In this document: piece by piece, positions 1 through 64,000 of the stretch | Position numbering within the stretch: the stretch's first letter is position 1 | How the letters are laid out: the number at the start of each line of letters is the position of its first letter | Assembly (NCBI GenBank): GCA_023665365.1 | Contig: JAMPEA010000004.1 | Location: forward strand, 32,823 to 96,822 | Direction: 5' to 3' | DNA: 64,000 bases | Source: Bacillota bacterium | GTDB lineage: Bacteria; Bacillota; Clostridia; Christensenellales; CAG-917 | Position numbers and translations under genes: made by a program | Notes under the pieces: model-generated | Seen by the model: the letters and a program-made list of their open reading frames with translations, nothing else | Told to the model about the DNA's origin: nothing | The model's database searches: none

Positions 1-2
1 GC

Positions 3-215
3 TTTATCGAACTCGAAGACAGTATCACCCTGCAAATATCCGACAAGCTCGCCACCCTCGGCGTAGACGTGCCCAACCTCTCTGAGCGCATACACTTTGC
101 AATGGACATCGTGCAATCCTTTTCGCACGAATATATCTTCGACAACCATTCGTATATTGATTACGACGCTATGCGCACGATAGTCGAAAATACTCTCGTC
201 GCGCTATTTATTTGA
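3..215 (+). CDS. 3' end of an unidentified gene (last ~70 codons; 5' part lies outside the window)
   Basis: Frame is open from the window edge (FIELEDSITLQISDKLATLGVDVPNLSERIHFAMDIVQSF...ENTLVALFI*) and ends at TGA 213-215. It is absent from the ORF track because it has no start. No family recognised. Confidence 0.3.
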   Translation, partial: FIELEDSITLQISDKLATLGVDVPNLSERIHFAMDIVQSFSHEYIFDNHSYIDYDAMRTIVENTLVALFI

Positions 216-886
216 CTATGTTTACGCAACGCACCCTCGATTTTTTATATTTCAATCACAAATACAACTCGAAGAAGTGGTATCAGGAGCACAAAGAGGA
301 CTATCACCGCTATATCGTCGAGCCGTTTGCCGAGCTCGTCTTAGACCTCACGCCGACCATGCTGTCCATCGACCCTAAATTTATCGTCGAGCCTAAAATC
401 GACAGGACAATATCGCGCATATACAGGGATATGCGCTACGCCTCGGACGGATATTTGTACAGAGATAAAACGTGGTGCGTATTCATGCGCGACAAAAAAC
501 TTTATAACGGCTTGCCGGGCTTCTTTTTCGAGCTGTCGCCCTACGGCTTCCGTTATGGATGCGGATACTATCAAGCGGACGGTCAGTCTGTAAAAAATTT
601 CAGACAGCTTATCATTGACAACAGCAAAGAGTATCGCGCGGCGCTTAAATGCTATAAAAATCAGGACGTATTCCATCTCTATGGCGAGAAGCTCAAAACC
701 TCGCGCTATCCCGATTTGCCCGAGGACGCGCAGGAGTGGCTTATGCTCAAAAACGCGGGTTTAATTGCCGAAAGTCAAGATATAAACCTGCTTTTCAGCG
801 AAAACTTGTCAAAAATACTCGCCGAACAATTTTTGTCGATAAAGCCCTTTTACGATATGCTAAACGCCGCGGAAGAGATGAAATAA
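212..886 (+). CDS. DUF2461 (TIGR02453-like) family protein
   Basis: 224 aa. The N-terminal 'TLDFLYFNHKYNSKKWYQEHKEDY...VEPF' and central 'ISRIYRDMRY' match the DUF2461 pattern as I recall it. The start may be ATG at 218 rather than TTG at 212. Confidence 0.75.
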   Translation: MTMFTQRTLDFLYFNHKYNSKKWYQEHKEDYHRYIVEPFAELVLDLTPTMLSIDPKFIVEPKIDRTISRIYRDMRYASDGYLYRDKTWCVFMRDKKLYNGLPGFFFELSPYGFRYGCGYYQADGQSVKNFRQLIIDNSKEYRAALKCYKNQDVFHLYGEKLKTSRYPDLPEDAQEWLMLKNAGLIAESQDINLLFSENLSKILAEQFLSIKPFYDMLNAAEEMK

Positions 887-900
887 CCGCCCTGAAATCA

Positions 901-928
901 CCCCGTCAAACGCGGAGGTCTGATTGGG
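901..928. repeat. Single copy of the CCCC...GGGG hairpin family (ccccgtcaaacgcggaggtctgattggg)
   Basis: Near-identical to the first unit of the 47622 array (ccccatcaaacgcggaggtttgacgggg). Lies in a convergent intergenic gap. Confidence 0.5.
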
Positions 929-952
929 ATAAACACAAAAAACTTTAAACTT

Positions 953-978
953 AAAGCAAGCCGAGGCTTGCTTTTTTA
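953..978. terminator. Bidirectional intrinsic terminator between convergent genes
   Basis: AAGCAAGCC-ga-GGCTTGCTT hairpin flanked by A-run and T-run. It overlaps the stop codon of the minus-strand gene at 976. Confidence 0.6.
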
Positions 979-1911
979 TCCGACCAAGATATGCATATTT
1001 CTAAGCTCCGCGCTTTTGATTTTTTTGACGAGCGCAAAGCCGTAGGGTTCTAAGTATCCGTCCTTGCAGTCCACGCCGTACTGCCTTTTTATCTCGTTTG
1101 CGACTGCAAGCGATATGTCCTCTACTATCTCGCGCTTGACGTTTTGCCCCGCCCCGTCGTTGTCGGCGGTGAGTAAAAATTCAAGCGGAGCAACCATATC
1201 CGACAGCACTTCGAGCGGGCGCATTGCCCTAAACGTCCACTTGAAATACGGGCAGTGCTTTTTGTTTAGCAAAAAGATTATCTCGCAAGCGTTTTTCACA
1301 AACTCCGAAAGCGCGAGCATCGCCGCGCCCTCCTCGCCGTGCATAATACAGCGCGAATAGTTGTACTGTCCCGCCTTTGCCATACGCACAGCGCAAGCCG
1401 CTATCTTTTTTATGCGCACGTCGTCGGGCATTCCGTTTGCGATTTGCTCTCTGATTTTCGTAAACTCGCCGAGGTCGTCACGAAAGACCTCGCCGTTCGC
1501 AGCCTCCGCAAAGTATTCGCTATCTGTAAAAAGCCAATCGCGCAAAGTGGCGGGAGCGCCCTCGCACCCCGTGTATCTTCTATAAAAATCGCCGATAATC
1601 GACACCCCTTGCGAGTTTGCCCCGATGACGCTCGTATGCTCCAACTTGACGGGCGAGTATTCCGCTTTCAACGCGTCGTATGCGCGGGTGAGCTTAAAGC
1701 CTATCTTTGCCTCGTCCTCGCGGGTGAGCCACATGCAAAAGCCCGTCTCGAAATCGTGGTCGCGCGAAATATCGTCGTCGAAACCAAAGCACTCCGAGCC
1801 GTGACCCGCAAGCCCGACTGCAATGCGTCCCTCATATTCGGGGAACTTTTCGGCAATCATTCGCGCCCCGTGTTCGAGATAAAACTTTTTTGCTTCCTCT
1901 AATCCTTTCAT
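976..1911 (-). CDS. DUF4037 domain protein (nucleotidyltransferase-like)
   Basis: 311 aa. 'GLAGHGSECFGFDDDISRDHDFETGFCMWL' is the characteristic DUF4037 N-terminal block as I recall it. Confidence 0.7.
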   Translation of the reverse strand: MKGLEEAKKFYLEHGARMIAEKFPEYEGRIAVGLAGHGSECFGFDDDISRDHDFETGFCMWLTREDEAKIGFKLTRAYDALKAEYSPVKLEHTSVIGANSQGVSIIGDFYRRYTGCEGAPATLRDWLFTDSEYFAEAANGEVFRDDLGEFTKIREQIANGMPDDVRIKKIAACAVRMAKAGQYNYSRCIMHGEEGAAMLALSEFVKNACEIIFLLNKKHCPYFKWTFRAMRPLEVLSDMVAPLEFLLTADNDGAGQNVKREIVEDISLAVANEIKRQYGVDCKDGYLEPYGFALVKKIKSAELRNMHILVG

Positions 1912-1977
1912 ATCCGTTTTCGACTATCTAACGCAGTTTTTTTGTTCAATTTTACAAGTTTCACCCAAATGCCGCGC

Positions 1978-2772
1978 TCAATTTACGTTGCTTTTATAAA
2001 TCTCCTGCGCACGCGCTTCGAGCTCCTGCTTTTGCATAAAGTATCCGAAAAACTCAAAAGCCGTCGCGCACTTGCGGCAGGTGTTGGCATAGCTCCCGTT
2101 TCGTTCTATGCCCTCGTCGTCAAGGCACTTGTAGGCAAGGTCGAGCAGACTTTCCGCCTCGTCATCGTACTCCGTCCCTCTCTCCTGCGCCTCGTCGTAT
2201 GCAAGCTGTGCAAGATTGACGTAGGAAATTGCAAGCTCGCAAAATCCGCCCTTTTTCTTCAAAATTTCGATTGCCTTTCGATAGTTTTCGCGCGCCTCGT
2301 CAAAGCGTTTGAGCTCGCCCATAGCGGTGGCGTAGTTGTTATAAAATCCCGCAAGGCGGAAGTCGTCGCTCGGCAAAAGCCGCTCGTAGGTCTCCCTCGC
2401 CCTTTCGTAGTAAGGCAAAGCCTCGCTCACTTTGCCGAACGCTTTCATCGTGGTGGCGCAGTTGAGATATATAGTAGCGTTTGCGACGCTGTCCCCGACG
2501 TCGATACAGTTAAGCAGATTAAGCGCGTCGTCCACCGCGCGAAGCCCCTTTTGACTATTCCCCGTCGAGCGATAATAGCCGATTTCTTCGCTTAAAATTT
2601 CGCATAGACCTCGCCTGTCGTTTAAAGCGCGAGCTTCGCCCTCCCAGTATTCGAGCAGACGACCCGCCTCCTCAACGTCGTTTTTGGCAAGCAACGAATC
2701 GAGTTTGTCGATGATTCGCATAATCGGGATAGTCCCCGTAGCTTCCTTCGAGCAACAGCACCTTTCCTGCAT
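1978..2772 (-). CDS. Tetratricopeptide-repeat protein
   Basis: 264 aa of repeated A/Y/L-rich helical pairs (e.g. 'ALPYYERARETYERL', 'ARENYRKAIEILKK'). AAGAGGA sits 9 nt upstream of the first ATG. Confidence 0.65.
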   Translation of the reverse strand: MQERCCCSKEATGTIPIMRIIDKLDSLLAKNDVEEAGRLLEYWEGEARALNDRRGLCEILSEEIGYYRSTGNSQKGLRAVDDALNLLNCIDVGDSVANATIYLNCATTMKAFGKVSEALPYYERARETYERLLPSDDFRLAGFYNNYATAMGELKRFDEARENYRKAIEILKKKGGFCELAISYVNLAQLAYDEAQERGTEYDDEAESLLDLAYKCLDDEGIERNGSYANTCRKCATAFEFFGYFMQKQELEARAQEIYKSNVN

Positions 2773-2822
2773 ATGGCAATTCCTCTTGTAAAATTCTTAT
2801 ATTTTTTTAATATTTGATATAG

Positions 2823-3386
2823 TCAACGCCCGCGCGTCAGCTCGCAAAAAAGTTCTCGGACGTTTTTTCGCAGTTCGTCAAGCCCGTTCGAGTTGTCTAA
2901 AACTCTCGTAGCGACGGCTTTCAAACTGTCCTCGTCCGCCTGCGCGCATATCCTGCGCATAGCTTCTTCCGACGAAAACCCACGTCTATTCAGTCTTTCT
3001 ATGCGGGCTTTTAGCGGCGCGTAGACCAGCACGATTTCGTCGAACAGCTCCTCCGCCCCTATCTCGACGAGCAGCGGCATTTCCACGACAAGCGGGTCGC
3101 GCATATCTTCTTTTATGCGCTTTAAAATGCGCGGATGCGCAAGCGCGTTGATACGGGCGCGCGCGTCATCGTTTGAAAACACGATTTCGGCAAGTTTTTT
3201 TCTGTCCGCCGCTCCGTCTTGCACAGCGCTCGGGAAAGCCTCTGCTATCTGCGAGACGTACTCGGGATTTTCAAGCAGTTCGTCATTTATTCCGTCCGCG
3301 CTAAGCGTAGGCAAGCCAAGCTCCTTTGCGGCTTTTAACGCCTCGCTCTTGCCCGAGCCTATTCCGCCTATGATTGCGATTTTCAT
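2823..3386 (-). CDS. coaE: Dephospho-CoA kinase
   Basis: P-loop 'IIGGIGSGKS' at the N-terminus, and the length fits. AGAGG precedes the internal ATG (M10 of the track ORF), which avoids overlap with polA. Confidence 0.9.
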   Translation of the reverse strand: MKIAIIGGIGSGKSEALKAAKELGLPTLSADGINDELLENPEYVSQIAEAFPSAVQDGAADRKKLAEIVFSNDDARARINALAHPRILKRIKEDMRDPLVVEMPLLVEIGAEELFDEIVLVYAPLKARIERLNRRGFSSEEAMRRICAQADEDSLKAVATRVLDNSNGLDELRKNVRELFCELTRGR

Positions 3387-3394
3387 ATCAGCCT

Positions 3395-5908
3395 CTATTT
3401 GAGCGCGCCCCAATCGTCGGCGTAACCCGCCTTTGCGATGAGCGGCACTTTGAGCTCGATAGCGTTCTGCATCTCCTCGGCGAGCAGGGTCATAACCTCG
3501 TCAAGCTCGTCGCGGGCGGTATCTATGATGAGTTCGTCGTGGATTTGTAAAATCATCTTGGATTTTTTGTCTTTTAAGCGTTTTTCGACCCCGAGCATAG
3601 CGAGCTTGATAATATCCGCCGCCGAGCCTTGAAGCGGAGTGTTCATCGCCATACGCTCGGCAGATGAGCGCACGAGATAATTGGACGCATTGAGGTCGGA
3701 GAGATTGCGCCGTCTGCCGAGCAACGTAACCGCATAACCCTTTTCTCTTGCCTCGGCGACGCAACCGTCCATATACGCGCGCACGCGCGGGTGCGTGGAA
3801 AAGTAGTTTGCAATAAACTCCTTTGCCTTATACTGCGGGATAGACAGGTTTTCGGCGAGTCCGAAGCCGCTTATGCCGTAGATGATGCCGAAGTTGACGG
3901 CTTTTGCGTCGCGGCGCTGGTCGGGAGTGACCTCGCTAAGCGGAACGCCCAAAATCTGCGACGCGGTGATAGCGTGTATGTCGTCGTCCTTGTTGAATGC
4001 CTCGATAAGCTGTTCGTCGCCGCTCATATGCGCAAGCAAGCGAAGCTCGATCTGCGAGTAGTCTGCTGACACGAGCACGTTGCCCTCGCTCGGCAGAAAC
4101 GCGCTTTTAATATCCTTGGCTTCCTCGCTTCTTGTGGGAATGTTTTGGAGATTGGGATTTGTCGAGGACAGCCTGCCCGTCATAGTGATACACTGGTTGA
4201 ACTCCGTGTGGATACGCCCCCTGTTGATAAGCGGTTGAAGCCCCACGACGTAGGTTGACTGCAATTTTGTATAGTGGCGATATTCGAGTATATCCTTGAC
4301 GATGGGATTTGCCCAAGCGAGATTTGCAAGCACGTCCTCGCCGACGGAGTAGCCTGTCTTTGTCTTTTTGCCGTGCGGCAAGCCGAGCTTTTCAAACAGA
4401 ACCTCGCCGAGCTGTTTAGGAGACGCTATGTTGAAAGTACAGCCCGCCTTTTCGTAAATGCGGCGCGAAAGCTCCTCTATGATGCCGCCGTACTTGGCTT
4501 CGAGCTGTTTGAGCTTGTCGATAGACACGCGCACGCCGCGAAGCTCCATATCTCGCAAAACTACGCAAAGCGGCAGTTCAACGTCGTAAAACAGACGATT
4601 AAGTCCTTTTTCGGTCAGTTGCTCGGCAATTTTCACGCTTGCGAGATAAATTTCGCAAGCCCCGTTTTCCATTCCCTCTGCGCCGAGCACTTGCGCAAGG
4701 CTTTTTATCGACATACTCTCGCGCGCGAGGTGCGCGCCTATCATAATATCGAAAAACTCGCGGTTGTCAAACCCGTATTTTTTTGAAAGAGTTTTAAAGT
4801 CGTAGCAAATTAGGCGCATATCTTTTGCGCACTCGCGCACGCAGTCGAGCGCGTCGTCAAAGTAAGGTCCTTCGCTGAATAAATCCTCCGCGCAGTCAAT
4901 GACGTACTCCGTCTTGCCGTCAAGCGAAAAGCTGATTTCCCTATCAACGTAAACTGCGACGCTGTCGCCTTTGAGCGCGGCTTTTATTGCGTCAAGGCTG
5001 TTTAACTTGACGATATTTTTTTCTATCTTCGAGACTGTCGGCGCAGGGTCGGACTCGTCGAAAGTCATTCTGTTTATGAGGGAGGAGATTTCGAGTTCCA
5101 TAAGTTTTGCCTTGACCTCGGCGGAATATATCGGCGTAAACTTTATGTCGTCGAGCGTGCATTCGACGGGAACGTCCGTTTTGATGACGGCGAGTTTTCT
5201 GCTCAATATAGCCATATCCTTGCCGTTTACGACGTTCTGCCCCACCTTGCCGCTTATCTCCTCTGCGTGCGCGAGCACGCTGTCAAGCGAACCGTAGCTT
5301 GCAAGCAACGCCTTTGCGGTCTTTTCGCCGACCCCCGCGATGCCGGGGATATTGTCGGACGCGTCGCCCATAAGCGCCTTATAGTCGATAAACTGCGAGG
5401 GCGTAAAGCCGTCCTGCAAAAGCCGCGCCTCGTCGTAGACTTCTATATCGGTCACGCCGCGCTTTGTCCAAAATACGCGAGTGGTAGGACTGACAAGCTG
5501 AAAGCTGTCGCGGTCGCCCGTGACGATAATGCACTCGTCGCCGAACCTGTTTGCGAGCGTGCCGAGAATGTCGTCGCCCTCGTAGCCCTGCATGCTTACG
5601 ATTTTTATGCCCATAGCGGCGATAAGCTCTTTGAGAGGCTCGACCTGCTGGCGGAGTTCCTCGTCCATGGGCTTGCGCGTAGCCTTGTAGCCGTCGTACA
5701 TTTCGTGGCGGAAGGTAGGTCCTTTAAGGTCGAAAGCGGCGGCGATATGCGTGGGGTTTTGCTCCTTAATGAGGCGCAAAAGTATACTGACAAAGCCGAA
5801 CACCGCTCCCGTATACTGCCCCTTCGAGGATTTGAGATTGGGGAGCGCGTGATACGCTCTGTGCATAAGGCTGTTTGAGTCGAGCAATAGAATTTTGTTT
5901 TTCGCCAT
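3395..5908 (-). CDS. polA: DNA polymerase I
   Basis: 837 aa. Has an N-terminal 5' nuclease domain and the Pol A motifs 'DYSQIELRLLAH', 'RRDAKAVNFGIIYG' and 'LQIHDELI'. Confidence 0.95.
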   Translation of the reverse strand: MAKNKILLLDSNSLMHRAYHALPNLKSSKGQYTGAVFGFVSILLRLIKEQNPTHIAAAFDLKGPTFRHEMYDGYKATRKPMDEELRQQVEPLKELIAAMGIKIVSMQGYEGDDILGTLANRFGDECIIVTGDRDSFQLVSPTTRVFWTKRGVTDIEVYDEARLLQDGFTPSQFIDYKALMGDASDNIPGIAGVGEKTAKALLASYGSLDSVLAHAEEISGKVGQNVVNGKDMAILSRKLAVIKTDVPVECTLDDIKFTPIYSAEVKAKLMELEISSLINRMTFDESDPAPTVSKIEKNIVKLNSLDAIKAALKGDSVAVYVDREISFSLDGKTEYVIDCAEDLFSEGPYFDDALDCVRECAKDMRLICYDFKTLSKKYGFDNREFFDIMIGAHLARESMSIKSLAQVLGAEGMENGACEIYLASVKIAEQLTEKGLNRLFYDVELPLCVVLRDMELRGVRVSIDKLKQLEAKYGGIIEELSRRIYEKAGCTFNIASPKQLGEVLFEKLGLPHGKKTKTGYSVGEDVLANLAWANPIVKDILEYRHYTKLQSTYVVGLQPLINRGRIHTEFNQCITMTGRLSSTNPNLQNIPTRSEEAKDIKSAFLPSEGNVLVSADYSQIELRLLAHMSGDEQLIEAFNKDDDIHAITASQILGVPLSEVTPDQRRDAKAVNFGIIYGISGFGLAENLSIPQYKAKEFIANYFSTHPRVRAYMDGCVAEAREKGYAVTLLGRRRNLSDLNASNYLVRSSAERMAMNTPLQGSAADIIKLAMLGVEKRLKDKKSKMILQIHDELIIDTARDELDEVMTLLAEEMQNAIELKVPLIAKAGYADDWGALK

Positions 5909-5952
5909 AAAGACCTGCCGATATAATATTGTTTATATAATAGATATATATA

Positions 5953-5981
5953 ATTATAACATTAAACGGCGGTATTTACAA
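5953..5981 (-). promoter_or_regulatory. Putative sigma-A promoter of polA
   Basis: The minus strand reads TTGTAA-17 nt-TATAAT, with TGt just before the -10. It lies about 45 nt upstream of the polA ATG. Confidence 0.5.
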
Positions 5982-6010
5982 GTATAATCCGCAACGGGTG
6001 TGCGTCGAGT

Positions 6011-6279
6011 ACTCTAAATAAAATAGCCCCCTCTTTCCCTGCGGGCTTTTCTCCCACCACTCAAACTTAGACGGGTGCAGTAGCTCCCTCTTTGTCTTTT
6101 TAAGTTTTCGTCGTTCGCGGGGGGCGACAATCGGCACTCGTGAACTGATTGCCGTCGCCTATTTATTCCACTCGTTCGCAAGCGTAAAAACTACACTCGC
6201 TTGCTCTCTTGTACTTTTCGTCGCACTTCGGCACTCACTTTCTCCGCGCCCTGCGCGTCGTGTTCTAAACTTCGTAACA
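6011..6279 (-). ncRNA. Candidate structured non-coding RNA, copy 1 (unassigned family)
   Basis: Shares conserved blocks with 22606-22937. The hairpin GCAAGCG...CGCTTGC here is GCGGGCA...TGCCCGC in copy 2, so three pairs are compensated. The CGCGC-AGG-GCGCG hairpin is invariant. The minus-sense 3' end is AGCCC...GGGCT followed by ATTTTATTT. Confidence 0.45.
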
Positions 6280-6541
6280 GCCGTTCGTCGTGTAACACCC
6301 TATCAAGCAGACGTTAAAAACACCCCCTTAAAGATTAAGGGGGGGGGGTTGGGGGGATATGAGGAGTTTTCAGGTAAGGGGGTTCATAAGGGGGTATAGG
6401 GCGGACTCGGAAAACAGCCCTTACCCCCTTAGTAACGTGGTTACACCACACCCGACACTGTGTGTCACCCTCTATCGATGGGAGGGCTGACGTTCTGGAT
6501 TGCTTCGCCAATAAATTGGCTCGCAATGACGACTGTAAGAT

Positions 6542-6567
6542 AAAAGCGCTCCCGAGGGAGCGCTTTT
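6542..6567 (-). terminator. Intrinsic terminator after the 1090-aa gene
   Basis: AAAAGCGCTCCC-ga-GGGAGCGCTTTT is a perfect GC-rich hairpin with flanking A/T runs, 18 nt downstream of the stop. Confidence 0.7.
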
Positions 6568-6584
6568 ATGATTACGTAAAATCA

Positions 6585-9500
6585 TCAGTTCTCGCCGTGC
6601 AGACGTTTTAGGAAGTTGGAGTCGAACTCGAACGTCGAGTGCGGGAGAATATCCAAGCTGCTCGACCTTGCGTCGTATGCGTAAAACACCAGTTCCATAG
6701 ATCTGAGAATGGGCAACGCCGTTGACGCAATAGCTCCGACGTTTGACATTGACGACGGCAGTTCCCTTGTGCGAATCGGGTCGCTCGCTATACGTTTATC
6801 CTCGATTTCAATGTCAAGATAAACGGGTTCGTCCATAATACCCTCGCTGAAAGTTATGCCCGTCGTGACAAAGCCCATATGGATATAGCACTCTTTGTCG
6901 GAGTCGATATAGCGGCAACTCTTGAAAGCGTCCGCATATCTGAAAATATCCGATGCAAAGCCGACTATCAAACTATTGGTCTTTGCGTCGCCCGTATCTA
7001 CGAAGTTTGCGATTTTCACGTTCTGCCAGTTGTAAATGTCGAGGAAGCCCGTCTGTCTCACCTGCGTATTTATGCCCTCGTCGTAGAAATATTTTTTAAA
7101 GTACGCGGCATTTGCGGCGAGGTCGTCGCGGATAAATCTGCCGTCGCCCGAGTCGCAATCGCCAAACGGGTCGTCCTCGGACGTGACGGAAAATCTCTCG
7201 TAGCTGAACGACGCGATAGTATTTAAGCAGTTTGCAAAGACGCAGTTATTCAAGGTCATATGCGAGTACACGGGATATGTGACGTACTTCCCATCCTCTT
7301 CTATTGGGTACATGCGCGCGGGAATGTAGAACGCACACGAAGCCATATTTCTCACGACGATGCCGTCTAAAACGTAGTCCGCGTTGTAGGATTGACCTGC
7401 CCTGCGCCCATTTTCGAGTATGCAGTATTCCACGCGAACGTTGCTTATGCGGTTTGTTTTATAGTCGTCGCAGGAATAAATTTGGATGCTCTGTCCTTTG
7501 AGTCCGTCCGTCTCGTCGGCGCTGAGCGTGCCGTCCTTATCCATCTTGTTTGCGCGCAGATTGAGGTTGCTGACGGTGACGTTGCTCCAAACAATCCACA
7601 GCATAGCGTCCACGTTGTGAATCTGATTGCGCTCGGCAGTGAGCCAGTTGTTGTTGCCGTACACGTCGCCGTATGCCTTGACGTCGTTTTCGTCGCGGAT
7701 TTCGAGGGGATTTCCCTTATCATCCAGCTTATCCTCGTATCTGAGGGTGTTCATGACGGAAATTCCGTACGTCCTTAGGCTGTGCTCCGAATTGTAAAGC
7801 CTATATAAATCGTTTCTGCCGCGCTCGGTGTTGGTATGCTCGAAAGCGATCGTCCTCTCTTGCAGATTGCCTTCCGCATAGGCGTAAGCCTTTTGGTCAT
7901 CGCTCGCCTTATAGAATTCCGCGATATTGTTGACCTCCACGCCGTAGATGACCTTGATTGCGACCTCTTCCGAGGTGAACCTGTCGTTGCCTGCGTACTT
8001 GGGATACTTTGCGCTGACCTTGACGTTTATAGTCTGCTTGCCCTTGCCTTCGAGTGCGGAGGGAATGAAGATGAGTCTGTTAGGCTCGCTTTCGTCGGTG
8101 GAGAAGTAGGCGTAGTCGCCGCCCGAAATTATCTCGTACTTATACGCGTTGTAGAACGTGGCGAGTTGCTTTTTAAACTCGCTGTCGCTGTCGAACTGAC
8201 TTCTCTTGGGTGCATCGATAATCTCGATGAGCACGTTGTTGACCGTCTTTTCGTGGCTGTCGGTGTCAAATCTGTATTTCTCTGCGGCAAAGACCGTTTC
8301 GCGCGCAAGACCGACGGCGTAGTAGTCATTGCCCGTGCGCAGGTTCATAGAAGCGAGCTTGATTTGTACGTTGAGCGTGAGGCTTGACGACTTGCCGTTT
8401 CTCGTTGCGGTTATGTCCACAAGTCCGCTCGAAACCGCCGACACCTCGCCGTTTTGGGCGACCGTGACAATCTTAGCGTCGCTCGAAGCCCAAGTTACGC
8501 CGTTCGGCTCGCCCTCTTTCAACACGTCTTTCCAAACGGCGCGGAGTTTGAGCGCAAGCGCGCTGACCTCGAATACGTAGCCGTCGGTCGCTTCATAAAC
8601 GCTTGCGTTTTCGATTTCTATATCGTCATCGCCGCACCTGTTGACTGTAACCGTCCCGTTTTGCGTGACGATATGCGCTACGTCGCTCGTGAAAGCTACT
8701 TTGCTTTCGTTTTCTTCCGTGCCTATCTCGCAACCTTCATACGAAATCACATCATCGGGATTTATGCCGACTGCATTTAGTGAAAACGGTTTAGACGTGC
8801 TGAATTCGCTTCCGAACTTGCTTGCGCCCGCGCTCACGGTGACGACGTGCGCTACCGTGCTTGTGACAAGTTCGCCCGTGTCGTGGCGGTCGGCTTTGAC
8901 GGTTATATTCGCCGTGCCCGCGCTATGCGCAGTCACTACGCCGTTTTGGTCAACGCTTGCGACGCTCGGGTCGGAGCTTTCCCATTCGGTTGTGCTTACG
9001 ATACTGCTGACGGGGATATAGTTTGCGTTGAGGCGCAACTTGTCGCCGACGCTAATTGCGCTTTCAGTCTCGCCGTTTACGTCCACGACGGAAATATCCT
9101 CGACGTTATAACCCTTGACGTTTACGCGCAGGGTCTTGCTGACGTTGGCGGTTGCGGATATGTTGAGTTTGAAACTGCAATACGAGTTGACCAAAAACTT
9201 GCTCGACGTATTTCCGTCCACCTCTTTGCCATTATCGTCCACGAGCATCGCGGCATCGGCAACGTAGTTGACATCCGTATCGACGAGCGCGCTTTGTTTG
9301 GATTTGTAATCGGCGATTTTAGCCTCGTTTTCGGCTTTCAACGCGGCGAAATCCTCTTCGAGCGCTTCTATCCTCTCGGTTTTCAAATTTTGGGTAAGCG
9401 AGCTTGCGCGTATTGCGGCGATGTCCTCTGCGAGCTTTTTCTCTGCGTTTTCGATTATTGTTTCGCAATTCTTAATTTGATTGTTATAGCTATTATAATC

Positions 9501-9857
9501 CGCAACGTACTTATTGTGCGCGTCACGATCCGCCTCGTACTTTTTGCGCTCGTTTTGGGAACGCTCGTCGGTAAACTGAACGTCCGAGATTTTCCAAGTA
9601 ATCGTATAGTGGTTTGCGTAGTCGGGCGTAATCTTGATTGCAAGCAGCTCGTCGAACCTGCCGCTTAGCAACTCGCCCGAAAATTCGAGGTCTAAACTTT
9701 CCGCCTCTTGCGACGCTTTATCTCCGACCTTATGCACGACCGACATACTGTCAACCGCGATGACGGCGTTGATTTTCAAGAAATTGGACACTGCCGCAAC
9801 GATAAGCAGTATCAGTACCGGTATCAAAATGAGGATACCTATCATAACTTTTTTCAT
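6585..9857 (-). CDS. Large membrane-anchored surface protein with coiled coil, Big_2-like Ig domains and a beta-helix-like C-terminal region
   Basis: 1090 aa. Has an N-terminal TM helix and a K/E/A-rich coiled coil. Two Big_2-like segments are present ('ESSDPSVASVDQNGVVTAHSAGTANITVKA' and 'WASSDAKIVTVAQNGEVSAVSSGLVDITA'). The C-terminal repetitive N/V/I pattern suggests a parallel beta-helix. Confidence 0.8.
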   Translation of the reverse strand: MKKVMIGILILIPVLILLIVAAVSNFLKINAVIAVDSMSVVHKVGDKASQEAESLDLEFSGELLSGRFDELLAIKITPDYANHYTITWKISDVQFTDERSQNERKKYEADRDAHNKYVADYNSYNNQIKNCETIIENAEKKLAEDIAAIRASSLTQNLKTERIEALEEDFAALKAENEAKIADYKSKQSALVDTDVNYVADAAMLVDDNGKEVDGNTSSKFLVNSYCSFKLNISATANVSKTLRVNVKGYNVEDISVVDVNGETESAISVGDKLRLNANYIPVSSIVSTTEWESSDPSVASVDQNGVVTAHSAGTANITVKADRHDTGELVTSTVAHVVTVSAGASKFGSEFSTSKPFSLNAVGINPDDVISYEGCEIGTEENESKVAFTSDVAHIVTQNGTVTVNRCGDDDIEIENASVYEATDGYVFEVSALALKLRAVWKDVLKEGEPNGVTWASSDAKIVTVAQNGEVSAVSSGLVDITATRNGKSSSLTLNVQIKLASMNLRTGNDYYAVGLARETVFAAEKYRFDTDSHEKTVNNVLIEIIDAPKRSQFDSDSEFKKQLATFYNAYKYEIISGGDYAYFSTDESEPNRLIFIPSALEGKGKQTINVKVSAKYPKYAGNDRFTSEEVAIKVIYGVEVNNIAEFYKASDDQKAYAYAEGNLQERTIAFEHTNTERGRNDLYRLYNSEHSLRTYGISVMNTLRYEDKLDDKGNPLEIRDENDVKAYGDVYGNNNWLTAERNQIHNVDAMLWIVWSNVTVSNLNLRANKMDKDGTLSADETDGLKGQSIQIYSCDDYKTNRISNVRVEYCILENGRRAGQSYNADYVLDGIVVRNMASCAFYIPARMYPIEEDGKYVTYPVYSHMTLNNCVFANCLNTIASFSYERFSVTSEDDPFGDCDSGDGRFIRDDLAANAAYFKKYFYDEGINTQVRQTGFLDIYNWQNVKIANFVDTGDAKTNSLIVGFASDIFRYADAFKSCRYIDSDKECYIHMGFVTTGITFSEGIMDEPVYLDIEIEDKRIASDPIRTRELPSSMSNVGAIASTALPILRSMELVFYAYDARSSSLDILPHSTFEFDSNFLKRLHGEN

Positions 9858-9871
9858 AAACTATCCTCCTT

Positions 9872-11584
9872 TTACGGTATAATCCTGTGGTATTTTCTGT
9901 TGAGGTTGACAAACAGAGCCGAAAGGCTCGCCCCCAACAGCACGAGGGAGATAAGCAGGAGTATAACGTACACGCCCCCTATATCTCCGTCAAGCGCCGA
10001 GATTTGCCAGCTCCCTATTTTTATAGGAATAAAGCTGAAAATCATTGCGAATACGCCGTAAAGGATTGCCACCGCAAAGCCGACGACCATTGCGAGCGCG
10101 ACATTTTTGTTTGCGCTGACAAGCTCGCCGTCGCCCGCGACGTTGAAAGTCGGCGACTTTATATCTATGAGCATAAACAGGCTTGTGAGGCTTACGACGA
10201 TGATTTCGCTTATCGCAAATATCGCAAGCACATCGGTGGCTTTAAGCATGTGGTCGCCCGCGTCCGTCGTGTAGTAGATGCCCGACACCATACAGCATAG
10301 CGCGACCGATAACGTGGCTACGCTCGCGTAAAGCGCAAACTTGACGAGCGTCTGGGTCGTATAAGTCACGGGGATTATCTTTGTATGATAAAAACAGTTG
10401 CCCTCTCGTGAAATGCTCGTAGACGCAAATGATACGACTATGGTGACGAATATGATTATGACCATAAGCGTAAGCCCCGGCATTATGTTTGAGCCGAGAC
10501 TCTCTGCGCCCATACTCGCGGCGAGACGGTTGCAGAAAAACACCATCACGGGAGCGGCGCATGCCATAGCGAAGTATTGGAATGAATAGTTGAAACTGCG
10601 CAGTATCAGATAAAACTCGCGTCTAAACAAAGCCCACGGCGCGGAGCGTTGCTTGTCCTTGACATTCTTTTTGAAGGAAGCCTTTTCCGTCTCGATGCCG
10701 TAAAGTATCGTCTTATAATACTCCCTCGTAGTGATGAAGTAGGCTATTACGCCGAGCGCCGCGTTGATGAGGAATATATAAAGGTATCTCAACGCCAACT
10801 GCCCCGACGACAACCCGCTGAACATCTGTCCGCCCGCAACGTCCGCGTATAATCTGAAAGGATACGCCGCGTTTGCAAATCGGCGGAAATATTCGAGAGT
10901 GCCGCTCGAAGTAAGCGTCTCGCCCTCTCTCCTAAGATAGTTGAGGAAGGTGCTAAGCGAGGTAAGATAGAAGATGAAAACGCCGCAAATCAGCAAAATC
11001 GTGATAATAAGCACGATGATAAACCTGTTTTTGACCTTGTTCATCAACTTCATCACGGGCACTGCGATGATATTCGCAATGAAAAACGGCAGGAACGACG
11101 AGAGTATCGTAAGCCCGAAGTATCCGAAAAAGTGACCCGTGTGCGCGTGCGAAACGGCGCCGTAAGAAATCAAAAACGGGAGCATAAGCAACGCGCATAC
11201 GATGAGGTTGTGCAAAAAGCAGTAAATCGTCTTTGCCACGAGGATTTCTTTGCCGCTCACGGGGAAGCGCAAGAGCATTTCGTTATCGCCGTTTTGATAT
11301 AGGTTTTTGATGACTGCGCCGGTGCTGATTGCGGTTGCTATGACCATGGTAATCGTGTTTGCAACCGTCAAAAACTCAATCCTGAGACCGCCGTCGCCGG
11401 CGAACATCTTTGTGAGATAGTATATGCCGTATATAAGCAGAGCGTATATCGCGGCAAAAAACAGATAGTTGGAAACTTGCAATATTCTGTTTTTGACTCC
11501 GACCTTGTGCGTAGAGCCGAAACGGGAAAGCAAATCCAACTTGAAAAGCGTTTTCACGCTTTGAATTGAAAATTCGCCTTTCAT
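9872..11584 (-). CDS. Polytopic membrane protein, putative ABC-exporter permease
   Basis: 570 aa with about 10-12 hydrophobic helices. Its start overlaps the stop of the upstream ABC ATPase at 11584. Confidence 0.65.
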   Translation of the reverse strand: MKGEFSIQSVKTLFKLDLLSRFGSTHKVGVKNRILQVSNYLFFAAIYALLIYGIYYLTKMFAGDGGLRIEFLTVANTITMVIATAISTGAVIKNLYQNGDNEMLLRFPVSGKEILVAKTIYCFLHNLIVCALLMLPFLISYGAVSHAHTGHFFGYFGLTILSSFLPFFIANIIAVPVMKLMNKVKNRFIIVLIITILLICGVFIFYLTSLSTFLNYLRREGETLTSSGTLEYFRRFANAAYPFRLYADVAGGQMFSGLSSGQLALRYLYIFLINAALGVIAYFITTREYYKTILYGIETEKASFKKNVKDKQRSAPWALFRREFYLILRSFNYSFQYFAMACAAPVMVFFCNRLAASMGAESLGSNIMPGLTLMVIIIFVTIVVSFASTSISREGNCFYHTKIIPVTYTTQTLVKFALYASVATLSVALCCMVSGIYYTTDAGDHMLKATDVLAIFAISEIIVVSLTSLFMLIDIKSPTFNVAGDGELVSANKNVALAMVVGFAVAILYGVFAMIFSFIPIKIGSWQISALDGDIGGVYVILLLISLVLLGASLSALFVNLNRKYHRIIP

Positions 11585-12516
11585 TACAGAATATCCTCCT
11601 CGACCGCCGCCGCGTCGTCGTTTGCAACCCCGTCGGGTTGTTCGGCTTCGTCCGTCGCACTATCGACAGCATTTTCGGCGACCTCGTCGCTGTTATCGGC
11701 TTCGACGGGTTTTTCCGCCTCGTTCGCCTTTACAATCGGCATATCGGGACGCATATCCGAGCTTTCCTGCGCGATATAATCCTCAAACAGCCTCTCCTCA
11801 TAAGTGCCCGTAATGCGGAAGAACCTCTCTTCGAGGTTGGCTTTATTCTCTTCGTTGCCCGCGAGGTCGAATAGGTCGATGAGCTTGCCCTCGTTGACGA
11901 TTGCGACTCTGTGGCACAGCTTTTTGACTAAATCGAGGTTGTGACTTGAAAAGAAAACCGTATTGCCTTTTGCGCAGTGCTCGCGCATATGGGCTATAAT
12001 CTCCGCGGTGGACTGCGGGTCGAGACCCATCATAGGCTCGTCGAGCACCCAGAGTTTAGGCTCGTGTATCAGCGCGGCTATGATGCAAATCTTCTGCTTC
12101 ATTCCGTGCGAGTATGATTTTATTTGCTTGTCGATTGCATATTCCAAGCGGAACAGTTTTGCAAATCTTTCGAGGCGTTCGGCGCGCAGGTCGGTCGGCA
12201 CTTTGTAGAGGTCGGCGACGTAATTGACGTACTCCCTGCCCGTCAGCTTTTCGTAGACGGAATGGTTGTCGGGGACGTAGCCCATCTGCATTTTTGCCTT
12301 GATAGGTTCTTTTTGTATGTCGTAGCCGCAGATTTCGATTGTGCCGCCGTCAAACGGCAGTATGCCCGTAAGGCACTTTATCGTGGTGGATTTTCCCGCG
12401 CCGTTCTGTCCGAGAAATCCGAAGATTTCGCCGGGACGCAATTCAAAAGATATATCGTCAACGGCAACTCTGTCGCTTTTTGGATAGGTTTTTACAAGAT
12501 GACTTATAGTTAGCAT
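11584..12516 (-). CDS. ABC transporter ATP-binding protein with acidic C-terminal tail
   Basis: Walker A 'GQNGAGKST', signature 'YSHGMKQK' and Walker B 'LWVLDEP'. AAGGAGA sits 5 nt before the second ATG. The C-terminal ~80 aa are D/E/A-rich. Confidence 0.9.
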   Translation of the reverse strand: MLTISHLVKTYPKSDRVAVDDISFELRPGEIFGFLGQNGAGKSTTIKCLTGILPFDGGTIEICGYDIQKEPIKAKMQMGYVPDNHSVYEKLTGREYVNYVADLYKVPTDLRAERLERFAKLFRLEYAIDKQIKSYSHGMKQKICIIAALIHEPKLWVLDEPMMGLDPQSTAEIIAHMREHCAKGNTVFFSSHNLDLVKKLCHRVAIVNEGKLIDLFDLAGNEENKANLEERFFRITGTYEERLFEDYIAQESSDMRPDMPIVKANEAEKPVEADNSDEVAENAVDSATDEAEQPDGVANDDAAAVEEDIL

Positions 12517-12659
12517 ATTATTCTCCTTTGTCATATCCGCAAGGTTGCGGATTTTCTTAACCGCAAGGGCGCAAACGTCCCTCGGCTTTGAAAGTATTTA
12601 AAATAGAAATACGCACGCGAAAACCGCGTATGTAAAAAAACGTAATGACAAAGGGATTT

Positions 12660-13100
12660 TCAAGATAAAAGAACAGGCGTTATCGCCAAATAGGAGTTTG
12701 ATAAATTACACGCCGCCGTACTCAATTTTTTGGTATCGGGGTTGCATTTGAAAAGTTCTATCGACCCGCGCTTGTATAAATCGAGACGCATCGCAATTTC
12801 GTAGCATAGCACGATTGCAAACAGCACGAATAATAACGTAACTCCGCCCGAAAAGGACGAAAAAACCGTTATAAAGCGCAACCATAAAAACGCGCAGAAA
12901 CTCATTGCCGCGGCAACGTTTGCGCTGACCACCGACAAGACGAACGCCGTGGCTTTTACGCTCGGCAAAAGCACGCTGCCCCTAAGCGAAAGATACTTCA
13001 AAAAAGCAACGCCGAACAGTATCGCAACTATAATCGCCACGACCTTTGCGCATTCGACAATCACTTCGAGTATCTGCGTAAGTAAGGACAACGTATCCAT
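12660..13100 (-). CDS. Small hypothetical membrane protein
   Basis: 146 aa with 3-4 hydrophobic helices. No family recognised. Confidence 0.45.
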   Translation of the reverse strand: MDTLSLLTQILEVIVECAKVVAIIVAILFGVAFLKYLSLRGSVLLPSVKATAFVLSVVSANVAAAMSFCAFLWLRFITVFSSFSGGVTLLFVLFAIVLCYEIAMRLDLYKRGSIELFKCNPDTKKLSTAACNLSNSYLAITPVLLS

Positions 13101-13256
13101 TTAGCCTCGCACACGCACGCGTGTTGCGCGCGTATTTATAGATAATAGCTTATAGTATTTTATCAATATATAACATTATTGTCAACAAAATTAAGCGTAT
13201 ACGATACAATGATAGGTCGCAACGCGGCGTTTAACCCGCAATTTTCGCCAAATTGC

Positions 13257-13285
13257 TTGACTTGTCAACTGCAAAAGAGTATAAC
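13257..13285 (+). promoter_or_regulatory. Putative sigma-A promoter of the antiporter gene
   Basis: TTGACT-17 nt-TATAAC, about 25 nt upstream of the ATG at 13311. GAGGTG RBS follows. Confidence 0.45.
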
Positions 13286-13310
13286 ATAACAATCAACGAG
13301 GTGATACGAT

Positions 13311-14642
13311 ATGTTTTCAAACGATTTGTTATCGGCAGGCAGTTCGGAAGCGTTCGAACTCCTCCTCCCTCTGGCGCTGATTTTGCTTCTGTCTAAGTTT
13401 TTCTCTCTCGTGGGGAAAAAGCTGGGACTGCCGCAAGTTGTCGGAATGTTGGTCGCGGGCATTTTGCTCGGGCTTATTAAGCTCATTCCAAATCAGAACG
13501 TACTCACCGACGACACCCTGCAAGGGCTGTCTTTTCTCGCTAAAATCGGCGTGATTTTGATAATGTTCTCAGCCGGCATAGAGACGGATTTCAAGCAGTT
13601 TAAATCCTGCGGAGTTCCGTCGGTGTTGATTACAATCCTCGGCGTCGCGGTGCCGATGGTGTTCGGCTTTTTGGTTGCGACCGCGTTCAACGGCGGCTTC
13701 GCGCACGTGAGCGAAAACGCTTTTCACAACCTGTTTTACGGCGCGATACTCTCGGCAACTTCGGTGAGCGTCACAGTCGCCACTCTTAAAGAACTCGGCA
13801 AACTCAACTCGAAAGTAGGCACGTCGATTATCACCGCCGCAATCTTAGACGACATCATCGGCGTGATTTTACTGTCGCTCTTTATCAGCCTCGACCACGG
13901 CACGGGCGCAAAAGAGGTCGGCATTGTCATCGGCAAGATGATAGGCTTTTTCGCCGCCGCGGGCGCAATCGGGGTCGCCCTGCACTTTGCAATCAACTAT
14001 ATTCAAAAGAAAAGACCGCACACGCGCAGAATTCCCATTTTGGGCTTTGCGGTCTGCTTCTTTTTCGCCTACGCCGCAGAGGAATGGTTTGGCATTGCCG
14101 ACATAACGGGCGCGTACGTCGCGGGGCTTATTTTCGCCACCGTGCACGACCGCGAGTATATCAATCGCAAAATCGAAATCAGCAACTATATGATTTTCGC
14201 GCCGGTATTCTTTGCAAATATCGGCATCACCGCAGACTTTTCGGGCATCACCGCGACTATGGCGGGCTTCGGTGTTTGCTTTATCCTCGCGGGACTGTTG
14301 GGCAAAGTGATAGGTTGCGGCGCGGGTTCGCTTATTTGCAAATACTCCGTCAAGGACAGCCTGCGCGTGGGCATAGGTATGATGGTGCGCGCCGAGGTCG
14401 TCATAGTCTGTACGCAAAAAGGCATTGACAACGGCATGATAAATCCTGCGATAATGCCGTTTGTGATACTGCTTGTAGTCATTTCCGCCCTGCTTGCGCC
14501 GCTGTTTTTGAAACTGTTATACAAAAACGACAAAACTCCGCTTATGCCTCCGCCATCCGACTCGAACATCCTCCCCGAAGCAACTGCGCAATCCTCCCTT
14601 GAAAACGATATGTCAACGGCAGAGTACAGCCGCGAAGCCTAA
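13311..14642 (+). CDS. Cation:proton antiporter (CPA2 / Na+/H+ exchanger family)
   Basis: 443 aa and polytopic. The N-terminal 'LLLPLALILLLSKFFSLVGKKLGLPQVVGMLVAGILLG' is typical of Kef/NapA-type exchangers. Confidence 0.8.
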   Translation: MFSNDLLSAGSSEAFELLLPLALILLLSKFFSLVGKKLGLPQVVGMLVAGILLGLIKLIPNQNVLTDDTLQGLSFLAKIGVILIMFSAGIETDFKQFKSCGVPSVLITILGVAVPMVFGFLVATAFNGGFAHVSENAFHNLFYGAILSATSVSVTVATLKELGKLNSKVGTSIITAAILDDIIGVILLSLFISLDHGTGAKEVGIVIGKMIGFFAAAGAIGVALHFAINYIQKKRPHTRRIPILGFAVCFFFAYAAEEWFGIADITGAYVAGLIFATVHDREYINRKIEISNYMIFAPVFFANIGITADFSGITATMAGFGVCFILAGLLGKVIGCGAGSLICKYSVKDSLRVGIGMMVRAEVVIVCTQKGIDNGMINPAIMPFVILLVVISALLAPLFLKLLYKNDKTPLMPPPSDSNILPEATAQSSLENDMSTAEYSREA

Positions 14643-14741
14643 ATTCAAGCAATCTAACCGATTGAAATAACGAAAACGCCGTTTGCACGTCAAGCAAATT
14701 GCAGTCATCACCCGCTATGGTCATATTAGGAGTATGGTGTT

Positions 14742-14975
14742 GTGTATACGTTGGAACAGATAAGAAAAAACTTAATCGAGGCTATCACGAGCAGTGGACT
14801 GACTCAATCCGAGATTGCAAAGAAATTGAATTTGTCTCATCAGACTGTCAATCAATATGTAAAAGGAAAGTCAATGCCTGCACTTGATACGTTTGCTAAT
14901 TTGTGCTCCTTACTCGACGTTGAAGCCGATTATATACTCGGGCTTATTGATATTGAGGGAAAAAAGACATATTAA
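14742..14975 (+). CDS. XRE-family helix-turn-helix transcriptional regulator
   Basis: 77 aa. 'LTQSEIAKKLNLSHQTVNQYVKGKSMPALDTFANLCSLLDVEADYILG' is a classic HTH_3 pattern. Confidence 0.8.
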   Translation: MYTLEQIRKNLIEAITSSGLTQSEIAKKLNLSHQTVNQYVKGKSMPALDTFANLCSLLDVEADYILGLIDIEGKKTY

Positions 14976-14995
14976 AAAATGTAAATATTTATATG

Positions 14996-15025
14996 AAAAG
15001 CGCCCTCTTTACGAGAGCGCTTTTT
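14996..15025. terminator. Bidirectional terminator between the XRE gene and gpmI
   Basis: AAAAGCGCCCTC-tttac-GAGAGCGCTTTTT hairpin with flanking A/T runs in a convergent gap. Confidence 0.6.
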
Positions 15026-15046
15026 AATTGCGTTTAAATATCATCG

Positions 15047-16612
15047 CTAAATTATAATGCTTTTGTCCCAGTGTGAGTCAACAGGCAACCCCATAAGCGT
15101 CATAGCAGTCGCCGCAACGTTGGACAATCCGAACTCGCCCTCGGCAATCTCGCAATCCGCATTGTATACAATAAACGGAACTACGTTTAAGCTGTGCGCC
15201 GTGCGGACGGCAATCTGACCTTTCTTGTTTTTTTCGAGCATTTCGTCCGCGTTGCCGTGGTCCGCCGTGACTATAAGCGTATAGCCGTTGCGTTTCACAA
15301 CCGGCAACAGCCTTGCAAGTGCGAGGTCCACTGCCTCAACGCCGATTATTGTCGCGTCAAGACTGCCTGTATGTCCAACCATATCGCCGTTAGGATAGTT
15401 GCAACGGATAAAGCCGTACTCCCCGCTTTCGATAGCCGCAATGACCTTATCGGTCACTTCTGCGGATTTCATCCAAGGACGCTCGTCGAACGACACCTTG
15501 TCGCTCGGCACTTCCTCCCAAACTTCCAGCTTATCGCTGAACTTTTCCGAACGGTTGCCGTTCCAAAAATACGTCACGTGACCGTACTTTTGCGTTTCAG
15601 AGACCGCATAGGACTTCACGCCGAGCTCGACGAGCTTTTCGCTTAGAGTATACTTGATTTGCGGCGGCTCGACGAGGAACCTCTTCGGCAAATGCAAGTC
15701 GCCGTCGTATTGCAACATGCCCGCATACAGCACCTTGGGCATATTGCCTCTGTCAAAGGCGCTGAACGCCTCGTTGTCGAACGCCATAGAAAGCTCGATT
15801 GCGCGGTCGCCGCGGAAGTTAAAGAGTATCACGCTGTCGCCGTCCGCCATAGCTCCGACGGGCTTTCCGTCCTCTTTGATGACGAATGCGGGCAGGTCTT
15901 GGTCGATGATGCCCTCGTTTTCGGCGCGATAAGTTTCAATCGCCTCCGTCGCGCTTGCAAAACCTCTGCCCTCGCCGTAAACGTGCGTATAGAAGCCCGC
16001 TTTGACCATATCCCAGTTGGCGAAGTATCTGTCCATCGTGATTTTCATACGACCGCCGCCCGAGGCGATTTTTGCGTCGAACGAGCTGTCGTTGAGGCTT
16101 TCGAGGGTGTTTTCAAGCGCTTCTACGTAGGTGAGCGCCGACGTCGCGGGAACGTCTCTGCCGTCAAGCAGAATATGTACGCGCACCTTTCTTACGCCGT
16201 CCTTTTTCGCGTGCAGGACGAGCGCGAGCAAATGCCCGATATTGCTGTGTACGTTTCCGTCGCTGAGCAAGCCGATAAAGTGCATAGTGCTTACGTTTTT
16301 CACACAGTTGTTTTTAAGCTCCTGCCAAGCGGCGGAATCGTATATATTGCCGCTTTCAATAGCCTCCTCGACGAGCTTCGCGCCCTGCGAGTACACCTGT
16401 CCGCACCCGAGCGCATTGTGTCCGACCTCGCTGTTGCCCATATCCTCGTCGGAGGGCAAGCCGACAGCCGTGCCGTGCGCCTTGATATACGTATGCGGAC
16501 ACTCCGCAAGCAACTTATCGAGCGTCGGCGTATTTGCCATTGTCACAGCGTCGCCAAGCCCCGTTTTCGACTTGCCTACGCCGTCCATAACTACAAGAAC
16601 AAGTTTATTCAT
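15047..16612 (-). CDS. gpmI: 2,3-bisphosphoglycerate-independent phosphoglycerate mutase
   Basis: 521 aa. 'VVMDGVG', 'GNSEVGHNALG' and the C-terminal 'TADHGNA' motifs are present. Confidence 0.95.
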   Translation of the reverse strand: MNKLVLVVMDGVGKSKTGLGDAVTMANTPTLDKLLAECPHTYIKAHGTAVGLPSDEDMGNSEVGHNALGCGQVYSQGAKLVEEAIESGNIYDSAAWQELKNNCVKNVSTMHFIGLLSDGNVHSNIGHLLALVLHAKKDGVRKVRVHILLDGRDVPATSALTYVEALENTLESLNDSSFDAKIASGGGRMKITMDRYFANWDMVKAGFYTHVYGEGRGFASATEAIETYRAENEGIIDQDLPAFVIKEDGKPVGAMADGDSVILFNFRGDRAIELSMAFDNEAFSAFDRGNMPKVLYAGMLQYDGDLHLPKRFLVEPPQIKYTLSEKLVELGVKSYAVSETQKYGHVTYFWNGNRSEKFSDKLEVWEEVPSDKVSFDERPWMKSAEVTDKVIAAIESGEYGFIRCNYPNGDMVGHTGSLDATIIGVEAVDLALARLLPVVKRNGYTLIVTADHGNADEMLEKNKKGQIAVRTAHSLNVVPFIVYNADCEIAEGEFGLSNVAATAMTLMGLPVDSHWDKSIII

Positions 16613-16713
16613 AGCAATCCCTATAAAGTTAGAGTTAAGTTAACGCTTAACGTTATTATTTGGATGATATTTGTTTTCCTTAAAATAAGTTAGTTGTTTT
16701 AAAACAGCATTCT

Positions 16714-16838
16714 AAAACTTGATTATTTGCGATGATTTTGCGTTTTCTCGCAAGGTTTTGGTCGCACCCAGTGTACAATCCGTACACGGTGCGCCAAGTT
16801 CTTGCGAAAAACACAAAAGGGCGCAAATAGCAAGTTTT
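16714..16838 (-). repeat. ~125-nt extended imperfect hairpin element, copy 1 (immediately after the tpiA stop)
   Basis: About 94% identical to 17752-17876. The whole unit folds back on itself (AAAACTTG.TTATTTGCG... pairs with ...GCGCAAATAGCAAGTTTT). The tpiA stop codon overlaps its end. Confidence 0.7.
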
Positions 16839-17589
16839 AATAGTTTATTACGTTAGAGAAATCAACAGCTTTTAAAGAAGCTCCGCCAATAAGTCCGCCG
16901 TCAATCTCGGGCATAGCCATAAGCTCTTTGACGTTCTTCGGGTTCATGCTTCCGCCGTATTGGATACGCACTCTGTTTTCGGCGCACTTGGGGCAATAAA
17001 GCTCCGCCATGGTGTTTCTGATGATTGCGATGGTCTCGTTTGCGACCTCCGCCGTAGCGGTCTTGCCTGTGCCGATAGCCCAAACGGGTTCGTATGCGAT
17101 GACGATATTTTCAAGCTCTTCTTTTTCGATACCCTCGAACGCGCCTTTTGTTTGACGCACGAGCACTTCCTCGACCTTGCCGCTTTCGCGCTCTTCGAGA
17201 GTTTCGCCTACGCAGACGATGGGTTTAAGCCCTGCCGCCAAAGCGGCTCTTGTCCTCGCGTTGACGGTCGCGTCCGTCTCGCCGAAATACTGACGGCGTT
17301 CGCTGTGTCCGATGATGACGTACTCTACGCCGAGCTCGGCGAGCATCTTTGCGGAAATCTCGCCCGTGAACGCGCCTTTTTCCGCCCAGTGCACGTTTTC
17401 TGCGCCGACTTTGATGTTAGTGCCCTTCGTCATCTCGACAGCCGTAGCGAGGTCGGTGTAAGGCGTGCAGATAACCACGTCGCACTCCGCGTCCTTGACG
17501 AGAGGGATAAGCTCCGAAATCAAGTTTTTGGTTTCTGCGATGGTGTTATTCATCTTCCAGTTTCCTGCGATAATTGCTTTTCTTGACAT
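16837..17589 (-). CDS. tpiA: Triosephosphate isomerase
   Basis: 250 aa. 'AGNWKMN', 'IGHSERR' and '[14 protein letters not shown]' motifs are present. Confidence 0.95.
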
Positions 17590-17751
17590 AATTTTTACCT
17601 CTAAAATATTTTATTGTTGTCTTGAAACTAATTCAAGAATGGTTTTAAGTTTGAGTTTTAACTCGGTTTGTAAGTTTATGGTGTAAATAAGGTTATTCTT
17701 GAAAGAATAAGGTTGTTTGCACAGGAGCATAAACTTATATTCACGACAAGA

Positions 17752-17876
17752 AAAACTTGATTATTTGCGATGATTTTGCGTTTTCTCGCAAGGTTTTGGT
17801 CACACCCAACGTACAAAACGTACGTGGTGTGCCAAGTTCTTGCGAAAAACACAAAAGGGCGCAAATAGCAAGTTTT
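17752..17876 (-). repeat. ~125-nt extended imperfect hairpin element, copy 2 (immediately after the pgk stop)
   Basis: Same element as 16714-16838. It differs at 8 positions: 6 form three fully compensated base pairs and 2 are in the apical loop. Confidence 0.7.
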
Positions 17877-17878
17877 AT

Positions 17879-26687: not shown

Positions 26688-27236
26688 TTATTGCAGAGCG
26701 GAAGCTATCAGTTCGACGCAGAAATTCATATATGCGCGCGCAGTGTCGCTCGGCGCCGTATCCGTCAAAAGAAGCGCCGCGCCCATGAGGTCGCCGCCGA
26801 CTATGACGGGTTCGAGCACAAGATATTTGCAATCCGCGTCGCGGTCGAAAAATACGTCTTTGAGCGCCGCACCCTCGATAATCTCCGAGCGTCTTAAACG
26901 CACCGTGTTTGAAAATCCGTCGCTAAGCTCCGCCGATTGATACGCCCTTTTGTTTTTGCCCTCCGCGACCGTCACGGACGACGTGTCCACAAAAAGCACC
27001 GTAGCGTCCGTAGCCTTTGCGAGCAACTTCGCCGTCGATTTGATGATGGGCAGTACGCTCTCGAAACTGCTGTACTTGCGTAGCGTAAGCGCGTCGCCGT
27101 TCGAGAGAATTTCCATCTCGTCGCCCTCTTTGAGGTGCATAGTTCTTCTCATCTCTTTTGGTATCACTATACGCCCAAGCTCGTCTATTCTTCTGACGAT
27201 GCCGGCGGTAGTCATTGTTGATCCGATTGTAGCCAT
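26688..27236 (-). CDS. spoVT: Stage V sporulation protein T (AbrB-type regulator with GAF-like C-domain)
   Basis: 'GIVRRIDELGRIVIPKEMRRTMHLKEGDEMEI' is the SpoVT/AbrB swapped-hairpin N-domain. 182 aa. GGAGGA lies upstream. Confidence 0.85.
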   Translation of the reverse strand: MATIGSTMTTAGIVRRIDELGRIVIPKEMRRTMHLKEGDEMEILSNGDALTLRKYSSFESVLPIIKSTAKLLAKATDATVLFVDTSSVTVAEGKNKRAYQSAELSDGFSNTVRLRRSEIIEGAALKDVFFDRDADCKYLVLEPVIVGGDLMGAALLLTDTAPSDTARAYMNFCVELIASALQ

Positions 27237-27318
27237 AATTCCTCCGATTTGAGTTTAGTATTTTTCAAACGAGTAGGAATATTCAAGATTTTACAAAATT
27301 TACCCGCATATAAAAAAG

Positions 27319-27347
27319 CCCCGCAAAACCGTGGCGTTCTGCGGGAC
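27319..27347 (-). terminator. Terminator hairpin of the CCCCGCAAAAC family after the PI-PLC-like gene
   Basis: The minus strand reads CCCGCAGAAC-gccac-GGTTTTGCGGGG followed by CTTTTTTAT. The sequence is related to the hairpin units at 47.6 kb and 51.6 kb. Confidence 0.55.
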
Positions 27348-27368
27348 ATATATAGATAAATCCGCCGT

Positions 27369-28406
27369 TTAAGCGTAGCCGTTTACCACGTCCGCTATCA
27401 TGCGCGCGTAGTCGTCTGAGCATTCGTCCTTAACTACGCCCTTTGCGACGTTGAGCGTAAGCGTATAGCAATTCTTTATAGGGCTGATATAATCGCGCAT
27501 CACGATATTGATATATTGAAGATTTTCGTCGTCGGCGAGCGACACAACGCAGTCGTTCATATTTTTCTCGTGACAGCCCTCGCGGTATCGCGGTCCTATA
27601 ATCAACGCTCCGTCCGTAAGCTGACCCTGCAACACAAAGAGTCCGCCGCGGCTGTTTTTGTACATTTCGATATATGCGGGGATTGCCTTTTCGATATATT
27701 TTTCAGAGGAATAGTACCAATTCCAATTCTTAGTATAAAAGGACTGCAAACAACCGACGTTCACGTCGCCGTGGTCGTCGTTGCGCACGAAGTAGCGGTT
27801 GTCGCTTGCGTACTCGTCCTCCTCTCCCCAGACGAGCATGCACTTGCCTCTGACCTCGCCGAGCGTAAGGTTTTCGACAAACTCCAAGTCGCTTTGCCCG
27901 TCCGCCTTTTCGACAAACATATCCAAGAGGTATTCGTCGAGCAATTCGGCGGTTTTCGCCTTAGCCTCTCCGTTGCCGAACTTATGCACGTCGAGTATCA
28001 CCGTTTCGGAGGGATTTGCAATCAAAAAGTCGCGCACGTCGCGCAGAACGTCTTTGAGATATAGCCCGTACGCGGGACCGTGATAAATGCGACACTCCCC
28101 TTTTTTCATCTTTACGCGCACGTCGAAGTAGCGCGTGCCGCAGGCGAGCTGGTCGGCGATGTCTCGGCTTTGGGTTTTGCTGAACCAAATCATATTTTCC
28201 GAGCCGGAGTCGTGCGACCCGGGGATTGCTATGCTTTTGAGCGGGGTTTCGTCCTCGATATAGGAAAGCCACTCGGACAGCGCGTCTATCGGCTTGGTTT
28301 TGTCGTTGATACGCCCCGCTATGCCGGCGCAAACGCTTATCGCTATGATAACGGCAAGCAAAAACACGGCTACGACGATTAGCGTTATCTTAACCCCTAA
28401 TTTCAT
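27369..28406 (-). CDS. Membrane-anchored PI-PLC X-domain (PLC-like phosphodiesterase) protein
   Basis: N-terminal TM helix, then 'IAIPGSHDSGS...GTRYFDVRV...RIYHG', consistent with the PI-PLC X-box catalytic pattern. Confidence 0.65.
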   Translation of the reverse strand: MKLGVKITLIVVAVFLLAVIIAISVCAGIAGRINDKTKPIDALSEWLSYIEDETPLKSIAIPGSHDSGSENMIWFSKTQSRDIADQLACGTRYFDVRVKMKKGECRIYHGPAYGLYLKDVLRDVRDFLIANPSETVILDVHKFGNGEAKAKTAELLDEYLLDMFVEKADGQSDLEFVENLTLGEVRGKCMLVWGEEDEYASDNRYFVRNDDHGDVNVGCLQSFYTKNWNWYYSSEKYIEKAIPAYIEMYKNSRGGLFVLQGQLTDGALIIGPRYREGCHEKNMNDCVVSLADDENLQYINIVMRDYISPIKNCYTLTLNVAKGVVKDECSDDYARMIADVVNGYA

Positions 28407-28430
28407 AATTTCTCCCCTACGGTTAAGCCG

Positions 28431-28718
28431 TCAATAATTGAGATACAGTTTCGGCTTTTTGTCGTCGAGCACGCGCTCGACAATTAGCACGTCGAAATCC
28501 ACGTCCTCGATAAAGTCGCGGGCAAGGAACTTCACTCTGTTGAACCTTTCAAGATGCTTTAAGTGCGTTGCGAGTATCACAGGCGTTGCTACGTCGAGCT
28601 TATAAGCAACCTCTTGCATAAGCGTTTGAAATCCCGATTGATTGAGCGGCAAATTTTCCTCGTATATCACGTCATTGAGGATTTTATCGCCTTTCATCAC
28701 TTTTGCCCAAACTTTCAT
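28431..28718 (-). CDS. Small hypothetical protein
   Basis: 95 aa from 'MKVWAKVMKGDKILND', with AAGAGGT 5 nt upstream. No family recognised. The upstream part of the track ORF lacks an RBS. Confidence 0.4.
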   Translation of the reverse strand: MKVWAKVMKGDKILNDVIYEENLPLNQSGFQTLMQEVAYKLDVATPVILATHLKHLERFNRVKFLARDFIEDVDFDVLIVERVLDDKKPKLYLNY

Positions 28719-28940
28719 TGTGACCTCTTTGTATTTGCTATCAATATAATAGCATATCGCAAAATCCTCGGCAATAGCGAGCGCAAAAAAAATCTCGCGC
28801 GCCGACCGCGACTTTTGAAATGTGTGTCCAATCCGCGTCAAGGCACTAAATATAGTATATTTTATAATCAGATGATTTAGAGATTGCTTCCCGCGGCAAA
28901 GTGTGCTAATCTAAATCAGCATTTCACGGGAGGAGTTGAG

Positions 28941-30380
28941 ATGAGCTTTGCAAAATTTTCAAGCGATTATCTGATGGAAACGTTTACGCTTGTAGACAAT
29001 CTGTTTATCAACGAATATCTGCCCTCCTGCGACGAGAAGCAGATAAAGGTGTATCTCTACGGGCTTTATCTGTGCGCCAATCCCGCAAAGGACAACTCTA
29101 TCGACGCGCTCTGCGCCCGTCTCGATATGACCGAAAACGAGATTATAAAAGTCTACGAGGAATTCGAGAACGGCGGTCTTTTGCAGATAGTGTCGCGCGA
29201 GCCGCTTGAAATAAAGTATCTGAGCCTCAAAAAATCCATGCAGCCGCCCAAGAAGTATAAGGGCGAAAAGTGGAACGATTTCAATACGCACCTGCAAAGG
29301 CTTTTCCCCGAGCGCATGCTCACCCCCAACGAATATAACGAATACTATACGTTCCTCGACGACACTAAGATGGAGCAGGACGCAATGCTTATGATAGTGC
29401 AGTATTGCATCGACCTCAAAGGCATGAACGTGCGCTACCCCTACATTTTGACAGTTGCGCGAAATTGGGCGCGAGACGGAGTGCGCACCGCCTCCGACGT
29501 AGAGGAAAAGCTAAAAGAATACGACACGCTTAGCGAGCAAATGCGCGCGGTGCTTGCCGCCCTCGGGAGAAAGGGCAACGCCGAGCTTGAAGAAAAGCAG
29601 ATGCTTTTAAAATGGTCGCGCAGTTGGGGCTACGAGCAGGACGCAATCCTCGCCGCGATAAAGACGCTGAAAGGTTCTAAGAGTTTTCAAAAGCTCGACG
29701 CAAAGCTCGACGAGTTTTATCGCACGTCGATTTTCACCGCCGAGCAAATCAAGGATTATCAAGCGCATATCGAGCATTTGCGAAGCGTCGCGCTTGCGGT
29801 CAACAAGACGCTCGGAGTTTTCTATGAATCCCTCGACCACGAAATCGAGGTATACATAGTGCCTTGGACGGTCAAGGGCTTCGAGGACGACGCCCTCACC
29901 AAAATTGCGCACCACTGCTTTATCACCAACGTGCGCACGCTCGACGGAATGAACAACGTAGTCAACAAATTCTATGCGCAGGGCTTGCTAACCTCTTTGA
30001 GCATAGACGAATATCTCGCCATTCAAATCGAGCAGGACGCGAAAATCAAAAAAATCATCGAAAAAAGCGGACGCGCCCGCGCCGTCACGCAAGCGGATAG
30101 AGATTACTATCGCACGTGGTCGGTCGTATGGGGCTTCGACGACGAGCTTATTTCCTACGCCGCCGAGCAAGCCGCGGGCAAAACCTACCCCACTCCCTAC
30201 ATAAATCAACTGCTTTCTGCGTACAAAGCAAAGGGAGTCACCACCGTGGAGCAGGCAAAGCGCACTCCCCTAACCCCGTCGAGCACGCGCGTATCCGACC
30301 ACAAAGAGAGAGTCTACACCCCCGAGGAACTGCACTCCATAGTGAGGAGCATAGGCACTTTCAGCGACGCGGACTTATGA
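28941..30380 (+). CDS. DnaD-domain replication initiation / membrane attachment protein (B. subtilis DnaB-like)
   Basis: GGGAGGAG RBS before 'MSFAKFSSDYL'. It has repeated DnaD-like modules ('YLYGLYLCANP...', 'MIVQYCIDLKGMNVRYPYILTVARNWARDGVRT') and is followed by a DnaI-type loader gene. Confidence 0.7.
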   Translation: MSFAKFSSDYLMETFTLVDNLFINEYLPSCDEKQIKVYLYGLYLCANPAKDNSIDALCARLDMTENEIIKVYEEFENGGLLQIVSREPLEIKYLSLKKSMQPPKKYKGEKWNDFNTHLQRLFPERMLTPNEYNEYYTFLDDTKMEQDAMLMIVQYCIDLKGMNVRYPYILTVARNWARDGVRTASDVEEKLKEYDTLSEQMRAVLAALGRKGNAELEEKQMLLKWSRSWGYEQDAILAAIKTLKGSKSFQKLDAKLDEFYRTSIFTAEQIKDYQAHIEHLRSVALAVNKTLGVFYESLDHEIEVYIVPWTVKGFEDDALTKIAHHCFITNVRTLDGMNNVVNKFYAQGLLTSLSIDEYLAIQIEQDAKIKKIIEKSGRARAVTQADRDYYRTWSVVWGFDDELISYAAEQAAGKTYPTPYINQLLSAYKAKGVTTVEQAKRTPLTPSSTRVSDHKERVYTPEELHSIVRSIGTFSDADL

Positions 30381-30387
30381 GGTTGAT

Positions 30388-31308
30388 ATGAAACAACGAG
30401 CGATAAAATCCGTCACGGTATTGCGTGAATATAAAATCGGACAGGCGAAAGCGGCAGCCGAAAGAAGGCTTGCCGAGGCTCTTTCCATTCCCGAAATCGC
30501 AAAGGCGCACGCCGACTACGTGAACCTCCGCTTCAAAGCGGCTCTGAAAAAATCCGAAAACGAGGCGGAAGCGGACAACGCGTTAAACGCGTATAAATCC
30601 GCCCTAAAAGCGCACGGCTTCGACGAGCGCGAGTTCGAGTACGCTCCCCTCTGTCCGATTTGCGGCGACGCGGGCGTAAAAGACGGCAAGGTCTGTCAGT
30701 GCGTTTGGAGCGACTATATCGCCGCATTAAAAAAGGTTTGCGAGATTGAAAAAAAGGCGACTTTCACATTCGCCGATTGCAATTTCGACGGCTTAGACGA
30801 CGAAAAACAAAAAGACACGCTTAAATCTTTTTACGCGTTTATGGAGCAGTATTCTCAAAAACTGCCCGCCGTCAAACTGAAAAATATCGTATTCACGGGC
30901 GGCACGGGCACGGGCAAAACCTGTCTTGCGAGCGCGGTTGCGAGGAACGCCGTCGAACACGGCAAAAGCTGTAAATTTTTATCCGCATTCGAATTTAATA
31001 ACGAAATGCTGTCCGCGCACACCTCGCCCATTGCCGAGCGAGCGCACAAGATGCGCGATATTCTGACTGCGGATTTGCTTGTCATCGACGACCTCGGCGT
31101 TGAGCCTATTTACAAAAATGTCACCGTCGAATATCTTTTGCTCGTGCTTGAAGAACGCACCCGCGCGGGGCTTTGCACGCTTATCACCACAAATCTCGAC
31201 GACGGCGATTTGCAGACTAAGTACGGCGACAGAATATGCTCCCGTCTGCTCGACAAAAAGCACTCGCGCATAGCGGCTTTTGTCGGCAAGGATTTGAGGC
31301 TTTTATAA
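30388..31308 (+). CDS. dnaI: DnaI/DnaC-type helicase loader ATPase
   Basis: Zinc-binding 'CPICGDAGVKDGKVCQC', Walker A 'GGTGTGKT' and Walker B 'LLVIDDLG'. The IstB/DnaC AAA+ pattern fits. Confidence 0.8.
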   Translation: MKQRAIKSVTVLREYKIGQAKAAAERRLAEALSIPEIAKAHADYVNLRFKAALKKSENEAEADNALNAYKSALKAHGFDEREFEYAPLCPICGDAGVKDGKVCQCVWSDYIAALKKVCEIEKKATFTFADCNFDGLDDEKQKDTLKSFYAFMEQYSQKLPAVKLKNIVFTGGTGTGKTCLASAVARNAVEHGKSCKFLSAFEFNNEMLSAHTSPIAERAHKMRDILTADLLVIDDLGVEPIYKNVTVEYLLLVLEERTRAGLCTLITTNLDDGDLQTKYGDRICSRLLDKKHSRIAAFVGKDLRLL

Positions 31309-31327
31309 TCGCTTGACTAAAAGATAA

Positions 31328-31353
31328 ATCCCCGCAATCTCGCGGGGATTTTT
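31328..31353. terminator. Bidirectional terminator between dnaI and the aldolase-like gene
   Basis: ATCCCCGC-aatctc-GCGGGGAT followed by TTTTAAATTT. Confidence 0.6.
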
Positions 31354-31378
31354 AAATTTGCGATTTTAAGTTTTTATT

Positions 31379-32611
31379 TTAATTTTCTTCGAGGTGCGCC
31401 TTGCAAGCGTTTTCTGCAAGCTCGACAAGCGCATAAAGTTCCTGCTCGCTATCCGCTTTGACAATCGCGCCGTGTTGCGCCATAAGACAGACCTTGCAAT
31501 CGCCCGCAAGTTCGGCGGCTTTTTCGTAGCCCTTTTTTGAAAGTATCATCTTCGACGGCAGGCACTTGATTTCATCGCCTAACTTTTCCTTGTATTCGTC
31601 GCCGACGACCGTCATAGGTTTGCCTATCGCGCAAACCGCGGTTATATATCGCGGGCACGCAAATCCTACGACTTTGCCATTCAACGTAATCTTTTTCGCA
31701 ACAGCTTCGCTGTTTTGACTCTGCTGTGCGTCGCTTTCTATATTTTCGTTGGTGACTTCGTCACTTTGACTCTGCTGTCCATCACTATCATTCTTTTCGG
31801 TGACTTCGGCAACTTCGTTGCTTTGACTTTGCTGTTCGTCTCTGTCTTGCTTTTCAGCGACTTCGGCAACTTCGTTGCTTTGGTTCTGTTTTTCGTCGCT
31901 TTCTATATTTTCGGCAACCTCATTGCTTTGGCTTTGATTTGCGTTGCCATCGTTATTTTTGTCGGCTTCTGCGGGTTGAGTGTTTTTGTCGACCTCGACT
32001 TTTTCCTTTGAGGTGAGCTTGTACACGACCTGCTCGATAAACGCGTTTATCGGGTTTATATGCGCTGTGCCGCCCTTGTTTTCGGCAAGGATTTCCGCCG
32101 AGCAAGCCTTATCCAAAACGTCCGTCGCTTTGAGGAGCTCCTTCAAACTGCGCGCCTTGACGACCGCGCCCGCATCGGGCATAAAACAGGCGTTGCGATA
32201 GCCCGCAAGCGACGTAACGATTTCCGCCGCCACGTTTTTGGACGAGCACTTGACCGTCACGCCGAGCAGTTTTGCCACGTTATCCATGACCGCTTGCAGA
32301 GGCTTGCGCTTGCTCGAATATTCGAGAATAGCGTCGCTGTCCACGATAGCCGCGACCTCGGACATTTTGTCCTGACGGATAGCGCAAAAAAGTATAACCG
32401 CCGCCGCGCGGAAGTTGCCCTCGAACGACTCGATATTCTTGTCGTTGACAAATACCACGTCCTTTTCGCCGATATTGTTCAAGTCGGCTTTTTGGGCGGT
32501 GATTGCAATGCCGTCGCCGTCGCGCACCGCGATATATCCGCTTTCGATGAATTTTTTTTCTGAAAAGAGTTTTGCGCACTCGCTGATACTGCCTATGAGT
32601 TTGCTGTCCAT
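31379..32611 (-). CDS. Class II aldolase/adducin-like domain protein interrupted by an acidic Q/S/E-rich repeat linker
   Basis: 410 aa. The N-terminal ~200 aa and C-terminal ~100 aa resemble aldolase-II halves ('MAQHGAIVKADSEQELYALVELAENACKA'). The middle ~90 aa is repetitive ('QSNEVAEVAEKQD...'). Confidence 0.55.
   Translation of the reverse strand: MDSKLIGSISECAKLFSEKKFIESGYIAVRDGDGIAITAQKADLNNIGEKDVVFVNDKNIESFEGNFRAAAVILFCAIRQDKMSEVAAIVDSDAILEYSSKRKPLQAVMDNVAKLLGVTVKCSSKNVAAEIVTSLAGYRNACFMPDAGAVVKARSLKELLKATDVLDKACSAEILAENKGGTAHINPINAFIEQVVYKLTSKEKVEVDKNTQPAEADKNNDGNANQSQSNEVAENIESDEKQNQSNEVAEVAEKQDRDEQQSQSNEVAEVTEKNDSDGQQSQSDEVTNENIESDAQQSQNSEAVAKKITLNGKVVGFACPRYITAVCAIGKPMTVVGDEYKEKLGDEIKCLPSKMILSKKGYEKAAELAGDCKVCLMAQHGAIVKADSEQELYALVELAENACKAHLEEN
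31700..31975 (-). repeat. In-frame imperfect tandem repeat (~50-60 nt units, 4-5 copies)
   Basis: Reiterated gacttcggcaacttcgttgctttg... blocks encode (Q/N)QSNEVAEV(A/T)EK-like units. Confidence 0.7.
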
Positions 32612-32710
32612 ACTGTCTCCTAATAAGTATAAAAGATTATTGACCGATTATTATAATATCAAACTATCGGCGTAATTAAAAGCGAAATATACTATTTTGC
32701 GGTCGAAATT

Positions 32711-34039
32711 TTATTTTTTAAGGATAACATCGTCCGCGATAAAAGCGCGATAGATGGCGTTTATCGCTTTTTCGTAGTCGGAAGTATCCACGGCTACGAT
32801 GATATTGAGCTCCGACGAGCCTTGGTCGATCATTCTTACGTTTACGCCGCATTTTGCGAGCGCGTTGAAAAGCGTAGCGGCAGTGCCCTTGCGCGAAGCC
32901 ATTGCGTGTCCGACGGTGGCGATGAGCGCAAGCCCCTTGTGTATATCTATGCTGTCGCCGTTGACAGCGTCCTGCAACCTTGCGAGCACCCTCTGCATTT
33001 TGCTATTCAGATACTCGTCGCGTATCACGACCGACAGCGTATCTATACCCGACGGCAGATGCTCAAAGGAAATCCCCTCCTCCTCCAACACGCCGAGCAC
33101 CTTTCTCCCGAAGCCGATTTCGCTGTTCATCATATCCTTTTCGATATTGATAATCGTAAAGTTTTTCTTGCCTGCTATGCCCGTGATTGCCTTGTCGTCT
33201 TTCTTTTTGAGCTTGCCGTTTGCGACTATCATCGTGCCCTTGTACGACGGATTAAAGGTGTTTCTGATATTTATAGGAATTCCCGCGCTCCTCACGGGAA
33301 AGATTGACTCGGGATGCAACACCTCCGCGCCCATATACGCGAGCTCTCTAAGCTCACGATAGCTGAGGCAGTCTATTATTTTGGGATTATCCACAATGCG
33401 CGGGTCGGCGCTCAAAAAGCCGTCCACGTCCGTCCAGTTTTCATAAACGTCGGCGTTGACGGCGCGCGCGACGATTGCGCCCGTTATGTCCGAGCCGCCC
33501 CTTGAAAACGTCCTTATCTCGCTCTCCGCGTCCGAGCCGTAAAAGCCGGGGATTACAGCCCTTTTTACGCCCGTCAGCCTGTCTTTAAGATTTTCTATGG
33601 ACTTTTCGAGAAGCAAATTCCCTTCCCCGTCAAATAAAATAAGCCCCGCCGCGTCGATAAACTCCGCGCCGAGACGGGACGATAAAACGATTGCGCTCAA
33701 ATACTCTCCGCGAGAGGCGCAAAACTCGCGCGAACGGCGGGTTTCCATATCCCGCTTGACGCAAGAAAGTATGCCTTTTATGTCGAGCTTCGGCGATATT
33801 TCGCTTGCCATATCGCAAAAGCGTTCGCTTATGATTTCAAAACTCTTATCGCAACTGCCCGAAGCGGCGATTTCATCGTAGCAGTTATACAGCGCGTCGG
33901 TTATTTTAATATCCGACTTATCCCTTTTGCCGGGCGCGGATACGACGATAAATCTGCGCGTCCTGTCGCCGTTTATGATTTCGACAACCCGCGCCCTGCC
34001 GTTTGCCATCGAGGTTCCGCCGAATTTGCATACTTTCAT
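32711..34039 (-). CDS. Aspartate kinase
   Basis: 'MKVCKFGGTSMA' N-terminus, the kinase core 'GGSDITGA' and C-terminal ACT-like repeats. 442 aa. Confidence 0.9.
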   Translation of the reverse strand: MKVCKFGGTSMANGRARVVEIINGDRTRRFIVVSAPGKRDKSDIKITDALYNCYDEIAASGSCDKSFEIISERFCDMASEISPKLDIKGILSCVKRDMETRRSREFCASRGEYLSAIVLSSRLGAEFIDAAGLILFDGEGNLLLEKSIENLKDRLTGVKRAVIPGFYGSDAESEIRTFSRGGSDITGAIVARAVNADVYENWTDVDGFLSADPRIVDNPKIIDCLSYRELRELAYMGAEVLHPESIFPVRSAGIPINIRNTFNPSYKGTMIVANGKLKKKDDKAITGIAGKKNFTIINIEKDMMNSEIGFGRKVLGVLEEEGISFEHLPSGIDTLSVVIRDEYLNSKMQRVLARLQDAVNGDSIDIHKGLALIATVGHAMASRKGTAATLFNALAKCGVNVRMIDQGSSELNIIVAVDTSDYEKAINAIYRAFIADDVILKK

Positions 34040-34121
34040 ATATCAGTTCTCCGTAAGCTATCACTTTCATTGTATTTAGCTTGGCGGATTTGCGACACTA
34101 AAACGAGCGTCGCCGATATAT

Positions 34122-35321
34122 CTATATTCTCTTAGCCTCTACGTAATATCTTTTTTCCTGCGCCTCGCCCATAGAGAACGTCTTTTTGCAAAGCGCGCCG
34201 TGCGCCGACACGTATGAAAACAGTTCGTCCTTTTTAAGACGCGGCATAATCACGGCAACGCCCGCGTTGTCCTTTGCGATAGCCGCGAGGTTGTCCTCGC
34301 CGTGAATATAGTCGATTTTGCAAGCGGGATTGGATTTCGCAAATTTTTCAAGCGCTTTTTGCACCGCGCTTATAGCCTCGGCGCAGTTTGAGGGCGCGTC
34401 AAACGCGACTTCCTTGCCGTTTACGACGGCTTTTATCTTGCCGCCGCCGCAAAGCGAATGTTTAAGCTCGTCTATAAGCTCCTCGCCCGCGCCGAACACG
34501 AAACGGTGTATAGGCTCGAACGCAATGCCGTCGTCATAGAGATTTTCCATTTCGCAAAGCGCAAATCTTGCGGGATGCGTCTTGCGCTCCTCCTCGCTCA
34601 AAGTCGGCTTTATCTCATTCCAGTACGCCTGCGCGGTCGCAAGCGAATGGTTGCCGTCGCCGACCGCAAACAGAAAGTCGTCCCCCGCGGCGAGCTTGTC
34701 GCTCGCGTATTTTTCAAACAGCTCGATAGCCTCGTTTGCGTCCACTTTGTAGCCTGCGATATGTCCTCCGCGCATATTGAGGTCGAAATCGTAAAGCGCT
34801 TCGCGCTCAGTCTTTGCAAGCTCCTCTATGACGCTCCTTTTCGCGTCGTCGAGCAAAAGGATTATGTGCGGCAGTTCGAGGGGCGCGCCCTCTCTTATTT
34901 TGAGCCTCGGCGGAATTCTGTCGGCAACGACGTCCTCCGTCGAGCGGATTTGCGCGTGCGACGGGTGCGTAAAGCAGTAGTCTTCAAGGTCGATGCCTAC
35001 AACAAGCCCATATCTGACGCTATCGAATTCGGTCGTTCTCTTGACGAGCACAAAGGTATTTTTATACTCCTTAAATACGCCGTCAGCGAGATATTGCGCC
35101 ATAGTTTTATGTATCTCAGCGATGCGCCTGTCGCCCTCCTTTTCGCCGAGATAGACCTCGGGATAGATGAGCCTAAGCGTACTCTTTTTCTCGCCCACGA
35201 GGGCGTCAAGCTCCCGCCAATAGTCGGGTTGTGAGGTGAACTGGTCGCACGCCACGACCGACCATATCGTATAGTCGGCGGCTTTTGGCAACAGAATATC
35301 TACGGGTTTTATCGCTGTCAT
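34122..35321 (-). CDS. DUF1015 family protein
   Basis: 399 aa. 'IKPVDILLPKAADYTIWSVVACDQFTSQPDYW' and 'FAVGDGNHSLATAQAYW' match the DUF1015 pattern as I recall it. Its ATG overlaps the cdaA stop (TAATG). Confidence 0.75.
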   Translation of the reverse strand: MTAIKPVDILLPKAADYTIWSVVACDQFTSQPDYWRELDALVGEKKSTLRLIYPEVYLGEKEGDRRIAEIHKTMAQYLADGVFKEYKNTFVLVKRTTEFDSVRYGLVVGIDLEDYCFTHPSHAQIRSTEDVVADRIPPRLKIREGAPLELPHIILLLDDAKRSVIEELAKTEREALYDFDLNMRGGHIAGYKVDANEAIELFEKYASDKLAAGDDFLFAVGDGNHSLATAQAYWNEIKPTLSEEERKTHPARFALCEMENLYDDGIAFEPIHRFVFGAGEELIDELKHSLCGGGKIKAVVNGKEVAFDAPSNCAEAISAVQKALEKFAKSNPACKIDYIHGEDNLAAIAKDNAGVAVIMPRLKKDELFSYVSAHGALCKKTFSMGEAQEKRYYVEAKRI

Positions 35322-36175
35322 TATTGAAACCTGTTATTTTTATGTTTTTTCTTGATTTCTCTGCGGACGGCGGAGGTCACGCTGGGCGCGATGCCATAGG
35401 CTGTCTCGATCGCGTCGTTGAGCTTATCCATAGTCATATAGCGGCTGATTTCGCCGTGCTTGACGACGGATATAATGCCCGTCTCCTCGCTGTTGACGAT
35501 TGAAAGCACGTCCGTATCCTCCGTTACGCCGATTGCGGCGCGGTGACGGGTGCCCATCTCCTTATTGACGTTGCGCTGGGTGAGCGTGAGGAAGCACCCC
35601 GCCGCGATGATGCGGTTGCCTCGCACGATGACTGCGCCGTCGTGCAAAGGACCTTTTGTGATAAATATACTTTCAAGCAAAGGCGCGGTCAAAAGCGCGT
35701 CGAGGCGCGTGCCCGTATCGAGGATATTGTCCTTTATTTCGCCCGCGGAGTCGATGATGATAATCGCGCCAACGTCCTGCTTTGCCATATCTTGGCAGGC
35801 GGTGAGGATTTCAAGCGTAGCGGCGCGAAGCTCGTCGTTGCTGTTGTGAAGCTCGATATTACGCGGAGTGGAAACCTTTTGGAAAATGTTTTTGAGGTCG
35901 TTTTGATACACGACGCACGCCGCGACTATATCGAAAACAACGACGAAGTGCGTTATGTATCGCGCAACTTCGAGCGCGCTGTGTCCCACGTATCCCGCGA
36001 CGACGTTGACCGCAATGTCCAAAATCACGCCCGCAAGCAACAACAACAAAACCTTGACATTGCGCTTGTATACAAAAAAGCAGATGATTGCTACAAGCAC
36101 GGCAACCAAAAGCACCGCGTCAATCAAGGCGTACAGGTCGATGTTTTTAAAAAATTCAAAAAAATCGTACTTCAT
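35321..36175 (-). CDS. cdaA: Diadenylate cyclase CdaA
   Basis: Three N-terminal TM helices plus a DisA_N domain ('GPLHDGAVIVRGNRIIAAGCFL', 'GTRHRAAIGVTE'). Confidence 0.9.
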   Translation of the reverse strand: MKYDFFEFFKNIDLYALIDAVLLVAVLVAIICFFVYKRNVKVLLLLLAGVILDIAVNVVAGYVGHSALEVARYITHFVVVFDIVAACVVYQNDLKNIFQKVSTPRNIELHNSNDELRAATLEILTACQDMAKQDVGAIIIIDSAGEIKDNILDTGTRLDALLTAPLLESIFITKGPLHDGAVIVRGNRIIAAGCFLTLTQRNVNKEMGTRHRAAIGVTEDTDVLSIVNSEETGIISVVKHGEISRYMTMDKLNDAIETAYGIAPSVTSAVRREIKKKHKNNRFQ

Positions 36176-36231
36176 TTTTTCTCCGTCCCACTATATTGAT
36201 AATTATATTTTCTGTTTGCAGTTTAGGCTTT

Positions 36232-37101
36232 TCAGATGTCGAACTCGTCGAACACGTTATCGTCGGATTTTTTCTTGTCCGACTGCGGGTCCGTGCCGTC
36301 GAATACGCTGTCGGCGTCGCCTCGCAGTTTGTAGCCTCTGTTGTCGAAGTTCTCGTAAAACTCCCCTCGCGTTTCGGGATTGCGGAATCTGTCGGATTTT
36401 TTCCTAAGCAACTCGCCGAGGACGATAACCGCAATCAGATACGCAAAGTATATGCAGATGACCGCTACGCTCGCGCCGAGTTGCAACTCGGTGATTTCAA
36501 GCGTCTGCCCTATGTCGTAGAGGATTTCCCATATTTCAATCCCGTACGCGCCGCCGTCGAGTATGGAAAGATACACGGAGTTTGAAAATATCACGGATAC
36601 GCCCGCAACAATCATATACACCATAAACCACACTTTAAACACGTTGTACTTTTCAACGGGATTGAGGTTGTACCACTTTGCAATCAAGAAGTACAGCCCT
36701 ATCAGCACGCCCGTAAGCAGAGTGAAGTCGAGCACCGTCGTCGTTATCGTGGCAACGTTCGGGTTGAGTATGGAAAATATCTCGATTATTCCCACGAAAA
36801 ATTTTACGACTGCAACCGCCGCCATCACAAGGTAGCAGAAGTCCGCGCGGGGAACGGCGCGCACGTATCTCATCGAGCTTATATGCCACACTACGAACGC
36901 GCACAAAAACACGACCGCCATCGGCACTATCCCATAGCTCAACGCGTAGCGGATAATCAGCCAAAACACGCTTAGCGCAGAGGTCGGCTCGGCGACGGAC
37001 ACTGCGAGATAAATCTCGTAGGCGTTGCGCACGAGACACGCGATAAGAAGCCCAATCCATATAATCGGAGCATATTTTTTGATAACCTTTCCGTTTGCCA
37101 T
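36232..37101 (-). CDS. Hypothetical polytopic membrane protein with acidic C-terminal tail
   Basis: 289 aa with about 7 hydrophobic helices. No family recognised. Confidence 0.5.
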   Translation of the reverse strand: MANGKVIKKYAPIIWIGLLIACLVRNAYEIYLAVSVAEPTSALSVFWLIIRYALSYGIVPMAVVFLCAFVVWHISSMRYVRAVPRADFCYLVMAAVAVVKFFVGIIEIFSILNPNVATITTTVLDFTLLTGVLIGLYFLIAKWYNLNPVEKYNVFKVWFMVYMIVAGVSVIFSNSVYLSILDGGAYGIEIWEILYDIGQTLEITELQLGASVAVICIYFAYLIAVIVLGELLRKKSDRFRNPETRGEFYENFDNRGYKLRGDADSVFDGTDPQSDKKKSDDNVFDEFDI

Positions 37102-37127
37102 ATTCTACTCCAAAAAATTATATTTCG

Positions 37128-38108
37128 TCATATCAAAAGCAACTCGAACATTGCCTGTTGAAGCGCGCCGTTTTCGCTGCGCTTGCCGCTTAGCACGTCG
37201 CATTGCATAGAGTGCAGACAGTCCACGCTCTTTTTCAGCCTCACCTGCGAGTAGGTCGAGGACACCTTTTTGAGATGATACACCGCCCCGCCGCTCATAG
37301 CGAGCAATCCGCCGAGTTCGTCGTTGCTAAGCCCTTTGCCGAGTTCGGCGTGAAGCATCTTGCGATACCTGTCGTAAAGCTGGTTGAGTATGCGCATCGA
37401 GCGCACGCCGTTTTTGTAGAACGTATCGAGCACTCTAAACGCCTTGTCGCCGTCCTTTTTGCTAACCGCGTCGGTGAGTTCGTATATCTGGAAGTCGAAA
37501 TCTTCCGTGACCATAGCGCACACGTCCTCGCGGGTTATAGTCCCGTCCGCGTAGGATTTGAGCTTGACAAGCTCGCTCGCCACGCGCGACATTGCGCCCT
37601 GCGTGCGCCTTGCAAGCTCCGCGATTGCGCCGTCCTCTATGCTCCGCTCGGGCGGGATTTTGCAAATCTTGCGTATCTCGACGGCAAGCTCCCCCTCGCT
37701 AAGCAAGGAGCAATCCACGCTCGCAACGTTTTTGCCCTTCAACGACTTTGCCGCGTCCGCGTCGCACTCCGCAACCAAGACGGACGTTTCGTCGGGAGCG
37801 TCGATATAGGCTTTGAGCGCCTTTTTATCCTCGTCGGACAGCTTTTGAAAAATCGACAGCGCCACAACTCTATATTGCCCGAAAACGGGATATGTATGCA
37901 ACGTCTCGATTGCGTCGGCAACGCCGCCGTCCGCCGAAAAGCGGGAAAAATTGAAATCGGCAAAATCCTCTTCGACAAGGCTAGACAGCGTCTTTATCGC
38001 GTGCTCGCGCAGATAGTCGTCCTCGCCGACCACGACGTAAACGGGAGCAAGTTTTTCAACCCCCGCAATCACGCCGTTCAGATGCTGTGCAAGTTCGCCG
38101 TATTTCAA
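37128..38108 (-). CDS. holA: DNA polymerase III subunit delta
   Basis: 326 aa. 'LAPVYVVVGEDDYLREHAIKTL' is a delta N-terminal pattern, and the length and overall profile fit HolA. Confidence 0.8.
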   Translation of the reverse strand: MKYGELAQHLNGVIAGVEKLAPVYVVVGEDDYLREHAIKTLSSLVEEDFADFNFSRFSADGGVADAIETLHTYPVFGQYRVVALSIFQKLSDEDKKALKAYIDAPDETSVLVAECDADAAKSLKGKNVASVDCSLLSEGELAVEIRKICKIPPERSIEDGAIAELARRTQGAMSRVASELVKLKSYADGTITREDVCAMVTEDFDFQIYELTDAVSKKDGDKAFRVLDTFYKNGVRSMRILNQLYDRYRKMLHAELGKGLSNDELGGLLAMSGGAVYHLKKVSSTYSQVRLKKSVDCLHSMQCDVLSGKRSENGALQQAMFELLLI

Positions 38109-38236
38109 AACGCACCACTCTAATATTTAAGTATATTATATATTAACATTAAAAACGCGGCGTGTAAAGATTATGAGATGATTTTATGAGGCGATTATAC
38201 AAAGTTATTCGCTCAATGTCGAATTGAATTAGAGAT

Positions 38237-38962
38237 TTAGCAAAGGAACGATATTTGCGTTTTAATCAAGTCTTTGACGACTTCGCCCGCAATAATCAGC
38301 CCCGCAACGGACGGCACAAACGCATTGCTTGCGGGAGTATCGCGTCTATTCGGATTTTCGGAATTCAGGTCAATCGCAGGCGTTATGGGCGTTTCTTTTG
38401 AATAGACTACTTTCAGGCTGTCTATGCCCCTTTTTTTCAGTTCTCTGCGCATGACCTTCGCAAGCGGACAGACGGAGGTTTTATATATGTCCGTCACCTC
38501 GAATAAAGTGGGGTCGAGTTTATTGCCCGCACCCATCGCGCTTATGATTGGAATATCGAGCTTCTTTGCGTTTTCGATGAGCGCGAGCTTGCTCGTAACG
38601 GTGTCGATTGCGTCCACGATATAGTCGTACTCGGAAAAATCGAATTCGGTATCCGCCGTATAAAACGTCTTAAACGCAGTGACTTTGCAATCGGGATTTA
38701 TATCGACAACGCGCTTTGCGGCAACGTCAACTTTAAACTCGCCTATCGTATTGTGCGTAGCGATAATTTGACGGTTTAAATTGGTCAAGCAGACTTTATC
38801 GCCGTCTACGAGGTCGATTGCGCCGACGCCCGAACGCGCGAGCGCTTCCACAGTATATCCGCCCACGCCGCCTATGCCGAATACGACTACGCGCGACGAT
38901 TTAAGTCGCTCCATAGCCTCCGAGCCGAACATCGCTTGCGTCCTTGCAAATTGATTTAGCAT
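38237..38962 (-). CDS. tcdA: tRNA threonylcarbamoyladenosine dehydratase (ThiF/E1-like)
   Basis: 'VVVFGIGGVGGYTVEALARSGVG...DLVDGDKVCLTNLNRQ' E1-like fold. 241 aa. Confidence 0.85.
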   Translation of the reverse strand: MLNQFARTQAMFGSEAMERLKSSRVVVFGIGGVGGYTVEALARSGVGAIDLVDGDKVCLTNLNRQIIATHNTIGEFKVDVAAKRVVDINPDCKVTAFKTFYTADTEFDFSEYDYIVDAIDTVTSKLALIENAKKLDIPIISAMGAGNKLDPTLFEVTDIYKTSVCPLAKVMRRELKKRGIDSLKVVYSKETPITPAIDLNSENPNRRDTPASNAFVPSVAGLIIAGEVVKDLIKTQISFLC

Positions 38963-38987
38963 ACGTTTTGACCTCTAAAATAAAATA

Positions 38988-40412
38988 TTATCCTACTCGG
39001 ACGTATTCCAAACTGCGCGAGTCGTCTCTCATCGTCTTGCTAACGCGAATGACCTTGTTGTAGGCGTAGGCAAACAGCCCCGCGTCCAAAACCAAATTTA
39101 TGATCCAGCTTATCGGATACGATAGGTAGAGGATAAGCGTCGTGCGCGACTTTCTGAACGCCGTGTAAACCCAGATTATTCGATATGCGCACACCGACAG
39201 GAAAGACGGTATCATCGGGATAATCGCGTAGTTCATTCCCCTAAGACAGCCCACCACGTTTTCAACTATTCCGCAGATAAAGTAGATGGGCAGTATCACG
39301 CTCATTCTGTCGATGGCTAAATCGACGACGGTAGGGTCTTGCGTGTACAGCCCCGCAAGAGGCTTGCCGAGGAAGTATATAAACGCTCCGAGTACGACGC
39401 TTATCAAAATTGTGACGACGCTGCTGTCAAGCAAAATCGACTTCATTCGGTCGTAGCGTTTCGCGCCGGCGTTCTGTCCGGCAAAAGTCGTTGCCGCGCT
39501 CGATACGGCGTTCATAGAGGTGTAGACGAACGCCTCCAAGCTCGCGCCCACGCCGTTGCCCGCCATAACCGCCGCGCCGAAGCCGTTTATGCTCGATTGA
39601 ATTATGACGTTCGCAACCGAGAAAAACGAACTAAGTATGCCCGATGGCAATCCTACGCGCAAAATATCCAAAAGTTCCCGCTTTTTTATGCGGAGCTTTT
39701 TGAAATTGAGTTTGCAGTATTCCTTTTCGCGCGCAAGCGTGATTATGACAAGCGCCACCGATATATACTGCGATACGATTGTCGCTATCGCAACTCCCGC
39801 TACGTCCATATGCGCGCATTTGACCAAAATCAAATTCAAACACGCGTTTATCACACCCGAAAGCGCGAGGAACATAAGCGGTCGCTTCGTATCTCCCTTT
39901 GCTCGCAGTATCGCCGCGCCGAAGTTGTATACGATATTGGCGGGCGCGCCTATAAAATAGATGCTGAGATAAGTAGTGGCTTTGTCTATCACGTTTGCGT
40001 CTGTTTTCATCCAGACGAGGAAATATCTCGCGCACAGCGCGCCGATAAGCCCCACAGCCACGCCGCAGATGACGGACATAAGTATGGCGGTATGCACCGC
40101 GTTTTGCGCCCTCTCCTTATTGCGCGAGCCTATCGCGTGCGCGACGACAACGTTTGCGCCCACGGATAAGCCGAGCGATACGTTGATGATAAGGCTGATA
40201 AGCGCGTTATTGGAGCTGATTGCCGCAACCGACTCCTTGCTCGTCTGAGAAAACTGCCCGATGACAATGAGGTCTACGGCATTGAAAAGCAGTTGCAAAA
40301 TACCCGAAAGCGCAAGCGGAAGAGAAAAGGCAATCAACTTGCCCATAATTCCGCCGCTTGTCATATCCATATTTTTTGCGCGTCCGAATAGCGTTTTGCC
40401 GTACTTAACCAT
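38988..40412 (-). CDS. MATE-family efflux transporter
   Basis: 474 aa with 12 TM helices. 'DMTSGGIMGKLIAFSLPLALSGILQLLFNAVD' is the typical MATE N-terminus. Confidence 0.9.
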   Translation of the reverse strand: MVKYGKTLFGRAKNMDMTSGGIMGKLIAFSLPLALSGILQLLFNAVDLIVIGQFSQTSKESVAAISSNNALISLIINVSLGLSVGANVVVAHAIGSRNKERAQNAVHTAILMSVICGVAVGLIGALCARYFLVWMKTDANVIDKATTYLSIYFIGAPANIVYNFGAAILRAKGDTKRPLMFLALSGVINACLNLILVKCAHMDVAGVAIATIVSQYISVALVIITLAREKEYCKLNFKKLRIKKRELLDILRVGLPSGILSSFFSVANVIIQSSINGFGAAVMAGNGVGASLEAFVYTSMNAVSSAATTFAGQNAGAKRYDRMKSILLDSSVVTILISVVLGAFIYFLGKPLAGLYTQDPTVVDLAIDRMSVILPIYFICGIVENVVGCLRGMNYAIIPMIPSFLSVCAYRIIWVYTAFRKSRTTLILYLSYPISWIINLVLDAGLFAYAYNKVIRVSKTMRDDSRSLEYVRVG

Positions 40413-40572
40413 AACAGAGTGCTCGAAAATTTATTGCGATAATATTTTTGTACTTATTTTAAAAAAAAGCAACTAAATACGCGCAACATATTTAAAATGT
40501 TATTTTAAAACAAAGTCGATTTTAATCTCGCCGCCAAAACTTTCCGATATTCAAATTAAATTGCAAGGTCTT

Positions 40573-41760
40573 TTACAAAACTTTTTTGAGGAACTCCTGC
40601 AACCTTGGGTGTTTGGGGCAGTTAAAAAACTCATCGGGCGCGCCCTGCTCCAAAATCTTGCCTTGCGACATAAACAGAATACGCGTGCCGACCTCCCTTG
40701 CAAACGCCATTTCGTGCGTGACGACAACCATAGTCATGCCCTCGTCGGCGACCTGCTTGATGAGTTCGAGCACCTCGCCGACCATCTCGGGGTCGAGCGC
40801 GGAAGTAGGCTCGTCGAAAAGCATAACCTTGGGGCTCATAGCAAGCGCACGCGCAATAGCGACGCGCTGTTTTTGCCCGCCGCTCAAAGTGGAAGGATAC
40901 ACGTCCGCCTTTTCGCTAAGCCCTATCCTTTTAAGCAGTCTGTCGGCGGTGTCGGACGCCTGCGTCTTTATCTGCTTTGCCGAGGTATGTTTAAGCGGTT
41001 GTTTTTCAAGCAAAGCCGCGGGCTTGGTATGCGCGATTTTCCTCTCGGTCTTTTCGATTTTATCCGTGAGTTTCAGCTTTTGCGCCGTCAACTTTTTATC
41101 GTAATCGACAAAGGATTTCCCCGCGATTTCCTTATATCCTTTTGTGGCTTCCCACTCCGAAACGATAGGTTCAAGCTCCGTTTTTAACGTATTAACCCTT
41201 GATTTGAGCTTAACTATGCGCTTTTGGATTTTTTCGTTATGCCACTTTCCGAACGCGTTATACCAAGCGTTGTATATCGGCACGAGCGCGTTTTTCGTCT
41301 GCTCCTTGCGCATATTTTTTATGCCTATTCTGATTGGCGCGAGCATTATATTTTTCTTGACGGTCATATTGTTAAACAGATTGAATTGCTGAAACACCAT
41401 GCCCATCTTTTGGCGGTGCGTGTTGATATTGACCTTTATATCGGCGATGTCAACCCCGTCGAAAAATATCTTGCCCGTAGTTGGGTCTTCAAGGCAGTTA
41501 AGACACCTCAAAAACGTGGACTTCCCGCCGCCAGACGGACCGATGACGACGATTTTTTCGCCCTCGTAAATCTCGCAGGAAATATCGTCGAGCACAAGTA
41601 AATCTCCGAATTTTTTCGTAAGATTTTTTATCGAGATTAGGGGTTCTTTTCCGTTTGCGAAATCCGACGCTTGCAAGTCCGTCTGCCCGTTTATTTGCTC
41701 GTCCGTCGTTTGCTCGATTGCCGCCTGTCCCTCAATTAAAGTTAGTTCGTACTGCGTCAT
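40573..41760 (-). CDS. Amino-acid ABC transporter ATP-binding protein with ~110-aa insertion
   Basis: Walker A 'GPSGGGKST', Q-loop 'MVFQQFNLF', signature 'LSGGQKQR' and Walker B '[13 protein letters not shown]'. About 147 aa separate 'LAP' from 'VYP', against the ~35 aa I recall in GlnQ-type proteins. Confidence 0.85.
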
Positions 41761-42515
41761 TTAACGTCTCTCCTTTTTGCAAACAATTTCTTTCGTGACG
41801 AGACTTTATTGCCGTTGTCGTGCGCCCTCAACTTCTTTTCGATGAGCTTCAAAATAACGGTGACGATAAGCACGATGATGAGATATATCACCGCCAAAAT
41901 CATATAATCGACAAGCGCTTTATAGTTTGTTGCAACTATACTCTGCACCGCAAAGGTTACGTCGATGACCGTTATGTAACCCGCGACCGAAGTGTCCTTC
42001 AAAAGTGTAATCAACTCGTTGCCCATAGTGGGAACGACGTTCTTCGTAGCTTGCGGAATGACTACGCGTAGCATCGTTGACGAATAGGACATTCCAAGCG
42101 CGCGACCCGCTTCCATTTGCCCCTTATCGATGGACATAATCGCGGCGCGGATATACTCCGACTGATACGCCGCGCTGTTAAGCCCGAATACGAGTATCGC
42201 TATAAACAGCGTTCCGCCCTGCGAATGAGTGAGCGCCGACTGCGCAAGAAGCCCGAAGTACATAAGCAGCAGCTGTACGACCACGGGAGTGCCTCTTATA
42301 ATCATCACGTACACGTCGCAGATTTTGTCAAGGATTTTCAAAAACCAGTTGTTGTACTTTGGCGTCACTTTGACGATTGCGATAAGAGTGCCGAGCAGTA
42401 CGCCGATTAAAAACGCCACTAACGCAATTATCAGGGTGTTTTTCAACCCTGATAATAATTGTACGTGATATTTGGTCAGAACCGCCCAAAAGTTTTCAAA
42501 GAAGTTGTCCCACAT
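41757..42515 (-). CDS. Amino-acid ABC transporter permease (HisM/GlnP family)
   Basis: 252 aa. '[22 protein letters not shown]' EAA-loop motif is present. Confidence 0.9.
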
Positions 42516-42517
42516 AC

Positions 42518-43360
42518 TTACGCTTCGTTATTCGCGCCGAGACCGCTTGTCTCTCCGTATTTTTGGAATATTTCCTCAATCTTGCCGTTTTGAATGAGCT
42601 TGGTAAGCGCGGCATCGACCTTTTCAAGGAGCTCCTTATTGCCCTTCTTCACTGCGAAAGCATAGTCTTCGCCTGTCAAAACGACGCTTGAAACAGCAGT
42701 GCCCGACTTTGCGGCTACGAGTTTCTTCGCGGGAACTGCGTCGATGATTACGTAATCGACCTGTCCGTTAAGCAAAGCGTCAACCGCCGCCGCGCCGCTG
42801 TCGTAGGGCTTGACCTTGGAGGCATCCGTGACTCCGTCGTAGTCGTCGGAAGCTCCCGACGCATAGAAGTAGCCCGTCGTGCCCGCTTGAACGCCGATAT
42901 TCTTGCCTGCAAGCGCCGCCTCTACGTCATCAGCCTCTGTCAAAGCAAGGATTGGATCGCCCGTTTTTGCGATTACGACTTGGCTTGAACTGAAATAGGT
43001 CTGAGTAAAATCGACGGTTTCCTTACGGGTTTCCGTTATCGTGAGCCCTGCCGCCGCAATATCGTGCGTACCCGCGCCCACTGCCGCAACGACAGAACTA
43101 AACGTCATGTGATTGTATTCAACCTCTACGCCGAGCTCCTCGGCGATAGCCGCCATAATATCTATATCGATACCCACAAACACATCGTTATCGGGATCCA
43201 AATATTCAAACGGTTCAAAGAAGCAGTTTGTAGCCACGTTTAGCTTTCCGTCCTCCAAGCCCGTCTTATTGTCGTTGTTGCAAGCCGCAAGGGCGAAGCA
43301 TGCGACGCCGATAACCGCGACGCACATAATAACCGATAATACTTTGATTGATTTTTTCAT
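42518..43360 (-). CDS. Amino-acid ABC transporter substrate-binding lipoprotein
   Basis: Lipobox 'FALAAC', followed by the type-3 SBP pattern ('GIDIDIMAAIAEELG', 'DIAAAGLTITETRKE'). Confidence 0.9.
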   Translation of the reverse strand: MKKSIKVLSVIMCVAVIGVACFALAACNNDNKTGLEDGKLNVATNCFFEPFEYLDPDNDVFVGIDIDIMAAIAEELGVEVEYNHMTFSSVVAAVGAGTHDIAAAGLTITETRKETVDFTQTYFSSSQVVIAKTGDPILALTEADDVEAALAGKNIGVQAGTTGYFYASGASDDYDGVTDASKVKPYDSGAAAVDALLNGQVDYVIIDAVPAKKLVAAKSGTAVSSVVLTGEDYAFAVKKGNKELLEKVDAALTKLIQNGKIEEIFQKYGETSGLGANNEA

Positions 43361-43592
43361 TGCATACTCCTTTTCGAGTCAAATTTATTTTGCGTTGAAA
43401 TACTAACACTTTGACGATAATAACGCAACTGATTTTGCATATTTTTTCAAAATTTTTTTAATTTTATGCAGATTATCATAAATTTGTTTAGATTTTATGC
43501 AATTATGCAATATTTTATGCATAAAATCCGCCTCATTCGTTCGATTTGACGGCAAATTGGATTTGTTATATCATTTATAAAACGGTGGAAAT

Positions 43593-44420
43593 ATGACTTA
43601 TAACGTATTGATAATAAAAGATAACGGCGCGAAATGCGAAAGCGCAATGCGAATACTTAAAGACGTAGGGCAAAAATTTTCGAGGGATTTTGCGTTTGAA
43701 ATTTGCGACGTATCCGCAAGCTCCGACGAGATAATAGGCAAAGCGAAATCCGCGCATGCCGTTCTGCTTGAAAAAAGCCCCTCCGCCCTGCGCAAAATCT
43801 GCAAGGGACTCGGGCTGTATGCAAGCGTAAGAAAAGTCGGCGAACGCCTTGTGGTAAACGACGCGTTCGGCGGAATTTACGACGGCGATAAGGGTTTCAG
43901 AAATAACCCGACGTTCGGGCGCGAGGCTTACGACCGCGAGTGTTACAGCGAGCTCGAAATAGAGCGCGTTGCGCGTATCGCCTACGAACTTACTCCCACC
44001 CGTCATATCACACTGATAGACAAAGCTGACGAGCTTGCAACCTCAAAGCTGTGGCGCAAAATCGTGACGGACATAAACGAGGATTATCCCTTTGTGGGCG
44101 TGGATATGCTTTCAATCGAAAACGCAATGAGCTTGCTTTTAAAAGAGGAGGCGGATACTCTGCTTGCGCCGCACCTATTCGCAGATATAATCGTCGGCGC
44201 GCTGTCAACGAAAGCGGACGTAAAATATTCCGCCCTGCTCGGCGACACCGCACTCGGAATGTACGTCTTAGGAGACGACAGCACAAACGTAAATAATTTC
44301 AGAGCCGCTCAACAAAGCAAACGCAACGAAGTTGCCGAAGTTGCCGAAGCGGCGGCGTTTATGTTGCGCCACTCGTTCGATATGCAAAAAGAAGCCGACT
44401 ACGTTGAAAGCCTAAAATAA
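43593..44420 (+). CDS. Shortened, degenerate isocitrate/isopropylmalate dehydrogenase-family protein
   Basis: 275 aa. The family blocks are recognisable ('FGGIYDG', 'YSELEIERVARIAYELT', 'IDKADELATSKLWRK', 'AAFMLRHSF'). However, 'NLFGDILSD' is 'HLFADIIVG' here and the 'HGSAPDIAG' block is absent. Confidence 0.6.
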   Translation: MTYNVLIIKDNGAKCESAMRILKDVGQKFSRDFAFEICDVSASSDEIIGKAKSAHAVLLEKSPSALRKICKGLGLYASVRKVGERLVVNDAFGGIYDGDKGFRNNPTFGREAYDRECYSELEIERVARIAYELTPTRHITLIDKADELATSKLWRKIVTDINEDYPFVGVDMLSIENAMSLLLKEEADTLLAPHLFADIIVGALSTKADVKYSALLGDTALGMYVLGDDSTNVNNFRAAQQSKRNEVAEVAEAAAFMLRHSFDMQKEADYVESLK

Positions 44421-44651
44421 TTATTTGGTTTTTTTCTCTATGTAATCGGCGACGCTTTGCACGGTTGAAAATCCGCGCGTATCGTCGTCGTCCACGATAA
44501 TGCCCCACTCCTTTTCGACGAGCATAAGCATTTCCACAACGTCGAGGCTGTCCGCGCCGATGTCTTTAAGGATATTGCTGTCGGGCTTAACCTCTGCGAC
44601 GTCTATGCACATTTGGTCGGCTATAATCTGTCTGACTTTTTCTAAAATCAT
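44421..44651 (-). CDS. acpP: Acyl carrier protein
   Basis: 76 aa with the 'GADSLDVVEMLM' phosphopantetheine attachment motif. Its stop codon abuts the stop of the convergent gene (TAATTA). Confidence 0.85.
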   Translation of the reverse strand: MILEKVRQIIADQMCIDVAEVKPDSNILKDIGADSLDVVEMLMLVEKEWGIIVDDDDTRGFSTVQSVADYIEKKTK

Positions 44652-44813
44652 GTTTCACCTCAAAATCGAGCGTTAGGTTCGTATTTTATATTGTATATAA
44701 TTCCTCAATACAGTTTATATATATTTAATATAATTATATATATCTTATATTTATATATCATTAAGTATTTATTAACATTCGGTTATATATATTTGCTTTT
44801 TATGTCCTGCGTC

Positions 44814-45299
44814 TCAGTCTATGGCTGATGGGTCTATGTCGTAGGCGCGGATATTCTGCTCCTCCGCGCAGACGCAGGCGTGATAGCCGTCGTATATCGG
44901 AAAGTGCTCGAAGTGCACGTCTGCGGGGATTTCGCACCTAAACGCGCCGAGCCCCTCGCCTGTGAATTTCAAGTAACTTTCGCGCTCCGTCCACTTTTCA
45001 AAGAATTCCTCCTCGCTGTCGGCGGCGATGAAGTCGAACTTTTTAAAGTCTATCGGGCGGATTTTTTCTATATCCACCCCGATTGGCGCGTGCGAGACGC
45101 CGAGCATAGTCACGCCGTGCGAGTGGGACAGATTGAAATATACGTCATCGCAGTCGAAACGAGGTTTTTTCCCCTGCTCCCTTATGATTTGGACGCTACG
45201 CGGCAAATCCTCGTCGCCTATAAGGTCTCGATAATTGGAATATCCGAACTTTATAAACGCGTCGCTGTCCACCTCTCCGCGGGTGAAAAAAAGTATCAT
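44814..45299 (-). CDS. 4'-phosphopantetheinyl transferase (short Sfp-like)
   Basis: 161 aa. 'FNLSHSHG', 'GVDIEKI' and 'WTERESYLKFTG' (W/KEA-type) motifs are present. Confidence 0.7.
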   Translation of the reverse strand: MILFFTRGEVDSDAFIKFGYSNYRDLIGDEDLPRSVQIIREQGKKPRFDCDDVYFNLSHSHGVTMLGVSHAPIGVDIEKIRPIDFKKFDFIAADSEEEFFEKWTERESYLKFTGEGLGAFRCEIPADVHFEHFPIYDGYHACVCAEEQNIRAYDIDPSAID

Positions 45300-45310
45300 C
45301 TCACACCTCT

Positions 45311-46831
45311 TTACATTCTGCCGTAGGTGCTGTTGAGGTCGAGGAAATAATCCCTGTCAACAGTGGTCATCAGATGATAAGGCAGACGGTACGTCCAGTT
45401 GCCCTCGGCAGTGCCGGGGACGTTCATGCGCGTATCGCCGCCGTAGCCGAGCATATCCTGATAGGGCAAAATCATAAGCGTTGACGACGACATCGTAAGC
45501 GTCTTTATTATCGCCTTTGTCGAGCCGCAATTAGGACCGCCCGCGCCCCAGCCCGCGCCGCTGAATCCGCAGTATTTTAGCACGTAATTCCTCGCGCCCT
45601 CGTTTAGCTCGTAAAGCCAGCCGAGCGTAGTATTGTTGTCGTGAGTGCCCGTGTACGCCACGGTGTCAACGTCGTATCTGTAAGGCAGGTGCACGCTCGG
45701 AGTGCCGTCGAAGCCGAATTGGAATATCCGCATTGTGGTTATGCCGAGCCCGTCGATATACTCTCTGCAATCCGCGTCGATAAGCCCCAAGTCCTCGGCG
45801 ATAAACAAAGCGTCCTTGTTGTCCTCATAAACAAGGTCGAGAAGCGCGTCCGCGGGACCGAGCTCCCAGTGCCCGTTCGCGGCGGTGTCGTAGTCCTTTG
45901 CGGGTATCGAAAAGTAGTTGTAAAACGCGCGGAAGTGGTCGAGCCTAAGCGCGTCGTACAGTTTGAGGCAGTGCGATATGCGATTGCGCCACCAGCGATA
46001 GCCGTCCTTCTTCATATTTTTGAAGTTATAAAGGCAGTTGCCCCACACCTGTCCCGTCTTTGAAAACGCGTCGGGCGGCACGCCCGCTATGGCGTTGGGC
46101 AACAGATTTTCGTCGAGGTCGAAATCCTCGGGATGCGCCCAAACGTCAACGCTGTCGGTGGCGACGTAAAAGGGCAAATCGCCGATTATGCGCACGCCCC
46201 TTGCGTTTATGCGAGCTTTAAGCGCGTTCCACTGTCTGAAAAATTCGTACTGCTCGAAGATATAAAAGTCAATATCGAGCTTATGATCTTCCCTCGCCTT
46301 GGCGATTGCCTTTTTGTCGCGGAATTTGAGCCCGTCCTCCCACTTCCACCAAGCGGTCGAGTGCTCGTCGGCAAGCGCCATAAAGAGGGCGTAATCCTCC
46401 ACCCAATGCGCCTGCTCGCGCCTGAAAGTGTCTATTTTTGCCTGTATATCCGCGTTTATGCGAGAAAAGGCGAGGCGCAAAAACCTCTCGGTGTTCAGCC
46501 TCGCAAAGTCGTAATCCGTGCGATAAGGCTCTCCGTGATACTTGCACGCGTTCACCTCGTCCGCGCTAAGCAAGCCCTCTTTTTCAAGCTCCTGCGGGCA
46601 GATATAAAGGCGGTTGCCCGCGTAGGTGGAAAGCCCCGAATAGGGCGAATTTCCGCACCCTATCGTAGTTATCGGCAGGATTTGCCACCAACTGAACCCC
46701 ATATCCGCCGCAATATCGGCAAACGCGTCCGCGTCGCGCGAGAAGCACCCTATGCCGAACTCGCTCGGAAGCGAAGATACGTTGAGCAGTATGCCCGAAG
46801 CTCTCTTGAATTTTTTGAATCTTTTCTGCAT
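45311..46831 (-). CDS. malQ: 4-alpha-glucanotransferase (amylomaltase)
   Basis: 506 aa. 'SGILLNVSSLPSEFGIG', 'LRLDHFRAF' and 'GTHDNNT' GH77 motifs are present. Confidence 0.9.
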   Translation of the reverse strand: MQKRFKKFKRASGILLNVSSLPSEFGIGCFSRDADAFADIAADMGFSWWQILPITTIGCGNSPYSGLSTYAGNRLYICPQELEKEGLLSADEVNACKYHGEPYRTDYDFARLNTERFLRLAFSRINADIQAKIDTFRREQAHWVEDYALFMALADEHSTAWWKWEDGLKFRDKKAIAKAREDHKLDIDFYIFEQYEFFRQWNALKARINARGVRIIGDLPFYVATDSVDVWAHPEDFDLDENLLPNAIAGVPPDAFSKTGQVWGNCLYNFKNMKKDGYRWWRNRISHCLKLYDALRLDHFRAFYNYFSIPAKDYDTAANGHWELGPADALLDLVYEDNKDALFIAEDLGLIDADCREYIDGLGITTMRIFQFGFDGTPSVHLPYRYDVDTVAYTGTHDNNTTLGWLYELNEGARNYVLKYCGFSGAGWGAGGPNCGSTKAIIKTLTMSSSTLMILPYQDMLGYGGDTRMNVPGTAEGNWTYRLPYHLMTTVDRDYFLDLNSTYGRM

Positions 46832-46838
46832 ATAACCT

Positions 46839-47612
46839 CTAAGCTCTGTTTCTGTCGTAGACGTATTTCAGTCCTTTCAGCGCGAGCGCCCTGTCCACAA
46901 CGTCGAACAGCGCAGGCTCGGTCGATGTTACGATTTCGCTTAGACCGCCCGTTGCGACCGCCTTTGCGTTTTTCATCTCGGGAAGCGCCCTGTACTTTTC
47001 AAGCATGTACTTTACGAGCCCCGTGTATCCGAAGATGATGCCGCTTTGCATACAGGCGCGCGTATTTTTGCCCACGACGTTATCGGGCGTGTCGAGCTCT
47101 ATCCTCGGCAGTTTCGCCGTCGAAGTCGCAAGCGATTCGGCGGAAGTCATAATTCCGGGCGCGATTGCTCCGCCGAGAAACTTCCCGCTTTCGTCCACGA
47201 GATTGAACGTCGTTGCCGAGCCGAAATCCACCTCTATGACAGGACCGCCGTAAAAGCGATACGCCGCCGCCGCGCCTACTATTCTGTCCGCGCCGAGCTC
47301 GGAGGGGTGGTCGTATTCGATTGCAATCCCCGTATCAAGCAAATGCGAAACGCAAAGCGGCTTTGCGCCTATGTAGTCGTGACACATATGTTCTATCGTA
47401 TAGTTGAGCGCGGGCGCGACAGATGACAAGACGACGCCCTCTATATCCGCAAATTTTACGCCCTGTTGTTTGAGCAGGTCGTACAGCACCATTCCGTACT
47501 CGTCGGCGGTGCGGTTGGCTTTTGTGGACATTCGCCAAGAAGCGACGATATTATCCCCGTCGAACACGCCGATTTTTACGTTTGTATTTCCTATATCCAT
47601 TGCGAGTAGCAT
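46839..47612 (-). CDS. coaX: Type III pantothenate kinase
   Basis: 'LLAMDIGNTNVKIGVF' and the 'DFGSATTF' ASKHA pattern. 257 aa. Confidence 0.9.
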   Translation of the reverse strand: MLLAMDIGNTNVKIGVFDGDNIVASWRMSTKANRTADEYGMVLYDLLKQQGVKFADIEGVVLSSVAPALNYTIEHMCHDYIGAKPLCVSHLLDTGIAIEYDHPSELGADRIVGAAAAYRFYGGPVIEVDFGSATTFNLVDESGKFLGGAIAPGIMTSAESLATSTAKLPRIELDTPDNVVGKNTRACMQSGIIFGYTGLVKYMLEKYRALPEMKNAKAVATGGLSEIVTSTEPALFDVVDRALALKGLKYVYDRNRA

Positions 47613-47621
47613 ATTTTTTCA

Positions 47622-47815
47622 CCCCATCAAACGCGGAGGTTTGACGGGGACCCCGATTTATTCACCCCACAAAACAGGGACGTTTTGCGGGGACCCCGAT
47701 ATTATACCCCATAAAATAGGGACATTTTATGGGGACCCCGATTTATACCCCATAAATTGGCAATTTATGGGGACCCCGATTTTTCCCTACAATCGCGGAG
47801 GTTTACCCCTCCGTA
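47622..47815 (-). repeat. Tandem array of 4-5 CCCC...GGGG hairpin units, each followed by ACCCCGAT
   Basis: Units start at about 47622, 47664, 47707 and 47748, with a degenerate one at about 47785. The stems covary (CCCCACAAAAC/GTTTTGCGGGG versus CCCCATAAAAT/ATTTTATGGGG). The A.C mismatches on the plus strand become G.U in minus-sense RNA. Confidence 0.75.
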
Positions 47816-47853
47816 TGTAATTATAAATAGTATATCAAATAATAAAGATAATA

Positions 47854-48264
47854 TCAACTTATATGGGAGTATTGATATTTCAATATCTTGTACGCTTCGT
47901 CGGCGTTATCGCAGTTTAGGACGGCTTTTTCCATAGGACAAATATCCGTCCCCGCGCGGTTTATGATTTTATCCGCGAGAATTTCGTATTCGTACTCAAT
48001 GCCGTATTCCTCCAAAATCCTCTTGCCGCTCTTTGAAAGCGTCTTTGCAAAGACGCTCTTTATGCCGCATTTGACAAAAAGAAAAGCCGCCGCCTTGCCT
48101 ACGACGATATCCGCAACGGAGTAGCCCGCAAGGTCTACTCCGTCCGAGATGAAGTCCATCATAGGTGCAATGCCGCGCTTACTGCTGAAAAGACAGCTTC
48201 CGTCCTTGCAAAGACAGATAGTATGTCCCGCAAGATTATTCTTTGCCGTTGTCAGATCCGTCAT
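47854..48264 (-). CDS. DUF1893 domain protein
   Basis: 136 aa. 'GHTICLCKDGSCLFSSKRGIAPMMDF...VVGKAAAFLFV' matches the DUF1893 (TM1506-like) pattern as I recall it. Overlaps the upstream gene by 29 nt. Confidence 0.7.
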   Translation of the reverse strand: MTDLTTAKNNLAGHTICLCKDGSCLFSSKRGIAPMMDFISDGVDLAGYSVADIVVGKAAAFLFVKCGIKSVFAKTLSKSGKRILEEYGIEYEYEILADKIINRAGTDICPMEKAVLNCDNADEAYKILKYQYSHIS

Positions 48265-48841
48265 TTTTGTCCCTGTTTAAAAGCAACCTAAGTCCCATAA
48301 CGATAAAGGGAACGAGGACGGCTTGCAACACCATTCCCAAAAGTCCCGTTTCGATTTGTGACCAGATGAGCGCGGGCGTGAACGGAGTCACGCTTTGGAA
48401 AATAAGCACGAGCAAGATAAATACGCTTCTGCCCGCGACCTGCGCGAGTAGCACTGCGGGGAAAGCCATCCAGCCGTTTGCGGATATTTTTTTGGAGAAC
48501 AAGCCCGATATCGCGGCAAATACGGCAAGCTCGACAATCATAAACGGAAGTCTTGCCGCCGTCGGCATCGGATTTCCCGCCGCAAGCGTAATCAAAAAGC
48601 TGACGATAGGCGAGGCGACTCCTATGCCGAGTCCCCATGCCCAGCCCAATAGACAGCCGCCCAAAAGCACGGGCAGATACATAGGCAACCACTGTACGCC
48701 GCCCGCTTGACCGAGCGCTACGTGGATGATCTGCGGCAGTCCCACCGCAAGCGCCACAAGCAAAACCGAGATAACGCTTTTCACCGTTATTTTCACTTTG
48801 AAAGACTTCTTCGCCAAAACGTTTTCTAACATAATAATCAC
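48236..48841 (-). CDS. Putative ECF-transporter S component
   Basis: 201 aa with about 6 TM helices and small-residue-rich helices typical of ECF S units. Substrate unknown. Confidence 0.5.
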   Translation of the reverse strand: MIIMLENVLAKKSFKVKITVKSVISVLLVALAVGLPQIIHVALGQAGGVQWLPMYLPVLLGGCLLGWAWGLGIGVASPIVSFLITLAAGNPMPTAARLPFMIVELAVFAAISGLFSKKISANGWMAFPAVLLAQVAGRSVFILLVLIFQSVTPFTPALIWSQIETGLLGMVLQAVLVPFIVMGLRLLLNRDKNDGSDNGKE

Positions 48842-48870
48842 CTCATCGTATACTCGTTTAATTGCGAAAG

Positions 48871-49998
48871 TTATTGATTTTCAAACTTTTGCGCCATATC
48901 TTTTAAAAGGTCGCGGATGGACAGGTGTTGAGGACAAGCGTTTTCGCACTGCCCGCACTCGACGCAATCCGAAGCCTGGCCCTTTCCTGTGGTAGCGATT
49001 GTGTACTCTCTCACCCCGCGGAATTCCGCATTGCCCTTTTGGTGATTAGCCACGTGGAAGATTTCGGGAATGGGGATATTCATCGGACACTCGGGCGTGC
49101 AGTAATGACACGCGGTGCAAGGGATAGACCTATCTCCGTTGAGCGCCGCTTGCGCTTTTGCGATAACTTCCTTTTCGGCGTCGTCGAGGGGCTTAAAATT
49201 TTTCATATAAGAGAGGTTGTCCCTCATCTGTTCGAGGTTGGACATCCCCGAAAGCACCGTGATGATGCCGTCAAGCGAGGCGACGAAACGGATTGCCCAA
49301 GACGCGTACGACGCGTCGGGGTTTGACCCTTTCAAAATGTCGCACACCTCGGGTATGGGGTTTGCAAGTACGCCGCCCTTGACAGGCTCCATAACGGTGA
49401 TCGAAACGCCGTGCCTGCGAGCGATTTCATAGCACTCTTTCGACGCGACGCCGGGGTTTTCCCAGTCGGCGTAGTTTATCTGCAACTGTACGAAATCTAT
49501 ATCGGGGTGCGCGTCAAGCAGCTCCTCCAAAAGCGCAGGGTCGGCGTGGAATGAAAATCCGTAGTGCTTTATAAGTCCCTTTGCCTTTTGCTCCTTGGCG
49601 AAGTCCCAAATGCCGTACTTGTCGTACAGCGTATAGTTGCCGCGTTGCAAAGCGTGCAAAAGATAATAATCGATATAGCCCGCGCCCGTGCGCTCCAAGC
49701 TCGTATAGAATTGCTGTTTTGCGCTTTTTTCGTCGTGCGCGCCCATCCAAGCGCACAGTTTGGTTGCAAGCGTAAAGCTCTCGCGCGGGTATCTGTCAAC
49801 AAGCGCCGCTTTTGCCGCCTTTTCGGATTCGCCGCCGTCGTAGACGTATGCCGTATCGAAATATGTAAAGCCCGCGTCCATAAACATATCGACCATCTGC
49901 TTTGACTGCTCTATGTCGATTTTGCCGCTTTCGAGCTTTGGCAAACGCATAAGCCCGAAGCCGAGCTTGGGTGTGCTTTCTCTGAAATATCTTTCCAT
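48871..49998 (-). CDS. Aldo/keto reductase fused to a 2x[4Fe-4S] ferredoxin-like C-terminus
   Basis: 'LGFGLMRLP...FDTAYVYDGGESE' AKR core plus 'CTACHYCTPECP' and 'CVECGQCENACP' cluster motifs. GGAGGA lies before the second ATG. Confidence 0.85.
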   Translation of the reverse strand: MERYFRESTPKLGFGLMRLPKLESGKIDIEQSKQMVDMFMDAGFTYFDTAYVYDGGESEKAAKAALVDRYPRESFTLATKLCAWMGAHDEKSAKQQFYTSLERTGAGYIDYYLLHALQRGNYTLYDKYGIWDFAKEQKAKGLIKHYGFSFHADPALLEELLDAHPDIDFVQLQINYADWENPGVASKECYEIARRHGVSITVMEPVKGGVLANPIPEVCDILKGSNPDASYASWAIRFVASLDGIITVLSGMSNLEQMRDNLSYMKNFKPLDDAEKEVIAKAQAALNGDRSIPCTACHYCTPECPMNIPIPEIFHVANHQKGNAEFRGVREYTIATTGKGQASDCVECGQCENACPQHLSIRDLLKDMAQKFENQ

Positions 49999-50065
49999 AA
50001 AATCCTCCATAGGGATACTTTGTTCCGCTGTATTTTATTTTATAATCAGCACAAATTATTTGAAA

Positions 50066-50578
50066 TCAAACGTTGCTTTTTGCCCAATCTGCGACCTGTT
50101 TTTCAGACTGCGCGACTTCCGAGCCGTGTATCGCAAGCCCCTTAACGACCTCCGCGCCTACGCAAAGTTTTTTTAGGTCGCGCTCGCTCACGCCCATTCC
50201 GCTGCCCTCGTTTGTGCAAAAAGGAATTATCCTCTTGCCCTTTAAATCATACTTTTCAAGCAGAGTAAACATCGCCATAGGCATAGTCCCCCACCAGTTG
50301 GGATAGCCCACGAAAATATTATCGTAGCTGTCAAAATCTTTCGGATACGCCTTGATTTCGGGGCGTGCGTTTGCGCGCAGTTCATTCTTAGCCTCGTCGG
50401 TGCACTCGTAATAGTCCTCGGAGTACGGTTTGACCGTATCCACCTCAAACAAATCCCCTCCGACGGCTTTTTGAATGAACTCGGCGACGATTTCGGTGTT
50501 TCCTTTTTTCAGGTTTTTGATACTGCCGTTGCAATAGTTCTCGCCTTTTCTCGAATAATAAACGATTAAGTTGGACAT
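50066..50578 (-). CDS. Flavodoxin-family protein
   Basis: 170 aa. 'LIVYYSRKGENY' and 'GYPNWWGTMP' match the flavodoxin_4-type pattern. Confidence 0.8.
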   Translation of the reverse strand: MSNLIVYYSRKGENYCNGSIKNLKKGNTEIVAEFIQKAVGGDLFEVDTVKPYSEDYYECTDEAKNELRANARPEIKAYPKDFDSYDNIFVGYPNWWGTMPMAMFTLLEKYDLKGKRIIPFCTNEGSGMGVSERDLKKLCVGAEVVKGLAIHGSEVAQSEKQVADWAKSNV

Positions 50579-50744
50579 TTAAAAGCCTCCTTCCGACCTG
50601 TTTTAAATTTTATTTTGGATTAAAATTTTAAGTCTGCTTTTTAATTTAAAATACTATAACACGCGCAATGACATAAATCAATATCTGTTTTTAAAATTTT
50701 ACGCGGACGTCTTTGAAAACATTATGGCGGCATAAAAAGACTTG

Positions 50745-51209
50745 TTAATTTTGTAAGGCGATACACATTACGCACACAAACGCATATACATCAAACAGAA
50801 ACGCCGGCAGAAACTCCAACGCCATTTTGTAATCCTTGATGAGAAAGCGCACGAAAAGCACGTACGCCATAGCAAGCACAAGCGAGATAAATATAAGCGA
50901 AGCGATAAGGTTTTTGAAAGTAAAAAAGCACAGCACAAAGAGGATACACCCTATGCCCATAACTCCGAAAAATATCATCGACGGGAAGATATGCTTATAC
51001 TCCACAAGCCGCCCCACCGCCAAAATTGACGAGATATACGACGCGCATACGAAAAACGTAAACCATCCGTTAGATACCAAAAACGAGGGTTTATTGAGCG
51101 AAATATACCACTTTAAGTCTATGTTGAAGCAATACGAGCATAAGCCCGCCACTACGAGGGTGCAAAGCAGACCTACGACTATTCCGAGCATACGCTTCAA
51201 ATACTTCAC
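50745..51209 (-). CDS. TspO/MBR-like five-helix membrane protein (weak call)
   Basis: 154 aa. 'WYISLNKPSF' resembles the TspO N-terminal motif and there are 5 hydrophobic helices. The family's usual Trp-rich signature is poor here. Confidence 0.4.
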   Translation of the reverse strand: MKYLKRMLGIVVGLLCTLVVAGLCSYCFNIDLKWYISLNKPSFLVSNGWFTFFVCASYISSILAVGRLVEYKHIFPSMIFFGVMGIGCILFVLCFFTFKNLIASLIFISLVLAMAYVLFVRFLIKDYKMALEFLPAFLFDVYAFVCVMCIALQN

Positions 51210-51314
51210 ACAAAAATATATTTGCGCAAATCGTTTTCAATACCTGTAACACATTTTTTTAAAAACGCGTAAGGTAATGTAGGAGAAATCCTAAAATAAT
51301 CGGAGGTACATACT

Positions 51315-51503
51315 ATGAACTTTTTTGCAAACGGTGGCTCAAACGGTTGTGGCTGTAACAGTTGCGACATTATCCTTCTTTTGTTGCTCTTAAACGGCTG
51401 CGGCAACAACGGATGCGGCGGATTCGGCTTGACGAACAGCTGTGATCTCGTATGGCTCATTCTCATCTTGTCCTGCCTTTGCGGCGGGAACTGCTGCAAA
51501 TAA
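51315..51503 (+). CDS. Cys/Gly-rich 62-aa peptide with two hydrophobic helices
   Basis: GGAGG 8 nt before the ATG and a 12-bp-stem terminator 20 nt after the stop. Sequence: MNFFANGGSNGCGCNSCDIILLLLLLNGCGNNGCGGFGLTNSCDLVWLILILSCLCGGNCCK (10 Cys). Confidence 0.6.
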   Translation: MNFFANGGSNGCGCNSCDIILLLLLLNGCGNNGCGGFGLTNSCDLVWLILILSCLCGGNCCK

Positions 51504-51522
51504 AAAATTTGCACTGTATTGA

Positions 51523-51556
51523 AAGCAATCCCACAGTCGTGGGATTGCTTTTTTTC
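51523..51556 (+). terminator. Strong intrinsic terminator of the small peptide gene
   Basis: AAGCAATCCCAC-agtc-GTGGGATTGCTT followed by T7. Confidence 0.75.
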
Positions 51557-51557
51557 A

Positions 51558-51648
51558 CCCCGCAAAACAGGGACGTTTTGCGGGGACCCCGTATTTACCC
51601 CACAAAACAGGGACGTTTTGCGGGGACCCCGTAGGGGAGGGGTTTTTG
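51558..51648. repeat. Two tandem CCCCRCAAAACAGGGACGTTTTGCGGGG-ACCCCGTA hairpin units plus a G-rich tail
   Basis: Units at 51558-51593 and 51598-51633, same family as 47622-47815. Lies in a convergent gap. Confidence 0.7.
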
Positions 51649-51707
51649 GATTGTCGTGTCACTTCTATCCTTTGGGGTGACGATTTTAAAAAAGTTTTTG
51701 AACAGCT

Positions 51708-54035
51708 CTATTGCGGGGTGCGCGAGAGGCGGATTATTTCTTTATATTTCGACCAAACAATGTCCATAACCTCGTCCCAGCTTTGAACGTTTTTTGAACA
51801 GCGTTCGCTGACCCTCAAATAAATTTCGCGGTTGTTTTCAATAAATTCTATTTTATCCGCCCAAGCGTCGGGCGAATTTTCGGCGGTGAAACCGTTTTCG
51901 CAATCGACGATGCCTTCGCTCGACGAGGAATTTTCGACGACTACGCAGGGCGTTCCCATAGCTTCGGCTTCCCTGACAGTCAAGGACGCATTGTCGAAGG
52001 TCGAGGGAAAGAGAAAGTAATCGGCAGCCTTATAATAAGCCGCAAGCTCGGCGCGATCGGTGACTCTGCCTACGAATTCGCAGTAATCGGATATGCCGAG
52101 TTCATCGGCTTCCTTTATAAGTCGTTCTTTGTAATCGCCGTCGCCTACCAAGACAAGACGGGCTTGTATTCCTTTTTCGCGGAGACAGGCGAAGGTTTTA
52201 AGAATCAAAGAAATATTTTTCACGACGACCAAACGACCTACAAAGAGAAAGAGCCTTTCGTCGTCCGTGCGTTTTATAGCGGCAGCTATCTCGGCGGCGC
52301 GCTCGTTAATCCGTTCGGAATCCGCGTTAAACAAGTCGGTACCGTTCGGAACGACGTCGCAAGGACGGTCGATTTTGTAAACGTCCTTCAAAACCTCTTT
52401 GCAGTGCTCCGAACAAGCCCATATATAATCCATTTTCCTTATGGAAGACAGCAAAAAACCTAAGGCGAATTTCTGCAAGGGTTTGAGCTTTACACTTCGG
52501 TTGATTTCTTCGTGATATTTGGTATGCACAGTGAATACTATCGGAATGCCGTTGCGCTTGCAGTATTTGAGCGCTGTTTTCGAGAGAGTCACCGGCGAGT
52601 GGCAATGCACCAAATCGTAGCGGTTTTCTCTGAGGTATTTTTTGAGTTTAAGGTCAAGCTGCGGAAGCGGAAGTCTTACGCCGTATTTCCCTCCCGACAT
52701 TGACAGTGTCCGAATGACCTTATAACCTACGTCATTTTTGTACGGAGGCGGATAGCGAGGTACAAGCGCGTCGCAACTAAGCTCGTCGCCGAACCTTTCG
52801 TTGAGAATACGTGCGTAATTGTCGACAACGTTGACGACGCCGTCAATAATCGGAAAATAGTTGTCGAGCACTTGAAGCACGCGGATTTTGCGTGCGCCGT
52901 CTAACTCACTCTCGGATTCGAGAACCTTTTGGCGGCGTTTCTTTACGCGGCTTGAAAGAAATTTGTATAGAGTTCCGAAAAGCCCCAAAATTATATAGAT
53001 ATAATAGGTGCAGAATCTCCAAATAAAGACCAGCCAGAAAAGCGCGCCCGAAGCCATTGGTATAGGCGCAAACGCCATAGACGCTACGCCTTCTATCGCG
53101 CCGCTGTTTCCGGGGGTCGGAACGAGTGACGCGGCGAAAAGCGAATAGGCGTTGAGGGTTATCACGTCGAAAAAGAGTTTGGGCGTAGGCGTCGAGTTGC
53201 CAAGAGCCAGAACCACAAAAAACGGCACCGACATAACGAGCAAAAAGTCTGCGCAACAGATGAGGAAAAGAGATAAAATGCCGACAAAATTTTTTGCGAG
53301 ATGCTTGAACGCCTGTTTGTATCCGTCGAGAAAGGCGGATGCCTTTCCGTATGCTTTGTCGTATTCCTTGACGATTTTGAGCTTCACTCCGATTTTAAGA
53401 AAGAACCCGATGACCTTTTCCACGGGTTTAGGAAAGAGAGAGAAGAGAATAACCAAGGTAGGCGCCGCCGCAGCGATTGCGATACCTACGTAAGTGAGAG
53501 TTCCGACGGCGGTTGCCTGCGCGTCGGGCAGATAATCGAGCGCCGCGTGATTTACGATATAGAGGATAACGGAGACAACAATCCAGGCAATCAGCTGAAA
53601 AATATATTTGATTATCGGAATTGCCGCCGCAACCGTCGACGGATACTCCGCTTTGCAATACTGATATATCTGATACGCCTGTCCGCCTGTGTTGAACGGA
53701 GTGATATTATCGTAAAATCTCCCCATAATCCCGACCCGCAGGGAGAGCGCGAAGTCAAACCGACCGGAGGTAATTTTGGAAAGAACGGAGTATTTTAAAG
53801 CATCCGAAAGAACGAGCCCTACTACGACGAGAACGAGAGCTACGGCAAAAACGGGATTGATTGACGAAATAACGTCGTAAAACGACGCGATGCTTCCGCC
53901 GGAAAGCGTCTTGCTCACAGCATAAACGGTATAGAAAGTAGCTCCGAAAAACAGCAATAGAAGAAGCGTTTTGAAAATCCTCTTGGTTTTAGAGGATTTT
54001 GCGGAAGCCTTCGGATCGTTCGTCAAAATTTCCAT
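51708..54035 (-). CDS. Fusion of a UPF0104/LPG-synthase-type TM (flippase-like) domain and a GT4 glycosyltransferase
   Basis: 775 aa. The N-terminal ~370 aa are polytopic ('NITPFNTGGQAYQIYQ' motif). The C-terminal domain carries GT4-type 'FLFPSTFDNASLTVREAEAMGTPCVV'. Confidence 0.8.
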   Translation of the reverse strand: MEILTNDPKASAKSSKTKRIFKTLLLLLFFGATFYTVYAVSKTLSGGSIASFYDVISSINPVFAVALVLVVVGLVLSDALKYSVLSKITSGRFDFALSLRVGIMGRFYDNITPFNTGGQAYQIYQYCKAEYPSTVAAAIPIIKYIFQLIAWIVVSVILYIVNHAALDYLPDAQATAVGTLTYVGIAIAAAAPTLVILFSLFPKPVEKVIGFFLKIGVKLKIVKEYDKAYGKASAFLDGYKQAFKHLAKNFVGILSLFLICCADFLLVMSVPFFVVLALGNSTPTPKLFFDVITLNAYSLFAASLVPTPGNSGAIEGVASMAFAPIPMASGALFWLVFIWRFCTYYIYIILGLFGTLYKFLSSRVKKRRQKVLESESELDGARKIRVLQVLDNYFPIIDGVVNVVDNYARILNERFGDELSCDALVPRYPPPYKNDVGYKVIRTLSMSGGKYGVRLPLPQLDLKLKKYLRENRYDLVHCHSPVTLSKTALKYCKRNGIPIVFTVHTKYHEEINRSVKLKPLQKFALGFLLSSIRKMDYIWACSEHCKEVLKDVYKIDRPCDVVPNGTDLFNADSERINERAAEIAAAIKRTDDERLFLFVGRLVVVKNISLILKTFACLREKGIQARLVLVGDGDYKERLIKEADELGISDYCEFVGRVTDRAELAAYYKAADYFLFPSTFDNASLTVREAEAMGTPCVVVENSSSSEGIVDCENGFTAENSPDAWADKIEFIENNREIYLRVSERCSKNVQSWDEVMDIVWSKYKEIIRLSRTPQ

Positions 54036-54264
54036 AAGGACATTATAGAAACAAATCGCTTAAATTGCAAGCGCTTTGAAAAAACGCGTCGCTCGTATGA
54101 ATTTGCGGATTTTTTTTGCAACTTTGTAATGATAATTTGACTTTGCGCGCGATTTTATTTATCATTTTATATACCTTATATAATACAGTGCAAAATAATC
54201 ATCGCATATGCGTTGCAAATAAAACGCAAATGCGTTATACAAACACGCGCAGTAGGAGGCTTAT

Positions 54265-55650
54265 ATGGCAAAACTTACAATGGATAAAATCGTTGCGCTC
54301 GCAAAAAACCGCGGCTTCGTATACCCCGGCAGCGAAATCTACGGCGGACTGTCCAACTCGTGGGATTACGGTCCTTTGGGCGTTGCGCTCAAAAACAACG
54401 TCAAGCAGGCTTGGTGGAAAAAGTTCGTCGTCGAAAACCCCTACAACGTGGGCATCGACAGTGCAATACTTATGAATCCCACAACCTGGCAAGCGTCGGG
54501 TCATATCGGCGGATTTTCCGACCCGCTTATGGACTGCAAAAGCTGTAAATCCCGCCACCGCGCAGATAACCTCGTAGAGGACTACATGGCAAAGCACGGC
54601 ATCGAGGAAAATATCGCAGGTTGGAGCAACGAACAGCTCGAAGCATATATCGCCGAGCACAATATCCCCTGTCCCAACTGCGGCAACTCCGATTTCACGG
54701 GAGTGAGAAAATTCAACCTGATGTTCAAGACGTTTATCGGCGTCACGGAGGACAGCTCCTCGACAGTCTACCTCCGCCCCGAAACCGCGCAAGGCATATT
54801 CGTCAACTTCAAAAACGTACAGCGCACCACACGTAAAAAACTGCCATTCGGCATAGGGCAAATCGGCAAGAGCTTCCGCAACGAAATCACGCCCGGCAAC
54901 TTCATCTTCCGCATCCGCGAGTTCGAGCAGATGGAGCTTGAATTTTTCTGCAAGCCCGGCACCGACCTCGAATGGTTCGTTTATTGGAAAAACTTCTGCC
55001 GTCAGTGGTTGCTCGACCTCGGCATAAAGGAAGAAAATCTGCGTCTGCGCGACCACGACCCAGAGGAGCTTTGCTTCTACTCAAAAGCCACGACGGATTT
55101 CGAGTTTAAATTTCCGTTCGGCTGGGGCGAGCTTTGGGGCGTCGCCGACCGCACGGATTACGACCTCAATCAGCATATCAAGACGAGCGGAAAGGATTTG
55201 AGCTACGTTGACCCCGTGACCAATGAAAAGTACGTGCCCTACGTTGTCGAGCCGTCCCTCGGCGCGGACCGCGCGTTCCTCGCGTTCCTCTGCAACGCCT
55301 ACGACGAGGAGGTCGTCGGCGAAAACGATACGCGCGTCGTGCTCCACTTCCACCCCGCGCTTGCGCCCGTCAAGGTCGCCGTTTTGCCCCTGCAAAAGCA
55401 ACTCAACGCCAAGGCGGAAGAGATATACGCGGAGCTTTCAAAACACTTCGCATGCGATTTCGACAGTTCCGCCTCAATCGGCAAACGCTATCGCCGTCAA
55501 GACGAGATAGGCACGCCCTATTGCGTCACCGTCGATTTCGACTCCCTCGACGACGAGTGCGTGACCGTGCGCGAGCGCGATACTATGGCGCAAGTCCGCA
55601 TTCCGATTGAAAACCTCGTAAACTACTTCGAGGACAAACTGAAATACTAA
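54265..55650 (+). CDS. glyQS: Glycine--tRNA ligase (alpha2 type)
   Basis: 461 aa. '[24 protein letters not shown]', '[13 protein letters not shown]' and 'EPSLGADR' class-II motifs are present. AGGAGG RBS. Confidence 0.95.
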
Positions 55651-55774
55651 TATCTTTTACGCCAAACCCTCGTACAAAAAACTCGGGACGCGCATTCGTG
55701 TAAATATTCAGCCTTATAATAACCGTTAAAATTAGGCAATATGCGCTTTGAGCGCAACCTCATAAGGACAAAAA

Positions 55775-55798
55775 GCGGGAAGTCACTGCCCGCTTTTT
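55775..55798. terminator. Bidirectional terminator after glyQS
   Basis: AAAAGCGGG-aagtcactg-CCCGCTTTTT. Confidence 0.6.
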
Positions 55799-55822
55799 GA
55801 TTGTCAAAATTTTTTGGAAAAA

Positions 55823-56098
55823 TCATTGTAAAATAATTATATCATTGTTTTCAAACTTGACGTGAACTTCTTGGGGCGCATCCTCTTTCAGTCCGCAAGA
55901 CCTTCTATAACTGACGGTCAATCCTTGATTACGATAAAAAACAATCGTAAACGTCAAAATCGCTATTTGAGAAAAAGTCAGCAAAGCACTGCTATGCGGC
56001 TCAATCGAACTGCCTTTAAGATAATGCAAATCATAAAATAACGTTTCATTTGAATCGTTAAATATTTTTATACTCCTTGCGCCGAATGTTAATTTCAT
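55823..56098 (-). CDS. Small hypothetical protein in an AT-rich islet
   Basis: 91 aa from the ATG ('MKLTFGARSIKIFNDSNETLFYDLHYLKG...'). The longer track ORF starts at a TTG without an RBS. No family recognised. Weak coding call. Confidence 0.35.
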   Translation of the reverse strand: MKLTFGARSIKIFNDSNETLFYDLHYLKGSSIEPHSSALLTFSQIAILTFTIVFYRNQGLTVSYRRSCGLKEDAPQEVHVKFENNDIIILQ

Positions 56099-56215
56099 AC
56101 ACCGCCAAAAAAATCTGATAATTAAATCATTCAGTTTACAATAGAACAATTTTTTTGGATTGTCAATAATAATTTATCAATACATATTATATTTCTTAAT
56201 AATTTGAGGTAAATT

Positions 56216-56536
56216 ATGATTAAGTTATTTGAATTAAGGACAGAGAAAGGCTTATCCCAACGTGAAATTGCAAAATTATTTTCTGTCAGTCAATCAACGT
56301 ATAATAATTGGGAAAATTCTAACACTCAACCCTCTATCGAACAGCTTATAGAAATTGCAAGATTTTTCGGAGTATCGGTGGATTATCTAATCGGAAACAG
56401 TGATGATTTGGGCGAAATCAAATATAACGAAAGATTTTTAAGCTCAAACGAACTCAAACTTTTGCAATTATATAACAGCTTATCCTCCGTCGCACAAAAG
56501 AATATTTTGGACTTTATGAAAAATATCAATCTTTAA
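56216..56536 (+). CDS. XRE-family HTH regulator
   Basis: 106 aa. 'LSQREIAKLFSVSQSTYNNWENSNTQPSIEQLIEIARFFGVSVDYLIG'. TGAGGT RBS. Confidence 0.75.
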   Translation: MIKLFELRTEKGLSQREIAKLFSVSQSTYNNWENSNTQPSIEQLIEIARFFGVSVDYLIGNSDDLGEIKYNERFLSSNELKLLQLYNSLSSVAQKNILDFMKNINL

Positions 56537-56539
56537 TCA

Positions 56540-56776
56540 ATGAAAGCAAGAAAGATATTAGGCACAGCTAATCTTGTCGGCGCAAATATCGAGAAACTGC
56601 GCAAAGCACGCAAAATTTCTCAAAAGGACTTTATCGCAAAGATACAGGTTGAAGGCGTTGATATAAACCCTACAAGTTATTCCAAACTTGAAGGTCAAAC
56701 TCGCATTGCAACAGACAAAGAGATTTTTGCCATCGCTAAAATTTTAAACATCAGCATTGACAATTTATTTGAATAA
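56540..56776 (+). CDS. Second, divergent XRE-like HTH protein
   Basis: 78 aa. 'ISQKDFIAKIQVEGVDINPTSYSKLEGQTRIATDKEIFAIAKILNISIDNLF'. Starts 3 nt after the preceding stop. Confidence 0.65.
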   Translation: MKARKILGTANLVGANIEKLRKARKISQKDFIAKIQVEGVDINPTSYSKLEGQTRIATDKEIFAIAKILNISIDNLFE

Positions 56777-56786
56777 TAAATCACGC

Positions 56787-57467
56787 TTATTGATTTTTGA
56801 GTTGCATGCTTAGCAGGGCGAGAGAGGCGGCTAAATCCTCGCCTTTCACTGCGATTTCGGGCGGCAGATTGAGGTGTACGGGGGCGAAGCACCATATCGC
56901 CTTTATGCCCGCTTCAACCATGCCGTCGGCGACTTTTTGCGCGGACAGCGACGGAACGCAGATTATCCCAAGGCGAATTTTGAACCTTTCGACCACGTTT
57001 TTGAGATTGTCTATATGGTAGACGGGTTTGCCGTTGACCTCGGTGTTGATAACGCCGTCGTTCACGTCGAAAGCCGCGACTATATTCAGCCCATAGTTGC
57101 GGAAGCCGTCGTAACCGAGTATTGCGCGCCCGAGCCCGCCCACGCCTACGAGCACCGCATCGCGGCTGTTTTTGTATCCGAGATAGCTTTCGAGGTCGGC
57201 AATCAGCTCTTTTGTGACGAAGCCCGTTTTGGGCTTGCCCGCGACGGACGATACGAGCGCGATGTCCTTGCGCACCTGCACGGGATTGAGCCCGAGCCCG
57301 TTTGCAATCGTAGTGCTCGAAACGGTCGGAACTTCGCTTTTGTCGAGCTTATATAAATATCTTAGATAGGACGGCAAGCGTCTTAACGTAGCTTTTGACA
57401 TTTCAGAAATTTGTTGTTCCTGCATAAATCCCTCGATATTTTTCATGCGGTAGAGGTTGAAAATCAA
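56787..57467 (-). CDS. rex: Redox-sensing transcriptional repressor Rex
   Basis: 'ATLRRLPSYLRYL' winged helix plus the Rossmann 'VLVGVGGLGRAILGY'. The start is uncertain: TTG at 57467, with ATG alternatives at about 57425 and 57401. Confidence 0.85.
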   Translation of the reverse strand: MIFNLYRMKNIEGFMQEQQISEMSKATLRRLPSYLRYLYKLDKSEVPTVSSTTIANGLGLNPVQVRKDIALVSSVAGKPKTGFVTKELIADLESYLGYKNSRDAVLVGVGGLGRAILGYDGFRNYGLNIVAAFDVNDGVINTEVNGKPVYHIDNLKNVVERFKIRLGIICVPSLSAQKVADGMVEAGIKAIWCFAPVHLNLPPEIAVKGEDLAASLALLSMQLKNQ

Positions 57468-57481
57468 GCAAAAGCAACGAC

Positions 57482-58861
57482 TTACTTGCTTTGCAAGTCA
57501 GTTGTACAAAGCGCGCTGATTTTCAACATAATGGCACATTCTATGCGTTTTTTAAATAGGTCGCAGCCGTAGGTGTAAACTCCGTTGACGTCGCCCGTGG
57601 CGTTAAACGCATTCGCGGCGCATCCGCCCGAGCAATACAACCTCGCCCAGCACCCGTCGCACTCCTTGCGCGAGTAGGCGTTGCAACGCTTAAACTTGTC
57701 GCGTATGTCCGTGCGCGTAACGCCCTGCCATATATCGCCCATAAGATAGTCCTTATTGCCGACGAACTGATGGCACGGATAAAGCTCGCCCGCGGGCGTG
57801 ACCGCAAGATATTCCGTCCCGCTTCCGCACCCCGATATGCGCTTGTATATGCAAGGACCGCTTTCGAGGTCGAGCATATAGTGATAAAACGTAAACGGCT
57901 TGCCTGCCTTTTCGCGCGAAATCATCATATCCGCGAGCTTTTCGTACTCCTTTAAGACGACAGCCTTATCCTCCTCGGTGAGCGCGTAGCTGTCTGTTGG
58001 CGGACACACGACCGGTTCCATACTCAGCTCGTCAAAGCCGAGGTCGAGCATAGCCTGTAAGTCGTTAGTAAAATCGGGATTGAGATGCGTAAACGTCCCG
58101 CGCATATAGTAGCTTTTATCGCCGCGCGCCTTTACGAACTTTTGAAATTTTGGCACGATTATATCGTAACTGCCCTGACCGCCCGCGGTCTTGCGGAAAC
58201 GGTCGTGCACTTCGCGCCTGCCGTCGAGGCTTAAAACTACGTTGTCCATCTCGCGGTTGGCAAAGTCGATTACGTCGTCGTCGAGGTTCATTCCGTTGGT
58301 TGTCAAAGTAAAACGGAAATGCTTGCCCGCCTTTTCCTCTGCCGAGCGCGCATACTCGACGAGCTTCTTCACCACCTCGAAATTCAAAAGCGGTTCGCCG
58401 CCGAAAAAGTCCACTTCGAGGTTGCGGCGCGTGCCGCTGTTTTCGATGAGAAAATCGAGCGCGCGCTTGCCCACCTCGTAGGACATAAGCGCCCTTTCGC
58501 CGTGATACTTGCCCTGCGACGCAAAGCAGTATTCGCAGTTGAGATTGCAGGTGTGCGCGACGTGCAGACAAAGCGCTTTCACAACCGTGTCGCGCTTGGC
58601 AAGCGCGTCCACGTTCGGCTTAAACGTATCCTCTGAAAAGAGAGTGCCCTCCGCCTTTAACTCGTCCACGTCGCTAAGGCAATCGCGCACGTCGTCCGCG
58701 CTTATGCCATACTTGGCGCTTACCTCGCGCACAATGGCTTCTCTATCGGTGTTTTCATAGGCGTTTATCACGTCGTAAGCAACGTCGTCAACGCAATGTA
58801 CGCTTCCGCTTGCCACGTCGAGCACGATATTATAGCCGTTCAGTTTGTACGTATGTATCAT
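57482..58861 (-). CDS. scfB: SCIFF radical-SAM thioether-forming peptide maturase
   Basis: 'CNLNCEYCF' radical-SAM cluster and C-terminal SPASM Cys motifs ('CGSGTEYLAV...CHQF', 'CDGCWARLYCSGGCAAN'). Lies directly downstream of a SCIFF precursor. Confidence 0.9.
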   Translation of the reverse strand: MIHTYKLNGYNIVLDVASGSVHCVDDVAYDVINAYENTDREAIVREVSAKYGISADDVRDCLSDVDELKAEGTLFSEDTFKPNVDALAKRDTVVKALCLHVAHTCNLNCEYCFASQGKYHGERALMSYEVGKRALDFLIENSGTRRNLEVDFFGGEPLLNFEVVKKLVEYARSAEEKAGKHFRFTLTTNGMNLDDDVIDFANREMDNVVLSLDGRREVHDRFRKTAGGQGSYDIIVPKFQKFVKARGDKSYYMRGTFTHLNPDFTNDLQAMLDLGFDELSMEPVVCPPTDSYALTEEDKAVVLKEYEKLADMMISREKAGKPFTFYHYMLDLESGPCIYKRISGCGSGTEYLAVTPAGELYPCHQFVGNKDYLMGDIWQGVTRTDIRDKFKRCNAYSRKECDGCWARLYCSGGCAANAFNATGDVNGVYTYGCDLFKKRIECAIMLKISALCTTDLQSK

Positions 58862-58930
58862 ATTACTCCGCAAAATGACATTCCGCAGGGACTTCGATAT
58901 TCTCCCGCAAAATGGCGTTTACACTTTAAA

Positions 58931-58955
58931 ATCGCCTATCTGTGCGATAGGCGAT
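58931..58955 (-). terminator. Hairpin between SCIFF precursor and maturase (probable partial terminator/attenuator)
   Basis: ATCGCCTATC-gcaca-GATAGGCGAT (10-bp stem) followed by TTTTAAAG in minus sense. Confidence 0.5.
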
Positions 58956-58979
58956 TTTTCATTCTCGATATTTGCAAAC

Positions 58980-59126
58980 TTATTTTGCTGCTTTCTCGCA
59001 CTTTTGATTTGCGACTCCGCAAGAGGTCTTGCAAGCGGATTGGCAGGACGTTTGGCACTCGCCGCAGCCGCCGTTTTTCTTGCTCTCGTTGAGATTGCGA
59101 GTTTTCAAAGTGACAATTCTTTTCAT
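58980..59126 (-). CDS. scfA: SCIFF (six-cysteines-in-forty-five) ribosomal peptide precursor
   Basis: Hand translation gives MKRIVTLKTRNLNESKKNGGCGECQTSCQSACKTSCGVANQKCEKAAK* (48 aa, 6 Cys). AAGGAG lies 8 nt upstream. It is below the 60-aa cutoff of the ORF track. Confidence 0.85.
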   Translation of the reverse strand: MKRIVTLKTRNLNESKKNGGCGECQTSCQSACKTSCGVANQKCEKAAK

Positions 59127-59162
59127 AAACGTGACTCCTTAGATGTTGTTTTAATTATATAT

Positions 59163-59191
59163 ATTATAGTTATCCGCGGCGGCGTTGTCAA
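59163..59191 (-). promoter_or_regulatory. Consensus sigma-A promoter driving the SCIFF precursor
   Basis: The minus strand reads TTGACA-17 nt-TATAAT, exact consensus in both hexamers, about 36 nt upstream of the ATG. Confidence 0.6.
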
Positions 59192-59221
59192 GCGGCAATC
59201 GCTATACGCGCAAACTGCGGA

Positions 59222-60730
59222 TTATTCTTCTGTTTTTTCCGCGTCGTCCGATGCGACCGCGACCGTGAGAACGTTGTCGGGGAAAGCCTTATATTCGCTT
59301 ACTACGTTCATGCCGCACTCGTAGAGGAAAAGCGCGTGGCGCAAAAAGTCCTGCTCGATGATTTCGCCCTTGCAGATAATCGGAATGCCCGGAGGATACG
59401 CCCAGATGCTCTCTGCGCAGACGCGACCGACGGCGTTTTCCGTCCTTACGAATTCCACGTCAACGCAGTCGATTTCATATGGCTCGTAAACTTTTTTAGG
59501 CACTTTTACGCCCTGTACGTTGACAAGCCCATATCTGTCCTTAGCCTTGTTTTCCATATCGAAAACAGCCTCCGACAAAGCAAGATACGCAGGCAGTTCG
59601 TCGCCCGCGCCCGTGAGCGCAAGCGCGTAGTTTGACCCCGCAAATTCAAGCTCTATCTTGTAGTCCTTGCGGAGTTTGCGCTGAAACTCTATGCCGCTTA
59701 ATGAGCTTTCGACGGTGAGGAAAATGATTTTCGTATCGTCGTAAGCAAATATGCGCCCTTCTTTTGCGCCGTTGAAAATTTTGTAGTGCTTGTTGCGCTC
59801 GAAACTCTTGCGGAATTTTTCCACTCTGTCCGCCCAGTTTTCGAGGTCGATTGCGCCCTTGCCCGAAAGATAATGTATGCACTCGTCAATAGACGCCATA
59901 AGCACGTATGAGGGCGAACTGCTTTCAAACACGGCGAGATTTCTGTCTATGCTCTCAACGTCAACTCTGTCGGAGCAAACGTGCAGAACCGCAGTTTGAG
60001 TGAGGCTCGGCAGAGTTTTGTGCATACTGTTGACAACTATGTCCGCCCCGAGATTGCGCGCGCTCTGCTCGAAGCGTTTGCTAAGCCCCAAGTGTGCGCC
60101 GTGCGCCTCGTCCACAAACAGCAAGGCATCGTGCGCGTGACAAATATCCGCAATGGATTTTATATCCGACAAAACGCCCTCGTAAGTGGGACTTGTTATC
60201 ACGACGAGTTTGATATTTTTATGTTCGTCAAGCACCTTTTCAATGTCCGCGGGCACGACCGAGCCGTTAAACCCGTACTCCTCGAAATAGGCGGGAGTGA
60301 CGTAATAAGGACGCAACGCGCAAAGTTCCACGGCGTTATAAACGCTCCTATGGCAGTTGCGCGCGATGAGAATCCCGTCGCCGCCGTGCGTAGTCGCGCG
60401 GATAGCCGAAAGCACTCCCGCAGTAGCGCCTCCCACGAGATACCTGCACGCCTTTACGCCGAAGAAATCCGCCGCGCGTTGCTGAGCGTCCTTCAAGGTG
60501 TTTTTCGCGTCGTGCAGATTGTCGAACTCGTTTGTCTCGGTGACGTCGATAAACTGCGCGCCTCCGAGATAGTCCAGCTTCTTCGAGCGCTTATGCCCGG
60601 GCATATGAAAGGGCACTACGCCCTCCTCGTTGTAGTCGCGCAAAAGCATTACAAGGGTCTTTTCGTCCTGTATTTTGAAGCTCTTGGCTATTTTGCCTTC
60701 AAACTTAGATTTACTTCCAAACTTTTTCAT
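59222..60730 (-). CDS. Orn/Lys/Arg decarboxylase-family PLP enzyme
   Basis: 502 aa. 'VPFHMPGHK' and 'NSMHKTLPSLTQ' (PLP lysine) motifs of the SpeA/YaaO type are present. Confidence 0.8.
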   Translation of the reverse strand: MKKFGSKSKFEGKIAKSFKIQDEKTLVMLLRDYNEEGVVPFHMPGHKRSKKLDYLGGAQFIDVTETNEFDNLHDAKNTLKDAQQRAADFFGVKACRYLVGGATAGVLSAIRATTHGGDGILIARNCHRSVYNAVELCALRPYYVTPAYFEEYGFNGSVVPADIEKVLDEHKNIKLVVITSPTYEGVLSDIKSIADICHAHDALLFVDEAHGAHLGLSKRFEQSARNLGADIVVNSMHKTLPSLTQTAVLHVCSDRVDVESIDRNLAVFESSSPSYVLMASIDECIHYLSGKGAIDLENWADRVEKFRKSFERNKHYKIFNGAKEGRIFAYDDTKIIFLTVESSLSGIEFQRKLRKDYKIELEFAGSNYALALTGAGDELPAYLALSEAVFDMENKAKDRYGLVNVQGVKVPKKVYEPYEIDCVDVEFVRTENAVGRVCAESIWAYPPGIPIICKGEIIEQDFLRHALFLYECGMNVVSEYKAFPDNVLTVAVASDDAEKTEE

Positions 60731-60831
60731 GTATTCAGTATAACATATATTTTTAAAAAAGCTATGGAAATATTTACAAAATTATAGTATAATCTTATTA
60801 AAATAAAGATATAAACCTCGGGTTCGGCAAA

Positions 60832-61632
60832 TTGAAAGCGAAAATTCGTTTAAAACTCAACTGCATTTTGCTTGTCGCGGCGCTTGTAACGAGCGTCTTT
60901 ACGCTGGTTGCCTGCAACGACGACCCGCCCTACAACCCCTACGCGCACGACAACGACTTTGAGGTTACAACGACCGACTGCGAGGACGCGCTCGAATTTG
61001 CGCCCGAGGGCTTTACGCCCACCTGCGGAGTTGTGCTTTATATCGGCATACTTGAAAATCCCGAGGATTACTCCTATCTCGGCAACGCGCTTGCAAGGCA
61101 GGGCTATTTGGCGGCGATTTCAAAGGTGAAAAATCTAAACCCCGACGGTTATCACGCAAATATCCCGACGTTTTTGAACCATCCCGAGATTAAAAAGTTT
61201 TTCGTCGGCGGTCACGATATAGGCGGAGGCTTGGCTGTGCGCCACGCGATGGACTATGCAAAGAATGGCTATAACGTCGCGGGCGTTATACTCTACGCTC
61301 CCCTGTCGTTTTCAAATCCTAAAAAGGACGAGAACGGTCAACCCGTGCTTGACGGACAAAACAACCCGATTATCGACCATTTCGACATAAGCGATTACGA
61401 TATAGACACCCTGCTTTTGGAGGTTGACGAACCCTTCCGCACCGATGAGATGAAGCAAATCGCAAAGGAGCATATCAACAACTCGATTGCGACTTGCTAC
61501 ACTTTGAGCAACTCGAAATCCACGTATTTCAGCACGATGACGAGCTCGTCCGCCACCGATGAAAACGCGATAGCTCAACGCGAAAAGACAGTGGAATACA
61601 CCTTGGAATTTTTAAAATCATTGTCCAAATAA
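60832..61632 (+). CDS. Lipoprotein with alpha/beta-hydrolase-like fold
   Basis: Lipobox 'FTLVAC'. 'FFVGGHDIGGGLA' sits where a GxSxG nucleophile elbow would be, with Asp in place of Ser. Confidence 0.5.
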   Translation: MKAKIRLKLNCILLVAALVTSVFTLVACNDDPPYNPYAHDNDFEVTTTDCEDALEFAPEGFTPTCGVVLYIGILENPEDYSYLGNALARQGYLAAISKVKNLNPDGYHANIPTFLNHPEIKKFFVGGHDIGGGLAVRHAMDYAKNGYNVAGVILYAPLSFSNPKKDENGQPVLDGQNNPIIDHFDISDYDIDTLLLEVDEPFRTDEMKQIAKEHINNSIATCYTLSNSKSTYFSTMTSSSATDENAIAQREKTVEYTLEFLKSLSK

Positions 61633-61653
61633 TATTTTAACAAAAATGAAAAA

Positions 61654-61678
61654 GGCAGATGAACTCTGCCTTCTTATT
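61654..61678 (+). terminator. Intrinsic terminator after the lipoprotein gene
   Basis: GGCAGA-tgaac-TCTGCC followed by TTCTTATTT. Confidence 0.5.
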
Positions 61679-61767
61679 TGCAATTTCATTGCACAAAAAC
61701 GATAGCTACTTTCTCCAACACAGCTTTATAGAAAAACTCAGCTTTCGTTTCAATCACACGAAGTGTG

Positions 61768-62748
61768 TTAATCGACGGTGAAGAGAACGGCGTTATACTT
61801 ATAGGGATACTGCACGCAGTCCTCGTAAATTTTGCCGACCTCGTCGAAGTAGTGCCTTGCGGTGATGATGCCGTTCATATGTACGACGCTATTTGCGAGC
61901 AGATTGATTGCCGACGGCATCTCGCCGGCGCCGTCGCTGACGCCTTTGAGGCGCAAGCCTTTTCTGAAAACCATCTCGACGTTGACGTTATTTTTGTTGT
62001 AGGTGGGATAGCCCGCGACGATAACGTCGCTTTCGTTTTTGACGAGGCGGAGCGCGGCGCTCAGACCTACGCCCTCGGACGTGAAAATCGCGGAATCGCA
62101 AAGGCGACCGCCGGTGATTTCGATAACTCGTCTGTCGAGGTTGTCATAGGTGGGGTTGAGCGTATAATACACGCCGCGTTTTTTTGCAAGTTCGAGCTTA
62201 TCCTCATCGAGGTCAACGAGGATAGGCACCAGCTGATAGTACATAGCCATTTGGCAAAGCACAAGCCCGAGCGTGCCTGCGCCCACAATCGCAACGTAAT
62301 CGCCGTAGTTGTAGCTTAGCTCGTTGAAAACTTTGTTGCCTATCGCAATATAGTCCGCAAAAACAGCGTCCTCGTCGGGTATTCCGTCGGGAAGCGCGAA
62401 GATATTTTCAATCGGAACGTAGACGAAATCCGTAAGCAAGCCGTTTATATTTACGCCCATAGTCTTTACGGCATTCACGCCGTGCTCGACCGTCTTTATA
62501 AACGGACAGACTGCCACGCGCGAGCCGAGCCTCAAACCGAGTTCCTCGTTGTCGGCGGTCATATAGGCAATCGCAGAGTGCGCGGGGACGGTGACGTTTT
62601 CGTCGTCTCTGCCCTTAAAGCAGTTGATACCCGCCGACGTCATAGCGACCTTGGAAATCTTGACCTGCACTTCGCCCTCTTGCGGATTTAAAGCGCCCTC
62701 TTTAAGGACAAGTTTGTTGTTTGCATCATCAATATGCCATGCTTTCAT
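61768..62748 (-). CDS. Medium-chain dehydrogenase/reductase (zinc-ADH-like) family protein
   Basis: 326 aa. GroES-like N-domain plus the Rossmann 'VAIVGAGTLGLVLCQMA'. The classical catalytic-zinc 'GHE' block reads 'AHS' here. Confidence 0.65.
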   Translation of the reverse strand: MKAWHIDDANNKLVLKEGALNPQEGEVQVKISKVAMTSAGINCFKGRDDENVTVPAHSAIAYMTADNEELGLRLGSRVAVCPFIKTVEHGVNAVKTMGVNINGLLTDFVYVPIENIFALPDGIPDEDAVFADYIAIGNKVFNELSYNYGDYVAIVGAGTLGLVLCQMAMYYQLVPILVDLDEDKLELAKKRGVYYTLNPTYDNLDRRVIEITGGRLCDSAIFTSEGVGLSAALRLVKNESDVIVAGYPTYNKNNVNVEMVFRKGLRLKGVSDGAGEMPSAINLLANSVVHMNGIITARHYFDEVGKIYEDCVQYPYKYNAVLFTVD

Positions 62749-62874
62749 AAACTACCTTTTTATCATTTTACCACATAAGTACGAGTTTTGCAACCGAAAG
62801 CGTTTGCAACCCTATTAAACCGCAAAGCGCGTCCCAAAAACGTCGCATAGCGCGGATTTTTGCCCTAAAAACCG

Positions 62875-64000
62875 CTATTCGCGGGCTTTGGTGATACAGA
62901 CGATGACCTCGGGTCTTTCGAGGGGCGCGGTTTCGTTGATTGCAAATCTGTCTCGGCTTATCTCGTCGTCAACGTACAGATATATCCGTTTATCCGCCCA
63001 AGCGGTTTCGATATGCCTCCCCAAGATGCCGCTTTGCAAAACCATATCGTAAAGCGACCTGCACACCCCGACGTAGGCTGTGTTGCACCTATGCGCAATC
63101 ATGAAGTCCACAAGTTCATTGCGCAACATAAACGCGAGCTGTGCGTCGCTGATGACAAAGCCGCTTCCGCACTCTTTGCAGGGTTGAAGCATAAAGTCGT
63201 CTATGGGAAGCCTCGTCTTTTTGCGGGTAAGCTCCACAAGCCCGAGCGGAGTCATTCCTACGGTGGTGGTTTTGAGCCTGTCGTGTTTGAGCGCGCGTTT
63301 CAGCTCCTCGACGACGGCGTTTCTGTGCGCCTCGCTTGCCATATCTATAAAGTCGATGATGACGATGCCGCTGATATTTCTTAGGCGCAACTGCTTTGCG
63401 ATGCACTCCGCCGCCGCCATATTCGTCTTAAACACGGTGTCTTCGAGGTCGTTCGTGCCCACGAATTTGCCCGTGTTCACGTCGATGACGGTGCAAGCCT
63501 CGGTCTTGTCGATGACGATATATGCGCCGTTTGACATACTCACCTTGCGCTCGCAAAGCTGATTTATCTGCGCGCTTATGCCGTAGTGCGACATTATGTT
63601 TCGCTCGCCGCTATACACCTCGATTTTTGCGCTTTCCGCCATGCCTTTAAGCGCGTCGGCGATAAACGCCTCGTTGACGATGATTTTTTCAACGTCCTCG
63701 TATATGCTGTCCCTAAGCGCGCGCTCGAAAAGCGTTCCCTCCTCGAAAACCACGCTTTTTTCGGGTGCGCGAGCGTAATCGGCAAGCACCTTATCCCAAA
63801 GCGCGACAAGCTGACCCGCGTCCTTTATAATATCCGCGTCGCTCGCGTTCTCCGCCGCCGAGCGGATTATAAAGCCCGACCCTATCGGACACACGGATTT
63901 TACAAGCTGTTCGAGATACTCTCTGCGCTTGTCGTCCTCTATCTTGCGCGAAACCCCTATAAACTCCGACGACGGCAGAAACACGAGGTAGTTGCCCGCA
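62875..64000 (-). CDS. rng: Ribonuclease E/G family protein (5' end outside the window)
   Basis: 'IVIDKTEACTVIDVNTGKF' and 'ISGIVIIDFIDM' catalytic-domain motifs are present. The frame stays open to the window edge upstream of the track's ATG. Confidence 0.85.
   Translation of the reverse strand, partial: AGNYLVFLPSSEFIGVSRKIEDDKRREYLEQLVKSVCPIGSGFIIRSAAENASDADIIKDAGQLVALWDKVLADYARAPEKSVVFEEGTLFERALRDSIYEDVEKIIVNEAFIADALKGMAESAKIEVYSGERNIMSHYGISAQINQLCERKVSMSNGAYIVIDKTEACTVIDVNTGKFVGTNDLEDTVFKTNMAAAECIAKQLRLRNISGIVIIDFIDMASEAHRNAVVEELKRALKHDRLKTTTVGMTPLGLVELTRKKTRLPIDDFMLQPCKECGSGFVISDAQLAFMLRNELVDFMIAHRCNTAYVGVCRSLYDMVLQSGILGRHIETAWADKRIYLYVDDEISRDRFAINETAPLERPEVIVCITKARE

What the first reader, a model, noticed from the sequence alone, without database searches (positions are those of the whole stretch)
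6011..6279. Conserved ~270-330 nt intergenic element with compensatory base changes: candidate unclassified structured RNA (copy 1)
The polA-upstream gap and the dusB-trmL gap (22606-22937) share long conserved blocks.

Conserved blocks in minus sense:
- GTTACGAAGTTTWGAACRCGACGCGCAGGGCGCGGAGRAAG.GAGTGCC
- AAGTACAAG.GAGC...GCGAACGAGTGG.ATAA
- CGCGARCGACGARAA.TTAA..AGACAAAGAG.GAGCTAC
- GAGTGG.GGGAG..AAAGCCCGCAGGGAA

Evidence for RNA-level structure:
- Between the blocks, the two copies carry different hairpins of different lengths.
- One stem is GCAAGCG/CGCTTGC here (6178-6204) and GCGGGCA/TGCCCGC in copy 2 (22790-22816). All three changed pairs are compensated.
- The small CGCGC-AGG-GCGCG hairpin is invariant.
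- A GUGC-CGAA-GUGC stem works only with G.U pairs in minus-sense RNA, which is the direction of all flanking genes.
- The minus-sense 3' end (AGCCC...GGGCT + ATTTTATTT) looks like a terminator and stops about 30 nt before the polA -35.

No ORF is shared between the copies. I could not recognise RNase P, tmRNA, SRP, 6S, T-box or riboswitch signature sequences.
Basis: seen in the sequence. Interest (0 to 1): 0.8.

Follow-up and report, generated by a model that had tools for sequence, protein, structure and literature searches.

The report
Structured mobile intergenic repeat, gut Clostridia
The two look-alike stretches are copies of an uncatalogued, strongly folded 250-340-base repeat. It is scattered at an estimated tens of copies per genome in uncultured gut Clostridia, and it behaves like an inserted mobile element rather than a dedicated RNA gene.

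Summary
Window 5989-6278 and 22592-22936 (both minus sense) are two copies of one element, and their stems change by compensated pairs.

Forty aligned copies support a 48-pair, 8-helix structure:
- 91.6% of cells are paired, against 30-50% when partners are slid.
- 21 pairs change on both sides.
- No shuffle out of 500 reaches the observed values.
- G·U cells outnumber A·C cells 181 to 56, which points to the purine-rich strand.

No Rfam 15 family matches.

The family does not behave like an RNA gene or a leader:
- It is multicopy and modular, with three interchangeable 3' domains, tandem tail units and nested hairpin inserts.
- It lies in either orientation relative to its neighbours.
- It is absent from the same gene pairs in related genomes. 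The dusB-trmL spacer is 10-95 nt in five species, and the spacer upstream of polA is 176-205 nt in two.
- Copy 1 sits between a predicted terminator and the polA promoter.
- No promoter or terminator of its own was found.

My best reading is a non-autonomous mobile repeat whose single-stranded fold is under selection. No partner enzyme was found, and clean ends were not defined. An RNA role, for example a guide scaffold, is not excluded.

The parts
5989..6278 (-). Copy 1 of the element, from GTTACGAAG at the 5' end to the tail after TTTAGAGT. The 3' domain is of type C1.
   Evidence: nhmmer with the family profile: E = 5e-60, covering 6317-5979. The identical copy is present in NCBI MAG GCA_023666605.1.
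6242..6260 (-). Hairpin hp1: CGA-CGCGC-AGG-GCGCG-GAG. It is a 5-bp stem flanked by tandem G·A/A·G and a closing C-G.
   Evidence: Sequence. Helix 1: 4 of 6 pairs show changes on both sides across the family.
6168..6214 (-). Long helix P2: GTACAAGAGAGC, then hairpin hp2 (stems at 6198-6204 and 6178-6184), then GCGAACGAGTGG.
   Evidence: helix 2: 14 pairs, 7 with double changes. The variant copies in L156, L222 and L214 replace the purine-purine internal loops with Watson-Crick pairs.
6122..6159 (-). Middle hairpin: GGCGACGGCA...UGCCGAUUGUCGCC. Its sequence varies between copies.
   Evidence: MFE fold. The family equivalent is GCAUA...UAUGC (helix 3), which shows no double changes.
6050..6128 (-). 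3' domain. The C-run (GTCGCCCCCCGCG) pairs with G-run 1 (GAGTGGTGGGAGA) and encloses an internal hairpin. The window lineage has an enlarged internal hairpin, AGACAAAGAG.GAGCTAC.
   Evidence: Helices 5-7: helix 5 has 10 pairs, 6 with double changes, for example UCUCCC/GGGAGA against UCUUCC/GGAAGA. The enlarged internal hairpin (AGACAAAGAG.GAGCTAC) is shared with copy 2; L254 has an enlarged hairpin of different sequence at the same position.
6037..6046 (-). Small hairpin hp3: GCCC-GCA-GGG. Elsewhere it is CCC-GAAA-GGG, CCC-GAA-GGG or CCGG-N5/6-CCGG.
   Evidence: helix 8.
6011..6036 (-). G-run 2 (AAAGAGGGGGC) followed by an A/U-rich tract, TATTTTATTTAGAGT.
   Evidence: Conserved in all three 3' domain types. 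No terminator is called here.
5989..6010 (-). Tail: ACTCGACGCACACCCGTTGCGG. It corresponds to the family's tail hairpin plus the CTTGTAGAGG end, and is degenerate in this copy.
22592..22936 (-). Copy 2 of the element. It has the same architecture plus two extra hairpin inserts, at about 22836-22885 and about 22735-22775. It fills the dusB-trmL spacer.
   Evidence: nhmmer E = 4e-45. The spacer is 10-95 nt and has no element in five related species.
6323..6343 (-). Context: predicted intrinsic terminator of the upstream Big_2 gene, lying 5' of copy 1.
   Evidence: The Big_2 domains are.
5953..5981 (-). Context: predicted polA promoter (TTGTAA, 17 nt, TG-n-TATAAT), lying 3' of copy 1.
   Evidence: A similar promoter sequence sits upstream of polA in L254.

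Best explanation
Copies 1 and 2 are two insertions of a non-autonomous, dispersed repeat element that has not been catalogued. The element is 250-340 nt long and occurs in a clade of uncultured Clostridia, mostly from human gut metagenomes.

Anatomy:
- A fixed 5' half: hairpin hp1, the long helix P2 with hairpin hp2, and a middle hairpin.
- One of three interchangeable 3' domains. Each is closed by a C-run/G-run helix, then a small hairpin, a second G-run and an A/U-rich tract.
- Optional end modules: 33-nt units at the 5' end, and 75-nt tail units at the 3' end that can be repeated in tandem.

The elaborate, covarying fold belongs to the purine-rich strand as a single strand.

Inference: this fold is what the element needs to propagate. 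It would be recognised as hairpinned single-stranded DNA, or as an RNA intermediate, by an enzyme supplied in trans. That enzyme could be an HUH/Y1-type transposase, as for IS200/IS605-derived PATEs and REP/BIME. The fold is not, on this reading, the working part of a host RNA gene.

Once inserted, the copy is passive. Copy 2 is probably co-transcribed within dusB-trmL. Copy 1 sits in a gap between a terminator and a promoter.

Shown: the family, its structure, the folding strand, modularity, mixed orientation, and presence/absence between genomes.
Inferred: the mode of mobilisation and the passivity of inserted copies.
For: 1. Family size. In about 1.07 Mb of fetched DNA there is about one extra copy per 80 kb. 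The window has 2 copies in 64 kb.

2. Structure. 91.6% of cells are paired against 30-50% in slid controls. 21 pairs and 180 cells change on both sides. 0 of 500 shuffles reach the observed values. G·U 181 against A·C 56.

3. Modularity and mosaicism.
- Three 3' domain types: 57 C2, 28 C1, 8 C3.
- Tandem tail units in L146, L157, L159 and L160.
- Solo 33-nt units (32 hits) and solo tails (11 hits).
- Heterogeneous ends.
- Nested hairpin inserts at different sites.

4. Insertion behaviour.
- The dusB-trmL spacer is 10, 30, 25, 37 and 95 nt, with no element, in species whose DusB is 87, 89, 85, 81 and 78% identical. In the window it is about 370 nt.
- The Big_2-polA spacer is 205 and 176 nt, consisting of a terminator plus a promoter, in species with 87% and 83% PolA identity. 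In the window it is 677 nt.
- One pair of alleles, about 98% identical, exists with and without a 584-nt block that contains the element (L184 against L117).

5. Orientation. Among sites with an ORF called on both sides, 30 lie in the sense of a co-directional gene pair and 18 antisense; 26 lie between convergent genes and 8 between divergent genes. Copies antisense to called genes are confirmed in the pgk-tpi spacer of L234, L235 and L240-L245.

6. No expression signals. Copy 1 has no predicted promoter or terminator of its own and lies between a terminator and the polA promoter. Nothing is predicted for copy 2 either.

7. The two window copies share a lineage-specific enlarged internal hairpin, AGACAAAGAG.GAGCTAC. 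This indicates spread within this lineage.
Against: - No transposase, reverse transcriptase or recombinase recurs next to copies in about 1 Mb of flanking DNA, and none was seen in the ten window ORFs scanned (nine small or unannotated ones plus the 1,090-aa Big_2 gene).
- There are no terminal inverted repeats and no demonstrable target-site duplication.
- The single high-identity filled/empty pair is a composite block with a duplicated terminator, not a clean insertion.
- Non-orthologous copies are at most 96.7% identical, so no recent burst is visible.
- Covariation across subfamilies, tandem G·A motifs and GNRA-type loops are exactly what a functional RNA would show.
- A copy also lies upstream of polA in a species with 80% PolA identity (L254). 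That could mean long retention at this site.
- The orientation counts rest on heuristic ORF calls.
Confidence: 0.55

Rival explanations
1. The element is a multicopy trans-acting structured RNA that travels with a mobile element. Examples would be the guide or scaffold RNA of an RNA-guided transposon nuclease (like the HEARO/omega RNA of IscB/IsrB, or the IS605-orfB RNAs of TnpB), or the RNA of a retro-mobile element. On this reading the copies seen here are ORF-less derivatives, and an autonomous copy carrying the protein gene lies elsewhere in the genome.
For: - The fold is ornate, spans 250-330 nt and covaries strongly.
- The fold is strand-specific.
- The element is mobile and multicopy with no adjacent ORF, as many HEARO copies are (my own knowledge of Weinberg et al. 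2010 and Altae-Tran et al. 2021).
- The strongly conserved AAAGAGGGGG, followed after 6-9 nt by ATT-TAG, resembles a ribosome-binding site left beside a deleted ORF.
- The ends are direct rather than inverted.
Against: - There is no match to HEARO, IS605-orfB or any other Rfam family, even at E up to 10.
- No TnpB, IscB or TnpA-like ORF recurs near about 140 element sites.
- No long ORF starts after the G-run, apart from spurious ones.
- The heterogeneous ends and tandem tail units are not typical of IS200/IS605 ends.
Confidence: 0.17
2. The repeat has been domesticated and has a host function at the level of mRNA or DNA, as proposed for REP/BIME and BOX elements. As a stable folded block in untranslated regions it would buffer mRNA decay, dampen read-through between genes, or bind a nucleoid or RNA-binding protein.
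For: - Copies are frequent between convergent genes (26) and rare between divergent genes (8).
- The pgk-tpi copy is fixed in all sampled strains of one species.
- A copy lies upstream of polA in two species whose PolA is 80% identical.
- Structure is conserved rather than sequence.
Against: - Sense and antisense placements are both common, 30 against 18. One RNA-level role therefore cannot hold for all copies.
- The element is absent from the same spacers in the nearest relatives.
- No terminator is predicted in it.
- This reading is compatible with a selfish origin and does not explain the spread.
Confidence: 0.2
3. The element is a cis-regulatory leader (riboswitch, attenuator or protein-binding leader) controlling polA and trmL.
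For: Both window copies lie upstream of a gene and in its sense. The fold offers alternative pairings of two G-runs with one C-run.
Against: - Across the family the downstream ORF is on the same strand in only 49 of 101 cases, and the neighbouring genes are unrelated.
- Copy 1 lies upstream of the predicted polA promoter, not downstream of it.
- Orthologous polA and trmL genes in related species lack the element.
Confidence: 0.03

Closest known systems
BOX elements of Streptococcus pneumoniae (boxA, boxB repeated, boxC); comparison from my own knowledge
   Same: Both are intergenic, multicopy and modular, with a variable number of repeated modules. Both have no coding capacity and a strongly folded transcript. 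Both occur in either orientation, and no partner transposase is known.
   Different: BOX ends (boxA and boxC) form inverted repeats, and the element is built from 45-59-nt boxes. The present element has direct, not inverted, terminal similarity. It also has a 5-8-helix fold with swapped 3' domains, and it lives in a different phylum-level lineage. I did not test sequence similarity directly.
REP/BIME elements with RAYT (Y1 HUH) transposases; comparison from my own knowledge
   Same: Both combine hairpin units into mosaics and form tandem arrays. Both show strand-specific hairpins whose stems covary. Both are common after gene ends, and their enzyme is supplied in trans from one locus.
   Different: REP units are 20-40-nt single palindromes with a conserved GTAG. 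Here the unit is a 250-nt multi-helix fold. No RAYT was looked for or found. The window also carries a separate 40-nt hairpin repeat that is more REP-like (47614-47790).
PATEs (palindrome-associated transposable elements), the ORF-less derivatives of IS200/IS605; comparison from my own knowledge
   Same: Both lack inverted ends and an obvious target duplication. Both have subterminal hairpins, a strand-specific single-stranded structure, a size of 150-500 nt, and insertion polymorphism.
   Different: The hairpins at the left and right ends of IS200/IS605 resemble each other, and insertion is 3' of a fixed tetra- or pentanucleotide. Here hp1 and the tail hairpin are unlike each other, and no fixed flanking motif was established. 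The strand bias is also weak.
HEARO RNA (omega RNA of IscB/IsrB), Rfam RF02033; accession and size from my own knowledge
   Same: Both are about 300 nt, ornate, multicopy and mobile, and are often found without their ORF. HEARO was first noticed as an unexplained structured repeat.
   Different: No covariance-model match was found, and no associated nuclease ORF was found.
bcr1 repeat of the Bacillus cereus group and Correia elements of Neisseria; comparison from my own knowledge
   Same: Both are small, dispersed, transcribed, folded repeats in intergenic regions, with differences between strains.
   Different: Those are classical MITEs with inverted ends and short target duplications (TTTAT, TA). 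Neither feature is seen here.

Membership tests
Any Rfam 15 RNA family (including HEARO, IS605-orfB-I/II, twister, hammerhead, riboswitches, 6S, tmRNA, RNase P) | The covariance model scores at or above the family's gathering threshold. | tested here: not met
   0 hits in the whole window. 1 hit, a tRNA, in ten related loci. Permissive scans of copy 1 and of an L160 copy give only far-sub-threshold chance matches.
Classical MITE | Terminal inverted repeats. | tested here: not met
   The ends are similar in direct orientation: AACACTTATTCAAGG at the 5' end against CAACTCTTGTAGAGG at the 3' end. No inverted match was seen between the first and last 30 nt (read).
Classical MITE | Short target-site duplication flanking each copy. 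| tested here: inconclusive
   Only one high-identity filled/empty pair was found. A TA on both sides is possible, but the insert is composite.
Classical MITE | Small, non-coding, many copies per genome, and present or absent between related genomes. | tested here: met
IS200/IS605-derived PATE | Similar subterminal hairpins at both ends. | tested here: not met
   hp1 (GCCGC-AAG-GCGGC) and the tail hairpin (AGAGTT-N8-10-AACTCT) are unrelated in sequence.
IS200/IS605-derived PATE | A fixed tetra- or pentanucleotide target immediately 5' of the left end. | tested here: inconclusive
   The 5' boundaries are heterogeneous. TTCRRAG-like motifs punctuate the modules, but they appear to belong to the element.
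IS200/IS605-derived PATE | A cognate tnpA/tnpB copy with the same ends in the genome. | not testable with these tools
   None was found in about 1 Mb of flanks.
REP/BIME | A 20-40-nt palindromic unit with a conserved 5' tetranucleotide, plus a RAYT gene flanked by the units. | tested here: not met
   The unit is a multi-helix fold of about 250 nt. RAYT was not searched for.
Riboswitch or cis-regulatory leader | Constant position in the 5' UTR, in the sense of a functionally coherent set of downstream genes. | tested here: not met
   The downstream ORF is on the same strand in 49 of 101 cases and the neighbours are unrelated. Copy 1 lies upstream of the predicted promoter.
Independent small-RNA gene | Its own promoter and terminator delimiting the conserved region. 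| tested here: not met
   There is no promoter-like site 5' of either copy. There is no terminator-like site at either 3' end. Consensus scans are weak evidence.
Structured single-stranded nucleic acid (RNA or ssDNA) | Base pairs are kept through compensatory change, and wobble pairs favour one strand. | tested here: met

The most novel reading that the evidence does not exclude
The element is the RNA component of a mobile genetic system not yet described in gut Clostridia. It would be an ornate scaffold of about 300 nt, acting as a guide or as a template, whose protein partner is encoded at one or a few autonomous copies elsewhere. This would parallel HEARO, which was an unexplained structured repeat for a decade before it was recognised as the IscB guide RNA.
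Probability: 0.15. Interest if true: 0.8.

Novelty: new variant of a known kind. Interest (0 to 1): 0.5.

Why it matters
The family is abundant in widespread but uncultured human-gut Clostridia. It has one of the clearer covariation signals one can get from intergenic DNA, and it is in no RNA or repeat catalogue that I could search.

If it is only a selfish repeat, it still has practical uses:
- Masking it prevents false calls of novel RNAs or riboswitches in these genomes.
- It can serve as a marker of strain-level rearrangement.
- It explains fragmented assemblies and chimeric spacers in these genomes.

If its fold serves an RNA-guided or single-strand-DNA enzyme, finding the partner would define a new mobile system.

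Tried and rejected
1. Genome-collection scan with CGACGCGCAGGGCGCGGAG. Only L063 was a true homologue.

2. Viral contigs, phage records and plasmid records: no match. A phage or plasmid origin is not indicated.

3. Search for a partner gene.
- All-against-all clustering of 809 flanking ORFs found only ABC transporters, two-component systems and a spurious arginine-rich ORF antisense to the element.
- ORFs starting after the conserved G-run were spurious.
- The ten window ORFs scanned against Pfam (nine small or unannotated, plus the Big_2 gene) carry no transposase domain.

4. Using the antisense pseudo-ORF of copy 2 as a protein query, to survey the family in the protein database: no hits.

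5. Strain-level polymorphism of the pgk-tpi copy. All the strains fetched that reach the pgk-tpi spacer (L234, L235, L240-L245) carry it, so this was uninformative.

6. Terminator reading of the 3' end. It was not called by the scan. The proposed stem shares its C residues with hp3 and shows A·C mismatches in many members (read).

7. Full-text search for the conserved strings and for similar multicopy RNAs. The string search was irrelevant. A keyword search listed four papers on structured ncRNA discovery that I did not read.

8. Twister-like resemblance of ...GCCGG..CCGGAAAGAGGGGG. I rejected it, because no Rfam twister model scores even at a permissive E-value.

9. Protein-coding reading. 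I rejected it because copies differ by 1-2-nt indels in loops (core lengths of 52, 53 and 54 nt) and by whole hairpin inserts.

Full report
**Observation.**
- The window holds no third copy, by the repeat finder or by family profiles.
- The 47-nt core pattern occurs twice in the window and never in 100 shuffles.
- The stem at 6178-6204 and its counterpart at 22790-22816 differ at three pairs, all compensated.
- Conservation in copy 1 extends about 20 nt beyond the stated 3' end, to about 5989.
- Each strand folds somewhat better than shuffled sequence. The minus sense does so more clearly: z = -2.7 and -3.1, against -1.7 for the plus sense of copy 1.

**Known RNA families.**
- Rfam 15 gives nothing at gathering thresholds in the window.
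- It gives nothing meaningful at E up to 10 on copy 1.
- In ten related loci the only hit is a tRNA.
- A typical gut copy gives nothing meaningful.

**Homologues.**
- My first collection scan used a G+C-rich block and was swamped by chance hits. It yielded one divergent homologue, in a Clostridia MAG (L063).
- A second pattern leaves the hairpin free: GTACAAGNGAG-N20-34-GARCGAGTGNNATAA. It found nothing in viral contigs.
Those whose record names state a source are human-gut assemblies, often with several matches per assembly.
- Because the pattern fixed the flanks of hairpin hp2, the invariance of GTACAAG.GAG and GAACGAGTG in the collected set is an artefact of how the set was gathered.

**Anatomy**.
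- The 5' half starts at a YTTCRRAG motif (GTTACGAAG in the window lineage).
- It then contains hp1, a stretch ...GAGYGCCGA...GACG, the long helix P2 that carries hp2, and a variable middle hairpin ending in GCGAGTGCCG.
- The 3' half comes in three interchangeable versions: C2 in 57 copies, C1 in 28 plus the window copies, and C3 in 8.
- In each version a C-run pairs with a G-run around an internal hairpin. This is followed by a small hairpin (hp3), a second G-run (AAAGAGGGGG or GAAGGGG) and an A/U-rich tract ending in TTTAGAG.
- Many copies continue with a tail hairpin and CTTGTAGAGG(AAGAAC).
- The 75-nt unit made of hp3, G-run, A/U tract and tail can repeat in tandem (L146, L157, L159, L160).
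- At the 5' side, one to three 33-nt units (GCGTACTTATAAACGGAATGTGC + CTATTCRRAG) are common.
- Solo 33-nt units (32 hits) and solo tails (11 hits) also occur.
- Extra hairpins (TAGCGATTG...CAATCGC and others) are inserted at different places, including both inserts of window copy 2.
- In L254 an unrelated 40-nt hairpin repeat is nested inside the element.
- The ends are similar in direct orientation, not inverted.

**Structure.**
- On 40 copies of types C1 and C3, including both window copies, RNAalifold and block-wise folding gave a 48-pair, 8-helix model.
- 91.6% of cells form standard pairs, against 30-50% when the 3' partners are slid by 1-3 columns.
- 21 pairs and 180 cells change on both sides.
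- The covariation score is 0.30, against at most 0.10 for the slid versions.
- No shuffle out of 500 reaches the observed values.
- The hp2 stem and the C-run/G-run helix carry most of the double changes, for example UCUCCC/GGGAGA against UCUUCC/GGAAGA.
- A variant form of P2 in L156, L222 and L214 replaces purine-purine internal loops with Watson-Crick pairs.
- G·U cells outnumber A·C cells 181 to 56, so the purine-rich strand (window minus) is the one that folds.
- This does not distinguish RNA from single-stranded DNA. The hp3 loops (C-GAA-G, C-GCA-G, GAAA) are stable in both, from my own knowledge.

**Behaviour in genomes: orientation.**
- Orientation relative to flanking long ORFs is mixed. 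Among the 82 sites with an ORF called on both sides, 30 lie in the sense of a co-directional gene pair and 18 antisense. 26 lie between convergent genes and 8 between divergent genes.
- These ORF calls are heuristic. Antisense placement is nevertheless confirmed with database gene calls in the pgk-tpi spacer of one abundant species.

**Behaviour in genomes: presence and absence.**
- The spoVT-spoVB-mazG-dusB-trmL-pgk-tpi-gpmI block is syntenic in related species.
- The dusB-trmL spacer is 30, 10, 25, 37 and 95 nt, with no profile hit, in species whose DusB is 89, 87, 85, 81 and 78% identical. In the window it is about 370 nt.
- Upstream of polA, species with 87% and 83% PolA identity have only a terminator and a promoter in 205 and 176 nt. 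The window has 677 nt.
- A species with 80% PolA identity does carry a copy upstream of polA (L254). That copy lacks the enlarged internal hairpin (AGACAAAGAG.GAGCTAC) shared by the two window copies, so the window copies are each other's closest relatives in that part.
- Among the fetched loci, one allele pair of about 98% identity differs by a 584-nt block that contains the element. The block also carries another repeat and a duplicated terminator, so it is not a clean insertion.

**Behaviour in genomes: age and density.**
- Non-orthologous copies are 66-97% identical.
- Extra copies occur about once per 80 kb of flanking DNA. This suggests tens of copies per genome, and no very recent burst.

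**Local context.**
- Copy 1 lies between a predicted terminator (6343-6323) of the upstream Big_2 gene and the predicted polA promoter (5981-5953).
- No promoter-like site precedes either copy, and no terminator-like site ends either copy.

**Partner search.**
- No recurrent transposase-like ORF lies near about 140 element sites.
- No ORF follows the ribosome-binding-site-like G-run.
- Pfam scans of ten window ORFs (nine small or unannotated, plus the Big_2 gene) show no transposase domain.
- Phage and plasmid collections do not contain the element.
- Two full-text searches were made. The string search was irrelevant. The four papers from the keyword search were not read.

**Interpretation.**
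- The element's genomic behaviour is that of a dispersed insertion element: many copies, swapped and repeated modules, nested inserts, either orientation, absence from orthologous spacers, and no signals of its own. It is not the behaviour of a single-purpose RNA gene or leader.
- I therefore read it as a non-autonomous mobile repeat. Its single-stranded fold is selected because propagation depends on it. The closest analogies are PATEs, REP/BIME and BOX elements.
- This is an inference. No partner enzyme and no clean ends were found, and the covariation is equally what a functional RNA would show.
- An RNA role is not excluded, whether as the guide scaffold of an unseen mobile system (as HEARO turned out to be) or as a domesticated stabiliser of untranslated regions.
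- Transcriptome mapping and a whole-genome model search would decide between these readings.

Noticed in passing
window 16714-16849 and 17752-17887 (minus sense): A 136-nt repeat, 91% identical between its two copies. It has 16-17-nt inverted ends (AAACTTGCTATTTGCG ... CGCAAATAATCAAGTTT) and an internal palindrome. It sits directly after the stop codons of tpi and pgk. It looks like a classical MITE unrelated to the finding.
   Followed up: partly
window 898-929, 47614-47790, 51550-51650; also L254 at about 345-385: A hairpin repeat of about 40 nt (TCACCCC-ACAAAAC-AGGGAC-GTTTTGC-GGGGACCCCGAT) occurs in tandem arrays with a period of 38-43 nt. It is REP-like. A homologous unit is nested inside the element copy upstream of polA in L254.
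   Followed up: no
window 6320-6480 (minus sense): Just 5' of copy 1 there is a cluster of G5/C5 motifs in inverted arrangement: TAAGGGGGTAAGGG, ACCCCCTTATGAACCCCCTTACC, CCCCCCCCTTAATCTTTAAGGGGGTG. The last of these is called as a terminator. It may be another small repeat family.
   Followed up: no
window 31704-31973: Five tandem copies of a 57-nt unit lie inside the ORF at 31379-32611 (minus strand). This is a coding repeat.
   Followed up: no
L109 597-737 against L141 7246; L184 7111-7400: The gut relatives carry further small dispersed repeats. One is a 140-nt indel bounded by ACCAAATCGCGCC. Another is a GCGATATTGAGATGAAGAAC...GAGCCGC hairpin element. A third is the recurrent motif TTGCGGAAGGC-NAA-GCCTTATCC, which lies immediately 5' of several element copies and is also present at the empty site in L117.
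   Followed up: partly
L234 4961-5393 against L235 4961: Two strains with identical DusB differ by a 432-nt insertion between dusB and trmL. The insertion carries a 95-residue hydrophobic ORF and is unrelated to the element.
   Followed up: no
window 22942-23868 and 3395-5908 (protein names in the databases): The identical NCBI MAG proteins are labelled 'Bacteroides sp.' in one record and 'Bacillota bacterium' in another. The gene content (spoVT, a spoVB-like gene, and synteny with Clostridia MAGs) fits Bacillota/Clostridia.
   Followed up: no

What the first reader, a model, noticed from the sequence alone, without database searches (positions are those of the whole stretch)
16714..17876. Twin 125-nt extended hairpins starting at the stop codons of pgk and tpiA, with every stem difference compensated
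The pgk-tpiA and tpiA-gpmI spacers are unusually long, about 290 nt and 225 nt. Each begins, within 0-2 nt of the upstream stop codon, with the same ~125-nt element (17752-17876 and 16714-16838). The element folds end to end into one long imperfect hairpin.

The copies differ at 8 positions:
- Two are in the apical loop (TC versus AA).
- Six form three base pairs that are all compensated: GTGTAC/GTACAC versus ACGTAC/GTACGT, and GCACC/GGTGC versus ACACC/GGTGT.

This pattern implies selection on pairing, or hairpin-templated repair, rather than neutral drift.

Possible roles include a 3' stabiliser or processing site that sets the pgk:tpiA:gpmI ratio, a partial terminator, or a REP/MITE-like mobile palindrome that targets gene ends.
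Basis: seen in the sequence. Interest (0 to 1): 0.7.

Follow-up and report, generated by a model that had tools for sequence, protein, structure and literature searches.

The report
Stop-codon-anchored palindromic repeat family
The two 125-nt hairpins after pgk and tpiA are real; they are copies, with a third decayed copy after gpmI, of a repeat family I could not find in any library or paper searched, found in uncultured Clostridia, which nearly always starts on the stop codon of a gene in the sense direction.

Summary
There are two 125-nt copies, 117/125 identical. Both fold end to end (-57 and -59 kcal/mol, z about -9.7). All 8 differences are central: 6 form 3 compensated pairs and 2 lie in the loop.

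The hairpins are not specific to the glycolytic operon. A pattern scan and a covariance model found more than 30 copies in related metagenome and MAG contigs. They sit on the stop codons of at least 10 different genes: pgk, tpiA, gpmI, tsf, mreB-like, DUF2804, PIG-L, a radical-SAM gene, a Zn-ribbon/bPH_2 gene and one unknown. In 10 of 12 contexts the first copy starts on or beside the stop codon, always in sense orientation (about 7% per random placement).

The family keeps its structure. 40 of 49 pairs show double changes, and the apex and loops are conserved while the mid stems are hypervariable but paired. The terminal stem co-varies with the last codons of the gene.

The window also holds a third, apex-less copy on the gpmI stop. 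Its centre is a canonical intrinsic terminator.

No Rfam family, transposase or integrase was found.

Best reading: an ERIC/SPRITE/REPIN-like non-autonomous palindromic repeat that is co-transcribed as a 3'-end RNA hairpin. How it moves and what it does are inferred, not shown.

The parts
17752..17876 (-). Full copy 1 of the repeat (post-pgk). It is a 125-nt end-to-end imperfect hairpin that starts 2 nt after the pgk stop codon TAA (17879-17881).
   Evidence: dG -57.2, z -9.7. Covariance model R1 scores 39.8 bits on the minus (sense) strand and 28.8 bits on the antisense strand.
16714..16838 (-). Full copy 2 (post-tpiA). It is 117/125 identical to copy 1. The tpiA stop codon TAA (16837-16839) overlaps its first two A's.
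   Evidence: dG -58.9. R1 scores 39.7 bits. Its apex CGTGTACGGATT is shared with the L026 post-tpiA copy.
14957..15069 (-). Degenerate third copy on the gpmI stop codon (TAG, 15047-15049). The 5' arm is TAATTTAGCGATGA and the 3' arm is TTTTCATATAAATATTTACATTTTT. The apex module is missing.
   Evidence: R1 with filters off gives 15.3 bits, E = 0.2. The 5' arm matches the L024 post-gpmI copy and the 3' arm matches the L034 copy, each with 0 of 300 shuffles scoring as well. Relatives L024 and L050-52 carry full copies at the same gene end.
14996..15025 (-). Intrinsic-terminator-like hairpin inside the third copy: AAAAAGCGCTCTC-GTAA-AGAGGGCGC followed by TTTTC. It is the likely terminator of the pgk-tpiA-gpmI unit.
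   Evidence: The fold shows a 12-bp stem followed by a U run. Coordinates were read from the sequence.
17879..19189 (-). pgk. Its C-terminus ...IACLNE* is the same as in relatives that lack the element.
16837..17589 (-). tpiA. Its C-terminus ...NY* is the same as in relatives that lack the element.
15047..16612 (-). gpmI. Its last codons (...HWDKSIII*) run into the 5' arm of the third copy.
19266..19294 (-). Promoter-like site upstream of pgk (TTGATA-17-TATATT with an upstream TG). No terminator-like site lies on the minus strand between pgk and gpmI.
   Evidence: This is a consensus match only.

Best explanation
The hairpins are copies of a dispersed family of about 125-nt imperfect palindromes found in a clade of uncultured Clostridia. 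The closest TpiA relatives that carry a name are labelled Christensenellales or Clostridia MAGs.

The family behaves like the known small non-autonomous palindromic repeats (ERIC/MITE, SPRITE, REPIN). Copies appear at unrelated loci, vary in number between near-identical strains, form tandem arrays and leave decayed remnants.

Its distinctive habit is to sit in sense orientation with its 5' arm on, or immediately after, the stop codon of the upstream gene. It is therefore transcribed as the first part of the 3' UTR or of an intercistronic spacer.

In this window three consecutive genes each carry a copy:
- The pgk and tpiA copies are full, very stable hairpins without a U tract. They should be read through and fold in the polycistronic mRNA.
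- The gpmI copy has lost the apex and now forms the terminator of the unit.

Shown:
- family membership, dispersal, and the bias in orientation and position;
- conservation of structure with covariation;
- the third copy.

Inferred:
- the hairpin acts at RNA level as a 3'-end structure whose base is melted by the terminating ribosome, so that it could modulate decay or processing as proposed for stop-codon-adjacent ERICs;
- the identical outer arms of the two full copies result from homogenisation between neighbouring copies;
- spread needs an unidentified enzyme or a recombination route.
For: Family and dispersal:
- The metagenome pattern scan gave 11 true members among 17 hits.
- Covariance model R1 found further copies in every batch of related loci and none in 10 unrelated control loci.
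- Upstream genes were identified by Pfam.

Position and orientation:
- The first copy abuts a co-oriented stop codon in 10 of 12 gene contexts, always in sense.
- Random placement would do so with p = 0.071. For 9 of 10 this gives about 4e-10.
- Native C-termini are unchanged (Pgk ...LNE*, TpiA ...NY*) with or without the element.

Structure:
- 85% of cells are paired, 40 of 49 pairs have double changes, and the covariation score is 0.508 against 0.166, with 0 of 500 shuffles as high.

Dynamics:
- Contigs encoding an identical flanking protein carry 1 or 2 copies (L052 against L050/L051; L060/L062 against L061). The post-pgk arrangements are X, Y or X+Y.
- The element is absent from orthologous spacers of L012, L023 and L027-32.

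Transcribed position:
- Terminators follow the element in L034 and L040.
- No terminator lies between pgk and gpmI.

Third copy and terminator.

Precedents in the literature:
- ERIC at gene 3' ends unmasks an RNase E site (PMC2229807, PMC10969869).
- SPRITE has AAAA/TTTT ends and is enriched close to the 3' ends of coding sequences (PMC3049150).
- GTAG REP termini supply stop codons (PMC3733652).
Against: - No transposase, integrase or RAYT lies in the 64-kb window, and no parent insertion sequence was found in plasmids or phages.
- There is no consistent target-site duplication. TA follows the 3' end in only 6 of 11 copies (read).
- The terminal stem is not a fixed terminal inverted repeat. 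It changes on both arms to match the end of the ORF. That is unlike classic MITEs bound by a transposase.
- The antisense strand folds better than the sense strand in 8 of 11 independent copies. Selection on the sense RNA is therefore not demonstrated.
- Only three copies lie in 64 kb, and genome-wide copy number is unknown.
- No expression data exist.
Confidence: 0.6

Rival explanations
1. Mobile terminator or attenuator module. The element is essentially a portable Rho-independent terminator (inner GC-rich hairpin plus T-rich tract), kept at gene ends in the only orientation in which it terminates. Inside the operon it would act as a partial terminator that sets the pgk:tpiA:gpmI ratio.
For: - Most canonical members have a T/C-rich tract right after the inner hairpin, for example GGTTTTTCTTTCTTG, GCTTTTTCTTG and TGTTTTCTTGTTTTTC.
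- Apex-less derivatives are canonical terminators: the window's gpmI copy and the L034 remnant.
- Strict sense orientation.
- SPRITE is a precedent (PMC3049150).
Against: - The two full copies in the window have GACCAAAACCTTGCGAG after the inner hairpin, with no U tract.
- They lie upstream of essential glycolytic genes.
- In L034 and L040 a separate terminator follows the element.
- The terminator scan found nothing on the minus strand between pgk and gpmI.
Confidence: 0.2
2. DNA-level recombination site. The hairpin is recognised as folded single-stranded DNA by a dedicated enzyme (attC/IntI-like, REPIN/RAYT-like or IS200/IS605-like). That enzyme would insert copies next to ORF ends. Any RNA folding would be incidental.
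For: - The antisense (bottom) strand is the more stable one in 8 of 11 independent copies.
- Conserved apex and internal-loop sequences with hypervariable but paired mid stems resemble sites recognised by shape.
- In the three filled-versus-shorter comparisons (gpmI: L050/L051 against L052; DUF2804: L061 against L060/L062; pgk: L050 against L052), the extra copy sits between the ORF end and the other copy; which state is ancestral is not known. Decayed partial copies also lie downstream of full copies at several loci.
- The position at ORF 3' ends, with the stop codon inside the site, is like attC.
Against: - There are no RYYYAAC / GTTRRRY boxes and no GTAG/CGTC heads (sequence).
- The flanking genes are core genes in conserved synteny, not cassettes.
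- No integrase or Y1 transposase lies in the window.
- The strand asymmetry is mixed: L024 (both copies) and L034 favour the sense strand.
Confidence: 0.12
3. Operon-specific cis-regulatory RNA of the glycolytic operon (a processing or stabiliser site that evolved in place), duplicated once from pgk to tpiA.
For: - The copies sit inside a highly expressed operon.
- Pairing is strongly maintained.
- Related copies recur after pgk, tpiA and gpmI in several relatives.
Against: - The same family sits after tsf, mreB-like, DUF2804, PIG-L, radical-SAM and other genes.
- It is absent from the same spacers in close relatives L012, L023 and L027-32.
- There are tandem arrays and decayed remnants.
Confidence: 0.05

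Closest known systems
ERIC / IRU (127-bp enterobacterial repetitive intergenic consensus; MITE-like)
   Same: - Same size class, about 125 nt.
- One long imperfect hairpin formed by end-to-end pairing.
- Co-transcribed with flanking genes.
- According to De Gregorio et al. 2005 (J Bacteriol 187:7945), which I recall from memory because it is not held here, copies that overlap or adjoin stop codons share one orientation, and the ribosome hinders folding, which exposes an RNase E site. The RNase E part is restated in PMC2229807 and PMC10969869.
   Different: - No sequence relation is expected (Clostridia versus Enterobacteriaceae), and none was tested.
- ERIC has fixed termini and a TA duplication. 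Here the terminal stem co-varies with the ORF end and TA duplication is not consistent.
- ERIC also occurs far from ORFs in the other orientation. Here nearly all first copies are at stop codons.
- I have not checked whether these organisms encode RNase E.
[quoted passage not shown]
   Same: - A repeat from a Firmicute.
- AAAA...TTTT termini.
- A long duplex followed by a U-rich tract.
- Enriched close to the 3' ends of coding sequences.
- No target-site duplication established (PMC3049150).
   Different: - SPRITE is described as less tightly folded (an 18-bp duplex).
- No conserved apex module and no stop-codon anchoring are reported for it.
- The two full copies in the window lack the U tract.
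REP / REPIN elements (GTAG/CGTC-tagged) mobilised by RAYT transposases
   Same: - Hairpin-forming extragenic repeats, mostly downstream of ORFs and probably transcribed.
- GTAG termini often supply the TAG stop codon of the flanking ORF (PMC3733652).
- REP pairs form longer hairpins.
   Different: - No GTAG or CGTC head.
- The unit is a single 125-nt hairpin, not 20-40-nt REPs.
- No RAYT gene was seen in the window.
- Copy density appears low: 3 in 64 kb.
Correia / NEMIS elements of Neisseria
   Same: A 100-155-bp inverted-repeat element that is co-transcribed. Its RNA hairpin is cut by RNase III and alters transcript levels (PMC2229807, PMC10969869).
   Different: - Correia has long fixed terminal inverted repeats, a TA duplication and IHF/promoter motifs.
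- It has no stop-codon anchoring.
Integron attC sites (for example the 123-126-nt VCR repeats). Their properties are stated from my own knowledge; no paper on attC was read here.
   Same: - Imperfect palindromes of similar length placed at ORF 3' ends in a fixed orientation, often containing the stop codon.
- Structure conserved more than sequence.
- Variable but paired centre.
- The bottom strand folds.
   Different: - The defining R''/R' boxes are absent.
- The flanking genes are syntenic core genes, not cassettes.
- No integrase was found.

Membership tests
Bacterial MITE (non-autonomous transposon with terminal inverted repeats) | Small size (about 100-200 bp) and several dispersed copies, with loci that either have or lack a copy | tested here: met
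   Copies are 116-129 nt. More than 30 copies lie at 10 or more gene contexts. Copy number differs between contigs that share identical flanking proteins.
Bacterial MITE (non-autonomous transposon with terminal inverted repeats) | Terminal inverted repeats of fixed sequence, matching those of a parent insertion sequence | tested here: not met
   The inner part of the arms (TATTTGGCG / CCAAATA) is conserved. The outermost 10 bp differ between copies, with compensation on both arms. No parent insertion sequence was found.
Bacterial MITE (non-autonomous transposon with terminal inverted repeats) | Target-site duplication (TA for the ERIC/Correia/RUP class) | tested here: inconclusive
   The 5' flank is T in nearly all copies. 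The 3' end is followed by A in 6 of 11 copies. No clean pair of empty and filled sites was available.
REP / REPIN-RAYT | GTAG or CGTC tetranucleotide head on 20-40-nt palindromes, with a RAYT gene in the genome | tested here: not met
   The termini have no such head. No Y1 transposase lies among the 55 ORFs of the window. The rest of the genome was not available.
Integron attC | R'' RYYYAAC at the 5' end and R' GTTRRRY at the 3' end | tested here: not met
   The window copy starts ATAAAAC and ends GTTTTTC. Most members start TAAAATGTG and lack AAC/GTT.
Integron attC | Follows promoterless cassette ORFs in an array next to intI | tested here: not met
   The flanking genes pgk-tpiA-gpmI keep their order in relatives with and without the element. 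No integrase lies in the window.
Intrinsic (Rho-independent) terminator | GC-rich stem-loop directly followed by a U run | tested here: not met
   Not met for the two full copies in the finding. The inner hairpin is followed by ACCAAAACC, and the outer stem closes with A-U pairs. Met only by the third copy at 14996-15025.
Any Rfam 15 family | Covariance-model match at or near the gathering score | tested here: not met
   There were no hits at gathering score in the window. Only weak miRNA-like hits fell on the hairpins. Canonical members gave nothing.
ERIC / SPRITE (as sequence families) | Sequence homology to the family consensus | not tested
The comparison is functional and architectural only.

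The most novel reading that the evidence does not exclude
The family may be a mobile hairpin that homes to ORF ends. An unknown mechanism would place a new copy immediately 3' of, or onto, a stop codon in sense orientation and tailor its terminal stem to the gene's last codons. In the three comparisons available, the extra copy lies between the ORF end and the other copy, and decayed partial copies lie further downstream at several loci. The resulting RNA or DNA hairpin, with its 5' arm under the terminating ribosome, could couple the end of translation to mRNA fate. I know of no described prokaryotic repeat class with these properties.
Probability: 0.22. Interest if true: 0.8.

Novelty: new variant of a known kind. 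Interest (0 to 1): 0.6.

Why it matters
Small palindromic repeats (REP, ERIC, Correia, BOX/RUP/SPRITE) have been studied mainly in a few cultured pathogens. Their placement rules and functions remain largely unsettled.

This family comes from uncultured Clostridia known here only from metagenomes and MAGs. Its rule is unusually clean: one orientation, first copy on the stop codon, native C-terminus preserved. It also carries an unusually strong covariation signal.

That makes two questions directly testable:
- Is placement at stop codons due to targeting or to selection?
- Does a hairpin whose base lies under the terminating ribosome link translation to mRNA decay, processing or termination?

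There are practical consequences too:
- These elements inflate intergenic spacers.
- They alter protein C-termini: Pgk ends ...LNE*, ...LNDKH* or ...LNDRAN*.
- They can mislead gene callers and operon or terminator predictions in MAGs.

Tried and rejected
- **Genome scan.** The scan of 185,579 GTDB representative genomes with the arm 18-mer TTGCTATTTGCGCCCTTT gave 10 hits. All were chance matches of 18-25 nt. This shows only that the window's own arm variant is absent from the representatives.
- **Viral contigs.** There were 0 hits with the arm 23-mer and 0 with the family pattern.
- **blastn against plasmids and phages.** Only chance-level hits.
- **Rfam.** Nothing was found.
- **MAFFT plus RNAalifold on 11 members.** This failed to recover the hairpin because the hypervariable stems were misaligned. 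I replaced it with a covariance model built on the L034 structure.
- **Strand test (G-U against A-C, and sense against antisense folding energy).** The result was mixed and leaned towards the antisense strand, so it does not decide between RNA and DNA.
- **TA target-site duplication, and recovery of an original stop codon from the 3' flank.** Both were inconsistent.
- **Search for a clean empty-versus-filled site pair through DUF2804 relatives.** It gave copy-number differences inside arrays (L061 against L060) but not a simple insertion.
- **De Gregorio et al. 2005.** The paper could not be read and is cited from memory and through reviews.
- **Rejected readings.** attC, REP/RAYT, CRISPR, retron or DGR hairpin, and a purely operon-specific riboregulator.
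Full report
**Observation.**
Three genes lie on the minus strand: pgk (17879-19189), tpiA (16837-17589) and gpmI (15047-16612). The two spacers are 289 and 224 nt long.

Each spacer begins with the same 125-nt element, at 17752-17876 and 16714-16838. The copies align without gaps, and similarity stops at the element ends. They differ at 8 positions, all within the central 30 nt. Two differences lie in the apical loop. The other six form three base pairs that remain Watson-Crick, so both copies have the same predicted structure.

That structure is one long imperfect hairpin of -57.2 and -58.9 kcal/mol. Shuffled sequences give about -26 +/- 3.3 (z = -9.7). A sliding 125-nt fold of the whole window puts these two among the most stable segments. 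They are the only ones that form a single long hairpin.

The pgk stop codon lies 2 nt upstream of its copy. The tpiA stop codon shares its two A's with its copy.

**Is it known, and is it operon-specific?**
Rfam has nothing for the window or for the hairpins. The window-specific arm 18-mer is absent from 185,579 representative genomes, where all hits were chance matches. It is also absent from viral contigs.

The identical locus is present in MAG GCA_023666605.1 (L001). TpiA relatives are MAG and metagenome proteins, and the few that carry a name are labelled Christensenellales or Clostridia.

Orthologous operons have very variable spacers: 86 to 814 nt between pgk and tpiA, and 62 to 372 nt between tpiA and gpmI. 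blastn found no copy of the 125-mer in them.

Reading the spacers nevertheless revealed diverged relatives at the same kind of place in L024, L025 and L013. They share:
- a 5' end TAAAA..TG.TATTT.GCG lying on the stop codon;
- an apex CACGTAC-N5-GTACG;
- a 3' end ..AAATA....TTTT.

**The family.**
A degenerate pattern built from those features was scanned against metagenome contigs. It returned 17 loci, 11 of them true members.

I built a covariance model from seven members, using the L034 structure. It recovered all of them at 60-127 bits. It found the window copies at about 40 bits on the sense strand, against 26-29 bits on the antisense strand. It found nothing in ten unrelated control loci. 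It kept finding new copies in every further batch of related loci.

Canonical members do not match any Rfam family. They also do not match plasmid or phage records.

**Where the copies sit.**
The upstream genes are diverse (Pfam; contexts):
- pgk, tpiA and gpmI;
- EF-Ts;
- an MreB-like protein;
- DUF2804 (in four lineages);
- a PIG-L deacetylase;
- a radical-SAM activase;
- a zinc-ribbon/bPH_2 protein (in two lineages);
- one unknown ORF.

In 10 of 12 gene contexts the first copy starts on, or within a few nucleotides of, the stop codon of a co-oriented ORF. All copies are in sense orientation. There are three kinds of exception: one copy that follows an intrinsic terminator (L038), one array 178 nt downstream of a stop codon (L060), and the second units of tandem arrays.

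Using the window's own gene map, a randomly placed and randomly oriented intergenic element would meet this criterion with p = 0.071. Nine of ten then has a probability of about 4e-10.

Where it can be checked, the protein's native C-terminus is unchanged. Pgk ends ...LNE* and TpiA ends ...NY* with or without the element. In other lineages the ORF reads 11-17 nt into the 5' arm, giving Pgk ...LNDKH* or ...LNDRAN* and GpmI ...SIIR*.

In L034 and L040 an intrinsic terminator follows the element, which places it in the 3' UTR.

**Anatomy and covariation.**
Conserved features:
- the inner part of the arms (TATTTGGCG / CCAAATAT);
- an asymmetric internal loop (CTGCGTCAG opposite CTTCCTTG);
- the apex (TCACGTAC-N5-GTACGYT).

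The mid stems are saturated with change but remain paired. The outermost 10 bp also change on both arms together. Examples of paired termini are AAAAATGTGC/GCACATTTTT, ACGACAAGCAC/TGCTGTCGT, CCATAATCCGC/GCGGATTATGG, TTTGAGTGTGC/CCCACTCAAA and GGTGAGCGCAC/TGCGCTCACC. Several of these include the gene's own last codons or its stop codon.

On a model-based alignment of 27 copies:
- 85% of cells are paired, against 65% in shuffles and 35-42% when partners are slid;
- 40 of 49 pairs show changes on both sides;
- the covariation score is 0.508 against 0.166, with 0 of 500 shuffles as high.

That alignment was fitted to the model, which favours the structure. The margin over both controls is nonetheless large.

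**A third copy in the window.**
With filters off, the model gives a weak hit (15.3 bits, E = 0.2) at 14957-15069 on the minus strand, exactly on the gpmI stop codon. Its 5' arm matches the post-gpmI copy of L024. Its 3' arm matches that of L034. In each case 0 of 300 shuffles scored as well. Relatives L024 and L050-52 have full copies at this gene end.

This copy lacks the apex module. Its centre is a 12-bp GC-rich stem followed by UUUUC, which is a canonical intrinsic terminator. All three consecutive genes therefore carry a family copy on their stop codon, and the last copy probably terminates the unit. No terminator-like site lies on the minus strand between pgk and gpmI. A promoter-like site precedes pgk.

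**History of the two full copies.**
The apex variant of the tpiA copy, CGTGTACGGATT, is shared with the post-tpiA copy of L026. The pgk copy has the canonical CACGTAC apex seen after pgk in L024 and L013. Both window copies share derived, unusually well-paired outer arms.

The simplest reading (inference) has two parts. The centres are inherited variants, each already paired. The outer arms were homogenised between two copies 1 kb apart.

**Dynamics.**
Contigs that encode the identical flanking protein differ in copy number:
- one copy after gpmI in L052, against two in L050 and L051;
- one copy after DUF2804 in L060 and L062, against two in L061;
- after pgk, copy X in L051, copy Y in L052, and X followed by Y in L050.

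L025 and L026 encode the same TpiA protein but carry different elements. Decayed 5'-arm or 3'-arm remnants lie downstream of full copies at many loci. In the comparisons available, the extra copy sits between the ORF end and the older copy. I could not establish the direction of change.

**Mechanism: what is and is not supported.**
Dispersal, polymorphism, arrays and remnants show a repeat that spreads. No transposase, integrase or Y1/RAYT gene lies among the 55 ORFs of the window. No consistent target duplication was seen. The terminal stem is not a fixed inverted repeat. Classic MITE membership is therefore not established.

The strand test was mixed. The antisense strand folds better in 8 of 11 independent copies, and the sense strand in 3. 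It cannot decide between an RNA-level and a DNA-level role.

Most canonical members have a T/C-rich tract after the inner hairpin, and apex-less derivatives are terminators. This gives some weight to a 'mobile terminator' reading. The two full copies in the window lack that tract.

**Comparison with known repeats.**
- *ERIC.* It is 127 bp, forms an end-to-end hairpin and is co-transcribed. Reviews restate that ERICs at gene 3' ends lower upstream transcript levels, because ribosomes hinder folding and unmask an RNase E site, and that orientation is crucial (PMC2229807, PMC10969869). From memory, the original paper (De Gregorio et al. 2005) also reports that ERICs overlapping or adjoining stop codons share one orientation. 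I could not access it.
- *SPRITE.* It has AAAA/TTTT ends, a long duplex plus a U-rich tract, and is enriched close to the 3' ends of coding sequences (PMC3049150).
- *GTAG REPs.* Their termini often supply the TAG stop codon (PMC3733652).
- *Integron attC sites.* They resemble the family in position, size and conservation of shape over sequence, but their defining boxes and cassette context are absent.

I therefore file this as a new variant of the known kind 'small palindromic intergenic repeat'. Its distinguishing features are near-obligate anchoring on stop codons in sense orientation, a terminal stem that co-varies with the ORF end, and a conserved apex.

**Verdict.**
The finding is real and more interesting than a pair of hairpins, but the hairpins are not a dedicated regulator of glycolysis.
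- Confidence that they belong to a dispersed repeat family: very high.
- Confidence that the family is a non-autonomous mobile or recombining element: fairly high.
- Confidence that it acts as a co-transcribed RNA hairpin affecting mRNA fate: moderate and untested.

Noticed in passing
window 47614-47785 (4 units), 51550-51647 (2 units), about 898-929; L054 12655-12791: A second repeat family: units of about 42 nt, CACCCCRCAAAACAGGGACGTTTTGCGGGGACCCCGAT. Each unit has an 11-bp GC-rich hairpin, and the units form short tandem arrays between genes (REP/BIME-like). The same family follows gpmI in relative L054. These arrays are the most stable folded segments in the window.
   Followed up: partly
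window 6002-6295 and 22597-22953: An intergenic repeat of about 350 nt in three blocks, 78-92% identical. One copy lies between polA and a Big_2 gene, the other between the SpoU-methylase and Dus genes. Its nature is unknown, and it has no Rfam match.
   Followed up: partly
L012 3757-4000 (pgk-tpiA spacer) and L024 1625-1969 (tpiA-gpmI spacer): A further hairpin repeat (..AAGGTGCAAAATG.G.CAAG....CACATTTTGCGAA..) is shared between different spacers of the glycolytic operon in two relatives. These spacers seem to collect several repeat families.
   Followed up: no
L014 3434-4000: In one strain of the abundant P0003 species, the post-pgk element is cut at CTTCATCCGA| and the rest of the spacer is replaced by unrelated sequence. 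The spacer is 567 nt, against 200 nt in L013.
   Followed up: no
L023 2494-3037; L054 9250-9809; L055; L056: A small cassette sits between pgk and tpiA, or upstream of tpiA, in some relatives. It holds an RHH_5 ORF of about 50 aa plus a divergent ORF of about 100 aa, and looks like a toxin-antitoxin pair.
   Followed up: no
L013-L022, L052 and L051 compared with window 17879-17900: The element changes protein ends. Pgk ends ...LNE* in the window, L012, L023 and L024. It ends ...LNDKH* or ...LNDRAN* where the ORF reads into the 5' arm. Contigs L051 and L052 encode the identical TpiA protein but differ in their Pgk C-termini.
   Followed up: yes
window 16650-16672 (minus strand): CAAATATCATCCAAATAATAACG in the tpiA-gpmI spacer resembles the family's 3' arm (CATCCAAATAT). 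It may be the remnant of an older copy downstream of the present one.
   Followed up: no
L057 1-905: The record's gene call places a minus-strand 'Chromate_transp' gene at 1-688. The plus-strand ORF at 77-778 has clear Radical_SAM and Fer4_12 hits and ends exactly on the element. The stored call therefore looks wrong or shifted.
   Followed up: partly
window 1-64000: No Rfam family reaches its gathering score anywhere in the 64 kb. Nearly all genes lie on the minus strand. The ORFs at 28884-30377 (DnaB_2 domain) and 30388-31305 (IstB_IS21-like domain) are conserved as a pair in relatives L050-52. From their domains I judge them to be replication-initiation/helicase-loader genes (DnaD/DnaI-like) rather than part of an IS21 element.
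   Followed up: no

What the first reader, a model, noticed from the sequence alone, without database searches (positions are those of the whole stretch)
34122..36175. cdaA is translationally coupled to a DUF1015 gene instead of the usual cdaR-glmM partners
In most Bacillota the diadenylate cyclase gene cdaA is followed by its regulator cdaR and by glmM. Here the cdaA stop and the next start overlap (TAATG at 35319-35323), and the coupled gene encodes a 399-aa DUF1015 protein. No CdaR-like (YbbR-domain) or GlmM gene is present in the window.

Upstream lies an uncharacterised 7-helix membrane protein (36232-37101). Downstream lies aspartate kinase.

Tight coupling suggests stoichiometric co-expression. 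It raises the possibility that the DUF1015 protein is a partner or modulator of c-di-AMP synthesis in this lineage.
Basis: partly seen in the sequence, partly recalled or inferred. Interest (0 to 1): 0.55.

Follow-up and report, generated by a model that had tools for sequence, protein, structure and literature searches.

The report
cdaA–DUF1015–aspartate kinase operon of Christensenellales
The c-di-AMP synthase gene really does overlap a DUF1015 gene here, and this order is kept across a whole order of gut Clostridia. However, the DUF1015 protein looks like an ordinary serine-metabolism enzyme, and the overlap appeared when a tiny leftover of the usual regulator gene cdaR was lost.

Summary
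**Observation: confirmed.** On the minus strand, cdaA (36175..35321) and a DUF1015 gene (35321..34122) share TAATG. No CdaR or GlmM gene is in the window.

**The adjacency is not a one-off.**
- In 91 Christensenellales-type loci, 90 have cdaA directly upstream of DUF1015.
- Aspartate kinase usually lies directly downstream and holA upstream.
- In the sister DUF1015 clade (Oscillospiraceae-type, 78 loci), none has cdaA nearby, which suggests a single origin.

**The DUF1015 protein looks ordinary.**
- It keeps all family motifs.
- Its model matches free serine kinases (SerK, SbnI).
- A 2026 preprint assigns the family to serine metabolism (SerBK).

**New finding.** In about 26 related species a 35–61 aa single-helix ORF sits between cdaA and DUF1015. 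It aligns with the N-terminal membrane anchor of CdaR (hhalign 91.7%), so it looks like a membrane-anchor-only CdaR remnant. It never co-occurs with the orphan membrane protein encoded upstream of cdaA in this window.

**Verdict.** This is a conserved, tightly packed operon. The direct overlap is secondary, following loss of the cdaR remnant. Nothing shows a CdaA–DUF1015 complex, although DUF1015 does occupy the position that glmM holds in Bacilli. This is a new variant of the cdaA module, of moderate interest.

The parts
38194..38222 (-). Best sigma-70-like promoter match (TCGACA, 17 nt spacer, TATAAT; 11 of 12), upstream of holA. Possible operon promoter.
   Evidence: This is a consensus match only.
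37128..38108 (-). holA (DNA polymerase III delta subunit), first gene of the conserved block
   Evidence: TIGR01128 at 4.9e-47. Found upstream of cdaA in 72 of 86 Christensenellales-type loci.
36232..37101 (-). Orphan multi-helix membrane protein ('TM7', 289 aa). Its cytoplasmic tail is conserved and ends in NVFDEFDI.
   Evidence: No Pfam family above cutoff. Only 26 homologues in the 5.8-billion-protein database. Alignment A4. AF2 model pLDDT 78 with no PDB fold match. Always lies between holA and cdaA, and never co-occurs with the mini-ORF.
35321..36175 (-). cdaA, a membrane diadenylate cyclase with three N-terminal helices and a DAC domain (DGA at 179, RHR at 210)
35319..35323 (-). TAATG: the cdaA stop codon and the DUF1015 start codon share one base
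   Evidence: Only a weak AGG lies 12-14 nt upstream of the ATG.
34122..35321 (-). DUF1015 (SerBK-family) gene, 399 aa, with a fold like free serine kinases
   Evidence: PF06245 at 1.4e-58. AF2 model pLDDT 86.9. Foldseek hits to SerK 5x0j and related entries at E 9e-8, and to SbnI 5uje and 6nr6 at 4e-4. Family motifs conserved.
32711..34039 (-). Aspartate kinase (ask), 82 nt downstream of DUF1015
   Evidence: NF006540, 512 bits against a cutoff of 434. Lies directly downstream of DUF1015 in most Christensenellales-type loci.
31379..32611 (-). Class II aldolase/adducin-domain protein with a low-complexity insert. Last gene before the terminator. Kept only in the closest relatives.
   Evidence: Profile hits in 11 loci.
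31326..31351 (.). Strong bidirectional terminator-like hairpin (10-11 bp stem with T runs on both strands). Probable operon end.

Best explanation
The TAATG junction is one joint in a tightly packed operon that is conserved across the Christensenellales. The order is holA, then a membrane-protein gene in some clades, then cdaA, then a membrane-anchor-only CdaR remnant in other clades, then DUF1015, then aspartate kinase.

**Shown**
- cdaA encodes a canonical membrane CdaA.
- The DUF1015 gene encodes an ordinary member of the DUF1015 family, with a fold like the free serine kinases SerK and SbnI.
- The gene order is kept in about 99% of sampled species of this clade. It is absent from the sister DUF1015 clade.
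- A conserved mini-ORF, similar to the CdaR membrane anchor, separates cdaA and DUF1015 in about a third of the sampled species.

**Inferred**
- The DUF1015 protein acts in serine/phosphoserine metabolism, like the SerBK proteins of Clostridium botulinum and Bacteroides thetaiotaomicron. Its closest functional tie in the operon is to aspartate kinase (amino-acid biosynthesis), not to CdaA.
- The direct stop/start overlap in this window arose when the small cdaR remnant was deleted in this sub-lineage. DUF1015 initiation probably depends on ribosomes terminating on cdaA, because the Shine-Dalgarno sequence is weak.
- The outcome is co-expression, not necessarily a protein complex.
For: **Conservation and single origin**
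- cdaA lies directly upstream in 79 of 80 GTDB species loci.
- Profile searches give cdaA in 84, holA in 72 and ask in 78 of the 89 loci held at that point.
- Clustering of 169 DUF1015 proteins separates 91 Christensenellales-type loci (90 with cdaA) from 78 Oscillospiraceae-type loci (none with cdaA).
- Pusillibacter carries cdaA with a full-length cdaR, and carries DUF1015 unlinked on the same replicon.

**DUF1015 is an ordinary family member**
- It matches Pfam at 1.4e-58.
- The motifs CDQ[FY]TS, RxPxR, VGDGNHSLATA, PAR, EPI[HY]R, DY[IV]HG, FSMG and KR[YF]Y are conserved, most of them invariant, in both linked and unlinked proteins.
- Foldseek gives SerK and SbnI at probability 1.0.

**Literature on the family**
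- CBO1128 complements E. coli serB.
- BT1151 is needed for growth on serine.
- The family is often encoded next to serA and serC (10.1101/2024.10.14.618325).
- COG4198 genes lie behind glycine riboswitches in Firmicutes (PMC2211319).
- In Pusillibacter the gene sits next to thrH, a phosphoserine phosphatase homologue.
- DUF1015 is followed by ask without cdaA in one locus of the other superclade (L146).

**The overlap is secondary**
- The mini-ORF is present in 26 loci. The spacing from cdaA to the mini-ORF has a median of 2.5 nt. The spacing from the mini-ORF to DUF1015 has a median of 13 nt.
- It matches the CdaR N-terminus: hhalign 91.7%, E 7.9e-7, aligned to CdaR columns 6-31.
- It takes 13 of the top 15 hits among 8001 small ORFs.
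- No real membrane protein in these loci scores comparably.
- pN/pS is 0.32-0.60.

**Overlaps are common in the window:** 7 of 40 pairs.

**Operon signals:** a promoter-like site before holA, a strong terminator after the aldolase-like gene, and none in between.
Against: - Near-perfect retention of cdaA with DUF1015, while CdaA diverges to 34% identity and the outer flanks change, may mean selection for co-expression beyond plain descent.
- DUF1015 occupies the slot that glmM, a known CdaA inhibitor, holds in Bacilli.
- No serA or serC lies near DUF1015 in the window or in the five loci that carry Pfam-annotated gene lists. The usual context for SerBK is therefore missing.
- I could not check whether these genomes encode serA, serC or serB at all.
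- The SerBK function itself rests on one complementation experiment and one fitness data set in a preprint. Its biochemistry is unresolved.
- The direction of change (loss versus gain of the mini-ORF) is inferred from outgroup gene order, not from a rooted tree.
Confidence: 0.58

Rival explanations
1. DUF1015 has taken over the role of GlmM. It would be a cytoplasmic, metabolite-sensing enzyme that binds the CdaA cyclase domain and tunes c-di-AMP synthesis. The input would be serine/phosphoserine or ATP/ADP status instead of amino-sugar status.
For: - It occupies the same position as glmM after cdaA and cdaR (searches compared with 97).
- No glmM or full-length cdaR lies beside any of about 91 cdaA genes of the clade.
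- The adjacency is kept in 90 of 91 loci and the genes are tightly packed.
- DUF1015 has a nucleotide-binding kinase fold.
Against: - No sequence change separates cdaA-linked DUF1015 proteins from unlinked ones.
- The adjacency has a single origin and is absent from 78 sister-clade loci.
- The gene after cdaR varies in other Clostridia. In Pusillibacter it is an RseC-family gene.
- holA is kept nearly as well.
- No interaction evidence of any kind exists.
Confidence: 0.14
2. The link is regulatory but without contact. Selection keeps cdaA, DUF1015 and ask on one transcript so that c-di-AMP synthesis rises and falls with serine and aspartate-family biosynthesis, which feeds cell-wall diaminopimelate and lysine, and osmolyte pools. 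c-di-AMP might also bind DUF1015 or the ACT domains of aspartate kinase.
For: - The trio is the conserved core, while the outer flanks change.
- Spacing is tight throughout.
- From established knowledge, not tested here: c-di-AMP is tied to cell-wall precursor and osmolyte or amino-acid homeostasis in Firmicutes, and cdaA is co-transcribed with the peptidoglycan-precursor gene glmM (PMC10117814).
Against: - The evidence is purely correlative.
- holA in the same block shows that unrelated genes are also retained.
- No c-di-AMP riboswitch or any other Rfam element was found in the window or in 24 loci.
Confidence: 0.2
3. The real lineage-specific partner of CdaA is a small or medium membrane protein encoded next to it, not DUF1015. 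In one set of clades this would be the membrane-anchor-only CdaR remnant downstream. In the window's clade it would be the orphan membrane protein upstream.
For: - The two never co-occur: upstream membrane protein only in 45 loci, mini-ORF only in 25, both in 0, neither in 4.
- The mini-ORF is translationally coupled to cdaA and is homologous to the CdaR anchor.
- The upstream membrane proteins share an acidic C-terminal tail ending in an aromatic motif, even across unrelated lengths.
Against: - The mutual exclusivity follows clade structure, so the Fisher p-value overstates independence.
- The orphan membrane protein has no structural or sequence relative of known function.
- This explanation is compatible with the best explanation rather than exclusive of it.
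Confidence: 0.3

Closest known systems
cdaA-cdaR-glmM module of Bacillota (B. subtilis, L. monocytogenes, S. aureus)
   Same: - A membrane CdaA with three helices and a DAC domain.
- The next gene starts at or over the cdaA stop codon.
- In relatives of this window, the gene after cdaA still encodes a CdaR-like membrane anchor.
- A cytoplasmic enzyme gene follows.
   Different: - There is no YbbR-domain CdaR and no glmM.
- The enzyme genes that follow are DUF1015 and aspartate kinase.
- In the window itself the cdaR remnant is gone and an unrelated membrane-protein gene lies upstream.
SerBK (DUF1015) proteins CBO1128, CDIF630erm_01132 and BT1151 (GapMind 2026 preprint)
   Same: - Same Pfam family, with full-length matches.
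- Same remote fold similarity to serine kinases (the paper reports SbnI).
- Family motifs intact.
   Different: - The gene sits next to cdaA and ask, not serA and serC.
- I could not obtain the characterised sequences, so identity to them and orthology were not measured.
- Function was not tested.
Free serine kinases SerK (Thermococcus kodakarensis, PDB 5X0B-5X0K) and SbnI (Staphylococcus, 5UJE and 6NR6)
   Same: Fold of roughly the first 300 residues. Foldseek gives E 9e-8 to 4e-4, probability 1.0 and target TM-score 0.52-0.63.
   Different: - Sequence similarity is undetectable, with 10-13% identity in the structural alignment.
- DUF1015 is about 160 residues longer and has an extra C-terminal domain.
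- Membership of that family is not claimed.
Oscillospiraceae arrangement (Pusillibacter faecalis pMM59_01)
   Same: Both cdaA and DUF1015 are present, with comparable sequence identity to the window proteins (36% and 42%).
   Different: cdaA overlaps a full-length CdaR gene (433 aa). DUF1015 lies about 255 kb away, between thrH and ispE.

Membership tests
CdaA-type diadenylate cyclase | DAC domain (PF02457) | tested here: met
   1.1e-38, 131.9 bits against a cutoff of 27
CdaA-type diadenylate cyclase | Catalytic DGA and RHR motifs | tested here: met
   DGA at residue 179 and RHR at residue 210
CdaA-type diadenylate cyclase | Three N-terminal transmembrane helices | tested here: met
   Hydropathy segments within residues 8-91. 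The sequence reads as three hydrophobic stretches: 14-35, 41-62 and 72-91.
CdaA-type diadenylate cyclase | NCBIfam equivalog TIGR00159 above its curated cutoff | tested here: inconclusive
   171.3 bits against a cutoff of 188.8. It is still by far the best DAC model.
cdaA-cdaR-glmM module | YbbR-domain CdaR gene next to cdaA | tested here: not met
   No YbbR Pfam hit. tblastn with five CdaR proteins found nothing in the window.
cdaA-cdaR-glmM module | glmM next to cdaA or cdaR | tested here: not met
   Motif scan and tblastn with three GlmM proteins were negative in the window. In 91 related loci the only hit was a PGM-like fragment at L071 8-412, about 4.5 kb upstream of cdaA.
DUF1015 / SerBK | PF06245 above the gathering score | tested here: met
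   198.8 bits against 25.8
DUF1015 / SerBK | Serine-kinase-like fold (SerK/SbnI) | tested here: met
   Foldseek against the PDB: the top 8 hits comprise five SerK entries, the uncharacterised Pyrococcus furiosus protein 1vk1 and two SbnI entries, all at probability 1.0
DUF1015 / SerBK | Family-wide conserved motifs intact | tested here: met
   Alignment A2 with three Oscillospiraceae proteins and divergent clade members
DUF1015 / SerBK | Encoded near serA and/or serC | tested here: not met
   Pfam-annotated neighbours in L001-L006 show no 2-Hacid_dh or SerC-type gene. None was found among the window ORFs scanned. The one class-V aminotransferase hit belongs to an Orn/Lys/Arg decarboxylase.
DUF1015 / SerBK | Genome lacks a standard serB; the protein complements serB or phosphorylates serine | not testable with these tools
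   This needs the whole genome and an experiment.
CdaR (applied to the mini-ORFs in related loci, not to the window) | N-terminal membrane anchor homologous to that of CdaR, encoded directly after cdaA | tested here: met
   - hhalign 91.7%, E 7.9e-7, aligned to CdaR columns 6-31.
- HMM ranking.
- Spacing median 2.5 nt.
- Types B and C are clear. Type A (Christensenellaceae) is supported by position only.
CdaR (applied to the mini-ORFs in related loci, not to the window) | Extracytoplasmic YbbR domains | tested here: not met
   The ORFs are only 35-61 aa. There are no YbbR-region tblastn hits.

The most novel reading that the evidence does not exclude
Christensenellales may have rebuilt the control module of CdaA.
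- The extracytoplasmic YbbR sensor was discarded. CdaR was reduced to a 35-61 aa membrane-anchor micro-protein, or replaced by an unrelated multi-pass membrane protein with an acidic, aromatic C-terminal docking tail.
- The cytoplasmic input formerly provided by GlmM is now provided by a serine-kinase-fold enzyme (DUF1015/SerBK), possibly together with aspartate kinase.
- c-di-AMP synthesis would then be tuned by amino-acid or phosphoserine status through direct binding to the cyclase domain.
Probability: 0.12. Interest if true: 0.8.

Novelty: new variant of a known kind. Interest (0 to 1): 0.5.

Why it matters
How CdaA activity is controlled is still unresolved, even in model Firmicutes. CdaR's effect differs between species and its signal is unknown.

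This clade is a natural experiment for that question:
- It has kept cdaA in a fixed operon for a long time.
- It has dropped glmM and the whole extracytoplasmic part of CdaR.
- If the membrane-anchor-only CdaR is functional, the anchor alone matters for CdaA.
- If DUF1015 or Ask influence CdaA, c-di-AMP would be linked directly to amino-acid metabolism.
- If they do not, the locus is a warning that conserved, translationally coupled neighbours need not be partners.

Christensenellaceae are also of interest as heritable, health-associated human gut bacteria. That last point is from general knowledge and was not tested here.

Tried and rejected
- **Riboswitch or leader RNA between cdaA and DUF1015, or before DUF1015.** Rfam at gathering thresholds found nothing in the window. 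It also found nothing in 12 Christensenellales loci or in 12 Oscillospiraceae-type loci. Two further calls failed on the size limit.
- **Promoters or terminators in the 110-225 nt 'gaps' of distant loci.** Nothing convincing was found. The gaps turned out to hold a small ORF. My interim reading that these gaps argue against coupling was therefore dropped.
- **Sequence-level link of DUF1015 to any solved structure.** None, with a single sequence or with a profile.
- **STING_TM Pfam hit of the upstream membrane protein.** E is 7e-4 and the score is below the cutoff, so I treat it as hydrophobic noise. Its AF2 model has no PDB fold match at E below 1.
- **The one exception locus, L055.** Its DUF1015 has no cdaA or ask nearby. 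The neighbours are FtsH, a GGGtGRT protein, YchF, BacA and ArgRS, which points to a rearrangement.
- **L143.** It looked like an independent cdaA-DUF1015 adjacency, but its DUF1015 clusters inside the cdaA-linked subclade with L056, L066 and L071.
- **AlphaFold-Multimer for CdaA with DUF1015.** It is not available here, and the two genes are in different frames, so no in-window fusion could be submitted.
- **Locating cdaR, glmM, serA, serC and serB elsewhere in the genome.** This was not possible.
- **One script timed out** and was rewritten.
Full report
**1. Observation**

- The minus strand carries a 284-aa ORF (36175..35321) and a 399-aa ORF (35321..34122).
- The first matches the DAC domain at 1.1e-38, and its best NCBIfam model is CdaA.
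- It has DGA at residue 179, RHR at residue 210 and three N-terminal hydrophobic segments.
- The second matches PF06245 DUF1015 at 1.4e-58.
- The cdaA TAA and the DUF1015 ATG share one base, giving TAATG at 35323-35319.
- Only a weak AGG lies 12-14 nt before the ATG. This fits termination-reinitiation, but that is an inference.
- Upstream is a 289-aa membrane protein, and holA lies before it. Downstream are aspartate kinase and a class II aldolase-like gene.
- No YbbR or phosphoglucosamine mutase gene is in the 64 kb. Three checks agree:
  - Pfam on 27 ORFs;
  - a motif scan;
  - tblastn with five real CdaR and three real GlmM proteins.
- A promoter-like site precedes holA, and a strong hairpin terminator follows the aldolase-like gene.
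- Overlapping junctions are common in this window: 7 of 40 same-strand pairs.

**2. Is the adjacency conserved?**

- The same protein occurs in two NCBI MAGs with an identical gene order.
- Four homologues at 70, 64, 59 and 54% identity all sit in the order holA, membrane protein, cdaA, DUF1015, ask. In each, cdaA and DUF1015 overlap by 4 nt.
- A scan of one genome per GTDB species returned 80 loci with DUF1015 identity of 45-79%. Where the record titles name anything below class, they mostly say Christensenella, Christensenellaceae, Christensenellales, Catabacter, Coproplasma or Limadaptatus.
- cdaA lies directly upstream on the same strand in 79 of the 80 loci. ask lies directly downstream in most.
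- The one exception, L055, has unrelated neighbours.
- CdaA identity falls to 34% across the set, so the order has survived deep divergence.
- holA is kept upstream in 72 of 86 loci. A gene with no known tie to c-di-AMP is therefore retained nearly as well.

**3. Is it found outside this clade?**

- Three Oscillospiraceae replicons in the plasmid collection carry DUF1015 (42-44% identity). Its neighbours there are adenine deaminase, or thrH and ispE, not cdaA.
- On the same Pusillibacter replicon, cdaA overlaps a full-length CdaR gene about 255 kb away.
- A metagenome scan seeded with a family consensus returned 80 more loci. Only five have cdaA upstream.
- Clustering all 169 DUF1015 proteins gives two superclades:
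  - 91 loci with 90 cdaA-linked;
  - 78 loci with none.
- L143, which looked independent, falls inside a cdaA-linked subclade.
- Neighbours in the unlinked superclade are varied: ispE, spoIIR, NFACT, adenine deaminase, a mini-RNase III and AddB.
- The adjacency therefore most likely arose once and was then kept.

**4. What is the DUF1015 protein?**

- It has no sequence match in the PDB.
- An AF2 model (pLDDT 86.9) hits the free serine kinase SerK at E of about 1e-7 and SbnI at 4e-4, all at probability 1.0.
- This reproduces independently what the GapMind 2026 preprint reports for the C. botulinum protein. That preprint also reports:
  - CBO1128 complements E. coli serB;
  - BT1151 is needed for serine use;
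  - the family often sits by serA and serC.

  It names the family SerBK.
- An older survey found COG4198 genes behind glycine riboswitches.
- The family motifs are identical in cdaA-linked and unlinked proteins, so there is no sign of a new function.
- One locus of the unlinked superclade has DUF1015 followed by ask without cdaA.

**5. The small ORF**

*Where it is*
- In 26 loci, cdaA and DUF1015 are 80-230 nt apart.
- The space holds an intact 35-61 aa ORF with one hydrophobic helix.
- It starts at or over the cdaA stop (median 2.5 nt). It ends a median of 13 nt before DUF1015.
- pN/pS is 0.32-0.60, with pS near saturation.

*What it resembles*
- An HMM built from the first 30-35 residues of seven real CdaR proteins ranks these ORFs first among 8001 small ORFs. 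They take 13 of the top 15 places.
- No genuine membrane protein in the loci scores comparably.
- Profile-profile comparison aligns them to CdaR columns 6-31 at 91.7% probability.
- Two of the three sequence types are clear. The Christensenellaceae type is supported by position only.
- I read this ORF as a membrane-anchor-only CdaR remnant.

*Consequences*
- It never co-occurs with the orphan membrane protein found upstream of cdaA in the window's clade. The counts are 45 with the membrane protein only, 25 with the mini-ORF only, 0 with both and 4 with neither. This pattern follows clade structure, so the statistic overstates independence.
- Other Firmicutes have cdaA followed by cdaR. The direct cdaA/DUF1015 overlap in the window is therefore most simply a secondary result of losing the remnant.

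**6. Comparison with the known module**

- Listeria, Anoxybacillus, Staphylococcus and Lysinibacillus records show cdaA-cdaR-glmM.
- In Christensenellales the order is cdaA, a cdaR remnant or nothing, DUF1015, then ask. DUF1015 therefore holds glmM's slot.
In Pusillibacter the slot is held by an RseC-family gene.

**7. Verdict**

The adjacency is conserved and non-canonical, but there is no evidence for a complex, and there is good evidence that DUF1015 is a standard metabolic enzyme.
- The locus is a new variant of the cdaA module.
- The literature search found no prior mention of a cdaA-DUF1015 link or of Christensenellales c-di-AMP genes.

Noticed in passing
window 36232-37101 (-); alignment A4: The membrane protein upstream of cdaA belongs to an orphan family. 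Only 26 homologues were found and none has a Pfam domain. Its cytoplasmic tail is conserved (FRNPETRGEYY..DNR.Y..R.DA..VF), followed by an acidic linker and an invariant C-terminal VF[DE]EFD[ILM]. The AF2 model (pLDDT 78) has no PDB fold match.
   Followed up: partly
L044 3631-5106, L048 3869-5182, L049 3800-5155, L057 3615-5033, and the TM7-like genes of L045-L054: Membrane or secreted proteins of quite different length encoded just upstream of cdaA all end in an acidic stretch plus a terminal aromatic motif. Examples are DVFEGF, DDNPFGI, DVFKDF, IFKDLGF and ADDLFG. This may be a shared docking tail.
   Followed up: partly
L056-L086 subset and L143, e.g. L063 5870-5989, L065 5750-5935, L058 5772-5915: A conserved 35-61 aa single-helix ORF lies between cdaA and DUF1015 and resembles the CdaR membrane anchor. 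It has three sequence types.
   Followed up: yes
L088 6176-6775 (Pusillibacter faecalis pMM59_01): A thrH gene, annotated as a bifunctional phosphoserine phosphatase/homoserine phosphotransferase, lies directly upstream of DUF1015. This fits a phosphoserine-related role for the family.
   Followed up: no
L146 65-3294: In the superclade not linked to cdaA, one contig has the order ABC-ATPase, DUF1015, aspartate kinase. The DUF1015-ask pair therefore occurs without cdaA.
   Followed up: partly
L029 5809-5995: The 185-nt spacer between cdaA and DUF1015 has no ORF. It is AT-rich and made of imperfect direct repeats (AGAACTCAAACAGAA, GAACTCAATTAGAA).
   Followed up: no
window 31379-32611 (-): The class II aldolase/adducin-like protein carries a long low-complexity insert of repeats such as QSQSNEVAEV and EKQD. 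Pfam matches it in two stretches, the best at residues 315-406. The gene is kept only in the closest relatives.
   Followed up: no
L071 8-412: A PGM/GlmM-like C-terminal fragment (35% identity to Anoxybacillus GlmM, E 2e-14) lies about 4.5 kb upstream of cdaA. It is the only GlmM-like hit in about 1.2 Mb of Christensenellales-type loci.
   Followed up: no
record titles of L020-L027, L047, L065; name of P0121: Several MAGs that carry this Christensenellales-type block are labelled Bacteroidaceae, Bacteroides sp. or Subdoligranulum in their records. These are probably submitter mislabels.
   Followed up: no

What the first reader, a model, noticed from the sequence alone, without database searches (positions are those of the whole stretch)
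47622..47815. Tandem array of covarying CCCC-N-GGGG hairpins between the DUF1893 gene and coaX
Four clear units and one degenerate unit of ~36-42 nt follow each other without spacers. Each is a 10-11 bp hairpin followed by the constant tail ACCCCGAT(W)T.

The units are:
- ccccatcaaac-gcggagg-tttgacgggg
- ccccacaaaac-aggga-cgttttgcgggg
- ccccataaaat-aggga-cattttatgggg
- ccccataaat-tggc-aatttatgggg

The stems covary (CAAAAC/GTTTTG versus TAAAAT/ATTTTA). The only mismatches are A.C on the plus strand, which become G.U in minus-sense RNA. That suggests the structure matters in the minus-strand transcript that runs into coaX.

Related single units occur at 901-928 and 27319-27347. The latter is placed as a terminator. 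A second array lies at 51558-51648.

This looks like a genome-specific REP/BIME-like family, but with an unusual tandem, tail-linked architecture.
Basis: seen in the sequence. Interest (0 to 1): 0.6.

Follow-up and report, generated by a model that had tools for sequence, protein, structure and literature searches.

The report
Tandem REP-like hairpin repeats before coaX
The array is real: it is a cluster of small hairpin-forming repeats of the REP kind that landed in the leader of the coaX gene. The same repeat design, a hairpin plus an ACCCCG tag arranged head to tail, also occurs in many other gut Clostridia and apparently in other phyla, and I found no description of it.

Summary
Window 47622-47778 holds four head-to-tail units: CCCC-stem-loop-stem-GGGG, then ACCCCG, then a 6-9 nt A/T-rich linker. 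A decayed fifth unit lies at 47785-47812, and a two-unit array at 51558-51631.

Stems covary strongly across 33 distinct family members (0/500 shuffles reach the observed score).

The family is not genome-specific. The same units and head-to-tail arrays occur in other Clostridia MAGs and in 17 metagenome contigs, mostly human gut. Similarly built tandem units occur in MAGs labelled Propionibacteriaceae, WOR-3, Rokubacteria and Sphingomonadales.

coaX relatives at 84-92% protein identity lack the array but keep the promoter, so the array sits in the coaX 5' UTR. At another locus, unit number varies between metagenome contigs (2, 3, 5 or more).

The A.C/G.U asymmetry is confined to the fifth stem pair and goes with the tag. 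Units occur in both orientations relative to transcription, so an obligatory mRNA role is not supported.

Best reading: a REP-like, DNA-level repeat family with a novel tag and head-to-tail architecture, and an unidentified mobilising factor. No Y1 transposase was found nearby. Any effect on coaX mRNA is probably a by-product.

The parts
47622..47664 (+). Unit 1. Hairpin 47622-47649 (CCCCATCAAAC/GTTTGACGGGG, A.C at pair 5), tag ACCCCG 47650-47655, linker ATTTATTCA. On the minus strand its 3' GGGG lies 9 nt before the coaX ATG.
47665..47706 (+). Unit 2. Hairpin 47665-47692 (CCCCACAAAAC AGGGA CGTTTTGCGGGG, A.C at pair 5), tag 47693-47698, linker ATATTATA. This is the same sequence type as both units of array 2.
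47707..47747 (+). Unit 3. Hairpin 47707-47734 (A-T at pair 5), tag 47735-47740, linker ATTTATA.
47748..47784 (+). Unit 4. Hairpin 47748-47772 (12-nt perfect arms), tag 47773-47778, linker ATTTTT.
47785..47812 (+). Decayed fifth unit of the unit-1 sequence type (CCCTACAATCGCGGAGGTTT...), with foot and tag lost. On the minus strand it still forms a 6-bp hairpin, CGGAGG-GGTAAA-CCTCCG.
   Evidence: (D3, 85% to unit 1)
47829..47857 (-). coaX promoter: TTGATA, 17 nt, TG-extended TATACT. It is conserved in relatives that lack the array, which places the array inside the coaX 5' UTR.
46839..47612 (-). coaX (type III pantothenate kinase, PF03309), the gene downstream of array 1.
47854..48264 (-). TM1506/DUF1893-family gene upstream of array 1.
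51558..51631 (+). Array 2, two units. Hairpins 51558-51585 (G-C at pair 5) and 51598-51625 (A.C at pair 5), tags 51586-51591 and 51626-51631, linker TATTTA. It lies in a convergent intergenic region.
51525..51555 (+). Ordinary intrinsic terminator (GCAATCCCAC-AGTC-GTGGGATTGC followed by T7) of the small + strand ORF. It abuts array 2 and is not a family member.
901..928 (+). Probable decayed single copy of the unit-1 type (CCCCGTCAAACGCGGAGGTCTGATTGGG), with no tag.
   Evidence: 11.3 bits, E 0.47

Best explanation
The arrays are clusters of a small, non-coding, hairpin-forming interspersed repeat of the REP kind, that is, selfish or neutral DNA that spreads and amplifies at the DNA level.

The unit is about 40 nt. 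It has a 10-15 bp hairpin with an invariant CCCC/GGGG foot and an irregular fifth pair. The fifth pair is A.C on this strand and G.T on the other. A conserved unpaired tag, ACCCCG, follows, and then a 6-10 nt linker (A/T-rich in low-GC hosts).

Shown here:
- Units of a few sequence types are dispersed among loci and mixed within arrays.
- Arrays are head to tail.
- Unit number varies between metagenome contigs at one locus.
- The coaX array is absent from the nearest relatives and lies between the conserved promoter and the start codon.

Inferred:
- New sites arise by a trans-acting enzyme that recognises the folded single strand plus its tag. By analogy this would be a Y1/HUH transposase of the IS200/IS605-RAYT type.
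- Arrays then grow and shrink by slippage or unequal recombination between the identical tags.
- As RNA, the units in the coaX leader and in the 3' UTR at 51.6 kb fold into very stable hairpins. These may alter mRNA stability or translation as a side effect, not as the reason for their existence.
For: - The repeats are real and non-random.
- Covariation: on 33 distinct family members, using the basal 10 pairs of each stem with the loop replaced by GAAA, 95.5% of cells pair. All 6 variable pairs show compensatory changes, and 0/500 shuffles reach the observed score. Slid controls pair 34-57%.
- The same sequence type occurs in both window arrays. The unit-1 type occurs at three sites.
- The same architecture with mixed unit types is seen in other MAGs (L170, L178, L125, L105, L082) and in 17 metagenome contigs (mostly human gut), including an 8-unit array in L322.
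- Copy-number polymorphism at one locus with identical upstream flank: 2 units in L326/L330, 3 in L327, 5 or more in L328, whose downstream sequence differs.
- Eighteen coaX loci, from 7 homologues at 84-92% identity, hold no array upstream of coaX. The model search covered ten of these loci and found no unit anywhere in them. The two nearest, L189 and L312, were read directly, and they keep the promoter.
- Location pattern is like REPs. Sites are mostly between convergent or co-directional genes, with only one or two of about 19 fully flanked sites in a divergent region (partly re-read).
- Orientation is independent of transcription. Sense: window array 1, L123, L178. Antisense: L125, L170:2771, L321. 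Flanking genes were checked against Pfam.
- The pair-5 irregularity is position-specific: A.C 18, A-T 22, G-C 8, G.T 1. It is linked to the tag. In an unbiased viral sample it occurs in 22/33 tagged hairpins and 6/56 untagged hairpins with the same foot.
- No Rfam family matches.
Against: - No transposase or other candidate mobilising gene was found. There is no Y1 signature in any held locus. tblastn with E. coli RayT over 2.7 Mb of held loci gave one hit (L185), and that gene is flanked by unrelated inverted repeats.
- No clean empty-site/filled-site pair was obtained, so transposition as such is not shown. At coaX the original leader is replaced rather than simply interrupted.
- A genome-wide copy number for this organism could not be measured, because only 64 kb is held.
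- The link to IS608-type hairpins (four C:G pairs, then an irregular base on the 3' arm, then a guide 5' of the foot) rests partly on my memory of the IS608 sequence. It could not be checked in the library.
Confidence: 0.62

Rival explanations
1. RNA-level cis element. The hairpins are selected in the transcript, as a 5' UTR stabiliser or translational regulator of coaX or as a 3' UTR exonuclease block. The G.U pairs mark the sense strand.
For: - Both window arrays lie on the transcribed strand in the orientation that turns A.C into G.U.
- The minus-sense RNA folds to -85.7 kcal/mol, against -75.9 for the plus sense.
- The last hairpin's GGGG is the only Shine-Dalgarno-like sequence before the coaX ATG.
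- In phages, a similar tagged hairpin is always sense, between the tail-chaperone stop codon and the tape-measure RBS.
- REPs are reported to stabilise mRNA (PMC6006769 background, read).
Against: - The asymmetry is confined to pair 5. At pairs 6-10 there are 4 A.C and 6 G.T.
- Family members lie antisense to both flanking genes in L125, L170:2771 and L321.
- coaX relatives do without the array.
- No U-tract follows the hairpins. The scan's terminator-like sites all lie outside the array and are not clearly more than chance (7 found, 2.2 +/- 1.6 expected).
- An RNA role does not explain the tag or the linker.
Confidence: 0.15
2. Pure minisatellite (VNTR). The arrays arise only by local slippage between the 9-10 nt identical tags, with no mobility. 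The similarity between loci is ancestral.
For: Unit number varies at one locus between contigs, by gain or loss of the same unit type. Identical GGGGACCCCG tags at about 40-nt spacing are good slippage substrates.
Against: - The same unit types are found at unlinked loci. Arrays mix very different stems that keep pairing.
- The array is present at coaX in this genome but absent in 84-92% relatives whose upstream neighbours differ.
- Single units are common.
- The same design appears in distant taxa.
Confidence: 0.1
3. Array of binding sites for a dimeric dsDNA-binding protein, such as a nucleoid protein or a regulator. The protein would recognise the quasi-palindrome GGGG-N-CCCC repeated about every four helical turns.
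For: GGGGACCCC is the most invariant part of the unit. Periods of 42-43 bp are close to 4 x 10.5.
Against: - Periods are variable: 43, 42 and 38 in array 1, 40 in array 2, and up to about 50 in other genomes.
- The strong covariation of the adjacent stems shows selection for intrastrand pairing.
- Single units are common.
Confidence: 0.05
4. A processed RNA array, either a type III antitoxin (ToxI-like) or a degenerate CRISPR-like array.
For: The units are tandem repeats of 38-43 nt upstream of a gene, similar in size to ToxI repeats (my own knowledge of ToxI).
Against: - The downstream gene is coaX, a housekeeping kinase.
- There are no spacers.
- Arrays occur at many unrelated loci and in both orientations.
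- No Rfam hit.
Confidence: 0.02

Closest known systems
REP elements of Proteobacteria (GTAG-tagged REPs mobilised by RAYT/TnpA-REP) and the CGTC-tagged REP super-family (Di Nocera et al. 2013, PMC3733652; Quentin et al. 2018, PMC6006769)
   Same: - A short (20-45 nt) intergenic palindromic repeat with a GC-rich hairpin foot, variable and covarying upper stem and loop, and a short conserved unpaired tag at one end.
- Species-specific sequence types.
- Found mostly between convergent or co-directional genes, as singles and clusters, with copy number varying between strains.
- CGTC REPs likewise have no known dedicated transposase.
   Different: - The tag is ACCCCG (CGGGGT on the other strand), not GT[AG]G or CGTC.
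- The foot is an invariant CCCC/GGGG, with an irregular fifth pair.
- An A/T-rich linker is part of the unit.
- The dominant arrangement is head to tail. The 2013 survey describes that arrangement as absent, under-represented or negligible in GTAG and CGTC families.
- The hosts are Clostridia.
- No RAYT was found.
BIMEs / REPINs (inverted REP doublets)
   Same: Clusters of REP-type hairpins in intergenic DNA.
   Different: BIMEs and REPINs are built from REPs in alternating, inverted orientation. Here every array examined is direct. Only a few inverted neighbours were seen (L118, L167).
Subterminal hairpins of IS200/IS605 elements (IS608 LE/RE) and the PATE-type derivatives
   Same: - A hairpin of about 20-30 nt recognised as single-stranded DNA.
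- A 4-nt guide immediately 5' of the foot, and an irregular or extrahelical base that sets strand specificity (PMC5027513, PMC6006769).
- From memory, the IS608 hairpin also has a CCCC/GGGG foot followed by an irregular T on the 3' arm.
   Different: There are no two-ended elements, no tnpA or tnpB between or near the units, and the units are far shorter than an IS. The cleavage or target site is unknown.
BOX elements of Streptococcus pneumoniae (tandem boxB modules) and MIRU-VNTR of mycobacteria
   Same: Intergenic tandem modules of about 40-50 nt whose number varies between strains. They are often co-transcribed with flanking genes.
   Different: BOX has flanking boxA and boxC modules. MIRUs are not simple tagged hairpins. 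Neither shares sequence or the foot-plus-tag design. This comparison is from my own knowledge and was not tested here.
Intrinsic (Rho-independent) terminators
   Same: GC-footed hairpins. The CCCCGYAAA foot is common in real terminators.
   Different: No U-tract follows on either strand, the tag replaces it, and units sit in a 5' UTR and in tandem.

Membership tests
REP / RAYT system (canonical) | Conserved GT[AG]G tetranucleotide 0-2 nt 5' of the hairpin foot | tested here: not met
   The flank is CGGGGT on one strand and ACCCCG on the other in all units. The definition is taken from PMC6006769.
REP / RAYT system (canonical) | Short hairpin with GC-rich basal stem, and variable upper stem and loop that keep pairing | tested here: met
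   Invariant CCCC/GGGG foot, 10-15 bp stems, 2-8 nt loops. Covariation is significant, with 0/500 shuffles reaching the observed score.
REP / RAYT system (canonical) | Many dispersed intergenic copies per genome | tested here: inconclusive
   There are 2 arrays plus 1-2 decayed copies in the 64 kb held. Related genomes show 3-5 sites per 8-13 kb locus. A whole-genome count is not possible with these tools.
REP / RAYT system (canonical) | A RAYT (Y1 HUH) gene flanked by the repeats (REPtron) | tested here: inconclusive
   None was found in the window or in about 2.7 Mb of loci. The one RAYT-like gene (L185 6528-7004) has unrelated flanking inverted repeats. The rest of each genome could not be searched.
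BIME / REPIN | Two REPs in inverted orientation as the basic unit | tested here: not met
   All arrays are head to tail.
CGTC-tagged REP super-family | CGTC (TGTC/CCTC) tag, 8-9 bp stem starting with A/T pairs, 4-5 nt loop, CCA tail | tested here: not met
   The stem starts with four C:G pairs, is 10-15 bp long, and has a different tag. A CA dinucleotide, often CCA, does precede the foot in many copies.
IS200/IS605 element or PATE | Left and right ends with subterminal hairpins flanking tnpA/tnpB, or a two-ended miniature | tested here: not met
   Each unit has one hairpin, and no tnpA/tnpB-like ORFs lie between or beside units.
Intrinsic terminator | GC-rich hairpin followed by a U-tract | tested here: not met
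   No T-run follows any unit on either strand. The scan places no terminator inside the array.
CRISPR array | Repeats separated by unique spacers of about 26-72 nt; cas genes | tested here: not met
   Units abut through 6-10 nt conserved linkers. The flanking genes are coaX and TM1506.
Type III toxin-antitoxin (ToxI-like repeats) | Tandem repeats directly upstream of a ToxN-type endoribonuclease gene | tested here: not met
   The downstream gene is type III pantothenate kinase (PF03309). Arrays occur at unrelated loci.
Any Rfam family | Match at the family's gathering score | tested here: not met
   0 matches in the window and in 6 related loci. Only chance-level hits appear at E up to 10.

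The most novel reading that the evidence does not exclude
The unit defines a third, so far undescribed super-family of tagged palindromic repeats. Its parts are a hairpin with a CCCC/GGGG foot, an irregular fifth pair, an ACCCCG tag, a short linker, and head-to-tail arrays.

It would span many phyla: Clostridia, Actinomycetota, Alphaproteobacteria, Acidobacteriota, Chloroflexota, WOR-3, Rokubacteria and Saccharibacteria. A related fixed copy sits in siphophage tail modules.

This would imply a widespread, unidentified trans-acting factor that reads this single-stranded structure, either a new HUH/Y1 class or a conserved host enzyme.
Probability: 0.22. Interest if true: 0.75.

Novelty: new variant of a known kind. 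Interest (0 to 1): 0.5.

Why it matters
REP-type repeats are well studied in Proteobacteria but hardly at all in gut Clostridia. Their known super-families are defined by two tags, GTAG and CGTC.

A family with a different tag, an IS608-like irregular base and a head-to-tail growth mode would do three things if confirmed genome-wide:
1. Add a new class to the catalogue of bacterial small repeats.
2. Point to an unknown mobilising enzyme.
3. Give strain-typing markers, because unit number varies between metagenome contigs at one locus.

Locally, it shows how such repeats can rebuild the leader of an essential gene. The coaX 5' UTR grew from about 50 nt to about 210 nt of stacked hairpins.

Tried and rejected
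- **Rfam.** Gathering scans of the window and six related loci, plus a permissive scan of the array, found nothing real.
- **Literature string searches.** GGGGACCCC/GGGGTCCCC and longer foot-plus-tag strings gave no relevant paper. The REP surveys I read contain no GGGG/ACCCC-tagged family.
- **Neighbour-gene clustering.** Clustering ORFs around 117 genome loci found no protein family that travels with the hairpin.
- **Y1 transposase search.** A regex search and tblastn with E. coli RayT gave one unrelated RAYT-like gene, in L185.
- **Hairpin pairs flanking 1-2 kb segments.** L177, L119, L112 and L318 enclose ordinary genes, namely alanine racemase, SpoVT and others.
- **blastn of the array** against annotated plasmids and phages gave no match.
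- **Promoter reading of the TATAAT-like linkers on the minus strand.** The scan finds no promoter inside the array.
- **Replication-strand bias from local GC skew.** My tally from the per-locus skews was 21 concordant and 10 discordant sites. This is too noisy, and too confounded with gene direction, to use.
- **Intramolecular triplex and G-quadruplex readings of the G4-C4-G4 layout.** I considered these and set them aside on strand-polarity and loop-length grounds. This is reasoning only and was not computed.
- **Cross-phylum count.** My first impression was that more than 117 genome hits is by itself far beyond chance. I tempered this after seeing that the CCCCRYAAA foot is common in ordinary terminators. 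The argument now rests on the features the pattern did not force: pair-5 A.C, tandem predecessors, and multi-copy families.

Full report
**1. What is there**

The window is identical to contig JAMPCP010000011 of MAG GCA_023666095.1. This is an uncultured Clostridia-type Bacillota. Its CoaX is 68% identical to that of Candidatus Limadaptatus.

Between the TM1506/DUF1893 gene (47854-48264, minus) and coaX (46839-47612, minus) lie four complete units read on the + strand. Each unit has these parts:
- a hairpin with a CCCC...GGGG foot and a 7-8 bp variable upper stem,
- a 3-6 nt loop,
- the tag ACCCCG,
- a 6-9 nt A/T-rich linker ending in CA or TA.

The periods are 43, 42 and 38 nt. A decayed fifth unit follows at 47785-47812. 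A second array of two units lies at 51558-51631.

Chance is excluded. CCCC-N18-26-GGGGACCCC gives 5 matches against 0.01 expected. TRF scores are 147-174. The covariance model gives E = 1e-15 to 1e-23 for the six units, and nothing else in 64 kb scores above 15 bits.

The site at 901-928 is a decayed, untagged copy of the unit-1 type. The site at 27319-27347 is an ordinary terminator.

**2. Local context**

A sigma-70-type promoter lies at 47857-47829 on the minus strand: TTGATA, 17 nt, then a TG-extended TATACT.

The same promoter sequence is kept upstream of coaX in relatives whose CoaX is 92% (L189), 91% (L312) and 87% (L190) identical. There it is followed by only about 45-50 nt of leader and no repeat unit.

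The model found no unit anywhere in ten loci from four CoaX homologues at 84-92% identity. Four further loci were fetched. Of these only L312 was read, and it has no unit upstream of coaX.

The array is therefore an addition inside the coaX 5' UTR, and the original leader sequence is no longer recognisable.

Array 2 lies in a convergent intergenic region. It sits next to the terminator of a small Cys/Gly-rich ORF and about 77 nt past the stop of a 775-aa gene on the minus strand.

No unit is followed by a T-run, and the terminator scan places nothing in the array.

**3. The family elsewhere**

A scan of viral contigs gave 70 loci.

Many Clostridia MAGs carry the same unit, including the tag and an A/T-rich linker, in head-to-tail arrays whose neighbouring units have quite different but fully paired stems. 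Examples are L170, L178 (7 units), L125, L105 and L082.

A scan for the unit junction in metagenomes gave 17 contigs, mostly human gut, including an 8-unit array in L322.

At one locus with identical upstream flank, unit number differs between assemblies. There are 2 units in L326/L330, 3 in L327 and at least 5 in L328, whose downstream sequence differs. Arrays therefore expand and contract like a minisatellite.

The same sequence types also recur at unlinked loci:
- the ACAAAACAGGGACGTTTTGC type in both window arrays,
- the unit-1 type at 47622, 47785 and 901,
- several types shared between L170 and L178.

Purely local duplication does not explain this.

**4. Structure evidence**

I took the basal ten pairs of 33 distinct hairpins, with loops replaced by GAAA so that stems of different length stay in register. 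On these, 95.5% of cells pair. All six variable pairs show double changes (56 cells), and 0 of 500 shuffles reach the observed score. Sliding the partner by 1-3 columns drops pairing to 34-57%.

At pair 5 the counts are A.C 18, A-T 22, G-C 8 and G.T 1. At pairs 6-10 there are 4 A.C and 6 G.T.

I also drew a sample of viral hairpins using the foot only, so it is unbiased for the tag. The irregular pair 5 goes with the tag. It is A.C in 22 of 33 tagged hairpins, while only 6 of 56 untagged hairpins have any pair-5 mismatch.

Foot, irregular fifth pair and tag thus form one composite signature, rather than a sign of general selection on one transcript.

**5. Orientation**

By construction, convergent and divergent sites say nothing about orientation. 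Among co-directional sites re-read with longer ORFs and checked against Pfam:
- Three lie sense: window array 1, L123 and L178.
- Three lie antisense: L125, between BspA-LRR and peptidase S58 genes; L170:2771, after a Mn-catalase gene; and L321. At L321 only the Mem_trans flank has Pfam support.

Divergent regions are rare, one or two of about 19 fully flanked sites.

In the window, the G-tag strand is the G-rich strand, which is probably the leading-strand sequence. Across loci, local skew is too noisy to decide.

**6. Other phyla**

My first reading, that more than 117 genome hits is far beyond chance, needed tempering. The CCCCRYAAA foot is frequent in ordinary terminators.

Three features that the search pattern did not force nevertheless recur in MAGs labelled as distant taxa:
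- Pair 5 is A.C in 50 of 104 distinct hairpins and G.T in 3.
- The repeats form multi-copy families within single genomes, for example 7 loci in one Defluviitaleaceae MAG, 3 loci (4 copies) in one alphaproteobacterial chromosome, and 3 in Acidobacteriaceae TAA166.
- A tagged unit sits 8-11 nt upstream, head to tail, in Propionibacteriaceae (L165), WOR-3 (L162), Rokubacteria (L187), Novosphingopyxis (L146) and an unclassified MAG (L152).

MAG labels can be wrong. L178, labelled Burkholderiales, encodes DpaA, and L170 from the same MAG encodes a Mn catalase of the spore-coat CotJC type (my reading). Both suggest an endospore former. I therefore rate a true cross-phylum super-family as possible, not shown.

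**7. Mechanism**

The design is that of REPs and of IS200/IS605 ends. It has an unpaired conserved tag next to a GC-footed hairpin, a fixed irregular base near the foot, and a variable top.

In those systems a Y1 HUH enzyme binds the folded single strand. The irregular base sets strand choice, and a tetranucleotide 5' of the foot guides cleavage (PMC5027513; PMC6006769).

From memory, the IS608 hairpin also has four C:G pairs followed by an extra T on the 3' arm. I could not verify that sequence in the library.

I found no such enzyme next to any unit, which is also the situation reported for CGTC REPs.

The steps divide as follows:
- Shown: dispersal of unit types, arrays, gain and loss of units, and absence from relatives.
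- Inferred: trans mobilisation of a folded single strand, and array growth by slippage between identical tags.

As RNA, the coaX leader would fold into four or five hairpins (-85.7 kcal/mol, z = -3.4). The last hairpin holds the only SD-like GGGG, 9 nt before the ATG. Relatives have no evident SD either. An effect on stability or translation is plausible but is probably a by-product.

**8. Comparison and novelty**

The family fails the defining tag of canonical REPs (GT[AG]G) and of CGTC REPs. It is not built of inverted doublets like BIMEs or REPINs. It is dominated by the head-to-tail arrangement, which the 2013 survey calls absent, under-represented or negligible in both known super-families.

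It is not a terminator, a CRISPR array, a ToxI array or any Rfam family.

I file it as a new variant of a known kind: a REP-like small palindromic repeat.

The open and more interesting possibility is that it represents a widespread third tagged super-family with an unknown reader enzyme.

Noticed in passing
L027 6551-6583 (minus strand is sense); also L002-L071, L204, L207 and prophage copies L124, L126, L179, L180: Many gut siphophage contigs carry a conserved hairpin, GGGG-N(1-2)-CCCC-G...U-GGGG, in the tail module. In L027, the one locus read in detail, it sits directly after the stop codon of the frameshifted tail-chaperone (gpT) ORF and just before the AGAGGAGG RBS region upstream of the tape-measure gene. 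It has the same foot, the same G.U at pair 5 and the same G-run tag as the chromosomal repeats. It has no Rfam match.
   Followed up: partly
window 51315-51503 (+): A 62-aa Cys/Gly-rich ORF (MNFFANGGSNGCGCNSC...CGGNCCK) with an internal duplication and its own strong terminator. From my own knowledge it resembles small YjcZ-type sporulation proteins.
   Followed up: no
L134 about 3087-3165 (minus strand): In a Saccharimonadales MAG, the 5' third of a tRNA (acceptor arm, D-arm and start of the anticodon stem) is followed directly by a tagged hairpin. An intact tRNA-Arg follows 4 nt later. It looks like a tRNA gene truncated or replaced at the repeat.
   Followed up: partly
L178 6857-7693, L170 2011-2688: Contigs of MAG137, labelled Burkholderiales, encode dipicolinate synthase subunit A and a CotJC-type Mn catalase, and have low GC. 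The MAG looks like an endospore-forming Firmicute, so it is mislabelled or contaminated. The window's own CoaX is likewise named '[Bacteroides sp.]' in one source.
   Followed up: partly
L185 6528-7004 (minus): A RAYT/TIRYT-like Y1 transposase gene (HUH motif DHFHVLL, Y motif YIDENPV) in Candidatus Angelobacter. It is flanked by about 27-nt inverted repeats (GTATCAGGGCCCGGGCTTTAGCCGGGCC) that are unrelated to the tagged hairpin 5 kb away.
   Followed up: yes
window 47600-47860 compared with L189 1940-2030, L312 395-480, L190 2430-2505: The coaX promoter is conserved among relatives. None of the relatives shows a Shine-Dalgarno sequence within 15 nt of the ATG. The gene upstream of coaX differs between close relatives (TM1506, an acetyltransferase, TspO), so this junction is a rearrangement hot spot.
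   Followed up: partly
window 31705-31959: A tandem repeat with a 57-nt period and about 3.8 copies (TRF scores 171-181), with an overlapping 48-nt period. It was not examined and is probably a repeat within a coding region.
   Followed up: no
L190 3275-3440: In the 87% relative, the coaX-to-homoserine-dehydrogenase spacer is about 165 nt and is made of short direct repeats (GCGGTAGTGCAGAAA-like). In the 85% relative the two genes are 12 nt apart.
   Followed up: no
L087, L103, L185 around the hairpins: In Acidobacteria MAGs, the tagged hairpin is embedded in runs of 7-nt repeats (GATCGGG/GATCGGT).
   Followed up: no
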